Part shown: positions 1 through 43,213 of the stretch, in pieces | How the letters are laid out: the number at the start of each line of letters is the position of its first letter | Numbering within the stretch: position 1 is the stretch's first letter | Source: Candidatus Buchananbacteria bacterium RIFCSPHIGHO2_02_FULL_39_17 | Lineage (GTDB): Bacteria; Patescibacteriota; Patescibacteriia; Buchananbacterales; UBA6539 | DNA length: 43,213 nt | Reading direction: 5' to 3' | Assembly: GCA_001817425.1 (NCBI GenBank) | Contig: MHII01000010.1 | Span: 1 to 43,213 of the forward strand | Notes under the pieces: generated by a model | What the model was told of the DNA's origin: nothing | Databases searched by the model: none | Seen by the model: the letters and a program-made list of their open reading frames with translations, nothing else | Position numbers and translations under genes: made by a program

Positions 1-10
1 TAAATTAAAA

Positions 11-58
11 ACTTTTAACTTTTGACTTGAACTTTTGCCTTTTGACTTTTGCCTTTTG
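11..58. repeat. degenerate heptamer array (CTTTTRA/CTTTTGC-like), probably one arm of an inverted array cut by the window edge
   Basis: acttttaacttttgacttgaacttttgccttttgacttttgccttttg; same unit type as 10186-10290. Confidence 0.6.
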
Positions 59-174
59 GATTATTATTAATTATACCACAATTCACCAAATTCACCAATA
101 TAAAACCAGCCCGGCTAATGCAGGACTGGTTAGAGATTTAAAGAATCAAGAATATTTGTTGAATGTTGCAGTTT

Positions 175-1023
175 TTAGGTAATGGTTAAGACAACGGTCG
201 TGGTTAAATTCTGGGCCGTCGGATTGCTTGGGATATACTGTTCCAATTTAAATTCTTTAATCCAGTAATTACCCTTGCCAAAAGTCGCGGCCGCCGTGTA
301 AATGTCAATTGAGGTCACGCCCGCGCTAAAACAATCTGTCCCGCCTTTAGTAATACTGGCGGTGCTTTGACCAGAGTTTGAAAGAATAGAACCATTGTCA
401 ACCACTAAACACATTTTGCCCAAATTATTATCTGCGCCAGTAGCATTGTAATCCAATTGCATCACGTCTTCTCCGGCTTTCCAATCGTTACCGGATAAAT
501 TAACGACCCAGCCCGCGCCCGAACCGCGCGCATCCTCAACCCGAAACGCGCCAAAAGGATTTATGGAACTCGTCTGGGCGCTGAAAGAAACGTTAACGCC
601 GGAAAAACTGGCACTTGAGGAAGCGGAAATAACATCCAAGATGCCGGCGGAAACAGTCGTATACATCGTCGAAGTAGAATTAGTCACCGCATAGACATTT
701 GAGTTTGTGCCTAACCCCAAAGAGAAAAGACTATAAATGATCAAGATTGCCGCACCAATGACAACACTATAGCTAAACCGACCTAAATTCAAGGAACGAG
801 ACGTTGGCGCTTCACTACCGGGATGAGAAGCTAGTTGGAAATAATTTGTTTTCTTAACTAAAGAAACAATTTTTTCCACTTCGGCCGCCGTATAATAACG
901 CCAACCGCGGCTGTCGCGACTCGCCTTAGGAATTAAACCCTGTTGTTCCCAGCGAATCACCGTGCTTTTATCCCGATCGATTTTACGAGTGATGTCATGA
1001 AGCCGAAATTTTTCGATTAACAT
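175..1023 (-). CDS. MerR-type HTH + transmembrane/signal segment + WxL-like extracellular domain fusion protein
   Basis: N-term [26 protein letters not shown] matches MerR HTH; hydrophobic aa ~83-105; VYA at 110-112; C-term [16 protein letters not shown] resembles the WxL-domain D-x-R...GW-x-L/V motif. Confidence 0.7.
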
Positions 1024-1030
1024 ATATTTG

Positions 1031-1130
1031 CCCCGACGCTACGGTCGGGATCCCCGACTTTCCCGACGTTGAGTCGGGATGCCGACTTAACACCGGCACC
1101 CTCAAAGCTAATAAATTTAGTAGTCGGGAT
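1031..1130. repeat. cluster of CCCGAC...GTCGGGA palindromic repeats
   Basis: several cccgac/gtcggga arms immediately upstream of the start codon at 1023. Confidence 0.7.
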
Positions 1131-1466
1131 TTTTATTTTTGATTTTAACCTCGACCTTTGTCCTAATAATTATAATTTATATTTAAAAAACGCCTTGATC
1201 AAAGCAAAAGCGTTACCAAATAAATTCAACTTAATTTTGAAATGGGAAATGCCGTCTTTATAGGCTTACAGCTCCCCTCCTTCGCTCAAGCGACGGAAAG
1301 GCAGGCTTTGGTTTTTGTTTTGCTTTGATTTTGATTTCTTGACTAGTGACTTTGAAAAGTACTTTTTTTGATGAAATAGTTCTTGGGGGTCTAGCCGCAA
1401 AAACCCGTTTTTGGGTCTTCTGCAGCAAGACTGCACTATCGCACCATATTACTAGCCTCTATTTAC

Positions 1467-1495
1467 ATGATAGCACATCTAACTTTTTTTGTCAA
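1467..1495 (-). promoter_or_regulatory. sigma70-type promoter
   Basis: TTGACA-17-TATCAT with TG extended -10, on the minus strand. Confidence 0.6.
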
Positions 1496-1616
1496 TCATT
1501 TTAGGAAAATTTTATTTAATTTTAGATAAAAAATCCGGCGAAAAATATTTACTCCGGCTTTATTTAAATAAAAATAATTATCCACAACTCCCACTACCCT
1601 AAGAACTAACAGCTAA

Positions 1617-1661
1617 CCCGCCTAAATTTTCCAGATTTTAAAATAAGAAAATTTTGGCGGG
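1617..1661. repeat. CCCGCC...GGCGGG hairpin element inside an AAGCT-type repeat tract
   Basis: cccgcctaaattttc...gaaaattttggcggg; may also act as a terminator. Confidence 0.5.
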
Positions 1662-1685
1662 CTAAAAGCTATAAGCCACTAAAAT

Positions 1686-3035
1686 TTAGTACTGCGAAAT
1701 CATTTTCGGAATCTTAGTTTCCCTAAACTTATGGCCAATGATTTTATCAATATTATAAGTGCCTAATTTTGGCGCCTCAACGTAGCCTTGAATCGCGGCT
1801 TCGGCAAACCAACCGGAATTAATCCAGTCCAAAAGCCATTGATTAACATAACGGGGATCTTCCTGAGTGACGGCCGCGCCGATTGTTCGCAGCCACTTGC
1901 GATTAAATTCTTCTTGCGAGCCAATCGGCGGCGACATCACGATCGGTATGCCTAAAGCACAGTAAAAACTTAATTCCGACGGCTTGGTCCATAAAATATC
2001 AGTTTGGCGCAAGGCGGCATTAAACTTTTTAAAATAATCATCCCTTGTGTTAGAAAAAATAATTTTTACTCCCCGCTCAAGCTCATGACCCAAGCCGGCC
2101 TTTTTCGCGGCTAAACGGAAATAACGACTGACGCTGTTATGAATGCCCGCGACTAAAACCAAACGAATTTTTTTAGTCAAGATCTCGTTTCTCAAACTAT
2201 TTAAAGCTTGCGCCCCAATTTCTTTTTGCGCCCCGGCGCCACCCACGGCAAAAGTTAAAGTCAATAAATGATTGCTAATTTTGGGCAACTGGCTAATGCC
2301 TAAATATTTTTTAATGATGCCGTGATACAAGGACCAGTACTTTTTTTTGGGGTCAAGGTTAACTAAACGCTGAACTAAATCTTTGTTCAACAAGTTTAAT
2401 TTAAGATTACCGATGTTTTCTAACGGCAACGGGAAGCCGGTTAAAAAAATTCTTTTACCCTGCACGCCATAAAGCTTTAATCGTTCCACTACCCGGTAAT
2501 TTGGGGCAAAATAATTAATGCGGCTGGCCGTCGGATTTTTTGGCGCCCAGGCCCGATTGATATCCGCATCCGTCGTCAAACAATAAATCTCACCCGGATA
2601 ATTAAAAACTTCCGCCATAAAAGCCGGCACAAAAAAAGTAGTGATTAACGGCAATGGCTTTTTCGCCAGCTTATTAATTAAATCTTTGCCCCACTTCTTT
2701 TTTTCAATGAGTTCATAAATTTTTTTGACCTGAAAACTTAATTTTGACAAATCACGCCGGGGATAAAATTTTGGAATTTCCTGTAAACTATCATAAAGCT
2801 CCCAGACGGCTGGACCGATAATGGGAAATTTTTTAAAACGGGACACAAACTCATAAAACTTTTTCGCTTCCCGCCAGATCTTTCGGTCTGATGCCGAAAT
2901 CCCCGGATAATTATTAGCCGAGATGATCTGATTTTTTTCGGCCAAAAATTTCAAAGGAAAAGCCGCTCGCTGATGGCCATAGCCCATGTCAACGGAAATT
3001 AACCAGGCCTTGACGTGGTTGTGGTTTGGTTTCAT
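1686..3035 (-). CDS. GT-B glycosyltransferase-like protein (MGDG synthase/UgtP-like)
   Basis: MGYGHQRAA N-terminal motif; GGAG; WTKPSEL and IGSQEEFN resemble the KPGG/PGQEE-N motifs. Confidence 0.65.
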   Translation of the reverse strand: MKPNHNHVKAWLISVDMGYGHQRAAFPLKFLAEKNQIISANNYPGISASDRKIWREAKKFYEFVSRFKKFPIIGPAVWELYDSLQEIPKFYPRRDLSKLSFQVKKIYELIEKKKWGKDLINKLAKKPLPLITTFFVPAFMAEVFNYPGEIYCLTTDADINRAWAPKNPTASRINYFAPNYRVVERLKLYGVQGKRIFLTGFPLPLENIGNLKLNLLNKDLVQRLVNLDPKKKYWSLYHGIIKKYLGISQLPKISNHLLTLTFAVGGAGAQKEIGAQALNSLRNEILTKKIRLVLVAGIHNSVSRYFRLAAKKAGLGHELERGVKIIFSNTRDDYFKKFNAALRQTDILWTKPSELSFYCALGIPIVMSPPIGSQEEFNRKWLRTIGAAVTQEDPRYVNQWLLDWINSGWFAEAAIQGYVEAPKLGTYNIDKIIGHKFRETKIPKMISQY

Positions 3036-3075
3036 ATAATTTCATTTTAGCAGAAAAAATAAGAGTTTGAAACTC

Positions 3076-3104
3076 TTGCTCATTTAAAATCAAACCGCTA
3101 TAAT
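3076..3104 (+). promoter_or_regulatory. sigma70-type promoter of dedA, probably giving a leaderless mRNA
   Basis: TTGCTC-17-TATAAT ending 6 nt before the ATG at 3111. Confidence 0.5.
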
Positions 3105-3110
3105 TGATTT

Positions 3111-3722
3111 ATGATTGAAGCGATTGTTAGTTTTTTGGTTTATTGGATTACTTATATCATCGGTTTGACCGGCTATGCGGGCATTTTTTTATTAATGCTT
3201 CTGGAAAGCGCCGGCGCGCCGATTCCTTCGGAAATCATTATGCCGTTTTCCGGGTTTTTAATTGTTTCCGGCAAGCTCAATTTCTGGCTCGTGGTTCTGA
3301 TTGGCGCTTCGGCCAATTTAATCGGTTCAATTTTCGCCTACTTAGGCGGTGTTTGGGGCGGCCGACCAATGCTGGAAAAATGGGGCAAATACCTCTTAAT
3401 TTCCCGCCGCGATTTGGATTTGGCGGATCGCTGGTTTAAAAAACACGGTGAATTAACCGTATTTTTCAGCCGGTTGGTGCCGCTCTTGCGGACTTTTATC
3501 TCTTTTCCGGCCGGCGTGGCAAAAATGAATTTTAAAAAATTCTGTATCTATACATTTTTAGGCGCCCTACTCTGGGTTTGGCTTTTTACTTGGCTGGGCG
3601 TGAAAATGGGTCAAAATTGGGAATTAATCAGAAAAAAAATTGAGGCCTTTGATTTTTTTATTTTAGCAATTGCCGTCTTAATTATTTTTTGGTACGCAAA
3701 AAAACATTTCAAAAAATCATAA
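3111..3722 (+). CDS. dedA: DedA family membrane protein
   Basis: LESAGAPIPSEIIMPFSGF and FFSRLVPLLRTFISFPAG DedA signatures. Confidence 0.9.
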   Translation: MIEAIVSFLVYWITYIIGLTGYAGIFLLMLLESAGAPIPSEIIMPFSGFLIVSGKLNFWLVVLIGASANLIGSIFAYLGGVWGGRPMLEKWGKYLLISRRDLDLADRWFKKHGELTVFFSRLVPLLRTFISFPAGVAKMNFKKFCIYTFLGALLWVWLFTWLGVKMGQNWELIRKKIEAFDFFILAIAVLIIFWYAKKHFKKS

Positions 3723-3893
3723 TAAAGCAGCAAGCCTTGAAAAACGTATGAAAAACGCAAGTGTTTTTTAGATTTTAAATCACTATTGCTGTTCTGTGAG
3801 ACGAGGGGGCTTGGGAGCAACATTGAGACCCAAGGCGAGAGAAACTAAACTTAGATTGACGCAACGGGACGAATTGTTGCCCCCAATGGTTTT

Positions 3894-3921
3894 CTGCCAC
3901 TTTTGCCACCAAAAGTGGCAG
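3894..3921. terminator. 12-bp perfect hairpin between convergent genes
   Basis: ctgccacttttg-ccac-caaaagtggcag. Confidence 0.55.
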
Positions 3922-3927
3922 TATATT

Positions 3928-4266
3928 TTATTTCTTAATTAACCTATTCACCAAATAATTAACCACCGACAAAACAATGCCAAAAATAAAAGCGGTGACA
4001 AAACCATCAACCGAAAAACCCGGCACTAAGCCGCTGGCAATCAAAATCAAAATGGCATTAATCACTAAAGTAAAAAGCCCGAGGGTTAAAATATTAATCG
4101 GCAAAGTCAAAATCACTAGAACTGGCTTAATAATCATATTAACCAAAGCTAAAACTAAAGCGGCAACAAGCGCGGTACTAATATCAGCGACTTTAATGCC
4201 GGGCAAAATATTGGTGGCGAAAAAAATAACCACGGCAATCACGACTAATTTTATTAAAAATTTCAT
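3928..4266 (-). CDS. YvlD/phage holin family 4 (DUF360-type) membrane protein
   Basis: four hydrophobic segments; IKPVLVILTLPINILTLGLFTLVINA signature. Confidence 0.85.
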   Translation of the reverse strand: MKFLIKLVVIAVVIFFATNILPGIKVADISTALVAALVLALVNMIIKPVLVILTLPINILTLGLFTLVINAILILIASGLVPGFSVDGFVTAFIFGIVLSVVNYLVNRLIKK

Positions 4267-4441
4267 AGAATTTTTTAGTTAATAGTTAGCTCATTTCATT
4301 ATACCAAAAAATCGCCCGACAATGAACAGCTGGCTAATGATAAATTAAATGCATAAAAACCGCCCCCGCCTTGACTCATATTCGGCGAGGCAGGCAAAGA
4401 GGCGGCTAGAGTTTTCTTGATGATAAAAGGAATAGCAAAAA

Positions 4442-4624
4442 TTATTTTTTAGCTATACTTTTATTAAAACATTGTTTGCAGTATTGTAGTTTATTTTTCA
4501 ATCTAACATCTTGAATAATCTCAAATAACGAATATGATTCTTTGCCACAGCTCTGGCAATACCTCGATTCGCCGGTTACAAATTTTCTGACTCCAAATTT
4601 CTTAGCCGTTCCAATTTTTTCCAT
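4442..4624 (-). CDS. small putative zinc-binding protein (CxxC...CxxC)
   Basis: CQSC and CKQC; own promoter at 4654-4682. Confidence 0.55.
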   Translation of the reverse strand: MEKIGTAKKFGVRKFVTGESRYCQSCGKESYSLFEIIQDVRLKNKLQYCKQCFNKSIAKK

Positions 4625-4653
4625 ATTATTTTTGGTTAAATTTGCCTCTTATA

Positions 4654-4682
4654 ATCTTACTACTTTCTGGCTAAAAAGTCAA
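4654..4682 (-). promoter_or_regulatory. sigma70-type promoter
   Basis: TTGACT-17-TAAGAT. Confidence 0.5.
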
Positions 4683-4776
4683 TTTTATGCATAAAAGCTA
4701 AGAATGAATTTCTCGGCTTTTTCTTCTTATATGACAGTTCGAAGCCTCTCGGTTACTCGAACCAATCACTAGGCAA

Positions 4777-4847
4777 CAGGGGAAGAAGGAATTGAACCCT
4801 CATCTCTGGTTTTGGAGACCAGCATACTACCGTTGTACTATTCCCCC
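4777..4847 (-). tRNA. tRNA-Trp(CCA), 3' CCA not encoded
   Basis: GGGGGAA acceptor, CTGGT-CTCCAAA-ACCAG anticodon arm, GGTTCAATTCC T arm. Confidence 0.95.
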
Positions 4848-4852
4848 ACTAA

Positions 4853-4916
4853 GTCATCCGAACTTGATTCGGGATCTTATGATATATAAGAGATTCTGAA
4901 ACAAGTTCAGAATGAC
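4853..4916. repeat. GTCATC...GAAACAAGTTC...ATGAC palindromic (REP-like) repeat, copy 1
   Basis: self-complementary; related copy at 42703-42759. Confidence 0.75.
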
Positions 4917-4927
4917 AGTTGTCAGAC

Positions 4928-5083
4928 TTATTTAGTTTCTTTGTGCATGGAATGCTTGCGGCAATGTTTGCAGAATTTTTTTAATTCCAGACGAGTTTTA
5001 AGAATTTTTTTATTTTTGTGGGAAAAATAATTTATCCTCTTGCAATTCGTACATTCAAATTTGATTAGATTATCTTGCGGCAT
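4928..5083 (-). CDS. rpmG: 50S ribosomal protein L33 (zinc-binding type)
   Basis: CTNC...[18 protein letters not shown]; start moved to MPQD because the upstream ORF extension is repeat sequence. Confidence 0.95.
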
Positions 5084-5193
5084 AAGTTCTCCTTCGCTTC
5101 GCTCAGTCAAATTCAAAATTTAAAAATCAAAATTCAAAATGACTGGTTAAATAATAGTTAATTATTAAGTGTTACTAGTTAATTGTTCTTTAG

Positions 5194-5301
5194 TGGAGCC
5201 AGGGAGAGGATTTGTCCCGGTCGCCTTAGGCGACCGAGGATCCCGACTTCTTAATTATTTTAATAAATCAGTGCGTCGGGGAACCGGGAACCTACAGTTT
5301 A
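5194..5301 (-). pseudogene. 3' part of a tRNA-Thr-like gene with a palindromic insertion in the T loop
   Basis: tggagccagggagaggatttg [insert ~5215-5280] gaaccgggaacctacagttta; 5' half absent. Confidence 0.7.
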
Positions 5302-5362
5302 TCCCGATTTTATAAAAATTTTACTGGAGCCGGAGGTCGGATTCGGACCGACGACTTATTTA

Positions 5363-5467
5363 CCCCGCACCATTTGCCAACAAGCCAGGAGAGGGATTCG
5401 AACCCACGACCTACTGTTTACAAAACAGTTGCTCTACCGCTGAGCTATCCTGGCAAATGGTGCGGGG
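5363..5467. mobile_element. miniature element with 17-bp perfect inverted repeats enclosing tRNA-Thr(TGT)
   Basis: ccccgcaccatttgcca (5363-5379) / tggcaaatggtgcgggg (5451-5467); mobility is inferred. Confidence 0.6.
5383..5454 (-). tRNA. tRNA-Thr(TGT), intact, CCA not encoded
   Basis: GCCAGGA acceptor, ACTGT-TTTGTAA-ACAGT anticodon arm, GGTTCGAATCC T arm. Confidence 0.92.
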
Positions 5468-5610
5468 CTGGCGCAAAACAGTTACTCTACCACTGAGTTA
5501 CTCCGGCTTACAGTTTCTCACTATACTCTTGAATCATTGAGAATCCCGATTCTGGCCTAAATTCAATTCGATGGTTAATTGTCAATAGTTAAATGTTAAT
5601 TATTAAAAGT

Positions 5611-5692
5611 TGGGCCGGGAGGGATTCGAACCCCCGTAGGCAAAGCCAGCTGATTTACAGTCAGCCCTCGTTGACCGCTTGAGTACCGACCC
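5611..5692 (-). tRNA. tRNA-Tyr(GTA)
   Basis: GCTGA-CTGTAAA-TCAGC anticodon arm, long variable arm, GGTTCGAATCC. Confidence 0.95.
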
Positions 5693-5726
5693 AAGTAAAC
5701 AACTATTAACTAATAACAATTGACAG

Positions 5727-6080
5727 TTAACCTTGTCTTAACTTTTTACTAAAGCCGCCTAATTGTTTAGCAATCTCTTCACATTCCAACATCATTTCAT
5801 CAAAATTCTTTCTATTAATTAAATCGGCAGAATGCATTACGTCCAGACAAGCGACAACTTCACTAGCGGAACCAAGCGACAACTGAATGAAACGAAAAAA
5901 TTCTTTATCGGATTGCCGAGCTGATCCTTCTACGATATTCAGGACTATTGACAGAGTGGCGCGCCTAAGTTGTTCTTTCAAGCTATAAACTCTCAAGTCT
6001 TGAGTCTGGTGTAAAACTAACTTATAGAAATCCCGGGCTTTAATATAGACTGGGAAGTCAAGAAAGCGAAAAGTTTCCGT
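5727..6080 (-). CDS. four helix bundle protein (23S rRNA IVP / bAvd-like family); the expected start codon reads ACG
   Basis: QLRRATLSIVLNIVEGSAR...FIQLSLGSASEV signature; frame open upstream of the ORF-track start through FRFLDFPVY to ACG at 6080-6078, with in-frame stops just beyond. Confidence 0.85.
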   Translation of the reverse strand, partial: TETFRFLDFPVYIKARDFYKLVLHQTQDLRVYSLKEQLRRATLSIVLNIVEGSARQSDKEFFRFIQLSLGSASEVVACLDVMHSADLINRKNFDEMMLECEEIAKQLGGFSKKLRQG

Positions 6081-6149
6081 AACGAAAAATTATTACTAAG
6101 CTGCGCTATGTTATTAATTGTTAATAGTTAAATGTTAACTGTTCGAAAG

Positions 6150-6430
6150 TGGAGCCCAAGCGCGGAATTGAACCGCGGACCTACTCCTTCATGTATACCT
6201 CTATTTCGTCTTCTTTAAACTTATAAGAGGATTAGACTGTATCTTAGACATATTTCACTAAAAATGAAACTTAGTCTCCCTTGTCAGTCGTTCGAGCGCG
6301 CTGTGGCACTACGGTCTGATCCATATTAGATTAGGATTTTAACCGTTATTCGGGATTCATTATCGAGTTTCCAAGACAATGGGCATCTTTAAATACCATG
6401 GAGTTGCTCTACCAGCTGAGCTACTTGGGC
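6150..6430 (-). tRNA. intron-containing tRNA-Thr(GGT); exons 6430-6395 (36 nt) and 6189-6150 (40 nt)
   Basis: joined exons give a 76-nt cloverleaf: GCCCAAG acceptor, ACTCC-ATGGTAA-GGAGT anticodon arm, GGTTCAATTCC, CCA end. Confidence 0.92.
6190..6394 (-). ncRNA. group I intron, 205 nt, no ORF
   Basis: 5' exon ends in U, intron ends in G; P1 GGU|AU pairs with AUGCC giving the U.G wobble; P7 GACUG (6289-6285) pairs with the S element AAGAUACAGUC (6245-6235); P3 UCCC/GGGA, P8 AGAC/GUCU, P9 CCUCU/AGAGG. Confidence 0.88.
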
Positions 6431-6588
6431 AAAAACTATTTAAACATATTGCTATAAATTTTTAATTTCTTTACATAAAATATCGCGTAATTTTTTATTA
6501 TTATAATAAATTGTTAAGACACCGTGTTTAATTTTTCTTTTATAAGTACCCATACCTCTTTTAGGTGTAACGACAACGGCGTAATTAA

Positions 6589-7410
6589 TTATTTATCCGG
6601 CAAATTTTCAATTTCACTTCTAATCTCGGCTAACTTCTGGTTTTCCGGATCCGCATTAGATAAGGCCAAAAAGATTTCTTGAGCCAAATTTTTATTCTTT
6701 AATATTATACAGATTTTCAGCAATAAGTCAAGAAATCTAGGATTATTCGGCTCAAGTTCAACCGCTTTTTGGATATTAGTCAAAGCGTAATTATTTTTAT
6801 TCTCCAGCTGATAAACCCAGCCTAAATCGGCATAGCAATTGGCTAAACGATGCTTCTCAACATCCCCTTCCCGCCCATTAACAATTTTAACCAAAAGCTT
6901 GATTAAATAACGCAAAGTTTCTCTGGACTTCTTATATTCTTTCTTTTCCAGATAAATTCCCACCAAATATTGATAGGCATCAAGGTTTTTTAAATCAAGC
7001 TGTAAAATTTCAATACAAACAGTTTCCGCCGCCGCCAGATCTTTCTCATCTAAAAACTTTTTCACTTGTTCTAATTTTTCTTTAACTTGTTGCCGGACGT
7101 CAATTTCTTTTAATGGTTGAGGAGTTAAATTTTTCTTTTCTAATTCAAGAATTTTTTGATAAATTTCGTTTGCGCTTTTCGCCATCTGATTAATTAAGGG
7201 TTTAGTCAACTCAACCATCAATTGACGGAATTTTAAAAATTTTCGAGCCAAGCGCTCAGTTATAATCCGATTTTTAACCTGGCCTTCTTTTTCTGAAGGA
7301 ATTGTTTCAATTCTAATCGCCGCTAAATTCGGCAATTTCTTAATGACAATTGCCAAAATAACAAGCAAACTCAAGATAATAATGGCTAAGGGAATGAAAT
7401 AAATTAACAT
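6589..7410 (-). CDS. membrane-anchored tetratricopeptide repeat protein
   Basis: N-terminal TM helix; TPR-like YADLGWVY...AVELEPNNPRFL. Confidence 0.75.
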   Translation of the reverse strand: MLIYFIPLAIIILSLLVILAIVIKKLPNLAAIRIETIPSEKEGQVKNRIITERLARKFLKFRQLMVELTKPLINQMAKSANEIYQKILELEKKNLTPQPLKEIDVRQQVKEKLEQVKKFLDEKDLAAAETVCIEILQLDLKNLDAYQYLVGIYLEKKEYKKSRETLRYLIKLLVKIVNGREGDVEKHRLANCYADLGWVYQLENKNNYALTNIQKAVELEPNNPRFLDLLLKICIILKNKNLAQEIFLALSNADPENQKLAEIRSEIENLPDK

Positions 7411-7461
7411 AATTTAAAACGATAAACTCTCCGAAAGTTTTGAGAGTTTTTCTAAAAATTA

Positions 7462-8328
7462 TTAAATTTTATGAGCACTGCCCAAAATAGCGAGTTGCTC
7501 CTCAACTGTTTTTTGAACCGCGGCCATTGACGGGGCTAAAATCTTTCTTGGGTCATAAAATTCCTTAACCTGACTGACAGTTTTTCTTAAAGTTTTAGTA
7601 AAAGTAATACGTAGCGCCGTATCAATATTAACAATTCTAATCCCAGCACTAATGGCTTTTTTCAAAATCGCCGGATTAACGCCGGACGAACCGTGTAAAA
7701 CTAAAGGAATTTTTGTTTCTTGGGCAATGGCACGAACACGGTTTAAATCAATCTTTTCTTTGCCCACATAAAAACCGTGCATTGTCCCCACCGAAACCGC
7801 TAAGGTGTCAATTTTAGTTTTCGCCACATATACCTTAACCTTTTTCGGATCAGTTAAGTAATCATTAGGATTTTTTGGCAGTTTAATTTTCGCCAAGCCT
7901 TCCTTGCCGTAAAGGCTGCCTAATTCTCCCTGAACCCAAGCGCCAAAATGATGAGCATAATTAACAATTTTTTTGGTCATCGCCACATTTTGCGCCAACG
8001 GCTTGTCAGAAGCGTCAATATGAACTGAACGAAATCCAGCCTTTAGACACGCTTTGATAATTTGAAAATTTTTGCCATGATCCAAATGAATGACCACCGG
8101 AATTTTCGCCCCCGAATTTTGAGCAAAAGTCTTGATTAAATTCGTGACTGGCAAAAGACCGACATAATTAATGGTCGCTTCCGACACCTGAATAATAATC
8201 GGGGAATTTTTAGCTAAAGCGGCCTCAATAATCGCCTTAGTCACTTCGAGATTAGAGGTATTAAAAGCGCCAAGGCCATAGCCTTCTGCCTGGGCTTTTC
8301 TGACAATTTCTTTAAGATGAACAAGCAT
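7462..8328 (-). CDS. fba: class II fructose-bisphosphate aldolase
   Basis: GAFN, HLDHG, GTMHG, LVLHGSSG motifs. Confidence 0.93.
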   Translation of the reverse strand: MLVHLKEIVRKAQAEGYGLGAFNTSNLEVTKAIIEAALAKNSPIIIQVSEATINYVGLLPVTNLIKTFAQNSGAKIPVVIHLDHGKNFQIIKACLKAGFRSVHIDASDKPLAQNVAMTKKIVNYAHHFGAWVQGELGSLYGKEGLAKIKLPKNPNDYLTDPKKVKVYVAKTKIDTLAVSVGTMHGFYVGKEKIDLNRVRAIAQETKIPLVLHGSSGVNPAILKKAISAGIRIVNIDTALRITFTKTLRKTVSQVKEFYDPRKILAPSMAAVQKTVEEQLAILGSAHKI

Positions 8329-8336
8329 AAAATATT

Positions 8337-9092
8337 TTAGGAATTCTTTACGATTTCAATAAATTCTTTAGCAACCAAACTCGCCGAACCGACTAAAACC
8401 CCGGCGCAATTATCAAGACCGGTAAATTTTGAAACGTTTTCGCTGTCTACGCTGCCGCCGTAAATGACGGAAAAATTATTTTTCACTAATTCTGATGGAA
8501 AAAAATCAAACAAGGTTTGCCAAATGACCTGATGGGCGCCACTGGCTTCCGCGGGACTGACGGCCTGACCAGAACCAATGACCCAAACCGGTTCATAAGC
8601 GATAATGACTTTCTGATTTTGTTTAACCACTGCTCCCTGAAGCGCTTTCGTTGTTTGCTGGATTAAAATATAGTCTTTGGCGCCTTCCTGCCGCTGTTCA
8701 AAGGTTTCACCCACGCAAATAATCGGCGTTAAGCCGACGCTTAGCGCCATTCTCACTTTTTGATGGACCATCTCATCGGTTTCGCCTAAATGCTGCCTTC
8801 TTTCGGAATGGCCTAAAATAACATACTGGCAACCAATTTCTGCTAAATGGCGGGCGGAAACTTCGCCGGTGAAAGCGCCCTCTACCTCCCAAAAACAATC
8901 TTGGGCACCAAGTTTTAAATGATTATTTTTTAAAATTTGCGCCACTTCAACTAAACTCACAAATGCAGGACAAATGACCACTTCTTTTTTACCAAAAATA
9001 CCATGCTTTAACTCTAAAGCCAACTTTTTACTCTCCCCTATGCCAAGTTTCATTTTCCAATTAGCAATAATAATTGGCTTTTTTTCCGGCAT
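8337..9092 (-). CDS. tpiA: triosephosphate isomerase
   Basis: NWKM, GHSERR, AYEPVWVIG, YGGSV motifs. Confidence 0.95.
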   Translation of the reverse strand: MPEKKPIIIANWKMKLGIGESKKLALELKHGIFGKKEVVICPAFVSLVEVAQILKNNHLKLGAQDCFWEVEGAFTGEVSARHLAEIGCQYVILGHSERRQHLGETDEMVHQKVRMALSVGLTPIICVGETFEQRQEGAKDYILIQQTTKALQGAVVKQNQKVIIAYEPVWVIGSGQAVSPAEASGAHQVIWQTLFDFFPSELVKNNFSVIYGGSVDSENVSKFTGLDNCAGVLVGSASLVAKEFIEIVKNS

Positions 9093-9152
9093 AAATGTCT
9101 TTTTTAGAGGCAAATCCATTAAATTAGGGCTTTATTATTATACAACAATTGC

Positions 9153-9275
9153 TCAAAAATCCAAAGGTTCAAAATCTAAATGGCAAATGAATGCCAAAGA
9201 CTAAATATTAAAAAAATAACGCCTATCTTTGATTTTTGAATTTTGGATTTAATTTGTTATTTGGATTTTGATATT
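9153..9275. repeat. inverted degenerate heptamer array
   Basis: caaaatc/caaa units followed by gattttg/tttg units. Confidence 0.6.
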
Positions 9276-10181
9276 TTACTTCTGCCATTCATAGTTTCTC
9301 TCTACCCAATCAACCACGCCCTTAATCTCCTGGCTCCGGTCACGAATTGACTCTGAACCTAAAAGAGTGACTAAAAAAACTGGCCCATTTTGCTTTTTGA
9401 TTTTTGCCACTAAAGAGTAACCGGCCTCATCTAAATGACCAGTTTTCCCGCCTGAAATTTTATACTGACTTTGATTCAAAAAACTGGTAAGCAAGCTGTC
9501 AGTGTTAAACGCCTTAACCTGACGCTCACGATTTAAAACTTTAAATTCTAGCGTTGGGCTAGTGACAGCTTCAATAATTTCTGACTGACTAAAAACAACT
9601 CTAATTAATTTAATTAAATCAGTCACGCTGGAAACATTCTCCGGACTAATGCCGCTTGGTTCTAAAAAATAACTTTCCTTCAGACCAAGCTCTTGGGCTT
9701 TTTGATTCATCTTTTGATTAAAATTATCTAAACCGGTTTGCCGCACTAAAGCAATGGCGGCTTCATTGGCCGACGCCACCAGCATTAAATTAAATAAGTC
9801 TTTGACTTTTACTCTTTCGCCAGGCAAAAGATAAACCATGCCGCCCGGCCGTTGGTCTGAATCCAAAATTTCAATTTCCATCTTCCAATCTGGCTTGGTG
9901 TCCAAAAAAACCAAAGCCGTCATTAATTTGGTGATGCTGGCAATCGGTAAAACTTGATTGGGATTTTTCTGATACAAAACCGTTCCGGTTTTTTCATCAA
10001 CCACCAAAATACTTTTAGCTGTGGTTTTTAGACCTAGACTTTGATTGATAATTTTTTGGGGTGCCTCATTGACTGGCGCCAAAGATTTTAGCGGAAAGTT
10101 AATTTGATTTTGCCAAAAAAAATTCAAGCCGCTTGGGAAAAGCAGGCTGGCGAGAATAAGGCTGGTGATAAAGTTGAACAT
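9276..10181 (-). CDS. D-alanyl-D-alanine carboxypeptidase/endopeptidase (peptidase S11)
   Basis: SITK, SAN and KTG catalytic motifs; N-terminal signal sequence. Confidence 0.9.
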   Translation of the reverse strand: MFNFITSLILASLLFPSGLNFFWQNQINFPLKSLAPVNEAPQKIINQSLGLKTTAKSILVVDEKTGTVLYQKNPNQVLPIASITKLMTALVFLDTKPDWKMEIEILDSDQRPGGMVYLLPGERVKVKDLFNLMLVASANEAAIALVRQTGLDNFNQKMNQKAQELGLKESYFLEPSGISPENVSSVTDLIKLIRVVFSQSEIIEAVTSPTLEFKVLNRERQVKAFNTDSLLTSFLNQSQYKISGGKTGHLDEAGYSLVAKIKKQNGPVFLVTLLGSESIRDRSQEIKGVVDWVERNYEWQK

Positions 10182-10185
10182 AAAT

Positions 10186-10290
10186 AAAGTCAAAAATCAA
10201 AAGGTAAAAGTCAAAAGTACAAGTTAAAAGTTAAAATTTTATTACTTTTGAATTTTGGATTGCATTTTTGACTTTTGAATTTTGACTTTT
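10186..10290. repeat. inverted heptamer array (AAAAGTC)n ... (GACTTTT)n
   Basis: directly visible tandem 7-mers in opposite orientations. Confidence 0.8.
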
Positions 10291-10324
10291 TACTTAGCTT
10301 TTATTACTTATCCCTCTCTTTTTC

Positions 10325-10858
10325 TTAGTTAAGAATCTTTTCCAAACTCTCGTTGGAATTTAGTTTCTCGTAATCTGGCAGTTCTGATTGTTCGTTAATG
10401 CCTAAAAATTTCAAAAAATCAAAAGTAATATTATAAACCATTTGCATTTTCTTTTTATCTTCAGCGCTTTCAACCAAGCCGCGAATTAAAAGGTGACGCA
10501 AAATAATGGCACAATTGACGCCGCGGATCTGCTCAATTTCCGCGCGGCTAACTGGCCCACGGTAAGCAATTATAGTCAAAGTTTCCAGCGCCGGGCGAGT
10601 TAATTCCCCGGTGGTTTCCTCTTTAATAAAATCTTTAACAATTTTGGCGTTATCAGCCGTTGTCACCATTTGAATTTGCTCACCGATTTTTTGGATTTGC
10701 ACTCCCCTTTCTTTCTGATTATATTCGCTGATTAATTCTTTAATCGCTTCTTCCGCTTTTTCTTTTTCTACACCAGTTAAACTAACCAGCCGCTTAATTG
10801 ATAACGGCTGATTAGAAATAAAAAGAAGGCTTTCAATTTTCGCTTTCAGGCTCGGCAT
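10325..10858 (-). CDS. scpB: SMC-Scp complex subunit ScpB
   Basis: IESLLF, ALETLTIIAYRGPVSRAEIEQIRGVN. Confidence 0.95.
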   Translation of the reverse strand: MPSLKAKIESLLFISNQPLSIKRLVSLTGVEKEKAEEAIKELISEYNQKERGVQIQKIGEQIQMVTTADNAKIVKDFIKEETTGELTRPALETLTIIAYRGPVSRAEIEQIRGVNCAIILRHLLIRGLVESAEDKKKMQMVYNITFDFLKFLGINEQSELPDYEKLNSNESLEKILN

Positions 10859-10924
10859 AAGAAAATTATACAGGAAATTTAATGATTTTTAAATAATAAA
10901 AACAAATCAAATTTTGGGTGAAGC

Positions 10925-10953
10925 TTGACAAAAATAATGAAATATGCTATACT
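10925..10953 (+). promoter_or_regulatory. near-consensus sigma70 promoter
   Basis: TTGACA-17-TATACT with TG extension. Confidence 0.7.
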
Positions 10954-11094
10954 TAAAACGTAATTTGAAATGGATAAATTACTCCTCAAATCAGCAAAAA
11001 TCGCTCTTTGAATTATCTTTTAGCCCTATTGGCTAAAAGTTCAAATATATAATGGCTAGAATTTAAAGTTGGGAAAACATTGAAGGGAGTTGAG

Positions 11095-11634
11095 ATGATA
11101 ATCTGGTTGGTAACCCATGGCGAAAAGGAAGATGGGCCGGATCCAAAAATGACGATAGAAGGGTTCAAGCGCGTCCAGTCCCTTCGGGATCAGCTTAATC
11201 AACGTTTACCAGCGACCGGACCTGCCCAGGTTCATATCGGTACAGGACGCAGGCAATTTGATGTCGCCAGAGCCCTTGATCTAAAAAAAGGCACGCCATT
11301 TTTCTCGGCGCTGTGGGGAGAGGGAGTAACAGAAATCAAGATAAAAGGTAAATCAATGATTCTGCTTACAGATGGCCGAATCATCGAGTTTGACCAGTAC
11401 CTAAGCCCGAAACATATGCGAGGGGCGATCCGAGAAGCAATTGTTAATCTGCCGACGCAGACTGTCATCTGTTCAGGCAGACCGGTCCTTGTTCGATTGG
11501 GAATGGCCCTGAAAGAGTGCCAAAGCGCCGCTCTCTACGCCATTCATTTTGAGCTCGGACGCCCTGACTCAATAAAAATTGAATTGGTTTCCGCCGGGAT
11601 TGACCTCGGTGACGGTAAGGGCGCTACCGTCTAA
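11095..11634 (+). CDS. divergent histidine-phosphatase-fold protein (THG instead of RHG)
   Basis: IIWLVTHGE...MTIEG N-terminus; GGGAG RBS before ATG 11095. Confidence 0.5.
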   Translation: MIIWLVTHGEKEDGPDPKMTIEGFKRVQSLRDQLNQRLPATGPAQVHIGTGRRQFDVARALDLKKGTPFFSALWGEGVTEIKIKGKSMILLTDGRIIEFDQYLSPKHMRGAIREAIVNLPTQTVICSGRPVLVRLGMALKECQSAALYAIHFELGRPDSIKIELVSAGIDLGDGKGATV

Positions 11635-11655
11635 GTCAAGCCTACAAAAACATTC

Positions 11656-11693
11656 AGGCACCAGACAGCAATTTAGATCTGGTGCCTTTTTTT
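11656..11693 (+). terminator. intrinsic terminator
   Basis: aggcaccaga...tctggtgcct followed by a T run. Confidence 0.75.
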
Positions 11694-11710
11694 ATCATTT
11701 TATTGTGCAG

Positions 11711-11900
11711 TCCGCCGAATACCCCGTCCCGACGTGACATCGGGGGGATGAGGCGGAGTTAAAGATTAGATGGTGAGTGAGCCGTTTGTAGAGCGAAAGC
11801 GGAACAAACGGCGAACGAACACTTATCACAAGAGGATTCCAAAGGAGGATACTCCTTTGGTCGGCGGGCAGGGTCTAAAACCCCGCCCGCCGAAACATTA
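11711..11900. repeat. GC-rich multi-hairpin element (repeat or ncRNA)
   Basis: four consecutive stems; terminal hairpin recurs at 43175-43213. Confidence 0.6.
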
Positions 11901-11904
11901 TTTA

Positions 11905-12936
11905 TTATTTCATTCTTCTGATAATCCCCTGCTGGGCATCAACATTAATAAGATCGCCGTCACGCAGAACCTGGCTTGCAATTTTCGTGTCCACAATGCA
12001 GGGAATCTTAAACTCCCGTGCGCTGATTGCCGCGTGACTGTTGATACCGCCGATATCAGTGACAATGGCTTTAATTTTTTTTAAATAAGGAATATATTCA
12101 ATAATTGTCCTAGGGGTGACTAAAATCTTATCTCTCACGTCCTTTTTAAAATCAGTTAATTTTTTTATAATCACGACTTTGCCGGTAACTTCACCGGAAT
12201 AAGCAACCAATCCTTTAATTTCTTTGACTTTTTTATCAATCGCAATTTTCCTAAATTTTTCTTTGGCTAGAAAAGCTTTAGCCGCTAAGCCAGTATAAAT
12301 AGAAATTTTATTTTTATCTGACAAAGAAACAAAAAATTTTTTACGCCTCTTGATTTCTCCCACACTTAAAATTCTACCGGAAAATAATTCCGCTAAAAGG
12401 CAGTAATCCGGCTCTTTAAAATCCTTATATTTTTTGATTAGGTAAGGATAAATCTTATTATATTGATTATAGCCAATTTTCGCCAAGTGCTCACGCAATT
12501 TTCCGTTTTCTTCCAGTAACCTCTCAAAATATTTTTTATTTTTTGTTGTTTTTTGGAATTTTTCGGTTAGAATTCTTTCAGTATAATAAGTATAAAGCAA
12601 AATCGGGCAGAGTTCTTGCCAAATTTTAATTAATTTTTTAACCGGATCTATTTCCTTATTTTTATAATTTCCAATGAATTTTCTGAAATCAAAAAAAATT
12701 TTTTCTAACTTATTTTTTTCTAAATATTCTTTAGCTAATAAAAAATTCCTTTTATCATCACTTTCCTTAACATAAGTAAAATTAATATCTTTTCGGCCAA
12801 TAACTAAAAACTCACTAACTTTCATCTCCGAGACTGAATCAATATATAAATAACAAAACTTAATAAATTCTCTTTTTAAAATTGAGGTTGGACTTTCGGC
12901 AAAAAAATGCCATTTTTTACTTTCAAAGCGCAGCAT
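11905..12936 (-). CDS. protein with C-terminal PEP-utilising phospho-His swivel domain
   Basis: AIVTDIGGINSHAAISAREFKIPCIV. Confidence 0.85.
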   Translation of the reverse strand: MLRFESKKWHFFAESPTSILKREFIKFCYLYIDSVSEMKVSEFLVIGRKDINFTYVKESDDKRNFLLAKEYLEKNKLEKIFFDFRKFIGNYKNKEIDPVKKLIKIWQELCPILLYTYYTERILTEKFQKTTKNKKYFERLLEENGKLREHLAKIGYNQYNKIYPYLIKKYKDFKEPDYCLLAELFSGRILSVGEIKRRKKFFVSLSDKNKISIYTGLAAKAFLAKEKFRKIAIDKKVKEIKGLVAYSGEVTGKVVIIKKLTDFKKDVRDKILVTPRTIIEYIPYLKKIKAIVTDIGGINSHAAISAREFKIPCIVDTKIASQVLRDGDLINVDAQQGIIRRMK

Positions 12937-12968
12937 ATTTTTATAATTTTCTAATATCTTTTAGAATC

Positions 12969-13670
12969 TTAAATCCGCTCTATTTCAATATCCTCAAAAA
13001 TCTTGCTTTGCTTCACCACAATTAATTTCTGTTTCATTAATTCCAGTAAAGCCAAAAAACTGACAATGACTTCAGTCCTGTCTTTGGCTTCTTTCAAAAT
13101 TTCGGAAAAATTGGCAGTGGCTTGTCTGAAAATCCGCTCCCGAATTTGGGCAATTTTTTCCTGAATATTAATCGTCTTTCTCACCACTTCAGTGGGCAGA
13201 TTAAGAATTGGGCTTAGACTATTAATAATTTCCGTAAAGACACCGCGCAATTTATCTTTGGTCAATTTCAGCGGCGGGGCAAAGCCAATGGGTCCATTGA
13301 TTAAAAGTTTTTCTCGGGCAAAACTCCAGCGCTTTTGGCTAATCATTTTTTGAATTACTTTCATCGCCTCCAAATATTCTTTATAAATTTTTAATTGCCT
13401 CGTTAATTCCTCGCCCTCATCTTCTTCTCCCCAATCCAAAAACGGCAAAAGCGCCCGCGATTTTATCAAAAGCAAACGCGCCGCGACCACTAAAAAATCA
13501 GCCAATTCGTCGGCTGAAATTTGATCCGCCTGCTTTTGATTTAAAGCCTGAATATATTGCTCAGTGACTTGGGCTAAAGAGACTTCAGTAATTTGAAGTT
13601 TTTGTTCTTCAATTAATTGCAAGAGTAAGTCCAATGGTCCTTCAAATTGGTCAACTTTGATTTTAAACAT
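12969..13670 (-). CDS. scpA: segregation and condensation protein A
   Basis: FEGPLDLLLQLI, IKSRALLP, SFLALLEL. Confidence 0.95.
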   Translation of the reverse strand: MFKIKVDQFEGPLDLLLQLIEEQKLQITEVSLAQVTEQYIQALNQKQADQISADELADFLVVAARLLLIKSRALLPFLDWGEEDEGEELTRQLKIYKEYLEAMKVIQKMISQKRWSFAREKLLINGPIGFAPPLKLTKDKLRGVFTEIINSLSPILNLPTEVVRKTINIQEKIAQIRERIFRQATANFSEILKEAKDRTEVIVSFLALLELMKQKLIVVKQSKIFEDIEIERI

Positions 13671-13676
13671 AATAAA

Positions 13677-13764
13677 CTCTAATTTTGAAATTCTAATTTA
13701 GATTCAATATTAAAATATTTAAATATTAAAAATTGAATCAAAATTAAAAATTAAAAATTCAAAA
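13677..13764. repeat. AT-rich inverted heptamer-like array
   Basis: aattttg/aattcaa-type units; related to 14326-14411, 21121-21237 and 39347-39441. Confidence 0.65.
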
Positions 13765-14316
13765 TTATCTTCTCTTCTTTTTACGACTGCCTTTCTTTGT
13801 TTTAGTTGATTTCTTTCTTAATATAGTCGGTTTAACTTGCAGCTTATATCCCCCGCTTTTAGCAAAATTGGCTAGCTTAGCCTGCTCCATTTCAATAAAA
13901 TCTTTAACTTTCATCCGCACCGAATCAGTGAAACTGCCGGCCGAAATAATAATATCTTTGGTTTTAAGCAAACTTTTATCAACCCAAACTTCAATTTGAT
14001 GCAGGCCGCCAAAGGCCGTCATTGTCCCCGGCTTAACCCGAAAAACCTTTAACATTATTTTTTCGTTTGGAATTGAAACTTTTTTGACCTTTAAAGCGCT
14101 TTTTAATTTGCCTAAATCAAGACGCATATGGGCCGGCACCACCGCAATAACATAAGCTTTATCCGCCGCGATCAAAAGACTTTTAGCAATGTCTTTTAAT
14201 TCTTGGCGTAAAGTCTGGGCCGCATCGTAAGCCGTATAAACAGTTTTATGGGCGAGCGTGTCGTAGCGCGCCATTTTTTTATCCAAGTAAGTTTTGACGT
14301 GTTTGGGGATAGGCAT
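13765..14316 (-). CDS. YbaK/aminoacyl-tRNA editing domain protein with basic C-terminal tail
   Basis: IAKSLL, PGTMTAFG, SAGSFTDSVRM. Confidence 0.85.
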   Translation of the reverse strand: MPIPKHVKTYLDKKMARYDTLAHKTVYTAYDAAQTLRQELKDIAKSLLIAADKAYVIAVVPAHMRLDLGKLKSALKVKKVSIPNEKIMLKVFRVKPGTMTAFGGLHQIEVWVDKSLLKTKDIIISAGSFTDSVRMKVKDFIEMEQAKLANFAKSGGYKLQVKPTILRKKSTKTKKGSRKKKRR

Positions 14317-14325
14317 AAATTTTAC

Positions 14326-14411
14326 ATTAATTTTGAATTTTTAATTTTTAATTTTGATTCAATTTTTAATAATTCAATATTCGAATTTGATTCAAAATTC
14401 TAATTTCAAAA
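14326..14411. repeat. AT-rich inverted heptamer-like array
   Basis: ttttgaatttttaatttttaattttgattcaa...ttgattcaaaattctaatttcaaaa. Confidence 0.7.
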
Positions 14412-14726
14412 TTATTTATTTTTTTTAAAAGGCAATTTCTGTTGCACCCCCAATAATCCCCTGGCAACCTTTTTTCCCTTAGCCGTCAATTTCACTTGGT
14501 TGATAAACCACTTTTGCGCCGTTTCTTCGCCAAAACCAACAATTAATTCTTTTTTAATTAACCGCTCAACGCTTTTAGTAATGATGTTAATAATGTCTTT
14601 TGACTTTGGCGGCTTGACCGACTGACGATAAAAATCGTGCAGGACTTTTTTTGAAATAATTTTGTCTTTTGCCTGCAAACATTGTTTTAAAATATATTTC
14701 TGCAGGGCGGATAGTTTCATAAGCAT
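14412..14726 (-). CDS. hypothetical protein, winged-helix-like
   Basis: LSALQKYIL...SVERLIKKELI...LTAKGK pattern. Confidence 0.6.
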   Translation of the reverse strand: MLMKLSALQKYILKQCLQAKDKIISKKVLHDFYRQSVKPPKSKDIINIITKSVERLIKKELIVGFGEETAQKWFINQVKLTAKGKKVARGLLGVQQKLPFKKNK

Positions 14727-14809
14727 AATGCGAATTACAAATTTATGCTAATCTACGAATACGCTGAATATATTCGTATTATTTGCATATCATTCGTAGA
14801 TTTGCATTA
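14726..14809. repeat. imperfect palindrome TAATGC...GCATTA, copy 1
   Basis: related copy at 34487-34570. Confidence 0.7.
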
Positions 14810-15475
14810 TAATAATTTAAACTTATTAATCTCCAAACTAAACTTATAACCCAAATAATTTGCGGCTAACCGGCAAAAAGTCATGCGCTCGGTAAAAATC
14901 TCAAAATATTCCAAGGGGGCAGAAAATTTCGTGTCTAACTTTAAACGCAAAATAATAAATTTACTTTTAGGATCAACGATTAAATCATTGTCTATAATGG
15001 CATAATTAACGCGGTCATGAATGTCTTTCTTAAAATTAGTGCCCCTGACGTTTTTGACTCGCGAACGGTGGACATCAGATTTATCCGCTAAAATTAAAAC
15101 CGCCGTCACTTTATTAACAATTTTCAAATCGTCTTTGTCATGGCTGACAATCGCTTGAGCAATTGTGGAAACATCATTAGGATTATCAGCCTCATTTAAA
15201 AAAACTTGGCTAAAAAGCAAAGCCGCCCAATAATGATGCTGTTCCCGACCTAAAAAATTGCCCATATCGTGGCAGTAAGCAGCTATCCCGGCTAATTCCT
15301 GTTCATGAGCATTCATCCCAATTTTTTTTGAAATACTTTTCGCCCGATCAGAAGCAATGTTGACATGGCGAAAACCGTGATCAGTAAAACCCAAAGAATC
15401 TAAATAAATTTCGGTTTGGTGGATAAACTCTTTAATTTTTGAATTTTTTTTAACAATGTCTAAAGCTAATTTCAT
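14807..15475 (-). CDS. HD-domain phosphohydrolase
   Basis: DHGFRH, CHDMGN, LILADKSD. Confidence 0.85.
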   Translation of the reverse strand: MKLALDIVKKNSKIKEFIHQTEIYLDSLGFTDHGFRHVNIASDRAKSISKKIGMNAHEQELAGIAAYCHDMGNFLGREQHHYWAALLFSQVFLNEADNPNDVSTIAQAIVSHDKDDLKIVNKVTAVLILADKSDVHRSRVKNVRGTNFKKDIHDRVNYAIIDNDLIVDPKSKFIILRLKLDTKFSAPLEYFEIFTERMTFCRLAANYLGYKFSLEINKFKLL

Positions 15476-15537
15476 AGGTTAGGAGTTAGCTCGCTAGAGG
15501 CGAGTCTGCCTACGGTGGAGAATTAGGCAGTCGGATT

Positions 15538-16125
15538 TTAATCTTTCTTTTTAGAGATCCGCCATTCGCTGTTTTTGTCCGAAAACCACCAGTTATCTGA
15601 CGGGGTTTTAATAATAATTTCGGCTAGTTTTTGGGCCGCCTCGGTTTGGAGGCGTTTGATGACTGACGGAATCCAACTCTCGGCTCGGCTGTTGCCGGTA
15701 TCAACTTGTTCTTTTAATGACATAATCCATTCCAACTGATCCGCGTCTTTAGCGAGTTTGGCCTCCAAGGTTTCTTTGGCATTATATTCGTTAACGATGG
15801 CAATCAGTTCTTCACCGAAAGGCAAAGTCTTTGACAAATCAGACAAGGCTTGGCTTTCATCCGCTTTCGCGTATTTTTGATGAACATAATTTAAGTCTGA
15901 AGTTCTGGCTTCAGCCAAATCATGAAAAAGACACATTTTTATGACTTTCACCTGGCTGGCCTGCGGCGCCATCGTTGATAAAACATAGCCAATAAAAATT
16001 ACCCGATGAATATGTTCCGCCACGCTTTGATTGCCGCTGCCTAAAAAGTAAAAACCGCTGCGCGGCGTTTTAGCCAGAATCCCAACTTCAAACAAAAAAT
16101 TAACAATTGATGCTAAATCCTTCAT
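15538..16125 (-). CDS. HD-domain protein (YfbR/HDDC2-like 5'-deoxynucleotidase)
   Basis: RSG, SVAEH, FHDLAEARTSD, KDADQLE; upstream ORF extension is repeat-derived. Confidence 0.85.
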   Translation of the reverse strand: MKDLASIVNFLFEVGILAKTPRSGFYFLGSGNQSVAEHIHRVIFIGYVLSTMAPQASQVKVIKMCLFHDLAEARTSDLNYVHQKYAKADESQALSDLSKTLPFGEELIAIVNEYNAKETLEAKLAKDADQLEWIMSLKEQVDTGNSRAESWIPSVIKRLQTEAAQKLAEIIIKTPSDNWWFSDKNSEWRISKKKD

Positions 16126-16137
16126 TGATTTGCCAAG

Positions 16138-16202
16138 CCCCGTTAGAAGTCCGATGCGCTTGCGCATCGGCAGTCGCCTAAGGCGACTTACTTCTAACGG
16201 GG
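16138..16202. repeat. branched palindromic element CCCCGTTAGAAGT...ACTTCTAACGGGG
   Basis: 13-bp perfect IR enclosing two perfect hairpins. Confidence 0.85.
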
Positions 16203-17594
16203 TAAATCTTCTTTTTTGATTTCAATGTGAGCTTCTTTTAATTGCTCTTCATTAATTAAAGACGGAGCCTCCATCATTAAATCCCGATTATCTCCAGTTT
16301 TTGAGAAAGGAATAACCTCGCGGATATTTGGTTCATTCTGCAAAATGGCCACAATTCGGTCAAGGCCGCCAGCAATACCGCCATGGGGCGGCGCGCCAAA
16401 TTCAAAAGCATTAAGCATATGGCCAAAGCGCCGCCCAATTTCCTCTTCGGTCAAACCCAAAATATCAAAAACTTTTTTTTGAATGTCGCGCTGATGGATT
16501 CTGATTGAACCGCCAAAAATCTCAAAGCCGTTTAAAGCCAAATCATAAGCATAGGCCCGCCATTTCAAGGGGTCATGCGGATATTTTTTCATATCCTTGG
16601 GGTTGGGCGTGGTAAAGGGATGATGAACCGCCACCAGCTTTTTTTCGGTTTCTGAATTTTCAAACATTGGGATATCAACGATCCAACAAAAAGCCAACTC
16701 CTCCGGGTTATTTTTATCAACCCGCAAGTCCGGCTTATCGGTCTGGTACTTTACCATTGACTCTTGATAAGTCAGCTGGGGAAAAGGCATCTGGCTAATT
16801 TTTTTGTTCGGATAAAGTTTCTCAACCAACTTAATCATCAACTTTTCCACTAAAGAAAAAATATCTTTGGGGTTAACAAAGCTCATTTCCACATCAATTT
16901 GGGTAAATTCCGCCTGGCGATCCCCTCTTTGGTCTTCATCCCGAAAGCATCTCGCAATCTGAAAATATTTCTCCAAGCCGGCGACTATTAATAATTGCTT
17001 GAACTGCTGGGGCGATTGGGGCAAGACGTAAAATTTCCCCGGCCAAAGCCGCGCCGGCACGATAAATTCGCGCGCCCCTTCCGGCGTGCCTTTGGTTAAA
17101 ATCGGCGTTTCAATTTCCAAAAAACCAAGTTTGTCAAAATAGTCTCGGACAAATTTAATAATTTTATGGCGCATCACTAAATTGTTTTTCGGCCGGCTAC
17201 GGCGCAAATCCAAATAACGATACTTCATCCGAATCTCTTCGCCCGGCTCCTGGATGCTTTCAATCTCAAATGGCGGTGTTTTCGCCGGATTTAAAATTTC
17301 TAATTTTTCTGCTGATAACTCAATCGTGCCCGTACTGATTTTAGGATTAATTAAATTAGCCGGCCGCTCTTTAACCACACCGCTGATCATAATGACATAT
17401 TCGGAACGCAAAGTACCAGCTAGCTGATGGGTTTTTTCTTGGTCTGGGCTAAAAACGACTTGCAAAAGCCCTGACCGGTCGCGCAAGTCAATAAAGATTA
17501 ATTTACCATGATCCCGCCGGGCATGGACCCAGCCAGAAACTGTCACTTTTTTACCTACTTTTTTGACGACTTGATTAATAGCAATTCGCTTCAT
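16194..17594 (-). CDS. aspS: aspartate--tRNA ligase lacking the GAD insertion domain
   Basis: FIDLRDRSG, LPQSPQQFKQ, CFRDED, GAPPHGGIAGGLDR. Confidence 0.95.
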   Translation of the reverse strand: MKRIAINQVVKKVGKKVTVSGWVHARRDHGKLIFIDLRDRSGLLQVVFSPDQEKTHQLAGTLRSEYVIMISGVVKERPANLINPKISTGTIELSAEKLEILNPAKTPPFEIESIQEPGEEIRMKYRYLDLRRSRPKNNLVMRHKIIKFVRDYFDKLGFLEIETPILTKGTPEGAREFIVPARLWPGKFYVLPQSPQQFKQLLIVAGLEKYFQIARCFRDEDQRGDRQAEFTQIDVEMSFVNPKDIFSLVEKLMIKLVEKLYPNKKISQMPFPQLTYQESMVKYQTDKPDLRVDKNNPEELAFCWIVDIPMFENSETEKKLVAVHHPFTTPNPKDMKKYPHDPLKWRAYAYDLALNGFEIFGGSIRIHQRDIQKKVFDILGLTEEEIGRRFGHMLNAFEFGAPPHGGIAGGLDRIVAILQNEPNIREVIPFSKTGDNRDLMMEAPSLINEEQLKEAHIEIKKEDLPR

Positions 17595-17659
17595 AATCCT
17601 AAAAATTAAATAATTTTAATGTCTATATTATATAATCTTTCTAATAATTTGAAAAGGGG

Positions 17660-17688
17660 TTGACAAATTCTAAATTCTACGGTAAGAT
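17660..17688 (+). promoter_or_regulatory. sigma70 promoter
   Basis: TTGACA-17-TAAGAT. Confidence 0.65.
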
Positions 17689-17738
17689 AAAAATCTCAAA
17701 TTGGAGTTCTTTTTAGTTTACCGAAAGGAGGGAAATCA

Positions 17739-18005
17739 GTGAACGCTCAAGTAGAAGAGGCCACTGGAGCTGCCGAAAATCGAGTGCATCGACTTTTTGA
17801 AGCAGCGGAAAGGAACGGCGGACCCTATGAAATCTGCGAACAAGAAACGTTCCAAGCGCTGCTACGGGAAGAAGGATGCAAGATTGGTACCATTGTCAAT
17901 ATCCCTCACGGGGATAAGGGATACAAGACCCAATGTTCTTCCAAACCAAATGGGTCTTCTCTTCACTTCTTTATTTTCACGCCAGAACCAGTTGACTGGC
18001 AGTGA
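17739..18005 (+). CDS. hypothetical protein (88 aa)
   Basis: strong RBS AAAGGAGG before GTG, upstream promoter and downstream terminator. Confidence 0.65.
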   Translation: MNAQVEEATGAAENRVHRLFEAAERNGGPYEICEQETFQALLREEGCKIGTIVNIPHGDKGYKTQCSSKPNGSSLHFFIFTPEPVDWQ

Positions 18006-18029
18006 AAAAAGAAGCAAATCACCACCAAC

Positions 18030-18070
18030 GGAGGCTGGGTCACAAAGACTTTTCAGCCTCCATTTTATTT
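18030..18070 (+). terminator. intrinsic terminator
   Basis: ggaggctg...cagcctcc followed by attttattt. Confidence 0.55.
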
Positions 18071-18122
18071 ATAACAAAATTAAAAAAAGGCCGATTTTGT
18101 GATATCAAAAAAAACAACAAAT

Positions 18123-18151
18123 AAAAAACCGTAACGGATAACCGCTACGGT
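18123..18151 (-). terminator. intrinsic terminator of the pyrBI-like gene
   Basis: ACCGTAGCGG-TTAT-CCGTTACGGT then TTTTT on the minus strand. Confidence 0.7.
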
Positions 18152-18161
18152 CGAACTTTAC

Positions 18162-19898
18162 CTAAAAACCAATCAAAGAACCAAAAGTATGCCGCACCAC
18201 TCGTTCGGCATGGTATTGATGCTGACAAAAAGCGCATTCCAGCCAGACAGTTGAACCAGCTTGACCGTTAACCCAAAAAAACGTCTTGGCTAATGGCTCG
18301 GTTTCAGAGTTAGTAATACAATGTATATTAGGGCATTTGAAAATCTCATCAACTGCCCTTGGCAGTGAAGGACAGATTTTAAGATAGCCATCCCTGCCCT
18401 CTGCTTCCAACTCCGGATAAGCCAGACTTAATCTAATCTCCGGTGAAACCAAAATCCAGATACCAGCCAATTGAGGCAAAACGCGAAGATTGGGATACCA
18501 TAACTCACCTTTTGTCCCCAAAGTTTCTGAACGGAACTCCTCGCCAATTAAACGCCTATGGCCTTTACTCCAGCCGAATTGATCATTAATCGTTCTAACC
18601 ACCCCGACAAGTTCTGGCCGAACGGCATTAATCACCACCCCATTTCGAAGAATCATTGAGACCGCTTCCGTGTCAGCGGCATACCGAGTTTCTAATTCAG
18701 CATGCTTATTTGCCAACTTCATGGTTTTAATAATGTTTTGACCAGGCACGAACTCAACAGGCGGAATATTCAAAAGCGTTGCCTCTGAATGAAAGCGGTT
18801 ATTGTAACAACGCCAAATAACTTCCTGACGAATATACCGGCCCATCGATGACTGCATCTTAGCAATCACCTTAGGGTGATTTCTTAGTTCAGCTGGTATG
18901 GTTGGTGTCATTTCGTCATATGGCTTAGCATCCATCACTTCACCACCAAAATTGTCCAAAAAATCTTGGGACAGCCTGTAAGGGGCAATAATCCGCCGCA
19001 CCTCATCGGCTTGTTCCTGAATATGTTTAGGCAATCGCTCAACCTGAACACGAATGAAGTAAGCAATGTTTGCCTTGATCGCATCATTTAAATCAGAGCT
19101 AATTTGAGCGCGTTCGCCTAAAAAGTCAAGACACCACTGCTCAACTTGAAAATCAACGGGTTTGCTTGGCGCAATGAAGATAAATTTGATGTCAAACCAC
19201 CGCCCCGCATTAATCCAAGTATGGGTGACTCGGCTTTCATGCAAACCGCCAATAAAAGCAACTGTCAGATTGTCTAATGCCTCGGTGATAATTTTGTCCA
19301 AAAAATCATCAGCATCGCCTCGGGCAAAGACCTCTTCTAAAATCCGGATTGTTTCCGAATTTTTCCAACGAATTGTTAACCGGCGGCAGACAATGGTCAT
19401 CACGTCCAACATAAATTGAGTTGGGTGTTCGCGCGTCCCCTCGCCACAACTGATAAAAGAAAGTTCTCTACTTACCCATTGATAGTCGTTAACGGTTTCT
19501 AAGACTCTGGCTAAGTGCAGCATCAAGCCTTCAACGCCAAAACGACCGGCAATAACATGAACGCCGTGCTCTTGCATGGTTTCAACAGTTTCCCAGTAAG
19601 ACTCACCCTTTTTTAAGGAAAGAGAACTGGGATCAATATATCTGACCCGAAAGCCAATGTCTTCACCAGCCGCGCCAGTCGACAAAATCGTACGCGAACT
19701 GTTTTCACCGCCGAACACGTCCAGGCCGGGCTTCTGCCCGTTGGGCAGTAAACCAACCTTTAATTCAGGTCGAACTGGCTCATTTTTCAAATCGGCGAGA
19801 AGGCGGCGTAATCCACCTCTGACATAATCACAAACTTCTTGGCGTGCCGCTTCTCGTTCTGGCCCTAAGTACCTAACTCCCAACAAATGCTTTCTCAT
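18162..19898 (-). CDS. divergent fused aspartate carbamoyltransferase catalytic + regulatory (PyrB-PyrI-like) protein
   Basis: ENSSRT, SSLKKGES, HPTQ, RVQVER (PyrB); NGVVIN and CPNIHCITN...CAFC (PyrI zinc domain); RBS AGAGGAG. Confidence 0.8.
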   Translation of the reverse strand: MRKHLLGVRYLGPEREAARQEVCDYVRGGLRRLLADLKNEPVRPELKVGLLPNGQKPGLDVFGGENSSRTILSTGAAGEDIGFRVRYIDPSSLSLKKGESYWETVETMQEHGVHVIAGRFGVEGLMLHLARVLETVNDYQWVSRELSFISCGEGTREHPTQFMLDVMTIVCRRLTIRWKNSETIRILEEVFARGDADDFLDKIITEALDNLTVAFIGGLHESRVTHTWINAGRWFDIKFIFIAPSKPVDFQVEQWCLDFLGERAQISSDLNDAIKANIAYFIRVQVERLPKHIQEQADEVRRIIAPYRLSQDFLDNFGGEVMDAKPYDEMTPTIPAELRNHPKVIAKMQSSMGRYIRQEVIWRCYNNRFHSEATLLNIPPVEFVPGQNIIKTMKLANKHAELETRYAADTEAVSMILRNGVVINAVRPELVGVVRTINDQFGWSKGHRRLIGEEFRSETLGTKGELWYPNLRVLPQLAGIWILVSPEIRLSLAYPELEAEGRDGYLKICPSLPRAVDEIFKCPNIHCITNSETEPLAKTFFWVNGQAGSTVWLECAFCQHQYHAERVVRHTFGSLIGF

Positions 19899-19943
19899 CT
19901 CTACTGCTCCTCTTTTCCTAATTTCCGCATATTATCTAGGCAC

Positions 19944-19968
19944 AAAAAAATAACGGCCTTTTGCCGTT
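19944..19968 (-). terminator. terminator-like hairpin in the leader of the pyrBI-like gene
   Basis: AACGGC-AAAAG-GCCGTT followed by ATTTTTTT. Confidence 0.55.
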
Positions 19969-20006
19969 TTTTCACAGGTTGTCAAAGAAACAACCCCCTT
20001 CAACAG

Positions 20007-20035
20007 ATATTAGCATTCCTGATAAATTAAGTCAA
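20007..20035 (-). promoter_or_regulatory. sigma70 promoter overlapping the recO stop codon
   Basis: TTGACT-17-TAATAT with TG extension. Confidence 0.55.
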
Positions 20036-20587
20036 GGATAATTTTGCCATTAATTTTTCTGACCCCAATTCTGATTCCAGATGATATTTTAAAAAATTGG
20101 CTAACTTAGCGGCATGCTGACTAATCTCGGCTGAAGGCGTAAATCCTAACAGAGAAAGAAGTTTTATCGTAAAGGCTTGTTTCACCATCTGCCACTCCGC
20201 CCAATTAAACTGGTTAATATCTAAAACGTTGAAATATTTAACGAGGAGAAAAAAAATCTTTTCATCCCTAAGACCAATTTTAGTTAACCGATCAATAATT
20301 TCTAAAGCAAAGCTGGCTAAAACAATTTTTTTCAAATCATGACCAATTTTCAAAAAATTTCTTTGAATTTGGGCCGCGGCGATATGGTCGTAATTTCTCC
20401 CAGAGGCAATCATCAAATCAATCACCGCCAAACTCTTGAGTTGGCTATTAAGCTTACTTTGAATTTTTTTTGTCCCTCGGCCCAAAGCTAAAATTTTTCC
20501 TTTTTTTTGAGTGTAAATCGTAAAAATCTGATCGGCTTCACCGCGATCAATTTGTTTTAAGATGATGCCCGGGGTTTGGTAAGTCAT
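20027..20587 (-). CDS. recO: DNA repair protein RecO (short form)
   Basis: GIILKQIDRGEADQIFTIYT...KLLSLLGFTP. Confidence 0.9.
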   Translation of the reverse strand: MTYQTPGIILKQIDRGEADQIFTIYTQKKGKILALGRGTKKIQSKLNSQLKSLAVIDLMIASGRNYDHIAAAQIQRNFLKIGHDLKKIVLASFALEIIDRLTKIGLRDEKIFFLLVKYFNVLDINQFNWAEWQMVKQAFTIKLLSLLGFTPSAEISQHAAKLANFLKYHLESELGSEKLMAKLSLT

Positions 20588-20673
20588 AAAAATTTAAAAT
20601 GTAAAAATCAAAATTTAAAATGACAATATAAAATGTTAAAATTGAAAAGTTGCCAAAGGCAAATACCTAAATT

Positions 20674-21120
20674 TTACATTTTTATTTTTACATTTTTCAT
20701 TTTATCTAAGTGACTCTGTAGTATCAGCATTGCCGCCACGGCGTCATCCGGCCCCTTTTTTACCAAATCTCTACGCAAACCATTGGCTAATTTAGTACTT
20801 AAACGCTCGTCTTCTAATTCAACTGGTAAATCAAGATTTTTTTTCAGCCAATTAACAAAATTTAAAACTTCTTTCATCTGCTGATTTTGCAAATCAACTT
20901 GCCGCCAAAAAATTTTTTTACTGCCGTTTTGCATGCTTACCGGCACGCCAACAATAATTTTTTCAATTTGATTTTGTTGGCAAATTAACTCAAGCCGCGC
21001 TTTAATTTGACTTTGATTTTGACCAATCAAAACTTCGAGAGGTAAAGCTAATCTATGGCCTTCGTCAGAAACCGCCAAACCAATTTTTTTCCTCCCGTAA
21101 TCGATACCCAAAATTGACAT
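20674..21120 (-). CDS. ruvX: RuvX/YqgF RNase H-fold nuclease
   Basis: ILGIDYGRKKIGLAVSD, DERLST, DAVAAMLILQ. Confidence 0.93.
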   Translation of the reverse strand: MSILGIDYGRKKIGLAVSDEGHRLALPLEVLIGQNQSQIKARLELICQQNQIEKIIVGVPVSMQNGSKKIFWRQVDLQNQQMKEVLNFVNWLKKNLDLPVELEDERLSTKLANGLRRDLVKKGPDDAVAAMLILQSHLDKMKNVKIKM

Positions 21121-21237
21121 AATTAAATTTTTAATTTTTAAATTCGAATTTTGATTCAATTTTGAATAACCCAATTTTGAAACATTAAGATATTAAGATA
21201 TTGAATCGAAATTAAAAATTCTAAATTCAAATTTTAA
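21121..21237. repeat. AT-rich inverted heptamer-like array
   Basis: begins directly upstream of the ruvX ATG; ttttgattcaa ... ttgaatcgaaa core. Confidence 0.65.
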
Positions 21238-21269
21238 TCCCTTTAATTAATAAATAAAAACTAAACAAT

Positions 21270-22046
21270 TCAAATTTTAGTCAGTATCTCACAACCATTT
21301 TCTGTTACGACAATAGTGTGTTCAAAATGCGCACATAAACTCCCATCAGCCGTAACAATAGTTAGACCATCAGCCAAAGTTTTCACGTCTGATTCACCAA
21401 TATTAATCATTGGTTCAATCGCCAAAACCATGCCCTCTTTTAATTCAATTACTGGTTGAGACGGCTGATAAAAATTAGGAATCCGCGGCTCTTCATGAAC
21501 CGCATAGCCAACGCCATGACCGACTAATTGGCGCACCACGGAAAAACCTTGACTTTCCACATAATCCTGAATGGCTTTGCCAATATCTGACAAAATATTT
21601 CCGGGTTTTACTTGACTAATACCAATCATTAAGGATTTCTGCGTGACCTTAATTAGTTTTCTGGCGATCGCCGAAATTTGGCCAATCGGAATCGTCACCG
21701 CCAAATCAGTGTAGAATCCGTCTTGAGCCGGATATTTCATCCCAATATCAAGGCTTAAAATATCGCCTTTTTTCAATTGATAATTACTGGCTGGTGTGTG
21801 AACCAACTGTTCATTGACCGAAGCGCAAATAGTGGTGGGAAAAGATTGATCGGCCTCGTGATCCCGATGATTTTTAAAGGCCGGCGCGCCGCCTGCCTCT
21901 AAAATTAATTTTTCGGCTAATTGATCGAGGGCAATGGTTTTGCTGCCCGGTTTTACCGCCTTAATTAATTGTTCTAAAATTAAAGCCAGTTTTTTGCCGC
22001 CTTCAGCTAAAATTTTTATCTCTTCTGGTTTTTTTATGGTAATCAT
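21270..22046 (-). CDS. map: type I methionine aminopeptidase
   Basis: GHGVGYAVHEEP, AIEPM, AHFEHT. Confidence 0.95.
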   Translation of the reverse strand: MITIKKPEEIKILAEGGKKLALILEQLIKAVKPGSKTIALDQLAEKLILEAGGAPAFKNHRDHEADQSFPTTICASVNEQLVHTPASNYQLKKGDILSLDIGMKYPAQDGFYTDLAVTIPIGQISAIARKLIKVTQKSLMIGISQVKPGNILSDIGKAIQDYVESQGFSVVRQLVGHGVGYAVHEEPRIPNFYQPSQPVIELKEGMVLAIEPMINIGESDVKTLADGLTIVTADGSLCAHFEHTIVVTENGCEILTKI

Positions 22047-22167
22047 AAAATAATTCAAAAGTCAAAAGTCAAAAGTCAAAATTTAGGAATTCGCCTTCGG
22101 CGAATAATTTTAAATTATAAATCTTAATTATATAAAATAATCCCAATTAGCGATTTGCGATTAGCGA

Positions 22168-22800
22168 TTAGCTATTTTGGTGGATAATTTTTTCAATCTG
22201 CTGATAAACTTCTTCAATAGATTTTGATCCGTCAATATGGTATAAAATTCCGTCTTTGAGGTAAGCGGCGAAAATTGGTTCAGTTTCTTGATGATAAATT
22301 GCTAAACGCTTTTTAATCGCTTCAAGTTGGTCATCATCTCGTTTAAATAAGGCATGACCGCAACGGTCACAAACGCCTGTCTTTTTGGGTGGGTTAAAAT
22401 CTAAATGATAGCTTAAGCCGCACTTACAAGCCAAACGACCGCCCAAACGTCTGATGGCCTCCTGATCGATTAATTCAATAACAATGACAAAATCAATTTT
22501 TGTTAATTGATACAAAAAATCAAACTGAACCTGATCTCTCGGATAACCATCTAAAACAAAACCAACCGCGCAATCCGGTTGGTCAATCCGATTTTTGACA
22601 ATTTCGTTCGTTAAATCATCAGACACAAGTTTACCCGCATTAATATAAACGCCAATTTTCTTGCCTAATTCAGTCTGATTTTTAAGATGGTAACGAAAAA
22701 TATCACCAGTTGAAATATAAGGTAAGTGATGTCGGCGCGCAATTAATTCTGCTTGGGTACCCTTGCCTGAACCTTGAGGACCAAAAATAATAATTCTCAT
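22168..22800 (-). CDS. adk: adenylate kinase with zinc-type LID
   Basis: GPQGSGKGTQA, LDGYPR, CKC...CDRC. Confidence 0.95.
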   Translation of the reverse strand: MRIIIFGPQGSGKGTQAELIARRHHLPYISTGDIFRYHLKNQTELGKKIGVYINAGKLVSDDLTNEIVKNRIDQPDCAVGFVLDGYPRDQVQFDFLYQLTKIDFVIVIELIDQEAIRRLGGRLACKCGLSYHLDFNPPKKTGVCDRCGHALFKRDDDQLEAIKKRLAIYHQETEPIFAAYLKDGILYHIDGSKSIEEVYQQIEKIIHQNS

Positions 22801-22847
22801 AACCAATAAAGTAAAGTTAAAAAGCAATGCCGCAAAAACTTTTAACT

Positions 22848-23087
22848 TTACCCCCTTATTGACTTTAACAAACTTTCTTTATCAACTTCCGAAATTTCCC
22901 CTTTTGCCCTAAGCTCTTTCACGACTCTCTTAATTTCCTCCTCACTCACGCCACCATCGTCAAGTTCCTTAATCAAAACCGTTAAAATCGTCTATCGTTG
23001 CCGAAAATCAAGACTTGGCAATTGAAATAAAACGTCTTTGATTTGCTGACTGGTCTTAAAAATTTTTTTTGAAGAAAAAAATCCCAT
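22848..23087 (-). pseudogene. 80-codon hypothetical gene with an internal TAG at codon 32 (not in the ORF track)
   Basis: MGFFSSKKIFKTSQQIKDVLFQLPSLDFRQR*TILTVLIKELDDGGVSEEEIKRVVKELRAKGEISEVDKESLLKSIRG; TAG at 22994-22992. Confidence 0.65.
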
Positions 23088-23327
23088 ATTCCCTCCGGTC
23101 GCTGAAGCGACCTCGGTTAAATTTAAACCCGCCTGCCACCCGCCTTTAATTATTCTTTAAAATTAAAATTGTTTAGCTAGATTTAATTCTATCTCTAATA
23201 AATCTCTTTCAGCAGTTATTGGCGGGCAGGTCTCAAAAATAAAAATTATGGAGTCCCGGTCGCCTTCGGCGACCGAAAACGGAATAATTACCTAAATTTT
23301 GATTTTTGACTTTTGAATTTTAACTTT
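23088..23327. repeat. composite intergenic element homologous to 32393-32519, with a nested IR insert at 23128-23230
   Basis: shared tctcaaaaataaaaattatggagtccc...cggaataattac.taaattttgatttttga. Confidence 0.8.
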
Positions 23328-24605
23328 TTAAAGTCCTTCATAGTCGCGCATGGTTAATTGCGACTCAATTTTTTTATAAGTTTCAATGACCACTGAAACC
23401 ACAATTAAAAGGCTGGTGCCGCCAACGGCTAAAGTTGTAATCCCGGTGAAGCTCCTTAAAGCCAAAGGCAAAACCGAAATAATCCCTAAAAATAAAGCCC
23501 CGGCTAAAATAATACGATTAGTCGTATTTTTAAGATAATCAACGGTTTGGTGGCCGGGCCGAATCCCCGGGATAAAGCCGCCCTGTTTTTGCAAATTTTC
23601 CGCAATTTGATCCGGATGAAAAATAACTTCCGTGTAAAAATAAGTAAAAGCAAAAACCAAAAGAAAATATAAAACACCGTAAAATATCTGATTTTGAAAT
23701 AAAGCAATAGTTTTTTCCGCTAAGCTGACTAAAATTTGAGTTTTTGCCGTCAAAAAGAATTGAGCGATCATTGGCGGAAATAAAATAATAGAAATAGCAA
23801 AAATAATTGGAATCACTCCGGCCATGTTTACCCGCAATGGCAAATGAGTATTGACCCCGCCGTACATTTTCATCCCCCGCACTCGTTTAGCATAAGAAAC
23901 GGGTACATTGCGCTGACCTTCAGTAATAATCACCACCCCCACAATAGTCAAAATGGCGATAAAAACAAAAAGCAAAAGATTAATTAATTGAGTATTATCA
24001 AAAACTAAGAAAGTTTGCTGTAGCGCTTGAGGCAATCCAGAAACGATGCCAGCAAAAATCAAAAGCGAGATGCCGTTACCGACATGTTTTTCGGAAATTA
24101 ATTCACCAAGCCACATCAAAAAAATCGTTCCGGCCGTTGAAGTTACAATAATCATTAACAGCCGCCAAGGAGTTAAATCAAGAAAAATTTGAGCCGATGA
24201 CTGACGGAGTAAAGCAACCAAACCATAGCCTTGCATCGCGGCCAAAGGGATAGTCAGCATTCTGGTCCACTGATTAATCCGGCGTTGACCAGCTTCACCT
24301 TCTTTAGAAATCTCTTCTAGGCGCGGGATAATCATAATCAAAAGTTGAAAAATAATTGATGCGGTAATATAAGGCGCCACGCCCATCGCCACAATGGAAA
24401 AATTTTCCATACCGCCGCCAGACAAAATATTCATAATGCCCAAAAGCTGGTTAGCGGAAAAAAAATCCTTTAAGGCCTTAGCGTCAATACCCGGAATCGG
24501 AATATGGGCGGCGATACGAAAAATTGCCAGCATCGCGGCAACAAAAACAATACTCTGTCGTAAATCTTTAATTTTCCAAATTTGAACTAATTTTTTCCAC
24601 CACAT
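23328..24605 (-). CDS. secY: preprotein translocase subunit SecY
   Basis: PYITASII, GNGISLLIFAGI, GFIPGIRPG, GGTSLLIVV. Confidence 0.97.
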   Translation of the reverse strand: MWWKKLVQIWKIKDLRQSIVFVAAMLAIFRIAAHIPIPGIDAKALKDFFSANQLLGIMNILSGGGMENFSIVAMGVAPYITASIIFQLLIMIIPRLEEISKEGEAGQRRINQWTRMLTIPLAAMQGYGLVALLRQSSAQIFLDLTPWRLLMIIVTSTAGTIFLMWLGELISEKHVGNGISLLIFAGIVSGLPQALQQTFLVFDNTQLINLLLFVFIAILTIVGVVIITEGQRNVPVSYAKRVRGMKMYGGVNTHLPLRVNMAGVIPIIFAISIILFPPMIAQFFLTAKTQILVSLAEKTIALFQNQIFYGVLYFLLVFAFTYFYTEVIFHPDQIAENLQKQGGFIPGIRPGHQTVDYLKNTTNRIILAGALFLGIISVLPLALRSFTGITTLAVGGTSLLIVVSVVIETYKKIESQLTMRDYEGL

Positions 24606-24657
24606 AAGTCAGAAAGTAAGAGCTTAAGAAAGTAAAAGCTTAAGAGAGTAAGAAAGA

Positions 24658-25134
24658 TTATTTCTTATTTCTTAATAACTTATTACTTACCAACTGGGCT
24701 TGGCCACCTACTTCCATTATAGCCTTTTTTGCCGATTCTGAAAAAGCATTAGCCAAAACATTTAACTTTTTCGTTAATTTACCTTGACCGAGGATCTTAA
24801 TCCCATTTTTTATTTCCAGAGTGAGACCTTTGGCAATAATTTTTGCTGGATTAACAATTTCGTTAGCAGAAAAATTTTTCTCTAACTGATCCAAATTAAT
24901 AATCACAAATTTACCTTTTTGGCTTTTAAACCCACCGATTTTCGGCTTATTTTTCAAAAGTTGCTTTAAGCCTCTTAGCTTCAATCCCTTCTTACCACCT
25001 GAACGAGCCCGCTGTCCCTTTAAGCCGCGCCCGCTATAAGTGCCATGACCAGAGGCATTACCTCGGCCCACTCGCTTGCGTTTCTTTTTGGCGCCAAAAT
25101 TAATTTTTAAATTATCTAAAGTTAATTCCACCAT
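24658..25134 (-). CDS. rplO: 50S ribosomal protein L15
   Basis: RVGRGNASGHGTYSGRGLKGQRARSG. Confidence 0.96.
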   Translation of the reverse strand: MVELTLDNLKINFGAKKKRKRVGRGNASGHGTYSGRGLKGQRARSGGKKGLKLRGLKQLLKNKPKIGGFKSQKGKFVIINLDQLEKNFSANEIVNPAKIIAKGLTLEIKNGIKILGQGKLTKKLNVLANAFSESAKKAIMEVGGQAQLVSNKLLRNKK

Positions 25135-25142
25135 AAAAATAA

Positions 25143-25706
25143 TTAACCATTAATATTATCATTAATATTATCATTCTTTTTTTCTAATTTTTCTAATGAT
25201 TTTTTTGGTTCAACTCGCTTCAGCATCTTTAGAGCATTAATTGTTGCCCAAACATTGTTGATTTTATTTTGGGAACCTAGAATTTTAGCCACGATGTTAG
25301 AAATGCCGGACAGATCTAAAACCGCCCGGACGGCACCACCGGCAATAATACCAGTTCCTTTCGGTGCTGGTTTAATTAAAATTTTTGCCGCGCCAAATTT
25401 TACATCAACCCGATGAGGAATCGTCTCATTAATAATCGGAACATTAATCAAATTTTTTCTCGCTTTAGTCGCGGCTTTTCTCACAGCTAAAGTCACGTCA
25501 GCCCCTTTAGCCACCGCGGCGCCCACTCGGCCCGCCCGATCACCAACGACAACGCAAGTCCGAAAGCGCATTCTTTTGCCACCAGCCATAACTCGCGTCA
25601 CCCGAGCAATATCAATAATCGCTTGGTCAAAATCTTTATCTTTTTCAAAACCTTTACCCATTTTTCCTGAAGTCGCTTTATTATTTTTTTTAGTCGTATT
25701 GACCAT
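25143..25706 (-). CDS. rpsE: 30S ribosomal protein S5
   Basis: RVTRVMAGGKRMRF, GTGIIAGG. Confidence 0.96.
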   Translation of the reverse strand: MVNTTKKNNKATSGKMGKGFEKDKDFDQAIIDIARVTRVMAGGKRMRFRTCVVVGDRAGRVGAAVAKGADVTLAVRKAATKARKNLINVPIINETIPHRVDVKFGAAKILIKPAPKGTGIIAGGAVRAVLDLSGISNIVAKILGSQNKINNVWATINALKMLKRVEPKKSLEKLEKKNDNINDNING

Positions 25707-25734
25707 AACAATTAATATTTATTATGATTGAAAA

Positions 25735-26094
25735 TTAAAATTTAAGGCCGCCAGCCCGAGCGCCATCGGCCACAGCCTGGACTCGACCATGATATTGATA
25801 ACTACTTTTATCAAAAACTACCTGAATAACTCCTAACTTTTGCGCTTTTTGAGCAATTAATTTTCCCGTCTCTAAAGCCTTTTGACTTTTAGTCATTTTT
25901 TGATTATTAATTTCTTGGTCAGAGGCCGCCACCAAAGTCACCCCCAACTGATCATCAATTAGCTGGACATACAAGTGATTAAGACTACGAAAAACATTTA
26001 AACGCGGACATTTAGCTGTACCAAAAATTTTTGCTCGCGTGCGAATCTTCCGTCTTAACCTTTTTTCCTGTTTAATTTTTTGATGCCGTGTCAT
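25735..26094 (-). CDS. rplR: 50S ribosomal protein L18
   Basis: PRLNVFRS, YHGRVQAVADGAR. Confidence 0.96.
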   Translation of the reverse strand: MTRHQKIKQEKRLRRKIRTRAKIFGTAKCPRLNVFRSLNHLYVQLIDDQLGVTLVAASDQEINNQKMTKSQKALETGKLIAQKAQKLGVIQVVFDKSSYQYHGRVQAVADGARAGGLKF

Positions 26095-26104
26095 AAATTT
26101 ACTA

Positions 26105-26653
26105 TTAAGCAGTGTCTTTCATGGCGGTTTTACCAGCTTTACGACGAATAATTTCCGTACTATATTTAATGCCTTTACCTTTATAAGGTTCTGGTTTACG
26201 TAAAGCCCTAATCTCAGCGGCCGTGTTGCCAACTAATTGCTTGTCACTGCCAAAAATGGTAACCATATTTTTTTCAACTTTAATTTCAATTCCTTTGGGT
26301 ATTTGAAACTCAATTGGATGAGAATAACCAAGCTTCAAAATTAGAGTATCCCCGCTAACTGTTCCTTTATAACCAATACCATTAATTTCCAATTTCTTAG
26401 AAAAACCTTCAGTCACACCAAGCACCATATTAGCAATTAACCGGCGGAAAAGCCCCCACAATGACCGTTGTCTTTTCTCTTCTGAATTTTTGACTGAAAT
26501 AATAAGTTGGTCATCTTCATGTCTAACATTAACCAACGGATGGATTTCTTTGGATAATTCACCTTTAGGTCCTTTAATCGAAAATTTCTGACCAGTAATT
26601 TTCGCTTCCACCCCGGCGGGAATTAAAATGGGTTGTTTGCCAATGCGACTCAT
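26105..26653 (-). CDS. rplF: 50S ribosomal protein L6
   Basis: MSRIGK, PEPYKGKGI. Confidence 0.97.
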   Translation of the reverse strand: MSRIGKQPILIPAGVEAKITGQKFSIKGPKGELSKEIHPLVNVRHEDDQLIISVKNSEEKRQRSLWGLFRRLIANMVLGVTEGFSKKLEINGIGYKGTVSGDTLILKLGYSHPIEFQIPKGIEIKVEKNMVTIFGSDKQLVGNTAAEIRALRKPEPYKGKGIKYSTEIIRRKAGKTAMKDTA

Positions 26654-26688
26654 AATTTAACAATTAACAGTTAACTATTAACAATTAA

Positions 26689-27090
26689 TTAATAAACCTC
26701 ACAAATAATTTCACCACCCAAGTGTCGTTTCTTTGCTTCTTTATTAGTCATAATGCCTTGGGGGGTAGAAATAATGGCTAAACCTAAGTTATTTAAAACC
26801 ACAGGCAACTGGCCGGCTTTTTGATAAACTCTACGGCCTGGTTTACTGATTCGCTTTAAATTACTAATCGCCGGCTCACGGCCCAAATATTTAAGGCCAA
26901 CTTTTAATTCATCGTAACTATTACTCCCCTTACTTTTTTCAATTATTTCCGCCATTGTTAAATAACCAGCGCCAACTAAAATTTTCGCAATCGCCAATTT
27001 GACTTTAGAATAAGGCAAAACCACCTCTGACTTATGAACAGCCAAGGCATTTCTAATTTGTGATAACATATCAGCAATTGGATCAGTCAT
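26689..27090 (-). CDS. rpsH: 30S ribosomal protein S8
   Basis: MTDPIADML, ISKPGRRVY, GGEIIC. Confidence 0.97.
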   Translation of the reverse strand: MTDPIADMLSQIRNALAVHKSEVVLPYSKVKLAIAKILVGAGYLTMAEIIEKSKGSNSYDELKVGLKYLGREPAISNLKRISKPGRRVYQKAGQLPVVLNNLGLAIISTPQGIMTNKEAKKRHLGGEIICEVY

Positions 27091-27092
27091 AA

Positions 27093-27198
27093 CTTTAGCT
27101 TATTAGCTTATTAGCTTGTAGCTTCTCAGATTCTTTATTTTTAGCTTTCATTTTAATCCCTTTCCTAAAAAGCTAAAAAGCTACAAGCTACCAGCTAA
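27093..27198. repeat. inverted array (TAGCTTA)n ... (AAGCTAN)n
   Basis: tagcttattagcttattagcttgtagctt ... aagctaaaaagctacaagctaccagcta. Confidence 0.8.
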
Positions 27199-27199
27199 T

Positions 27200-27385
27200 T
27201 TACCAGCTGGATTTGCGAATGCCCGGAATCTGACCATTATCGGCTAATTCGCGAAAGCAAATTCGACACAAATTAAAATCGCGCATGTATCCCCTGGCCC
27301 GACCGCAACGCCAACAGCGCCGCACCAGCCGCGTTGAATATTTTGGTTTTTTTAAAATTTTAGAAATTTTTGCTTGTGTCGACAT
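27200..27385 (-). CDS. rpsZ: 30S ribosomal protein S14, zinc-binding type Z
   Basis: RCWRCGR...[10 protein letters not shown]...KSSW. Confidence 0.95.
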
Positions 27386-27538
27386 AATCGGTAGTAACAC
27401 TTTGATTTATTTCTATAAATAATTTAGATGAATATTCCAAGAATATTTACAGAATATAACAAAGAATTATTAATTAGTTACTTTTGTTTCCTGCTCCGGC
27501 AGGAAACTTATCAAAGTTTCACTACCGGTCATAAAATT

Positions 27539-28078
27539 TTATTGACGAAAAGGAAATCCCAATGATTTAAATAATTCTAATCCAATCTCTTGAGAACCGG
27601 CATTGGTGGCAATGGAGACTTGTAAACCATGAATTTTTTCTACTTCATCTGATCGAATCTCTGGAAAAGCGATATTTTCTTTCAAACCAATGTTTAAATT
27701 GCCGTTGGGATCAACTGATTTTGTGTCTAAACCGCGAAAATCGCGGATCCGAGGCAAAGTCACATTAATTAGTTTGTCAATAAAATCATACATTTTTTTC
27801 CCTCGCAGCGTGACCATCATCCCGACGATCAAACCTTGCCGGATTTTAAAATTAGAAATTGATTTTTTTGCCGCGACTTTAACTGGTCGCTGTCCAGAAA
27901 TTCGCTGTAAAGTTGCTTCCACCACCTCATTAAATTTCGCATCCCGCAAACCCTGACCTGTACCAACATTAACCACAACTTTAGTTAATTTTGGGACGGC
28001 TAAATTATTTTGATAACCAAATTTAACCTTAAGTCTAGGTACAACCTCTTTTTGATATTTTTCCTTTAAACGATTCAT
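27539..28078 (-). CDS. rplE: 50S ribosomal protein L5
   Basis: LPRIRDFRG, AFPEI. Confidence 0.97.
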   Translation of the reverse strand: MNRLKEKYQKEVVPRLKVKFGYQNNLAVPKLTKVVVNVGTGQGLRDAKFNEVVEATLQRISGQRPVKVAAKKSISNFKIRQGLIVGMMVTLRGKKMYDFIDKLINVTLPRIRDFRGLDTKSVDPNGNLNIGLKENIAFPEIRSDEVEKIHGLQVSIATNAGSQEIGLELFKSLGFPFRQ

Positions 28079-28383
28079 ATAATTTCTTTACATTTTTTAC
28101 AAATTCTGACTCGTTCGTTATTTTCTAAAATTTTATGGCTGACCCGAGTGATTTTGCCGCATTTCGGACAAACCAAGGCAACGTTACTAATGTTAAGTGC
28201 CGCCGGAAATTGAATTTTTTGACCCTTTTCTCCTTGACGGCGCGCCCGAACGTTTTTGAAAAGCAAATTTATCCCTTCAACTGAAACTTTATTTCTTTTA
28301 GGATAAACCTGCAAAATTTTCCCAGTTTTGCCTTGATCCTTGCCAGCTAAAATTTTTACTTTATCATCTTTTTTAATTTTCAT
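28075..28383 (-). CDS. rplX: 50S ribosomal protein L24
   Basis: KOW motif DDKVKILAGKDQGKTG. Confidence 0.96.
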   Translation of the reverse strand: MKIKKDDKVKILAGKDQGKTGKILQVYPKRNKVSVEGINLLFKNVRARRQGEKGQKIQFPAALNISNVALVCPKCGKITRVSHKILENNERVRICKKCKEII

Positions 28384-28408
28384 AAATTAATCTATTTAAA
28401 CTTGTCGC

Positions 28409-28780
28409 TTATAGAACTTCTAGTGCCAAAGAAATAATTTTAGTAAAACCGCCATCCCTTAATTCTCGAGCAACCGGTCCGAAAATACGTGTCCCTTTTG
28501 GCTCTTTACTTTTAACATCAACAATCACTGCCGCATTATCATCAAAGCGAACATAAGAGCCATCAGACCGCCTGGTTTCTTTTCTGGTTCTCACAATAAC
28601 GGCCTGTAAGACATCACCTTTTTTGACCGCACTGTGAGGGACCGCTTCTTTGACCGCAACGGTAATAATATCCCCTAAGCGGGCATAACGTTTTTTGTGA
28701 CCACCCAAAACTTTAATGCACTGAATTTTTTTTGCCCCAGTGTTATCAGCCACCGTCAGCATTGTCCGCATCTGAATCAT
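28409..28780 (-). CDS. rplN: 50S ribosomal protein L14
   Basis: [21 protein letters not shown]. Confidence 0.97.
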
Positions 28781-28815
28781 AATAAATAGTGATTAACTTT
28801 TAGAAAAGCTACAAG

Positions 28816-29064
28816 CTAATATAAGACTTGCCATTTTTTATCTTTACTTATTGGTCGACACTCAATAAAATTAACTAAATCACCAACTTTAAATTTATTT
28901 TGCGGATCATGGACTTTGTATTTTTTAGTCACTAAAAAACGCTTAAAATATGTAGCATGGAGCTTAGTTCTTTTGACCACCACGACAATTGTTTTATCCA
29001 TTTTATCAGAAATAACCACCCCCTCAAATTTTCGGCCAATAATTTTATTATTATCTTCAACCAT
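28816..29064 (-). CDS. rpsQ: 30S ribosomal protein S17
   Basis: GVVISDKMDKTIVV, ECRPISKDK. Confidence 0.96.
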   Translation of the reverse strand: MVEDNNKIIGRKFEGVVISDKMDKTIVVVVKRTKLHATYFKRFLVTKKYKVHDPQNKFKVGDLVNFIECRPISKDKKWQVLY

Positions 29065-29077
29065 AAATTTTTAAAAA

Positions 29078-29287
29078 TTAAGATTTTTTTTCTAGCTTCT
29101 TACCGCCTAAAAGAAATAAAACTTGGGCGATATTCTTTCTGGTTTGTCTAATCTCTCTGACATTCTTTAATTGGTCAGAAGACGCCTTAAACCTTAAATC
29201 ACGCAAATGATTGCGCCAATCTTCTAACAATTTCTGTAATTCTTTTTCGCTTTTATTTTTTAATTCTTTATATTCCATAAAAACCAT
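29078..29287 (-). CDS. rpmC: 50S ribosomal protein L29 (start may be 29278)
   Basis: LRFKASSDQLKNVREIRQTRKNIAQV; operon position. Confidence 0.93.
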   Translation of the reverse strand: MVFMEYKELKNKSEKELQKLLEDWRNHLRDLRFKASSDQLKNVREIRQTRKNIAQVLFLLGGKKLEKKS

Positions 29288-29692
29288 TTATTTGCTAATA
29301 AAAACCGTTTTAACGGGCAATTTATGGGCGGCTAATCTCATTGCTTCTCTGGCTTTATCCGGTATTACCCCGTCCATTTCAAATAAAATCATACCCGGTT
29401 TAACCACCACAACGTAATGGTCAACCGGGCCCTTGCCTGAGCCCATAGTTGATTGCTCCCCTTTTTGAGTGACTGGCTTGTCAGGAAAAACCCGAATCCA
29501 AATTTTGCCGCCACGCTGAATAAAACGGGTCATCGCCCGACGCGCGGCTTCAATTTGACGAGCAGACAACCAACAATTCCCCTGAGCCTTTAAACCATAT
29601 TTACCAAAAGTCAGCTCCGTTTTCGCTGAAGCCTTGCCTTTCAAAACTCCCTTATGCCATTTGCGATGTTTTACTTTTCTTGGGGATAACAT
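29288..29692 (-). CDS. rplP: 50S ribosomal protein L16
   Basis: [22 protein letters not shown]. Confidence 0.97.
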
Positions 29693-29695
29693 AAA

Positions 29696-30361
29696 TTATT
29701 TTTTATTGACCTTGGTTTCATTTTCTTTTTTAAAAATTTCACCTTTATAAATCCAGACTTTAACGCCGATTGTCCCATAAGTCGTATGGGCAACACCGCG
29801 AGCATAATCAATATCAGCTCTAAGGGTGTGCAAAGGTAAATTACCTGAACTCAAGCTTTCTTCCCGAGCAATTTCCGCACCGTTTAAGCGGCCGGAAATA
29901 TTAACTTTAATGCCCTTAGCGTCTGTCTTACTGACTTTACCGATCGCTTGTTTTAAAATTCGCCGATAAGGTACGCGCTTTTCTAAATCAGCAATCATTG
30001 ATTGTAAAACTAATTCGGCGGAAAGATTCGGATTAGTCACTTCTTTAATATTAATATTCAAGGTCGTTTTTGGTTCCAAAAGCTGTTTTTTTATTTTCTT
30101 TTTTAATTCTTCAATACCTTGACCACCTCGACCAATAATCACTCCTGGTTTGGCCGAATGAATAATAATCGTCACAGCCGCCGGTGACCGCTCAATCTCA
30201 ATCTGGGACACTGAAGCGTCTTTTAGCTCTTTTTTTAAAAACTTCCGAATTAGAACATCCTGTTTCAAAAACTTAGGAAACTCACGGCGGGAAAACCATT
30301 TTGAATCCCAACTATAGATGACGCCCATTCGAAAAATTTTTGGATGTACTTTTTGTCCCAT
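29696..30361 (-). CDS. rpsC: 30S ribosomal protein S3
   Basis: MGQKVHP, GRLNGAEIAR, PLHTLRADIDY. Confidence 0.97.
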   Translation of the reverse strand: MGQKVHPKIFRMGVIYSWDSKWFSRREFPKFLKQDVLIRKFLKKELKDASVSQIEIERSPAAVTIIIHSAKPGVIIGRGGQGIEELKKKIKKQLLEPKTTLNINIKEVTNPNLSAELVLQSMIADLEKRVPYRRILKQAIGKVSKTDAKGIKVNISGRLNGAEIAREESLSSGNLPLHTLRADIDYARGVAHTTYGTIGVKVWIYKGEIFKKENETKVNKK

Positions 30362-30362
30362 A

Positions 30363-30442
30363 TTTTAGCTTCTTAGCTTCTTAGCTTCTTAGCTTCTTAG
30401 AGTTTTTACGTTCTCCTAATAAGCTAAAAAGCTACAAGCTAA
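30363..30442. repeat. inverted array (TTAGCTTC)4 ... AAGCTA units
   Basis: ttagcttcttagcttcttagcttcttagcttcttag ... aagctaaaaagctacaagcta. Confidence 0.8.
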
Positions 30443-30451
30443 TTCCTAATT

Positions 30452-31051
30452 TCAGCCGGTTTTACGTTGAAAAAATTTCTTAAGAAAGCCTTTACTTTCC
30501 TTAAAACTTTGGTCTCGACCTTTTTGAAAAGTTTTTGGTTTTTCTGTCTTTTTTTCCTCTGGCTTAACTTCTTTTTCGGCAACTGCGGCTTGATTTTTCG
30601 TCATTTGTTCTGTCTCTTGTTTGACTGTTTTTTTCTTTGCTCCTGGACTAACCCCTAAAATTAATTTAATATGGCTGCTTCTTTTACGAATCATCCCGGC
30701 TCGACCATAAGCTTTTGGTTGCCAACGTTTTAAAAATGGCCCATCATTAACAATAATTGTTTTAATAAATAAATCTTTAACCATAAAACCAAAATTGTGT
30801 TCAGCATTAGCCACGGCTGAATTGATCAATTTCACCAAGGGACGAACCGCCGCTTTATTGACGAAACGTAAATAATTCAGGGCTTTCTCAACCTCATTAC
30901 CGGGCAAAAAATTAGTGACCAATCTCACTTTTTTAGGAGACATCCGAAGGTAATTAAGCATAGCGGTAATTTCAGCTACCTCTTTTTTCGTCGGCTTTTT
31001 TGCCATTACCTCTTTCGCGTCCGCTTGATTTTTTTTACCACTTTTTTCCAT
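30452..31051 (-). CDS. rplV: 50S ribosomal protein L22 with N- and C-terminal extensions
   Basis: RMSPKKVRLV, SAVANAEHN, RSSHI. Confidence 0.95.
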   Translation of the reverse strand: MEKSGKKNQADAKEVMAKKPTKKEVAEITAMLNYLRMSPKKVRLVTNFLPGNEVEKALNYLRFVNKAAVRPLVKLINSAVANAEHNFGFMVKDLFIKTIIVNDGPFLKRWQPKAYGRAGMIRKRSSHIKLILGVSPGAKKKTVKQETEQMTKNQAAVAEKEVKPEEKKTEKPKTFQKGRDQSFKESKGFLKKFFQRKTG

Positions 31052-31062
31052 AATTTAATAAA

Positions 31063-31401
31063 CTATTTTTTCTCTGCCGCCGCCTGCGCCTTTTGCCTTT
31101 CTTCTGCGGCTTTATCCGATGCCACCTTTTGTTCTTCTTTGGCCATTCGACCACCGTGAATCACAAACTTTCGCGTTTGAGCGAATTCGCCTAAACGATG
31201 ACCAACCATATCTTCCACAATTAAAACTGGAATATGAATTCGTCCATTATGAACGCCAATAGTATAACCCACCATCTCCGGGGTAATCATACTGGCCCGA
31301 TCCCAAGTTTTAACTACGGTTTTATCCCCGGCTTTTAAACGTTGGAGTTTTTTCAATAATTTTTCGTTGACGTATGGACCTTTTTTAAGACTTCTTGACA
31401 T
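31063..31401 (-). CDS. rpsS: 30S ribosomal protein S19
   Basis: [22 protein letters not shown]. Confidence 0.97.
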
Positions 31402-31413
31402 AATTTAGTTTTT

Positions 31414-31488
31414 AGTCCCGATTTTCCTCCCGCCGTGGCGGGATGAAAAATCGAGGATCCGCGATTCCACTTTAATGGAATCGGGACT
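31414..31488. repeat. two-hairpin TCCCGA...CGAGGATCC...TCGGGA element
   Basis: same architecture as the insert at 5215-5280. Confidence 0.65.
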
Positions 31489-31552
31489 TTTAGCTTTTAG
31501 CTTGATGCTAATTTCCTATTTCCTGAAAGCTAAGGGGTAAAAGCTGTTTTAA

Positions 31553-32392
31553 TTATCTTTTTTTCTCTCGACGGCTAATAATAAATTTATTAGAATATTT
31601 TTTATTTTTACGAGTGATGACACCCAAGGCGGGTTTACCCCAAATTGTTTTTGGCGCCTTTAAACCAATCGGATTAACCCCTTCGCCGCCACCATGAGGA
31701 TGGTCAACTGGATTCATCGCTTTACCTCGCACGGTTGGTCGAATACCTCGATGGCGCATCCGGCCCGCTTTGCCATAACGAATATTCATTGCTTCCGGAT
31801 TAGAAACCTGACCAATCGTGGCCATTGATTTTTTCGAAATTAATCTGATTTCTGAAGATGGCAATTTAATCGTCGCATAATCCCCTTCAATTGCCATTAA
31901 TTTGGCCGCGCCGCCGGCCGTGCGAACTAATTGCCCGCCTTTGCCCGGCGTAATTTCAATGTTATAAATCAAAATGCCTAAGGGGATATGCTCAATTGGT
32001 AAACGATTACCAACCTTAATTTCAATCGGATTTTTTGAACAAAGAACGGTTTCACCAACTTTCAATTCAGTGGGAGCGATAATATAACGTTTTTCTCCAT
32101 CTTCATATTGGACTAAAGCAATCCTGGCCTGACGATTGGGATCGTATTCAATTGCTTCTACTTTGCCAGCCAAATCAAACTTATCCTGTTTATAATCAAT
32201 TAGACGGTAAAATTGTTTTGCGCCGCCGCCGCGATGCCGAACCGTAATTTTGCCATAAAAATTGCGGCCGCCGGTTCTCTTTTTTATCTTAATCAGTTTT
32301 TTTTCCGGTTTTCCTTTAGTAATTTCCTCAAAAGTCGAAACTGAAGTTTGGCGCCGGCCCGGAGTTGTTGGATTGTAAATTTTAATTCCCAT
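31553..32392 (-). CDS. rplB: 50S ribosomal protein L2
   Basis: [20 protein letters not shown]. Confidence 0.97.
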
Positions 32393-32519
32393 ATTCCTTC
32401 GCTTACGCTCAGTCAAATTTAAAATTTAAATCTCAAAAATAAAAATTATGGAGTCCCGACTCCGTCGGGACGGAATAATTACTTAAATTTTGATTTTTGA
32501 ATTTTGAATTTTGAATTTT
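32393..32519. repeat. intergenic element filling the whole rplW-rplB gap
   Basis: homologous to 23088-23327; left end also matches ~5090-5140. Confidence 0.8.
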
Positions 32520-32966
32520 TTAGACTCCTTCATAAATTTCAATTTTATCACCCGGTTTCAAAGTCACAACTGCTTTTTTCCAATCTTTAGTTTTCCCGGC
32601 TGTTCTGCCGTAGCGAACTGACTTTCCCGAAAAATTCGCGATATTAATTTTAATTGGTTCAACTTTATAAATTGCCCGTACGGCTTTTTTAATCTCAACT
32701 TTATTCATTTTGGGGTTAACGACAAAAAGGTATTTTCCAGCGGCACTTAGACTACTTGCCTTTTCCGTGACCAACGGCTTAACCAAGACGCGATAAGCTT
32801 GCTTCGTTAATCCTTTAATCACTTGATCAGATTTTTTAACGGCAATTTTTTCTTTGCTAACTGGCACTGGCTGCTTTTTTTCTTCAGCTAATTTTGACAC
32901 CAGCGCCTTTTCCGTTTTTTTACCAGCGTCAACACTTTTAGTTTTGAAACGATTAAAAATTCCCAT
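32520..32966 (-). CDS. rplW: 50S ribosomal protein L23 with N-terminal extension
   Basis: PLVTEKA, WKKAVVTL. Confidence 0.95.
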   Translation of the reverse strand: MGIFNRFKTKSVDAGKKTEKALVSKLAEEKKQPVPVSKEKIAVKKSDQVIKGLTKQAYRVLVKPLVTEKASSLSAAGKYLFVVNPKMNKVEIKKAVRAIYKVEPIKINIANFSGKSVRYGRTAGKTKDWKKAVVTLKPGDKIEIYEGV

Positions 32967-32968
32967 AT

Positions 32969-33673
32969 TTATTTAACAAAAGTTTTCTCAATCACTTCTA
33001 ACGTCCCTAAAGGCATTAAAAGATAATTATTTTTTACGACTTGCCAGACATTTAAACTATCAGCCAAAATAATATCAAGTTTCGGAATATTTCTAGCCGC
33101 CCTTAAGAGACTCTGGTTTTTTTGGGGTAAAACCAATAAAATCGCCTTATTCTTTTTTGCCGGCAAATTTATTATTGCCGAATCCTTATCCTTTTTTTCT
33201 GAATTTTTCTTGCGGGTTTTTACTCTTAAATTAACATTTTGCAAAATTTGAAAAAATTTTTTCGTCTTTGGTTGATCTAATTCTAATTTATCAATTAAAA
33301 TAATTTTTTCATGTTTAGCCTTATCCGACAAAACCATCAACAAAGCCTGTCTTTTTTCTTTTTTATTGATTTTTAAAGAAAAATTCCGTTCTTTGGTTGG
33401 ACCAAAAGTCACTCCACCCCCTCGCCAAAGCGGAGAACGAATCGAACCATGCCTCGCTCGTCCAGTGCCTTTCTGCCGCCAAGGTTTTCTGCCGCCACCG
33501 CGCACTTCCCCTTTATTTTTGGTGTGAGCCAAAACTTGCCTTTGATTGGCCTTTTGGGCAATCACGACAAAACTGACCAAGTCTGGTTTAACCGCCAAAC
33601 CAAAAACTTTTGGATTTAATTCAACTTCACTGACTTTTTCTCCGTTTACATTGTAGACTGGTGTTTTAATCAT
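32969..33673 (-). CDS. rplD: 50S ribosomal protein L4
   Basis: KPWRQKGTGRARHGS. Confidence 0.96.
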   Translation of the reverse strand: MIKTPVYNVNGEKVSEVELNPKVFGLAVKPDLVSFVVIAQKANQRQVLAHTKNKGEVRGGGRKPWRQKGTGRARHGSIRSPLWRGGGVTFGPTKERNFSLKINKKEKRQALLMVLSDKAKHEKIILIDKLELDQPKTKKFFQILQNVNLRVKTRKKNSEKKDKDSAIINLPAKKNKAILLVLPQKNQSLLRAARNIPKLDIILADSLNVWQVVKNNYLLMPLGTLEVIEKTFVK

Positions 33674-33692
33674 ATTTAGTAAATCAAGCAAG

Positions 33693-34430
33693 TCAAGCAA
33701 CGATTTGTTCGTTTGATTTACTGGTTGACTGACTTATCTCTTGATTATTTTGTTCTAGCTCCGCGGCTGGTTTTATCTCAGCTTTATTCTGACTGACTTC
33801 TTCAAGCGCTAAATCACCAGCGCCGATAATCAAAAGTAGACTATTTCTGGCTCCCGGCAAAGCACCTTTAATATAAAGCTCACTTGCCTCTTGATTCACT
33901 TCAATCACTTCAAGATTTTTAATTGTGACTTGGCCACCACCCATCCGTCCAGCCATCCGCACGCCTTTTAACACGTGCTGGGGTCCGGTTGAGCCAATTG
34001 AACCGGGCATACGCAACTGATCTTTGTGGCCATGAGTCGCCGGACTACCGCTAAAACCATGACGCTTCACCACGCCTTGAAATCCCCGCCCTTTGGCATA
34101 GCCGATAACTTCAATTGCATCTCCGGCCTTAAAAATTCTGGCATTGAGCCGGTCACCCACTTTAATTTTTTTAACATCTTGGGCCGAAATTCTAAATTCT
34201 TTTAAATAACGAAAGTTGCCTAAATTTTTTAAATGGCCTTGGATTGATTTACTTAAGCCTTTTTTACTGCCAAAACCCAACTGAACGGCAAAATAGCCAT
34301 CTTGCTCCTGGGACTTTATTTGCGTAACCACGCACGGCCCGGCAATAACTTTAGTCACTGGAATCACGCGACCATCAGCCGCAAATTTTTGGGTCATTTC
34401 TTTTTTTTCCGCTAAAATGAATTTGGCCAT
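33693..34430 (-). CDS. rplC: 50S ribosomal protein L3
   Basis: KGRGFQGVVKRHGF, PGSIG, MAGRMG. Confidence 0.97.
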   Translation of the reverse strand: MAKFILAEKKEMTQKFAADGRVIPVTKVIAGPCVVTQIKSQEQDGYFAVQLGFGSKKGLSKSIQGHLKNLGNFRYLKEFRISAQDVKKIKVGDRLNARIFKAGDAIEVIGYAKGRGFQGVVKRHGFSGSPATHGHKDQLRMPGSIGSTGPQHVLKGVRMAGRMGGGQVTIKNLEVIEVNQEASELYIKGALPGARNSLLLIIGAGDLALEEVSQNKAEIKPAAELEQNNQEISQSTSKSNEQIVA

Positions 34431-34486
34431 ATTATTAAAAATTGACTACCTCTATCGGTCTAATTTTGGTTAAATCTATTGAAATA

Positions 34487-34570
34487 TAATGCTAATCTAC
34501 AAATTTATACCAATCTATGACTACGACAAATGAATTCGTATTATTCGCACCCATTTGTAGCTTCGCATTA
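34487..34570. repeat. imperfect palindrome TAATGC...GCATTA, copy 2
   Basis: related to 14726-14809. Confidence 0.7.
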
Positions 34571-34767
34571 TTTATAATATAAAATAAAAAATCTGCCTCA
34601 AGAAGCCAGATTTAATGAATTGAACTGGCGAATTGTTGGCTTTTAAATTTCTTAAAGTTGTAAATCTCCTTAAATAATCTTTTGAACGAATAGAGGTTTT
34701 TCCCGCCAAATTTAGGGAAGCTTTCTCTATCTTTTCCAAGATTAAGTGTTTCTTTGGTCTTTAACCC

Positions 34768-35136
34768 TTAAACCATTTTTATTTCCACATCCACTCCAGC
34801 GGGCAAATTCAAGTTCGTTAACGAATCAACGGTCTTGGGCGTCGGATCAATAATATCAAGCAATCTTTTATGAATCCTCATTTCATACTGATCGCGCGAA
34901 TCTTTATGGACAAAGGAGGAACGGATTACCGTGTATTTCTTTTTTTCCGTCGGTAAAGGAATCGGGCCTAAAACTTTTGCCCCAGTCCGCTCAGCGGTTT
35001 CCATGATTGTCCGAGTCGACTGATCAATAATTTTATGATCGTAGGCTCTGATTTTAATCCGAATTTTTTGCTTACTTTCTTCGGCTTCTTCCTCAGCTTT
35101 CCGGGAGGAAACCGGAACTTTTTTTATCGCCACCAT
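34768..35136 (-). CDS. rpsJ: 30S ribosomal protein S10
   Basis: [26 protein letters not shown]. Confidence 0.97.
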
Positions 35137-35155
35137 GTTTCAAAAAAGAACTTAC

Positions 35156-35203
35156 CCGCCTTGATGTTAAGCCTGCCTGTCGGCAGACAGGTCGGGGCGG
35201 GGT
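35156..35203. repeat. nested hairpin (CCTGCCTGTCGGCAGACAGG) between tuf and rpsJ
   Basis: cccgcc...cctgcctgtcggcagacagg...ggcggg. Confidence 0.55.
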
Positions 35204-35211
35204 TAATTAAT

Positions 35212-36402
35212 TTACTTAATAATCTTAGTTACGGCACCAGCACCAATCGTCCGACCGCCTTCCCGAATCGCGAAACGTTGCTTTTCTTCCAGAGCCGCTG
35301 GCTTAATTAATTTAATTTTAACATTAATGGTGTCACCGGGCATAACCATTTCCGTGCCGGCCGGCAATTCAACTTCACCGGTAATATCGGCTGTACCAAT
35401 ATAAAACTGCGGTTTGTAACCTTTAAGAAATGGGCTGTGCCGACCGCCTTCTTCTTTGGTTAAAATATAGGTCGCACCTTCAAATTCAGTATGAGGCGTA
35501 ATTGAACCAGTTTTAGCGATAACTTGGCCTCTTTCCACTTCATCTTTTTTCGTACCGCGCAGCAAAAGCCCGGCATTATCCCCGGCCCGACCTTCATCCA
35601 ATGATTTATTAAACATTTCAATACCCGTAATAACCGTTTTTTGAGTATCGCGCAAACCAACAATTTCCACTTCATCGTTTAGTTTAATAATCCCTCGTTC
35701 AATTCGACCAGTAACGACCGTGCCTCGGCCTTCAATGGAAAAAATGTCTTCAATCGACATCAAAAATGGTTTTTCAATATCACGGACTGGTTCGGGGATA
35801 TATTCGTCAACCGCCTTCATTAAATCTTCCAGACATTTAGTCGCGGCGGCGTCGCTTGGATTTTCTAGAGCTTTTAAGGCCGAACCGCGAACCACTGGAA
35901 TTTTGTCGCCAGGAAATTCATATTTTTTTAATAGATCGCGAACTTCTTCTTCCACTAAGTCAATTAATTCCGGATCTTTGACTTGATCAACTTTGTTTAA
36001 AAACACAACCATGGCGGGCACGCCAACTTGGCGCGCTAACAAAATATGCTCGCGCGTTTGCGGCATTGGGCCATCGGTGGCGGCCACGACTAAAATCGCG
36101 CCGTCCATTTGGGCTGCGCCCGTGACCATATTTTTAATGTAATCAGCGTGACCAGGACAATCAATATGAGCGTAATGCCGTTTATCGGTTTCATATTCAA
36201 CATGCGCGGTATTAATCGTAATCCCGCGTTCTTTTTCTTCTGGCGCATTATCAATCTGATCAACCGTTTTTTGTTGCGCCTTTAAACCCTTTTTATTTAG
36301 GTACGCTAAAATCGCGGCTGTTAAAGTGGTCTTGCCGTGATCAACATGACCAATCGTACCGATATTCAAATGGGGTTTATTCCGTTCAAATTTGTCTGCC
36401 AT
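35212..36402 (-). CDS. tuf: elongation factor Tu
   Basis: [21 protein letters not shown]. Confidence 0.98.
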
Positions 36403-36537
36403 AGTTTTTACCTCATTATTGCGATCTTTGTAATCCAGTCCCGCTGAAATTCGGGGACGATCGCCTTAACTTAATAGATTAATTATTATCTAAGGTTATT
36501 TCTAAAAATTTTTAACCAAAAATACAAAGCACTTTTG

Positions 36538-36567
36538 AGTATATAACAAAAAACCGTAATCTGTCAA
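36538..36567 (-). promoter_or_regulatory. internal promoter for tuf
   Basis: TTGACA-18-TATACT. Confidence 0.5.
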
Positions 36568-36570
36568 TAA

Positions 36571-36957
36571 TTAATCAATTGGCTCAAAGTAATAATGATC
36601 GGAATCGCCTTCTGAATCTAAAGAATTATTAGCTTGGTTAAGCGAAATTTGACTAGTTTTTATTTCATTTTCCTGACCTAAATTATTCACCTTTGGCTTC
36701 ATTTCCTGCCAGTGATCAAGCTCAAGCTTCTGCTGGCTAGTTTTCCAAACGGCAATATCGCGGTTAATTCGTTCTAAAAGTTCGTCTTCGGTTAAACCCG
36801 CCAACGGCGAAACCGACTTTTGGCCGTTAGCCACTAAATCTTGATAGCGGGAAAAATTCATAATCACAAAACTGGGATTACCCTCGTGATCCAAAATAAT
36901 AAAATTATCATCAGTCTTTTTTGTCAAGTCAATTATTTTTTGCAGTGGAGAAACCAT
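36571..36957 (-). CDS. hypothetical protein with Phd/YefM-like N-terminus
   Basis: FIILDHEGNPSFVIMNFSRYQDL; acidic C-terminus YYFEPID. Confidence 0.6.
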   Translation of the reverse strand: MVSPLQKIIDLTKKTDDNFIILDHEGNPSFVIMNFSRYQDLVANGQKSVSPLAGLTEDELLERINRDIAVWKTSQQKLELDHWQEMKPKVNNLGQENEIKTSQISLNQANNSLDSEGDSDHYYFEPID

Positions 36958-36960
36958 AGA

Positions 36961-37231
36961 AATAAATCTCAAATTACAAAATTCAAATATCAATTAAAAT
37001 CCTAAATTCAAATATTAAAGAAATAATTTGGGATTTTGAGCTTTGAATTTGATTTGACACCCGCCTGCCACGCCCGACTTCGCTTTGACGAAGTCAAGAC
37101 GGACGGGCCTAAGCCTTTTAATGAATTTTGTAAATACATTTTAAAATAAACTAATTTCATAATTTTTCTTTAAATTTTATTGGTCAGGCAATAGCGGGCA
37201 GGTTTGGATTTTGAAATTTAGATTTTTGATT
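36961..37231. repeat. inverted heptamer-like array with nested CCCGCCTGCC...GCGGGCAGG insert (37060-37202)
   Basis: insert ends resemble those of 23128-23230. Confidence 0.7.
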
Positions 37232-39343
37232 TTATTTTCCTTTCTTGCCTTCTTTATCACCTTTAATCTGCTCCGCCACATTGGCCGGCACTTCGGCATA
37301 GTGATTAAATTCCATATTATAAGAGGCCCGACCCTGGGTCATGGAACGAAGTTCAGTCGCATAACCAAACATTTCCGCCAACGGCACTTTGGCATCAATA
37401 ATTTTTACTTGTCCTCGATCGCGCATCTCTTCAATCTGACCGCGTTTGGAATTAATATTGCCAATCACATCACCCATAAATTGCTCGGGAGTGATGACTT
37501 CAACATTCATAATCGGCTCAAGTAAAATTGGCCGGGCTTTTCTTGTTGCTTCTTGGAGCGCCATGGAACCGGCAATTTTAAAAGCAGCTTCTGACGAATC
37601 AACATCATGGTACGAACCATCATAAACCGCGACTTGCATATCAATTAAAGGATATCCGGCGACAACGCCTTTGTCCATTGCTTCTTTAATTCCTTTTTGA
37701 ATCGCCGGAATATATTCTCGGGGAATAATACCACCTTTAACTTCATCAACAAATTCAAAACCTTCACCGCGATTTTTTGGTTCTACGCGCAACCAGCAAT
37801 GACCATATTGACCGCGGCCGCCTGACTGGCGGATATACTTGCCTTCGGCTTCAGCCGTAGCTTTAATCGTTTCTTTATAAGCGACTTGGGGGCGTCCAAC
37901 CGTAGCTTCAACTTTAAATTCGCGCTTCATACGCTCAACTAAAACTTCCAAATGAAGTTCCCCCATGCCGGAAATAATGGTCTGCATTGTTTCTTCATCG
38001 CCTCGGATTTTAAAAGTTGGATCTTCTTCGGCTAACTTGGACAAAGCAATGCCCATTTTTTCTTGATCGGCCTTAGTTTTTGGTTCAATGGCGACAGAAA
38101 TCACTGGCTCGGGGAAAGTGATTGATTCTAAAATAATTGGCTGTTCAACATCACATAAAGTATGCCCTGTAAAGGTATCTTTCAAGCCCACGGCCGCGGC
38201 AATCTCGCCGGCGTAGACTTCTTTAACATCTTCGCGATGGTTAGCATGCAACCGAACAATGCGCCCAATTCTTTCTTTATTGCCAGTTGAAGAATTTAAA
38301 ATATAAGAGCCAGACGATAAAGTGCCGGCATAAACCCGAAAAAAGCAAAGTTTACCAACAAAAGGATCAACCGCGATTTTAAAAGCTAGGGCGGCAAAAG
38401 GCTCGCTATCATCTGCCCGACGGATTTCTTCAATTTCCGAATTTTTAGAATGAAAACCTTTAACCGGCGGAATGTCTAAAGGATTGGGTAAATAATCACA
38501 AACTGAATCTAATAAAAGCTGAACGCCTTTATTTTTCAAAGCCGAGCCGCAAATAATCGGCATAATTTCATTTTTAATCGTCAGTTGACGCAAAATCTTT
38601 TTAATTTCATTGATCTCAATCTTTTGGCCCTCCAAATAACGACTCATTAAATTTTCATCATGGGAAACAACGGCTTCCAAAAGCTCATGGCGATATTTTT
38701 CGCTTTTTTCTTTCAGCTCTGCGGGAATCTCGATTTCATTGTATTCTTTGCCTAAATCATCGGAATAAATCCAAGCGGTTTGAGTTAAAAGATCAACGAC
38801 TCCGCTAAAGCCGCTTTCCGCCCCAATGGGCAATTGAATCGGATAAGCATTTTTGGTCAGGCGTTCACGGATACTTGCCAAGTCATTATAAAAATCAGCG
38901 CCAGTCCGATCAAGTTTATTAATAAAACCGATTAACGGCACTTTAAATTTTTCTGCTTGGTGATAAACCGTTTCTGATTGCGGCTCAACGCCAGCCACAC
39001 CGTCAAAGACCACGACGCCACCGTCTAAAACGCGCAAGGACCGCTGAACTTCGGCCGTGAAATCAATATGGCCGGGCGTGTCAATAATGTTAATGCGGTA
39101 TTTTTCCGCCTCATTGCCGCGCGGCGCCCAAAAACAAGTGGTCGCCGCGGCGGTGATGGTAATACCGCGCTCTTTTTCCTGATCCATCCAATCCATTTCC
39201 GCTTCGCCTTCATGAACTTCGCCAATTTTATGTTTTTTTCCGGTGTAAAACAAAATACGCTCGGTAACTGTAGTCTTGCCGGCGTCAATATGGGCAATGA
39301 TGCCAATATTTCTGGTTTTTTCTAAAGAGTATTCACGAGCCAT
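37232..39343 (-). CDS. fusA: elongation factor G
   Basis: [28 protein letters not shown]. Confidence 0.98.
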
Positions 39344-39346
39344 AAT

Positions 39347-39441
39347 CTTAAAATTCGAATTTCGAAATTCGAATTTTGATTCAATAATTTAATATTTGAA
39401 CATTCAAAATTGATTTAAAATTCATAATTAAAAATTCAAAA
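39347..39441. repeat. AT-rich inverted heptamer-like array
   Basis: aattcgaatttcgaaattcgaattttgattcaa...aaaattcaaaa. Confidence 0.7.
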
Positions 39442-39909
39442 TTAACGGATAAAGTGGGCAAAAGCGCGATTGGCTTCGGCCATCTTGTAAGTATCCTGCC
39501 GTTTTTTAATGGCCGCGCCTTCTCGGTTATAAGCGGCAATTAATTCATCGGCTAATTTTTGAGCCATGGGAGCGCCTTTGCGGGCGCTGGCGGCACCAAT
39601 AATCCAGCGGAAGGCCAAAGCCTGCCGCCGCTCGCCGACCACCGCAACCGGAATCTGATAATTGCCCCCGCCGATCCGCCGCGACTTGACTTCTACTTCC
39701 GGACCGACATTTTTCATTGCACCCTCAAAAATTTCCAAAGGGTCTTTTTTTGTCTTTTCTTTAATAATTGCAAAACAGCCGTAAATTACGCTTTGCGCTG
39801 TTGATTTTTTGCCGGCGCGCATCACTTGATTGATAAATCTGGCAATATTAAGACTGCGATATTTTGGATCAGGATTAATTTTTCTTTTTGGAGTTTTACC
39901 GCCACGCAT
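39442..39909 (-). CDS. rpsG: 30S ribosomal protein S7
   Basis: EVKSRRIGGGNYQIP, MAEANRAFAH. Confidence 0.97.
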   Translation of the reverse strand: MRGGKTPKRKINPDPKYRSLNIARFINQVMRAGKKSTAQSVIYGCFAIIKEKTKKDPLEIFEGAMKNVGPEVEVKSRRIGGGNYQIPVAVVGERRQALAFRWIIGAASARKGAPMAQKLADELIAAYNREGAAIKKRQDTYKMAEANRAFAHFIR

Positions 39910-39910
39910 A

Positions 39911-40027
39911 CCCCGTAGTGATCCCTCACCTTTAACATAATTTTGGATGAGGAATAATTATTTCTTAATTATTTTGACTTTACCCCGTTATAGTCCTCTT
40001 TATTTAAGGTGAGGGACTACTACGGGG
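39911..40027. mobile_element. MITE-like element with ~23-bp imperfect IRs flanked by CATA direct repeats
   Basis: ccccgtagtgatccctcacctt ... aaggtgagggactactacgggg; cata at 39907-39910 and 40028-40031. Confidence 0.65.
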
Positions 40028-40172
40028 CATAATAAACCCGACTCCGAAACAAGTTCCGGAGTGTCTGGGCGGGTTTTTTAGGAGCAGAGTCGGCTCCGCC
40101 GACATATTGTTTTACAAACTCTCCTCATCCTCGCAGCAAGCTACGAGGTATTCGGAGAACACCTAATAAAAA

Positions 40173-40604
40173 TTATTTAGCTTTCTTTTCTTCGGCTTTC
40201 TTGGCGCCATAAAGGCTTCGCCCCCGCTGTCGGGCTTCAACACCGATCGTGTCATAAACGCCACGGACAATGTGATAGCGCACCCCCGGCAAATCTTTCA
40301 CTCGGCCGCCACGAATTAAAACAATTGAATGCTCCTGCAAATTATGACCTTCACCGGGGATATAAGCCGTCACTTCCATGCCGTTCGAGAGCCGGACCCG
40401 GGCAATTTTGCGCAAAGCCGAATTTGGCTTTTTCGGCGTCATTGTCGTCACTTTGACGCAAACGCCACGTTTAAAACCCGCACCTTTAGGCATTTCTTTT
40501 TTGGTGCGGTGTAAAGTATCAGTCACCAATCTAAGAGCGGGCGTCTTAAATTTTCTGACTTTAGACTTTCTTCCTTTTTTAATTAATTGACTAACTGTCG
40601 GCAT
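40173..40604 (-). CDS. rpsL: 30S ribosomal protein S12
   Basis: [23 protein letters not shown]. Confidence 0.98.
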
Positions 40605-40661
40605 TAAAATAACAAAAACTAATAAAATCCTGCCTAACGGCAGTTTGGTAAAGACAAAAAT

Positions 40662-40690
40662 ATATTAACGGAAAAAAATAAGTTCGTCAA
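40662..40690 (-). promoter_or_regulatory. str operon promoter
   Basis: TTGACG-17-TAATAT upstream of rpsL. Confidence 0.6.
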
Positions 40691-40698
40691 CCCCGCAC

Positions 40699-41012
40699 TT
40701 AGAAAGTCTTTAAAGAATCGCTAATCCGAAGCTTCAGGCGTGAATAGGCTTGACCAAAATAATTTAAATGTTTTTCTCTAATTTTAGCGTCTTTTTCTGA
40801 TTGATAAACCTCATAATAAAGAGTATTGACTCCAGAGCAAGCTCTGGACTCGCAAAGATGCTCGCTGCGCTCGCCCTTTGCACCCCGCAGCAAGCTGCCG
40901 GGGTATTCTTTGTTTGCGGCGCGCTCCGCTCGGAAATGAAAGCAAGCTTTCATTTCACTCGCTACGCTTGCAAATAAACCAATTTGAGCGGCTAACGGTA
41001 ACTGATAGACTT
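40699..41012 (-). pseudogene. GIY-YIG nuclease remnant split by a palindromic insert
   Basis: KSISYR*PLKLVY | YEVYQSEKDAKIREKHLNYFGQAYSRLKLRI; N-terminal GIY-YIG motif missing. Confidence 0.75.
40821..40972. mobile_element. 152-bp multi-hairpin insert with 6-bp direct repeats (AATAAA)
   Basis: aataaa at 40815-40820 and 40973-40978; three hairpins centred on AGCAAGCT. Confidence 0.7.
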
Positions 41013-41036
41013 CCTCAGTGCAGAGTCAAGAGCTTT

Positions 41037-41690
41037 TTAATTTAAACCAAAAACTTTAATAAATATGCCAAAAATATAATTAATAATCAAAAAAATAATC
41101 GGCAGCACCAAAAATAAAAGTAAAATTGATACCACTAAGCCGTAACGCATCATAAATAAAGGATTGCCTAATGGCGTCTGGCTAATTAACCGACCAATCG
41201 GCGAAAAGGTCGTCAAAAAATTATAACCATCAAAACCCGGCAATGGCATCAGATTAAAAACGGCTAAAACTAAATTAATCTGAAATAAAAGCTGAAAGAA
41301 AAAAACGCCAAGGTTATTGGCCGGGATGAGCAGGGTCTGGGTCGTTAGCTTAAGCATTAAAATGCCAATAATGGCCAAAATCAAATTAGTGGCAATCCCA
41401 GCTAAACTGACCAGCCGATAAGCTGAAGCGCCTCCGCGCAACCGATAAGCGTTAACCGGTACGGGTTTGGCCCAACCAAAAAGAAATCCCGAATTAGAAA
41501 CAAATAAAAGCAAAGGAACTAAAATTGAACCAACGGGATCGATATGGACGACTGGATTCAAAGAAAGACGGCCGGCAATCCGGGCCGTGTCATCGCCAAA
41601 AAAATTAGCGACAAAACCATGGGCGATCTCATGCAAAATGACTGAACCGATGAAAACCACGATATAAATTAAAAAAATAATACCTTCCAT
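41037..41690 (-). CDS. site-2 protease (peptidase M50)
   Basis: HEIAH and FNLMPLPGFDG motifs. Confidence 0.93.
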   Translation of the reverse strand: MEGIIFLIYIVVFIGSVILHEIAHGFVANFFGDDTARIAGRLSLNPVVHIDPVGSILVPLLLFVSNSGFLFGWAKPVPVNAYRLRGGASAYRLVSLAGIATNLILAIIGILMLKLTTQTLLIPANNLGVFFFQLLFQINLVLAVFNLMPLPGFDGYNFLTTFSPIGRLISQTPLGNPLFMMRYGLVVSILLLFLVLPIIFLIINYIFGIFIKVFGLN

Positions 41691-41743
41691 GGAGCAATTA
41701 TAAAAAATTAAGCAGGTTTAGCAAAATTTCTTTATCCAAAATT

Positions 41744-42166
41744 TTATCTATTTTTCCAATATCTAATAAAATATTCTAAAACGGGTAATTGGATAGGAAA
41801 AAATTTAGCTGGTTTGGTTTTAATTAACTGCCGTAACTCAGCAATAGTTAGCCATTGCGGATCCTTTGCTTCGGTTGGTTCGAGATGAGGTTCTCCCTTA
41901 ACTTCACATAAAAAAACGAATCCTATCCACGGCAATCCAGCGTTCGTCTGAAGCGCCTGTTGACAAAGAAATGGTTTAAAGACGAATGTCTTGTCGCGTT
42001 TTTTTGATTCTCTAATCGGGCCTCTGTAATGATCAATGATATTTGTTATCTCTAAATCACACTCTTCTTTTACTTCACGTCTCAACGCTTCATATACATT
42101 TTCATAAGCATTAATATTGCCTGCGGGAATTTCAATCATACCAGAGTAGGTTGGGCTTTTTTTTGG
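41744..42166 (-). pseudogene. N-terminally truncated NUDIX hydrolase
   Basis: Nudix box GNINAYENVYEALRREVKEECDL near the very start; frame extends only to PKKSPTYSG before an in-frame TAA. Confidence 0.6.
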
Positions 42167-42246
42167 TTAATTAATACAAATTTATTTTAGAAGCAAAACA
42201 AAAAATTAACTAATAAATACAACTTAATTGGAATTATAGCACAGCC

Positions 42247-42275
42247 TTGATTTTTTCAAAAGGATTTGCTAAGAT
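42247..42275 (+). promoter_or_regulatory. promoter of rpmB
   Basis: TTGATT-17-TAAGAT with TG extension. Confidence 0.55.
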
Positions 42276-42349
42276 TCAAAAATAAGGTCGCCTCTGGCGA
42301 CCAACCTAAATTTTGAGATTTAAGATTTGAGATTTAATTTTTTATTACT

Positions 42350-42547
42350 ATGCTCACTTGTGAAATCTGCGGCCGCTCGCCGCTCAAAGCTAACTGGCGC
42401 AGCCACTCCAACCAAAAAACGATTCGCCGGCAAAAATTGAATTTGCAGACAAAAAAAATTAACGGCAAAAGAATGGTAATTTGCACGAGTTGTTTAAAAA
42501 CTCTCCTTAAGGCGCCACGGAAAAAATCCAACAAAAAAACTAAGTAA
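42350..42547 (+). CDS. rpmB: 50S ribosomal protein L28 (zinc-binding type)
   Basis: CEICG...SHSNQKTIRRQKLNLQ...ICTSCLK. Confidence 0.93.
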   Translation: MLTCEICGRSPLKANWRSHSNQKTIRRQKLNLQTKKINGKRMVICTSCLKTLLKAPRKKSNKKTK

Positions 42548-42702
42548 CCAATTTTAGCTTATAGTTGGTAGCTTGTAGATTACTTAGTTTTTTGTTTTTA
42601 TTTCCCTTACCGGAAACCCCGTGCGAGGTTTCCCGAGCACGGGGATGAATGGGCAAAATCCGATCCAAGGATTTTGTAAGTTAGCGCGAGACTTTGCTTA
42701 CA

Positions 42703-42759
42703 TGTCATCCTGAATTCATTTCAGGATCTCTGAGATGCCGAAACAAGTTCGGCATGACA
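42703..42759. repeat. TGTCATC...GAAACAAGTTC...ATGACA repeat, copy 2, nested in a larger GC-rich element (~42610-42824)
   Basis: tgtcatcctgaattcatttcaggatctctgagatgccgaaacaagttcggcatgaca. Confidence 0.75.
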
Positions 42760-42824
42760 ATGGCGAGTGAGTAGCGGAGCAAAGGAAACCCTATACGAAC
42801 CGAAGGTGGGTGCGGGGGCGTCGT

Positions 42825-43174
42825 TTAAATTTCTTTTATTAAAGCTGAATGGCCGCACCAATTTAAAAATTTTTTTAAATCATCAATGGTGATAACTAAA
42901 GTTGCCGTATTGTCATTGGGATGAAAGCCAATTTTATCATAGTTGAAAAAATTTTTGTCAACAATCACCTTAATTTTTTTGCCGGTATCGTTAATCAGGC
43001 CAAACGGCGAAACCGAACCCAGCGTTAAACTTAAATATTTTTTTAGGTCATCAACTGAGCCAAAGCTTAATTTATCTTCAAGCAGCTCTCCGGCTAATTT
43101 TTTTAAATCAACGGTTTTGTCCGCTAAAACAATGATTAAATAATAATTAGTCTTTTTTTTATTTCTTAAAAGTG
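42825..43174 (-). CDS. prolyl-tRNA editing (ProX/PrdX, YbaK family) protein, 5'-incomplete or interrupted
   Basis: LRNKKKTNYYL, GSVSPFGLIND, FHPNDNTAT; the 5' end runs into a repeat hairpin at the window edge. Confidence 0.8.
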
Positions 43175-43213
43175 AATAAAGTTTCGGTGGGCAGGGCATC
43201 AGACCCTGCCCAC
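43175..43213 (-). repeat. terminal hairpin of the 11711-11900 element family
   Basis: minus strand GTGGGCAGGGTCTGATGCCCTGCCCACCGAAACTTTATT vs plus strand gcgggcagggtctaaaaccccgcccgccgaaacattatt. Confidence 0.7.

What the first reader, a model, noticed from the sequence alone, without database searches (positions are those of the whole stretch)
5325..5507. Russian-doll tRNA: an intact tRNA-Thr(UGU) carried inside an inverted-repeat element that interrupts another tRNA-Thr
Seen: the outer gene has a matched acceptor stem (GCCGGAG/CTCCGGC), D arm, T arm and CCA, but a damaged anticodon arm containing a ~105-nt insert. The insert has 17-bp perfect IRs (CCCCGCACCATTTGCCA) and encloses a complete, sequence-distinct tRNA-Thr(UGU) (acceptor GCCAGGA). 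The first four tRNA bases are part of one IR, so IR pairing competes with acceptor-stem formation. Inference: (a) a miniature element that destroys its target tRNA and supplies a replacement, making itself indispensable; (b) repeat-mediated capture or duplication of a tRNA; or (c) a folding switch controlling tRNA maturation. Integrative elements normally restore tRNAs with a 3' fragment; a whole tRNA inside a ~100-bp IR element is not something I recognise.
Basis: partly seen in the sequence, partly recalled or inferred. Interest (0 to 1): 0.82.

Follow-up and report, generated by a model that had tools for sequence, protein, structure and literature searches.

The report
Live tRNA nested in dead tRNA
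A working threonine tRNA gene, clamped by a 17-base palindrome, sits inside the broken remains of an older copy of the same gene; many such nests occur in this small-genome bacterium and its relatives, which suggests a selfish cassette that overwrites tRNA genes and replaces them.

Summary
All features lie on the minus strand. tRNA-Thr(UGU) 5454-5383 scores 73 bits and is the only Thr(UGU) gene found in the genome. A perfect 17-bp inverted repeat flanks it. The whole unit sits in the anticodon loop of a second Thr-like gene (5507-5474 and 5362-5325).

The outer gene is dead. Neither tRNA finder calls it, and cutting the insert out at six places restores nothing. A metagenome contig does hold the same outer gene uninterrupted, and that form is called tRNA-Thr(UGU).

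A third, older layer lies at 5300-5194.

The nest is not unique. 12 of 41 tRNAs in this genome have relics of themselves within 500 nt, all co-oriented. The same architecture occurs at a paralogous Thr(CGU) locus, in sister genera, and in other classes of the phylum. The arm core CCCCGCAC..GTGCGGGG is shared across these.

Elsewhere the same kinds of arms bracket small GIY-YIG nuclease ORFs, alone or together with a tRNA.

Best reading: a palindrome-bounded cassette replaced the resident tRNA gene in situ. This resembles fungal mitochondrial endonuclease ORFs that carry a replacement gene end. The mover is inferred, not shown. No splicing enzymes were found, and I found no published description.

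The parts
5474..5507 (-). Outer (dead) tRNA-Thr gene, 5' part: acceptor strand GCCGGAG, D arm, 5' strand of the anticodon stem and loop bases TTTTG
   Evidence: Sequence. 82% identical over 34 nt to the inner 5' half (D1). Coordinates. Not called as a tRNA.
5468..5473 (-). Filler CGCCAG between the outer 5' part and the palindrome. Possibly half of a small hairpin element of the TGCGCC(A/G)GAGGCGCA kind seen in T and D loops of relatives.
   Evidence: Sequence. The small hairpins were read in relatives' loci. The link between the two is inference.
5451..5467 (-). 5' arm of the type A palindrome, CCCCGCACCATTTGCCA. Its last 4 nt are bases 1-4 of the inner tRNA.
   Evidence: I1. The core CCCCGCAC..GTGCGGGG is found at 22 loci in this genome, in 15 of 31 genomes of the order and in 16 of 401 genomes across the phylum.
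5383..5454 (-). Inner, live tRNA-Thr(UGU), 72 nt, no encoded CCA. The only Thr(UGU) gene found in the genome.
   Evidence: ARAGORN. Rfam 73.1 bits.
5363..5382 (-). Trailer TGT (5382-5380) and the 3' arm of the type A palindrome, TGGCAAATGGTGCGGGG (5379-5363)
5325..5362 (-). Outer (dead) tRNA-Thr gene, 3' part: TAAAT (the anticodon-stem strand lacks CAG), AAGTC, T arm GTCGG-TCCGAAT-CCGAC, acceptor strand CTCCGGC, T, CCA
   Evidence: (D2). The missing CAG shows by comparison with the uninterrupted form in run X2. Exact contigs of three runs bridge this part into the inner tRNA (records 2, 10, 19).
5301..5324 (-). Spacer GTAAAATTTTTATAAA plus ATCGGGAT, the 3' end of a type B element. G011 has the same junction after its live Thr(UGU).
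   Evidence: (L020).
5194..5300 (-). Oldest layer: the 3' part of a still older tRNA-Thr from position 37 on (AAACTGTAGGT..GGTTC, 5300-5281). Its T loop is split by a 67-nt type B element (5280-5214). It ends in AAATCCTCTCCCTGGCTCCA (5213-5194).
   Evidence: (D3). Type B copies 96-98% identical to part of it lie elsewhere in the genome. In contigs of runs X2 and X3 the inner tRNA with type-B-like arm letters is joined directly to this piece (joint 5310-5381).
5508..5550 (-). Upstream relic: ATCGGGAT..AAACTGTAA, a degenerate direct repeat of the junction at 5308-5293
   Evidence: (D5, D6). Its meaning is inferred.

Best explanation
The locus is a layered record of in-situ tRNA gene replacement.

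The outer gene was once an ordinary tRNA-Thr(UGU) gene. A compact cassette entered its anticodon loop. The cassette is a complete tRNA-Thr(UGU) of another allele lineage, clamped by a type A palindrome (core CCCCGCAC..GTGCGGGG). This killed the resident gene and supplied a working one in the same event, so the event was tolerated. The old gene then lost 3 nt of its anticodon stem.

An earlier round of the same kind left the 3' relic at 5300-5194.

The inner gene is probably transcribed through the old 5' half and cut out by the usual tRNA-end enzymes. The clamp would keep it folding apart from its look-alike flanks (inferred).

The mover is probably a homing-like or structure-specific cut made in trans by one of the genome's small UPF0213/SLX1-like GIY-YIG nucleases. 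Sibling cassettes bracket genes for these nucleases, alone or with a tRNA (inferred, not shown).

Shown: anatomy, a dead outer gene, the uninterrupted outer form in a contig from a related organism, recurrence across the phylum, the nuclease association.
Inferred: direction and agent of movement, and the role of the clamp.
For: 1. The outer gene is dead.
- It is not called by ARAGORN or Rfam.
- Removing the insert at 6 cut choices gives no tRNA.

2. An empty-site form exists.
- One X2 contig joins 5474 to 5358 with 7 letters between.
- Rebuilt in a script, that form is called tRNA-Thr(tgt).
- Eight of the relatives' tRNA-cluster loci printed show a plain Thr(UGU)+CCA gene with no nest or relic: L002, L003, L004, L005, L008, L011, L012, L014.

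3. The outer gene is the old resident, the inner a different lineage.
- G010's outer gene has the acceptor GCCGAGA/TCTCGGC of G003's live gene.
- The inner 3' half is closest to the G010 inner gene (35/38) and to L005 (34/38). The outer is closest to L004.

4. The same inner cassette sits in different settings.
- Type A arms in G000.
- Type B arms in G010.
- Joined directly to the oldest layer in X2/X3 contigs.

5. Only one Thr(UGU) gene is found in the genome.

6. The pattern recurs.
- Paralogous Thr(CGU) locus C21 and its ortholog in G001.
- 12 of 41 tRNAs have self-relics within 500 nt on the same strand, 0 of 41 on the other strand.
- 15 of 41 tRNAs are clamped (IR score >= 10) against 49 of 2000 random windows.
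- Type-A-clamped tRNAs with outer halves were seen in 6 of 8 loci taken from 6 genomes, including other classes.

7. Orthologous outer genes decay differently. C21 has acceptor mismatches; G001 has its T arm replaced.

8. Nuclease link.
- GIY-YIG ORFs lie inside the Gln nest (C28) and the G010 Tyr nest.
- 4 of 12 GIY-YIG loci lie within 150 nt of a tRNA, P = 1.5e-5.
- A 20-bp type A IR tightly brackets an intact 86-aa GIY-YIG ORF at C36.
- In 34 relatives' loci searched there were 10 GIY-YIG ORFs in 7 loci, 9 of them within about 100 nt of a tRNA.
Against: - The window's insert holds no ORF, so any nuclease must act in trans. No cleavage, target site or mobility was tested.
- No target-site duplication is seen, and type A copies differ in their interiors, so this is not a classical MITE.
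- G010's outer gene becomes a valid tRNA-Thr(tgt) when its insert is cut out exactly. That fits a recent insertion, but also a spliced intron.
- In the Gly(GCC) nest the outer 5' 56 nt are 98% identical to the inner gene. That looks like local duplication or gene conversion rather than arrival from elsewhere.
- The arm core is conserved across classes. It may serve a host function, such as RNA processing, and not be a mobile-element end.
- 8 of 12 GIY-YIG loci are not next to a called tRNA.
- 50 pattern matches in viral contigs held no tRNA, so no vector was found.
- There are no RNA data. The empty-site form rests on one contig at depth 5 in one run.
- The 5' junction (5455-5510) was not among the bridging contigs listed.
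Confidence: 0.6

Rival explanations
1. Local duplication and decay without a mobile cassette. Palindromic hairpins in or beside the tRNA gene provoke breaks, fold-back or slipped repair. This duplicates the gene in place, and one copy then decays and collects hairpin repeats. No element moves and no nuclease is aimed at tRNA genes.
For: - Gly(GCC) nest: the outer 5' part is 98% identical over 56 nt to the inner gene.
- Leu(CAA): the outer 3' part is 96% identical over 47 nt.
- Strict co-orientation, 12 to 0.
- Inserts sit at hairpin tips: loops of tRNAs and of earlier palindromes (read).
- No ORF in the window's insert.
Against: - The window's inner and outer genes are only 82% and 74% alike, and they group with different alleles of the family.
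- The same inner cassette lies in different arms and different outer genes in G000, G010 and the X2/X3 contigs.
- The arm core is conserved across classes.
- The arms bracket a nuclease ORF.
Confidence: 0.2
2. A new kind of tRNA intron. The palindromic inserts are removed from the RNA, so the outer tRNAs are also functional. The inner tRNA is an intron-borne extra gene released during processing.
For: - G010's outer gene is a valid tRNA-Thr(tgt) after exact removal of its insert.
- Outer genes often keep perfect acceptor stems and an encoded CCA.
- Inserts sit exactly in the D, anticodon and T loops.
- The arm core is conserved across the phylum.
Against: - The window's outer gene gives no tRNA at any of 6 cuts and lacks 3 nt of its anticodon stem.
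- No splicing endonuclease was found (best E 0.69) and no RtcB, in a genome 96% complete.
- No Rfam intron or ribozyme match.
- Every interrupted copy I inspected has a live copy inside or beside it. I did not find any tRNA present only in interrupted form.
- Orthologous outer genes decay in different ways.
Confidence: 0.08
3. A folding switch. The 17-bp clamp competes with the inner acceptor stem and so gates maturation of the only tRNA-Thr(UGU). The outer halves are a scaffold for that control. This could hold on top of the replacement history.
For: - The MFE and centroid folds pair GCCA of the tRNA into a 19-bp clamp and leave the inner acceptor stem unformed. The 189-nt fold has -82 kcal/mol, z = -5.9; the 111-nt fold has z = -6.4.
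- The 4-nt overlap is kept in G010's 19-bp repeat.
Against: - This is only an energy prediction, and such predictions are unreliable for tRNAs.
- Other clamps abut the acceptor stem without overlapping it: Ala(UGC) and Thr(CGU).
- No signal or partner is known.
- Outer scaffolds are not conserved between sister species.
Confidence: 0.08
4. Assembly chimera of two tandem or allelic tRNA-Thr genes.
For: - The genome is a 38-contig metagenome assembly.
- Contigs end at such nests, for example Lys(UUU) at the end of C21.
- The 5' junction was not shown bridged.
Against: - Exact contigs from runs of three studies bridge 5233-5412 and 5326-5410.
- The same architecture occurs in independent genomes G001, G010, G014 and others and at a second locus of this genome.
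Confidence: 0.01

Closest known systems
Mobile endonuclease ORFs of fungal mitochondria that carry a replacement gene end (Allomyces atp6; Glomus atp6, atp9, cox2, nad3). PMC3630166, passages read.
   Same: The insert interrupts an essential gene and brings a foreign copy of the displaced part. The native part stays behind as a relic. Close relatives have the uninterrupted gene. The endonucleases are LAGLIDADG or GIY-YIG.
   Different: There only the 3' end is replaced and the nuclease ORF is part of the insert. Here a whole tRNA gene is nested, both halves of the old gene remain, a palindrome bounds the insert, the window's copy has no ORF, and the host is a bacterial chromosome.
Phage T4 SegB, a free-standing GIY-YIG homing endonuclease in the tRNA gene cluster. 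PMC2988022, passages; PMC13096335, abstract and section 10.
   Same: GIY-YIG nuclease genes sit beside tRNA genes. They drive preferential inheritance or amplification of segments that hold whole tRNA genes. Co-localisation with tRNAs is statistically strong.
   Different: SegB is a phage protein and gives tandem amplification or co-conversion, not nesting. The ORFs here are 84-96 aa, UPF0213-like, in a cellular genome. None lies in the window's insert.
Integrative elements (prophages, islands) that insert into tRNA genes and restore the 3' part. Recalled knowledge; no paper read.
   Same: The tRNA gene is the target, often at the anticodon or T loop. Left-over tRNA pieces remain as co-oriented repeats.
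   Different: Those are kilobase elements with an integrase, and they duplicate only the 3' fragment. Here a 105-nt insert holds a whole gene, the 5' half is also duplicated, and the ORF list shows no ORF inside the insert other than a 40-aa frame on the opposite strand that runs across the tRNA.
Archaeal tRNA introns, including multiple, transposing introns and split tRNAs. PMC4033280, passages; PMC10714607, passage citing Fujishima 2010.
   Same: Short structured inserts in D, anticodon and T loops, several per gene, behaving like mobile elements.
   Different: Those are cut at bulge-helix-bulge motifs by EndA and religated, and the gene has no spare copy. Here no EndA or RtcB was found, the outer gene cannot be restored, and a spare copy is present in every nest inspected.
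Intervening sequences of 23S rRNA with 23S_rRNA_IVP ORFs (Pfam PF05635)
   Same: Hairpin-like inserts at loop tips of structural RNA genes. A truncated IVP ORF lies in this tRNA cluster, and full ones lie between Tyr and Thr(UGU) in two relatives.
   Different: rRNA tolerates being cut into pieces (recalled). A tRNA cut in its anticodon loop does not, which may be why a replacement copy travels along.
Small dispersed repeats of cyanobacteria
   Same: Very small palindromic repeats that insert into each other and give nested structures.
   Different: As far as I recall, they are not reported to carry or replace tRNA genes.

Membership tests
tRNA (Rfam RF00005): inner gene | Cloverleaf covariance score above the gathering cut-off, with a readable anticodon | tested here: met
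   73.1 bits against 29. ARAGORN calls Thr(tgt).
tRNA (Rfam RF00005): outer gene | Cloverleaf score above the cut-off, as it stands or after removal of the insert | tested here: not met
   No hit at E <= 10 or E <= 1. ARAGORN finds nothing at 6 cut choices. One relaxed call gave an undefined 4-base anticodon.
Enzyme-spliced (archaeal-type) tRNA intron | Splicing endonuclease (PF01974) and ligase RtcB (PF01139) encoded in the genome | tested here: not met
   Best PF01974 match E 0.69, below the cut-off. No RtcB match. The genome is 96% complete, so absence is not proven.
Enzyme-spliced (archaeal-type) tRNA intron | Bulge-helix-bulge motif at the exon-intron borders | tested here: inconclusive
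   By eye and by folding, the insert's ends pair with each other in one long helix. No 3-4-3 motif was looked for with a dedicated tool.
Group I intron in a tRNA gene | Catalytic core (about 200 nt or more) recognised by a model; excision restores the tRNA | tested here: not met
   The insert is 105-111 nt. No Rfam match at E <= 1. Excision restores nothing.
Integrase-type island at a tRNA gene | Direct repeat of the tRNA 3' part only, with an integrase gene inside the element | tested here: not met
   The 5' half is duplicated as well (D1). The ORF list shows only a 40-aa frame on the opposite strand across the insert.
MITE / terminal-inverted-repeat transposon | Terminal inverted repeats | tested here: met
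   17-nt perfect arms. The core is shared by 22 loci.
MITE / terminal-inverted-repeat transposon | Target-site duplication, and copies with a shared interior | tested here: not met
   The flanks CGCCAG and TAAAT are not a duplication. The interiors of type A copies differ: tRNAs, a roughly 113-nt module, a nuclease ORF, 5' regions of pilin-like genes.
Homing-endonuclease cassette with a carried replacement of the target gene (fungal mobile-ORF type) | The insert carries a replacement for what it disrupts; the native part is left as a relic; relatives have the empty site | tested here: met
   A whole live tRNA lies inside and dead halves outside. Empty-site form in run X2 and plain genes in relatives.
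Homing-endonuclease cassette with a carried replacement of the target gene (fungal mobile-ORF type) | Endonuclease gene within the insert | tested here: not met
   None in the window's insert. Present in sibling nests: the C28 Gln and G010 Tyr nests, and a weak GIY-YIG fragment beside the cut Lys(UUU) at the end of C21.
Homing-endonuclease cassette with a carried replacement of the target gene (fungal mobile-ORF type) | The nuclease cuts the empty site and not the occupied or replacement gene | not testable with these tools
   Needs protein and substrates.

The most novel reading that the evidence does not exclude
A phylum-wide family of selfish tRNA-replacement cassettes. Palindrome-clamped tRNA genes, sometimes with their own small GIY-YIG nuclease gene, home into a loop of the resident tRNA gene of the same identity. 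They kill it and take over its job.

This would be a third way for selfish DNA to live inside an essential gene, beside self-splicing (introns, inteins) and 3'-end restoration (integrases). Repeated rounds leave Russian-doll layers that record the history of each tRNA locus.
Probability: 0.4. Interest if true: 0.88.

Novelty: new variant of a known kind. Interest (0 to 1): 0.76.

Why it matters
[quoted passage not shown] Here about a third of the tRNA genes of one genome are clamped or nested, and the pattern reaches other classes of the phylum.

If the replacement-cassette reading holds:
- It adds a new persistence strategy for selfish DNA in essential genes.
- It gives the widespread small UPF0213-type GIY-YIG proteins a candidate job.
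- It explains why assemblies of such genomes break at tRNA genes and why tRNA sets look incomplete.
- It provides layered relics from which gene-turnover rates and horizontal tRNA flow could be read.

The conserved CCCCGCAC..GTGCGGGG clamp is an unexplained signal worth study in its own right. It also occurs around a conserved module of about 113 nt and at the start of pilin-like genes.

Tried and rejected
- tmRNA or another known RNA for the 5300-5194 piece: rejected. The genome's tmRNA is at C23:91065-91453, and Rfam gave only tRNAs.
- Literature: seven searches found no description of a tRNA gene nested in a tRNA gene, or of palindrome-clamped tRNA cassettes. Supplementary files were not opened. 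Those of PMC13096335 (segB neighbourhoods) might hold related cases.
- Viral contigs: 50 matches to the arm pattern, 0 with a tRNA inside, many in GC-rich contigs. No evidence for a phage vector.
I have no RNA evidence of any kind.
- Contig laying: bins 5508-5555 had no or almost no cover, and no listed piece bridges 5455-5510. This is no evidence either way. No strand-changing joint was listed, so nothing speaks for inversion between the arms.
- Hunt for tRNAs that exist only in interrupted form: anticodon-arm and D-arm scans were noisy. They found only Lys(UUU) cut by the end of contig C21. Phe(GAA), Gly(UCC), Pro(UGG) and Ile(GAU) were not found at all, probably because of assembly gaps.
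- Promoter and terminator scan: 4 promoter-like sites against 5.0 expected. Uninformative.
- An ARAGORN 'tRNA-Phe with a 2175-nt intron' on C8 looked spurious on reading.
- Counts of nests 'seen by eye' are my reading of printed sequence, not a scored test.
Full report
**What is there**

On the minus strand the window holds a tRNA cluster: Thr(GGU), Tyr, Thr(UGU), rpmG, Trp. Within 5507-5325 the order is as follows.
- 5507-5474: the 5' part of a Thr-like tRNA. It has acceptor strand GCCGGAG, a D arm, the stem strand ACTGT and loop bases TTTTG.
- 5473-5468: the filler CGCCAG.
- 5467-5451: the arm CCCCGCACCATTTGCCA.
- 5454-5383: a complete tRNA-Thr(UGU), overlapping the arm by 4 nt.
- 5382-5380: TGT.
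- 5379-5363: the arm TGGCAAATGGTGCGGGG.
- 5362-5325: TAAAT, AAGTC, a T arm, CTCCGGC, T and CCA.

The inner gene scores 73.1 bits against a cut-off of 29. The arms are 17 nt and perfectly complementary. The 17-mer has 2 matches against 0.03 expected by chance. The outer halves are 82% (34 nt) and 74% (31 nt) identical to the inner halves.

**Is the outer gene alive?**

No.
- ARAGORN and the Rfam tRNA model do not call it, in the window or in the whole-genome search.
- I removed the insert in a script at six different cut points. ARAGORN found no tRNA. Only one relaxed run gave an undefined call.
- The reason is visible. The 3' strand of the anticodon stem is missing three bases.

**An empty site exists**

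Logan contigs of four groundwater and soil DNA runs from four studies were laid on 5100-5800.
- Exact contigs bridge 5233-5412 (X1, X2) and 5326-5410 (X3). These run from the oldest layer through the outer 3' part and the arm into the inner tRNA. That side is therefore not an assembly chimera.
- One X2 contig (depth 5.1, 32 letters on the shorter side) joins 5474 to 5358 with seven letters between. On the minus strand this is the outer gene without the insert and with a full anticodon arm. Rebuilt in a script, ARAGORN calls it tRNA-Thr(tgt).
- A related organism in that sample therefore carries the uninterrupted outer-type gene.

Caveats: this rests on one low-depth contig. The runs may include the sample the window was assembled from. 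The 5' junction was not among the listed bridging pieces.

**Comparison with relatives**

I fetched 19 loci from relatives and printed the Tyr-Thr(UGU)-Trp interval for 17 of them.
- Plain Thr(UGU)+CCA gene with no nest or relic: L002, L003, L004, L005, L008, L011, L012, L014.
- Nests or relics: L007, L010, L016, L017, L018, L020.

G010 (L010) has the ortholog of the window's nest.
- Its outer gene has acceptor GCCGAGA/TCTCGGC plus CCA, the same acceptor as the live plain gene of G003.
- Its insert has a different ('type B') element and a 19-bp repeat.
- Its inner gene has a 3' half that is 35/38 identical to the window's inner gene.
- Its outer gene becomes a valid tRNA-Thr(tgt) when the insert is removed exactly.

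So outer genes are former resident genes, and the inner gene belongs to another allele lineage. The same inner cassette, including its proximal repeat that overlaps GCCA, sits in different arms and different outer genes in G000 and G010. It also appears in X2/X3 contigs joined directly to the piece at 5300.

**A third layer**

5300-5194 is the 3' part of a still older tRNA-Thr from position 37 on. Its T loop is split by a 67-nt type B element, and it ends in ..CCCTGGCTCCA (D3, 78).

It is preceded by ATCGGGAT, the 3' end of a type B element. G011 has the same 'CCA, spacer, ATCGGGAT, AAAC' junction after its live gene. The locus therefore records at least two rounds of replacement.

**Not a one-off**

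*In this genome*
- C21:64786-64960 has the same architecture around tRNA-Thr(CGU), and 68% identity over about 300 nt to the window locus. Its ortholog in the sister species G001 has it too. The two outer genes are damaged differently: acceptor mismatches in one, the T arm replaced by a hairpin in the other. Relics are expected to behave this way. Constrained RNAs are not.
- Reading the sequence shows three nested Ala(UGC), three Leu(CAG), and nested Val(UAC), Pro(CGG), Gly(GCC), Leu(CAA), Gln(CUG), Arg(UCU) and Lys(UUU).
- By blastn-short (E <= 0.001), 12 of 41 tRNAs have pieces of themselves within 500 nt on the same strand, and 0 of 41 on the opposite strand.
- 15 of 41 tRNAs are flanked by an inverted repeat scoring 10 or more, against 49 of 2000 random windows. 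At a score of 12 or more the figures are 10 of 41 against 9 of 2000.

*In other genomes*
- The arm core CCCCGCAC..GTGCGGGG occurs at 22 loci of this genome.
- With a gap of 72-100 nt between the arm cores it occurs in 15 of 31 genomes of the order and in 16 of 401 genomes sampled across the phylum. The reversed control pattern matched in none.
- I fetched eight loci where such arms clamp a tRNA, from six genomes including other classes. In six of them I could read outer halves of the same tRNA identity.
- In the nests I read, the inserts lie in D, anticodon or T loops, or in the loops of earlier palindromes.

**Splicing?**

The genome is 96% complete. It has no match to the tRNA splicing endonuclease above the cut-off (best E 0.69) and no RtcB. 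Rfam finds no intron or ribozyme family in these loci. Every interrupted copy I inspected has a live copy inside or beside it. I found no tRNA that exists only in interrupted form, although several expected tRNAs are missing altogether and contigs end at nests. I therefore rate a new intron class as unlikely (0.08) but not excluded, because G010's outer gene is restorable.

**A candidate mover**

- In the Gln(CUG) nest, a 13-bp repeat encloses a GIY-YIG ORF plus the inner tRNA. The whole unit lies in the D loop of the outer Gln gene (Pfam E 1.7e-12).
- G010's Tyr nest holds two GIY-YIG ORFs (E 3e-15 and 6e-16).
- G000 has 12 GIY-YIG loci. Four lie within 150 nt of a called tRNA (expected 0.16; P = 1.5e-5). 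A fifth, a weak fragment, lies beside the truncated Lys(UUU).
- At C36:791-1088 a perfect 20-bp type A repeat tightly brackets an intact 86-aa GIY-YIG ORF.
- In 34 loci from relatives, 10 GIY-YIG ORFs were found in 7 loci. All 7 are tRNA-cluster loci, and 9 of the 10 ORFs lie within about 100 nt of a tRNA.
- The proteins resemble UPF0213 proteins (1zg2, E 1.9e-7) and, weakly, the structure-specific nuclease SLX1 (E 0.004).

This links the arms, small nucleases and tRNA genes. But the window's own insert has no ORF, and nothing shows what these proteins cut.

**How it most likely works**

*Shown*
- A live tRNA lies in a palindromic clamp inside a dead gene of the same identity.
- There is an empty site in a relative.
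- The pattern recurs, always co-oriented.
- Nuclease genes sit in sibling cassettes.

*Inferred*
- A cut in a loop-coding part of the resident gene, or at a hairpin tip, was repaired by copying in a cassette that carries its own tRNA. Loss and replacement then happen in one step. Only insertions that bring a working, co-oriented, co-transcribed tRNA survive.
- No promoter-like site stands between Tyr and the nest, but the scan was uninformative.
- The clamp may keep the inner tRNA folding apart from its look-alike flanks, or mark it for processing.
- The MFE fold uses tRNA bases 1-4 in a 19-bp clamp and leaves the inner acceptor stem unformed. A maturation switch is therefore conceivable but untested.

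**Compared with what is known**

- The logic is closest to fungal mitochondrial mobile ORFs, which insert into atp6, atp9, cox2 or nad3, bring a foreign C-terminal part and leave the native one as a relic (PMC3630166, passages).
- It also resembles T4 SegB, a free-standing GIY-YIG homing endonuclease in the phage tRNA cluster that promotes inheritance and amplification of tRNA-containing segments (PMC2988022, passages; PMC13096335, abstract and section 10).
- It differs from both. A whole gene is nested inside its predecessor. A conserved palindrome bounds the insert. The hosts are free-standing bacterial chromosomes. Many copies lack an ORF.
- It fails the tests for archaeal-type introns, group I introns, integrase islands and classical MITEs (see the membership table).
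- I found no paper describing it.

**The organism**

Calling it CPR/Patescibacteria-like is my inference from the 1.14-Mb genome and the groundwater and soil runs.

**Verdict**

- The case is a new variant of a known selfish-element logic.
- The phenomenon is much broader than one locus.
- Confidence in 'dead outer gene, live inner gene, arrived by insertion of a palindrome-bounded cassette' is about 0.6. Confidence that GIY-YIG nucleases drive it is lower, about 0.35-0.4.

Noticed in passing
window 6150-6430 (-): tRNA-Thr(GGU) is interrupted after position 37 by a 205-nt insert (ARAGORN with introns allowed). The insert is 85% conserved, with paired changes, in G021 of another family. It is absent from G010 and most relatives. 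It looks group-I-like to me (recalled motifs), but Rfam gave no match at E <= 1.
   Followed up: partly
window 5727-5996 (-), frame to 6053: A truncated 23S_rRNA_IVP ORF (PF05635, E 7e-23) lies between tRNA-Thr(GGU) and tRNA-Tyr. Full copies of the family lie between Tyr and Thr(UGU) in G003 and G014. The genome has 12 such loci, and only this one is next to a tRNA.
   Followed up: partly
G000 C12:40349-41561, C23:1627-1753, C29:3166-3295 and others (outside the window): Type A palindromes of 111-135 bp also enclose the 5' region of pilin-like genes. The 3' arm codes the end of the leader peptide (..K-G-A-G | F-T-L..) and the 5' arm lies about 100 nt upstream (read). This could be a regulatory hairpin or an invertible segment. 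Not examined.
   Followed up: no
G000 C3:16844-16957, C13:7503-7617, C25:11979-12094, C38:14321-14434, and many relatives: A conserved module of about 113 nt (..AAGCTCGCGA..GCGCG(A/G)AGTCGCCTxCGGCT..) is the commonest content of type A arms across the order. The one copy scanned, with other type A, B and C loci, gave no Rfam match at E <= 0.1. Possibly an undescribed small RNA.
   Followed up: partly
window 1032-1053 (+) and about 14 further loci of G000: Type B elements ((T)CCCGACG-loop-GTCGGGATCC-hairpin-CGGGAC) also occur far from any tRNA. Copies are 96-98% identical to each other, so this looks like a recently active small repeat family.
   Followed up: partly
G000 C34:1740-1840 (+) and C18:6040-6172 (-): Two odd tRNA-like sequences. 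One scores 27.6 bits (partial) with an unusual D and anticodon region. The other has a 34-nt insert in its T loop.
   Followed up: no
window 5154-5183 and 5571-5600, also after Thr(GGU): AT-rich spacers built on TTAAC-like words (..AATTAACATTTAACTATTAAC..) recur after the tRNA units of the cluster and in relatives (D4).
   Followed up: no
G000 contig ends (C21:72320-72373, C7:78, C3:133, C29:318): Several contigs end at or next to tRNA genes or nests. Phe(GAA), Gly(UCC), Pro(UGG) and Ile(GAU) were not found. The nests probably break short-read assemblies.
   Followed up: partly
L007, L011, L013, L015, L018, L019 and window 5352-5336: Live tRNA-Thr(UGU) genes of several relatives, and the window's outer gene, have TCCGAAT in the T loop, that is C at position 55 where U is near-universal.
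   Followed up: no

Follow-up and report, generated by a model that had tools for sequence, protein, structure and literature searches.

On the minus strand of the window (the whole 43,213-nt stretch of DNA that was analysed, contig C10 of its assembly), a tRNA-Thr(GGU) gene occupies positions 6150 to 6430 and is split in its anticodon loop by an insert of 205 nt. The gene is called by ARAGORN when introns are allowed (c[6150,6430], anticodon ggt, 205-nt intron after position 36), and the intron thus extends over 6190-6394, between nucleotides 36 and 37 of the tRNA. In a computed splice of the window, 6430-6395 joined to 6189-6150 yields a clean 76-nt cloverleaf tRNA-Thr(GGU) in which the CCA is encoded. 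Consequently, the coordinates and the product that an earlier note on this DNA had claimed are exact. U36, the last nucleotide of the 5′ exon, is at 6395, the intron ends with a G at 6190, and the 3′ exon starts with A37 at 6189. The intron is AT-rich (GC 0.38). It was also said to be devoid of a homing ORF, and, in effect, there is no ORF of 40 aa or more within 6190-6394 on either strand. The parts of the gene are given below, where intron position i corresponds to window coordinate 6395 - i.

6395..6430, minus strand: 5′ exon, comprising the acceptor arm, the D arm and the first half of the anticodon arm; the anticodon GGU is at 6397-6395 and U36 is the -1 nucleotide
6190..6394, minus strand: group I intron, 205 nt, without an ORF
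6150..6189, minus strand: 3′ exon, starting from A37, with the T arm, the 3′ strand of the acceptor and the encoded CCA
6385..6394, minus strand: P1 extension hairpin (intron 1-10), 3 bp and a 4-nt loop
6382..6384, minus strand: internal guide sequence GCC (intron 11-13), forming P1 with the anticodon GGU, with the U36-G11 wobble at the splice site
6358..6381, minus strand: P2 hairpin (intron 14-37), GAAA tetraloop at 6368-6371; 8 of 8 pairs double-changed; in the MFE fold
6352..6354, minus strand: 5′ strand of P3, CCC (intron 41-43), partner at 6278-6280
6311..6346, minus strand: P4-P5 domain, with P4 at intron 49-53/80-84, P5 at 58-61/73-76 and UAAA as J4/5
6295..6310, minus strand: P6 hairpin (intron 85-100); 3 of 4 pairs double-changed; in the MFE fold
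6285..6289, minus strand: 5′ strand of P7, GACUG (intron 106-110), partner at 6235-6239
6278..6280, minus strand: 3′ strand of P3, GGG (intron 115-117), closing the P3/P7 pseudoknot
6246..6277, minus strand: P8 hairpin (intron 118-149), with a CUAAG...UAUG internal loop; 4 of 4 basal pairs double-changed
6235..6245, minus strand: J8/7 AAGAUA and 3′ strand of P7, CAGUC (intron 150-160)
6198..6230, minus strand: P9 hairpin (intron 165-197); 5 of 5 pairs double-changed; in the MFE fold
6190..6190, minus strand: terminal guanosine, omega-G (intron 205)

When the 205 nt are folded alone, the MFE fold recovers P2, P4, P5, P6, P7, P8 and P9 at -45.5 kcal/mol (z = -2.19, with 4 of 200 shuffles as good). 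The elements that had been pointed out from the letters are all there: the U.G pair of P1 at the 5′ splice site (U36-G11), the terminal G (6190), P7 (GACUG/CAGUC), the AAGAUACAGUC element, P3, P8 and P9. Most of them are supported by compensatory changes among homologues.

Homologues were collected from two sources. A DNA search of 61 relatives gave 7 with the same intron-bearing gene, counting the host genome itself (G000), and a core-pattern scan of one genome per species gave at least 120 loci. An intron is called by ARAGORN at 120 of 127 loci, and 119 of these 120 parse as Thr(GGU) interrupted at 36/37, with a U before the intron and a G at its end, although the counts of U-1 and omega-G are partly imposed by the parsing rule. 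At some loci ARAGORN gives labels such as 'Arg gcg' or 'His gtg', which are alternative parses of the same Thr(GGU) genes. Eight loci were left over, six of them in the same Thr context, either at a contig end or missed by the program. The other two differ in kind. L028 (CAYIKH010000023.1:7408-8250) has an intact intronless tRNA-Thr(GGU) and, immediately after it, a second Thr(GGU)-like gene that bears the intron and has a degenerate-looking 5′ half, while at L039 (JAFYHU010000012.1, an Oscillospiraceae MAG), the intron core motif is in a 94-kb contig, outside any tRNA context.

The resulting MAFFT alignment, A2, contains 115 distinct sequences, with 3 doubtful parses and 1 duplicate left out. 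The P1-P9 structure, written with P3/P7 as a pseudoknot, pairs 94.8% of the cells of A2, compared with 80.3% after shuffling and at most 44.2% when slid. Its covariation score is 0.414, compared with 0.138 after shuffling (0 of 500 as high) and at most 0.085 when slid. Double changes are observed at 26 of 41 pairs, in 783 cells, and P2, P3, P5, P6, P8 and P9 covary. For instance, three of the four pairs of P5 are double-changed, and P3, which is 99.4% paired, shows CG to UA double changes in 4-7 of the 115 sequences. P1, P4 and P7 are invariant in A2; for P7 and its flanks, part of the reason is the search pattern, which left them no room to vary. The group I topology, that is, P3-P9 with the P3/P7 pseudoknot and the P4-P6 stack, is present and covaries.

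P1, consisting of GGU/GCC (the U36-G11 pair and two G-C pairs), is found in 115 of the 115 tRNA copies of A2, and 2-4 contiguous pairs adjoin the guide sequence, as a P1 extension, in 99 of 116 family members. P10, formed with the 3′ exon, is weak: the window has a single base pair there, and 76 of 116 copies have at most one. Within the intron, the CUAAG...UAUG internal loop of P8 is taken here to resemble the 11-nt GAAA-tetraloop receptor. The strict receptor motif is found in P8 in 19 of the 49 copies where L2 is GAAA, compared with 1 of the 66 others (Fisher p 1e-7, which is overstated since the sequences are related), and most of the remaining GAAA-L2 copies have near-variants (CUACG, CUUCG or CUGCG with UAUG or CAUG) that are outside the strict-motif count. 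Copies with GUAA or GCAA in L2 have plain P8 helices. Probably, the GAAA loop of P2 docks on the receptor-like loop of P8 and holds P1-P2 on the core.

The earlier note had proposed a cmsearch with the Rfam group I model, RF00028, and here the expected hit did not materialise. The window intron scores 13.0 bits (E 1.5), below the gathering score of 50, and it is not among the 6 matches listed in a search of the whole genome. The alignment is convincing only at the J8/7-P7-P9 end of the intron, and AAGAUACAGUC is matched, with high posterior probability, to AAGAUAUAGUC of the RF00028 consensus. Homologous loci behave in the same way: 1 of 20 is found at an E of 1 or better (19.5 bits), the copy in the genome G078 scores 14.9 bits, and the whole Thr-intron family is at 13-19.5 bits. 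By contrast, a family covariance model built from A2, called R1, scores 176.3 bits on the window, matches nothing else in the genome, and finds the introns of the family at 156-189 bits.

R1 also connects the family to introns that RF00028 does score. Outside the family, it has two matches only in 151 genomes of the phylum, both of them tRNA introns (in G078 and G144), to which it aligns full-length and helix for helix, at 18.7 and 20.1 bits. With RF00028, these two introns score 47.0 bits (G078, locus L148) and 69.1 bits (G144, locus L149), the second being above the threshold. They are similar to the Thr family in that they come from the same phylum, interrupt the anticodon loop and are about 190-300 nt long, but they have the usual GACUA/UAGUC P7, and it is to the GACUA/UAGUC of such RF00028-positive introns that the P7 of the Thr family, GACUG/CAGUC, aligns. 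In addition, according to Williams 2020 (bioRxiv 10.1101/2020.01.27.920355), the RF00028 seed has no bacterial sequences, and hits needed to be accepted at 18-20 bits. Since R1 links the family to introns scored by RF00028, and since bacteria are absent from the seed, the miss is due to the model and not to the RNA. The covarying topology, the link through R1 and the non-bacterial seed outweigh the failure with RF00028. By its resemblance to the Azoarcus type, the intron may be placed in subgroup IC3.

The surroundings of the two RF00028-scored introns are also of note. In G078, a genome of the same class as the host, tRNA-Tyr(GUA) is split by a more canonical group I intron of about 192 nt (G078:C4:342600-343800, 563-837, minus strand), directly after an intron-bearing tRNA-Thr(GGU). 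The 69.1-bit intron of G144 (G144:C35:8600-9241, 375-610, plus strand) is in a tRNA gene at a contig end, which ARAGORN labels Asn(gtt) with a 305-nt intron, an uncertain call.

In sum, the insert in tRNA-Thr(GGU) is a genuine intron of the group I type and belongs to a kind that is already known and widespread, rather than to a new one. The structure of the gene, the covarying helices and the family with its distribution were observed, and on these grounds 6190-6394 is very probably a compact group I ribozyme without an ORF, inserted between U36 and A37 of the genome's only tRNA-Thr(GGU). Catalysis and splicing in the cell would then follow the established group I pathway. The anticodon GGU would pair with the guide GCC (intron 11-13) to form P1, where the U36-G11 wobble would mark the 5′ splice site. 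Bound in P7, presumably at the pair G106-C160, which is assigned from other introns, a free guanosine would attack after U36. The terminal G205 would subsequently occupy the guanosine site, and the 3′-OH of U36 would attack after G205, thereby joining U36 to A37 and releasing the 76-nt tRNA. That members of the family are found in phage genes that must be expressed, as described below, argues indirectly that the family splices.

Splicing in the cell might nevertheless require a host protein, for instance an RNA chaperone or a synthetase-type cofactor, even if the group I fold is present. The low GC content (0.38) and short helices of the intron, together with a P1 that has 3 exon pairs only and a nearly absent P10, would be in keeping with such help. 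However, the intron encodes no maturase or other ORF, and a stabilising tetraloop and receptor pair is present. Moreover, the Azoarcus intron, which at 205 nt is equally small, self-splices efficiently at 37 C, as stated in a passage of PMC13168695. Dependence on a host protein is thus regarded as unlikely.

Another possibility is that the intron is not a ribozyme at all and is removed by proteins, with an endonuclease cut followed by ligation, in the archaeal or eukaryal style. In the window, the intron and the 3′ exon both begin with A, and the canonical position of protein-spliced introns, 37/38, can be drawn equally well. Nevertheless, just 46 of 116 family members begin with A, so that A37 is obtained throughout the family only if the intron is placed at 36/37. 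Recognition by the endonuclease needs no conserved, covarying and pseudoknotted core of 205 nt, and the tRNA-splicing endonuclease (PF01974) has 0 matches in a genome that is 96% complete, while the control search was positive in 4 archaea. It would be very surprising if this intron were spliced by proteins.

The genome that carries the intron comprises 1.14 Mb in 38 contigs and is 96% complete by marker genes; those of 60 sampled relatives range from 0.7 to 1.4 Mb. These sizes, together with the fact that the named carriers are for the most part Patescibacteria MAGs, suggest that the host belongs to the Patescibacteria (CPR). It has 41 tRNAs according to ARAGORN, including Thr(UGU) and Thr(CGU). 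An intact tRNA-Thr(GGU) elsewhere in the genome, which the earlier note had named as evidence against its reading, was looked for, and no second copy was found among the 41 ARAGORN tRNAs or the 44 matches to the Rfam tRNA model. With introns of up to 1500 nt allowed in ARAGORN, the gene is the sole intron-bearing tRNA in the 1.14 Mb. Six weak RF00028 matches elsewhere were considered as further group I introns and rejected, as the best is at 20.5 bits, which is noise, and they are without a tRNA; an Rfam rescan at 4 of the six found no flanking tRNA halves.

Some other features of this tRNA complement were observed. No tRNA-Phe(GAA), Lys(UUU), Ile(GAU), Gly(UCC) or Pro(UGG) was found in the 38-contig assembly with ARAGORN, introns allowed, or with the Rfam tRNA model. 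These could be missing because of gaps in the assembly or because of insertions that lie elsewhere than in the anticodon loop. Contig C23 has a called tRNA-Ile(UAU), and there are three weak tRNA-like matches, at C38:13362-13421, C34:1753-1814 and C2:9889-9974.

Near the intron, between tRNA-Thr(GGU) and tRNA-Tyr, there is an 89-aa ORF (5727-5996, minus strand) of the 23S-rRNA-intervening-sequence protein family, PF05635 (E 7e-23), with three more tblastn matches in the genome (E 4e-13 to 4e-4). It was considered as a homing endonuclease beside the intron and rejected, as it belongs to PF05635 and copies are also found in the tRNA clusters of two intronless relatives (L014 and L015). Thus, this ORF is not tied to the intron.

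The stretch is contained in DNA runs from groundwater and soil metagenomes, and contigs from four DNA runs, belonging to four studies, were compared with the region. The X1 and X2 contigs match 5900-6423 without any difference. One X2 contig joins 6188 to 6394, skipping 205 nt, and there are loose ends at 6189/6394; an intronless allele was considered for these. This was rejected, as their flanks match in the tRNA only, with 90% likeness, which points to intronless tRNA-Thr genes of other organisms.

Across species, the intron at the Thr(GGU) site is found in at least 120, mostly Patescibacteria, according to the core-pattern scan of one genome per species. The caution with which the novelty of a Thr(GGU) host had been treated was thus justified, since this host is very common. 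At closer range, R1 finds the intron in 2 of 31 genomes of the window's order (G000 and G021) and in 0 of 19 other genomes of the host's family, and a genome of the same genus (G001) has an intronless tRNA-Thr(GGU). In the phylum sample, a strong R1 match is present in 9 of 151 genomes, counting the host. The distribution is patchy. A recent donor was sought and rejected: the nearest of 114 other introns is just 71% identical to that of the window (median 64%), and no recent transfer is visible. Carriers that are labelled as non-Patescibacteria include a Pedobacter MAG and the cultured Niastella populi. The latter, a Bacteroidota isolate, has its tRNA-Thr(GGU) interrupted by a family member of 181 nt (L093, NZ_LWBP01000002.1:12869-13712).

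The presence of Thr(UGU) and Thr(CGU) tRNAs in the genome and the absence of the intron from all 19 other genomes of the family might suggest a dead tRNA-Thr(GGU), broken by a decayed mobile element while ACY codons are read otherwise, but this is scarcely credible when the two intact exons form a perfect cloverleaf, the core shows conservation and covariation over 115 copies, no second GGU gene was found in the genome, and intron-bearing and intronless copies occupy the same conserved site in a Thr-Tyr-Thr-Trp tRNA cluster.

Introns of this kind are also present in viruses. The core pattern is found in 42 stretches of viral contigs from IMG/VR, none of which has a tRNA context, and R1 gives 44 matches on these stretches, at 43-138 bits and mostly full-length, with P7 and its flanks fixed by the search pattern in this set too. 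The viral introns (L150-L195) have the same J3/4-P4, J6/7-P7-J7/3 and J8/7-P7 sequences as the Thr family, and they are likewise without an ORF and about 175-215 nt long. Their 5′ exons end with GGU or GAU, and the guide sequence matches (for instance, GAU/GUC). In contrast to the Thr family, their hosts are protein genes, which have up to three copies each, and in contrast to the window intron, their P8 is short and lacks the receptor-like loop. Once these relatives are included, in a model-fitted alignment of 36 distinct sequences, P1 covaries with the exon (GC 22, AU 3, CG 2, UA 2), and P4 covaries as well, its first pair being UA in 19 and AU in 14.

The interrupted genes were looked at in four of the contigs. 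In L194, the host is a major head protein gene whose two parts flank the intron: the upstream frame matches positions 8-96 of phrog_9953 and the downstream frame positions 101-327. Taking out the intron, which has 186 nt by the borders of the model, leaves an open frame of about 325 aa that reads through the junction. Judging from the letters at the border, the 3′ splice site could also be placed after the next G, giving 189 nt, with the frame also kept. In L193, the intron is at the start of a major head protein gene, and in L195 it follows a Sak4-like/AAA_24 domain, in a 215-kb contig rated as complete. A further viral gene (L192, G211:C1:4800-9300, 1472-2958) holds three compact introns within 1.5 kb, and a 319-aa frame runs through all three junctions after their removal; its exons have no Pfam or PHROG match.

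These relatives in viral genes are the new observation here, and they are the closest relatives of the Thr(GGU) intron outside tRNA genes. The family thereby connects cellular tRNA introns with introns of phage structural genes. It is conceivable, although only as a tentative proposal, that the Thr(GGU) intron of Patescibacteria and the ORF-less introns of phage head and replication genes are one tight family that moves between phages and their hosts without a homing endonuclease. Movement could take place by reverse splicing into sites that end with GGU or GAU, and the guide sequence would change accordingly. If this were true, the anticodon loop of tRNA-Thr(GGU) would simply be the best cellular landing site, and movement between phage and host would explain the patchiness (2 of 31 genomes in the order, 0 of 19 in the family) as well as non-Patescibacteria carriers such as Niastella populi. 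As a cultured carrier, this species is a tractable organism for the study of both splicing and mobility.

The intron has consequences for annotation. As had been predicted, standard tools are blind to the gene: default ARAGORN misses 6150-6430 and calls three other tRNAs in the window, and the Rfam tRNA model, at its gathering score, misses it as well and finds the same three. As RF00028 also fails, annotation would score this genome as lacking tRNA-Thr(GGU). This applies equally to at least 120 species, most of them Patescibacteria, so that counts of the tRNAs in these small genomes are systematically too low. If splicing proceeds as proposed above, the organism relies on a ribozyme for the only tRNA that reads its ACC and ACU codons.

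Using ARAGORN with introns, a group I covariance model and the rule of a U at -1 and a G at omega, Williams 2020 brought the classes of intron-split tRNAs in bacteria from 4 to 21 (17 new); many are from metagenome assemblies of unnamed phyla, where interrupted tRNAs number 0.49 per genome. The Thr(GGU) class is probably covered by that work. In the literature that was searched, no paper names a tRNA-Thr(GGU) group I intron, and PMC13059738, its preprint and PMC11270868 yielded nothing of relevance. One statement in Lui et al. 2021 is that some tRNAs of circularised genomes have group I introns, and one in the tRNAscan-SE 2.0 paper is that the program was not designed for detecting such introns. 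The tRNA group I introns of Patescibacteria are the subject of Nakagawa et al. 2025 (cited in PMC12641178), whose title suggests a non-classical site. Among the classes of Williams 2020, the Ile2 labelled '5Ug' has the same loop position as the window intron, with a U before it and a G at the intron end.

The Azoarcus intron offers a further comparison. The window intron has another host tRNA and another guide sequence (here GGU/GCC), and its sequence is too far for the RF00028 threshold. Self-splicing, demonstrated for the Azoarcus intron, is predicted for the window intron. In the Azoarcus intron, L2 docks on P8. Both introns are compact, ORF-less RNAs of 205 nt in the anticodon loop of a bacterial tRNA, and both dispense with the peripheral domains of the Tetrahymena intron.
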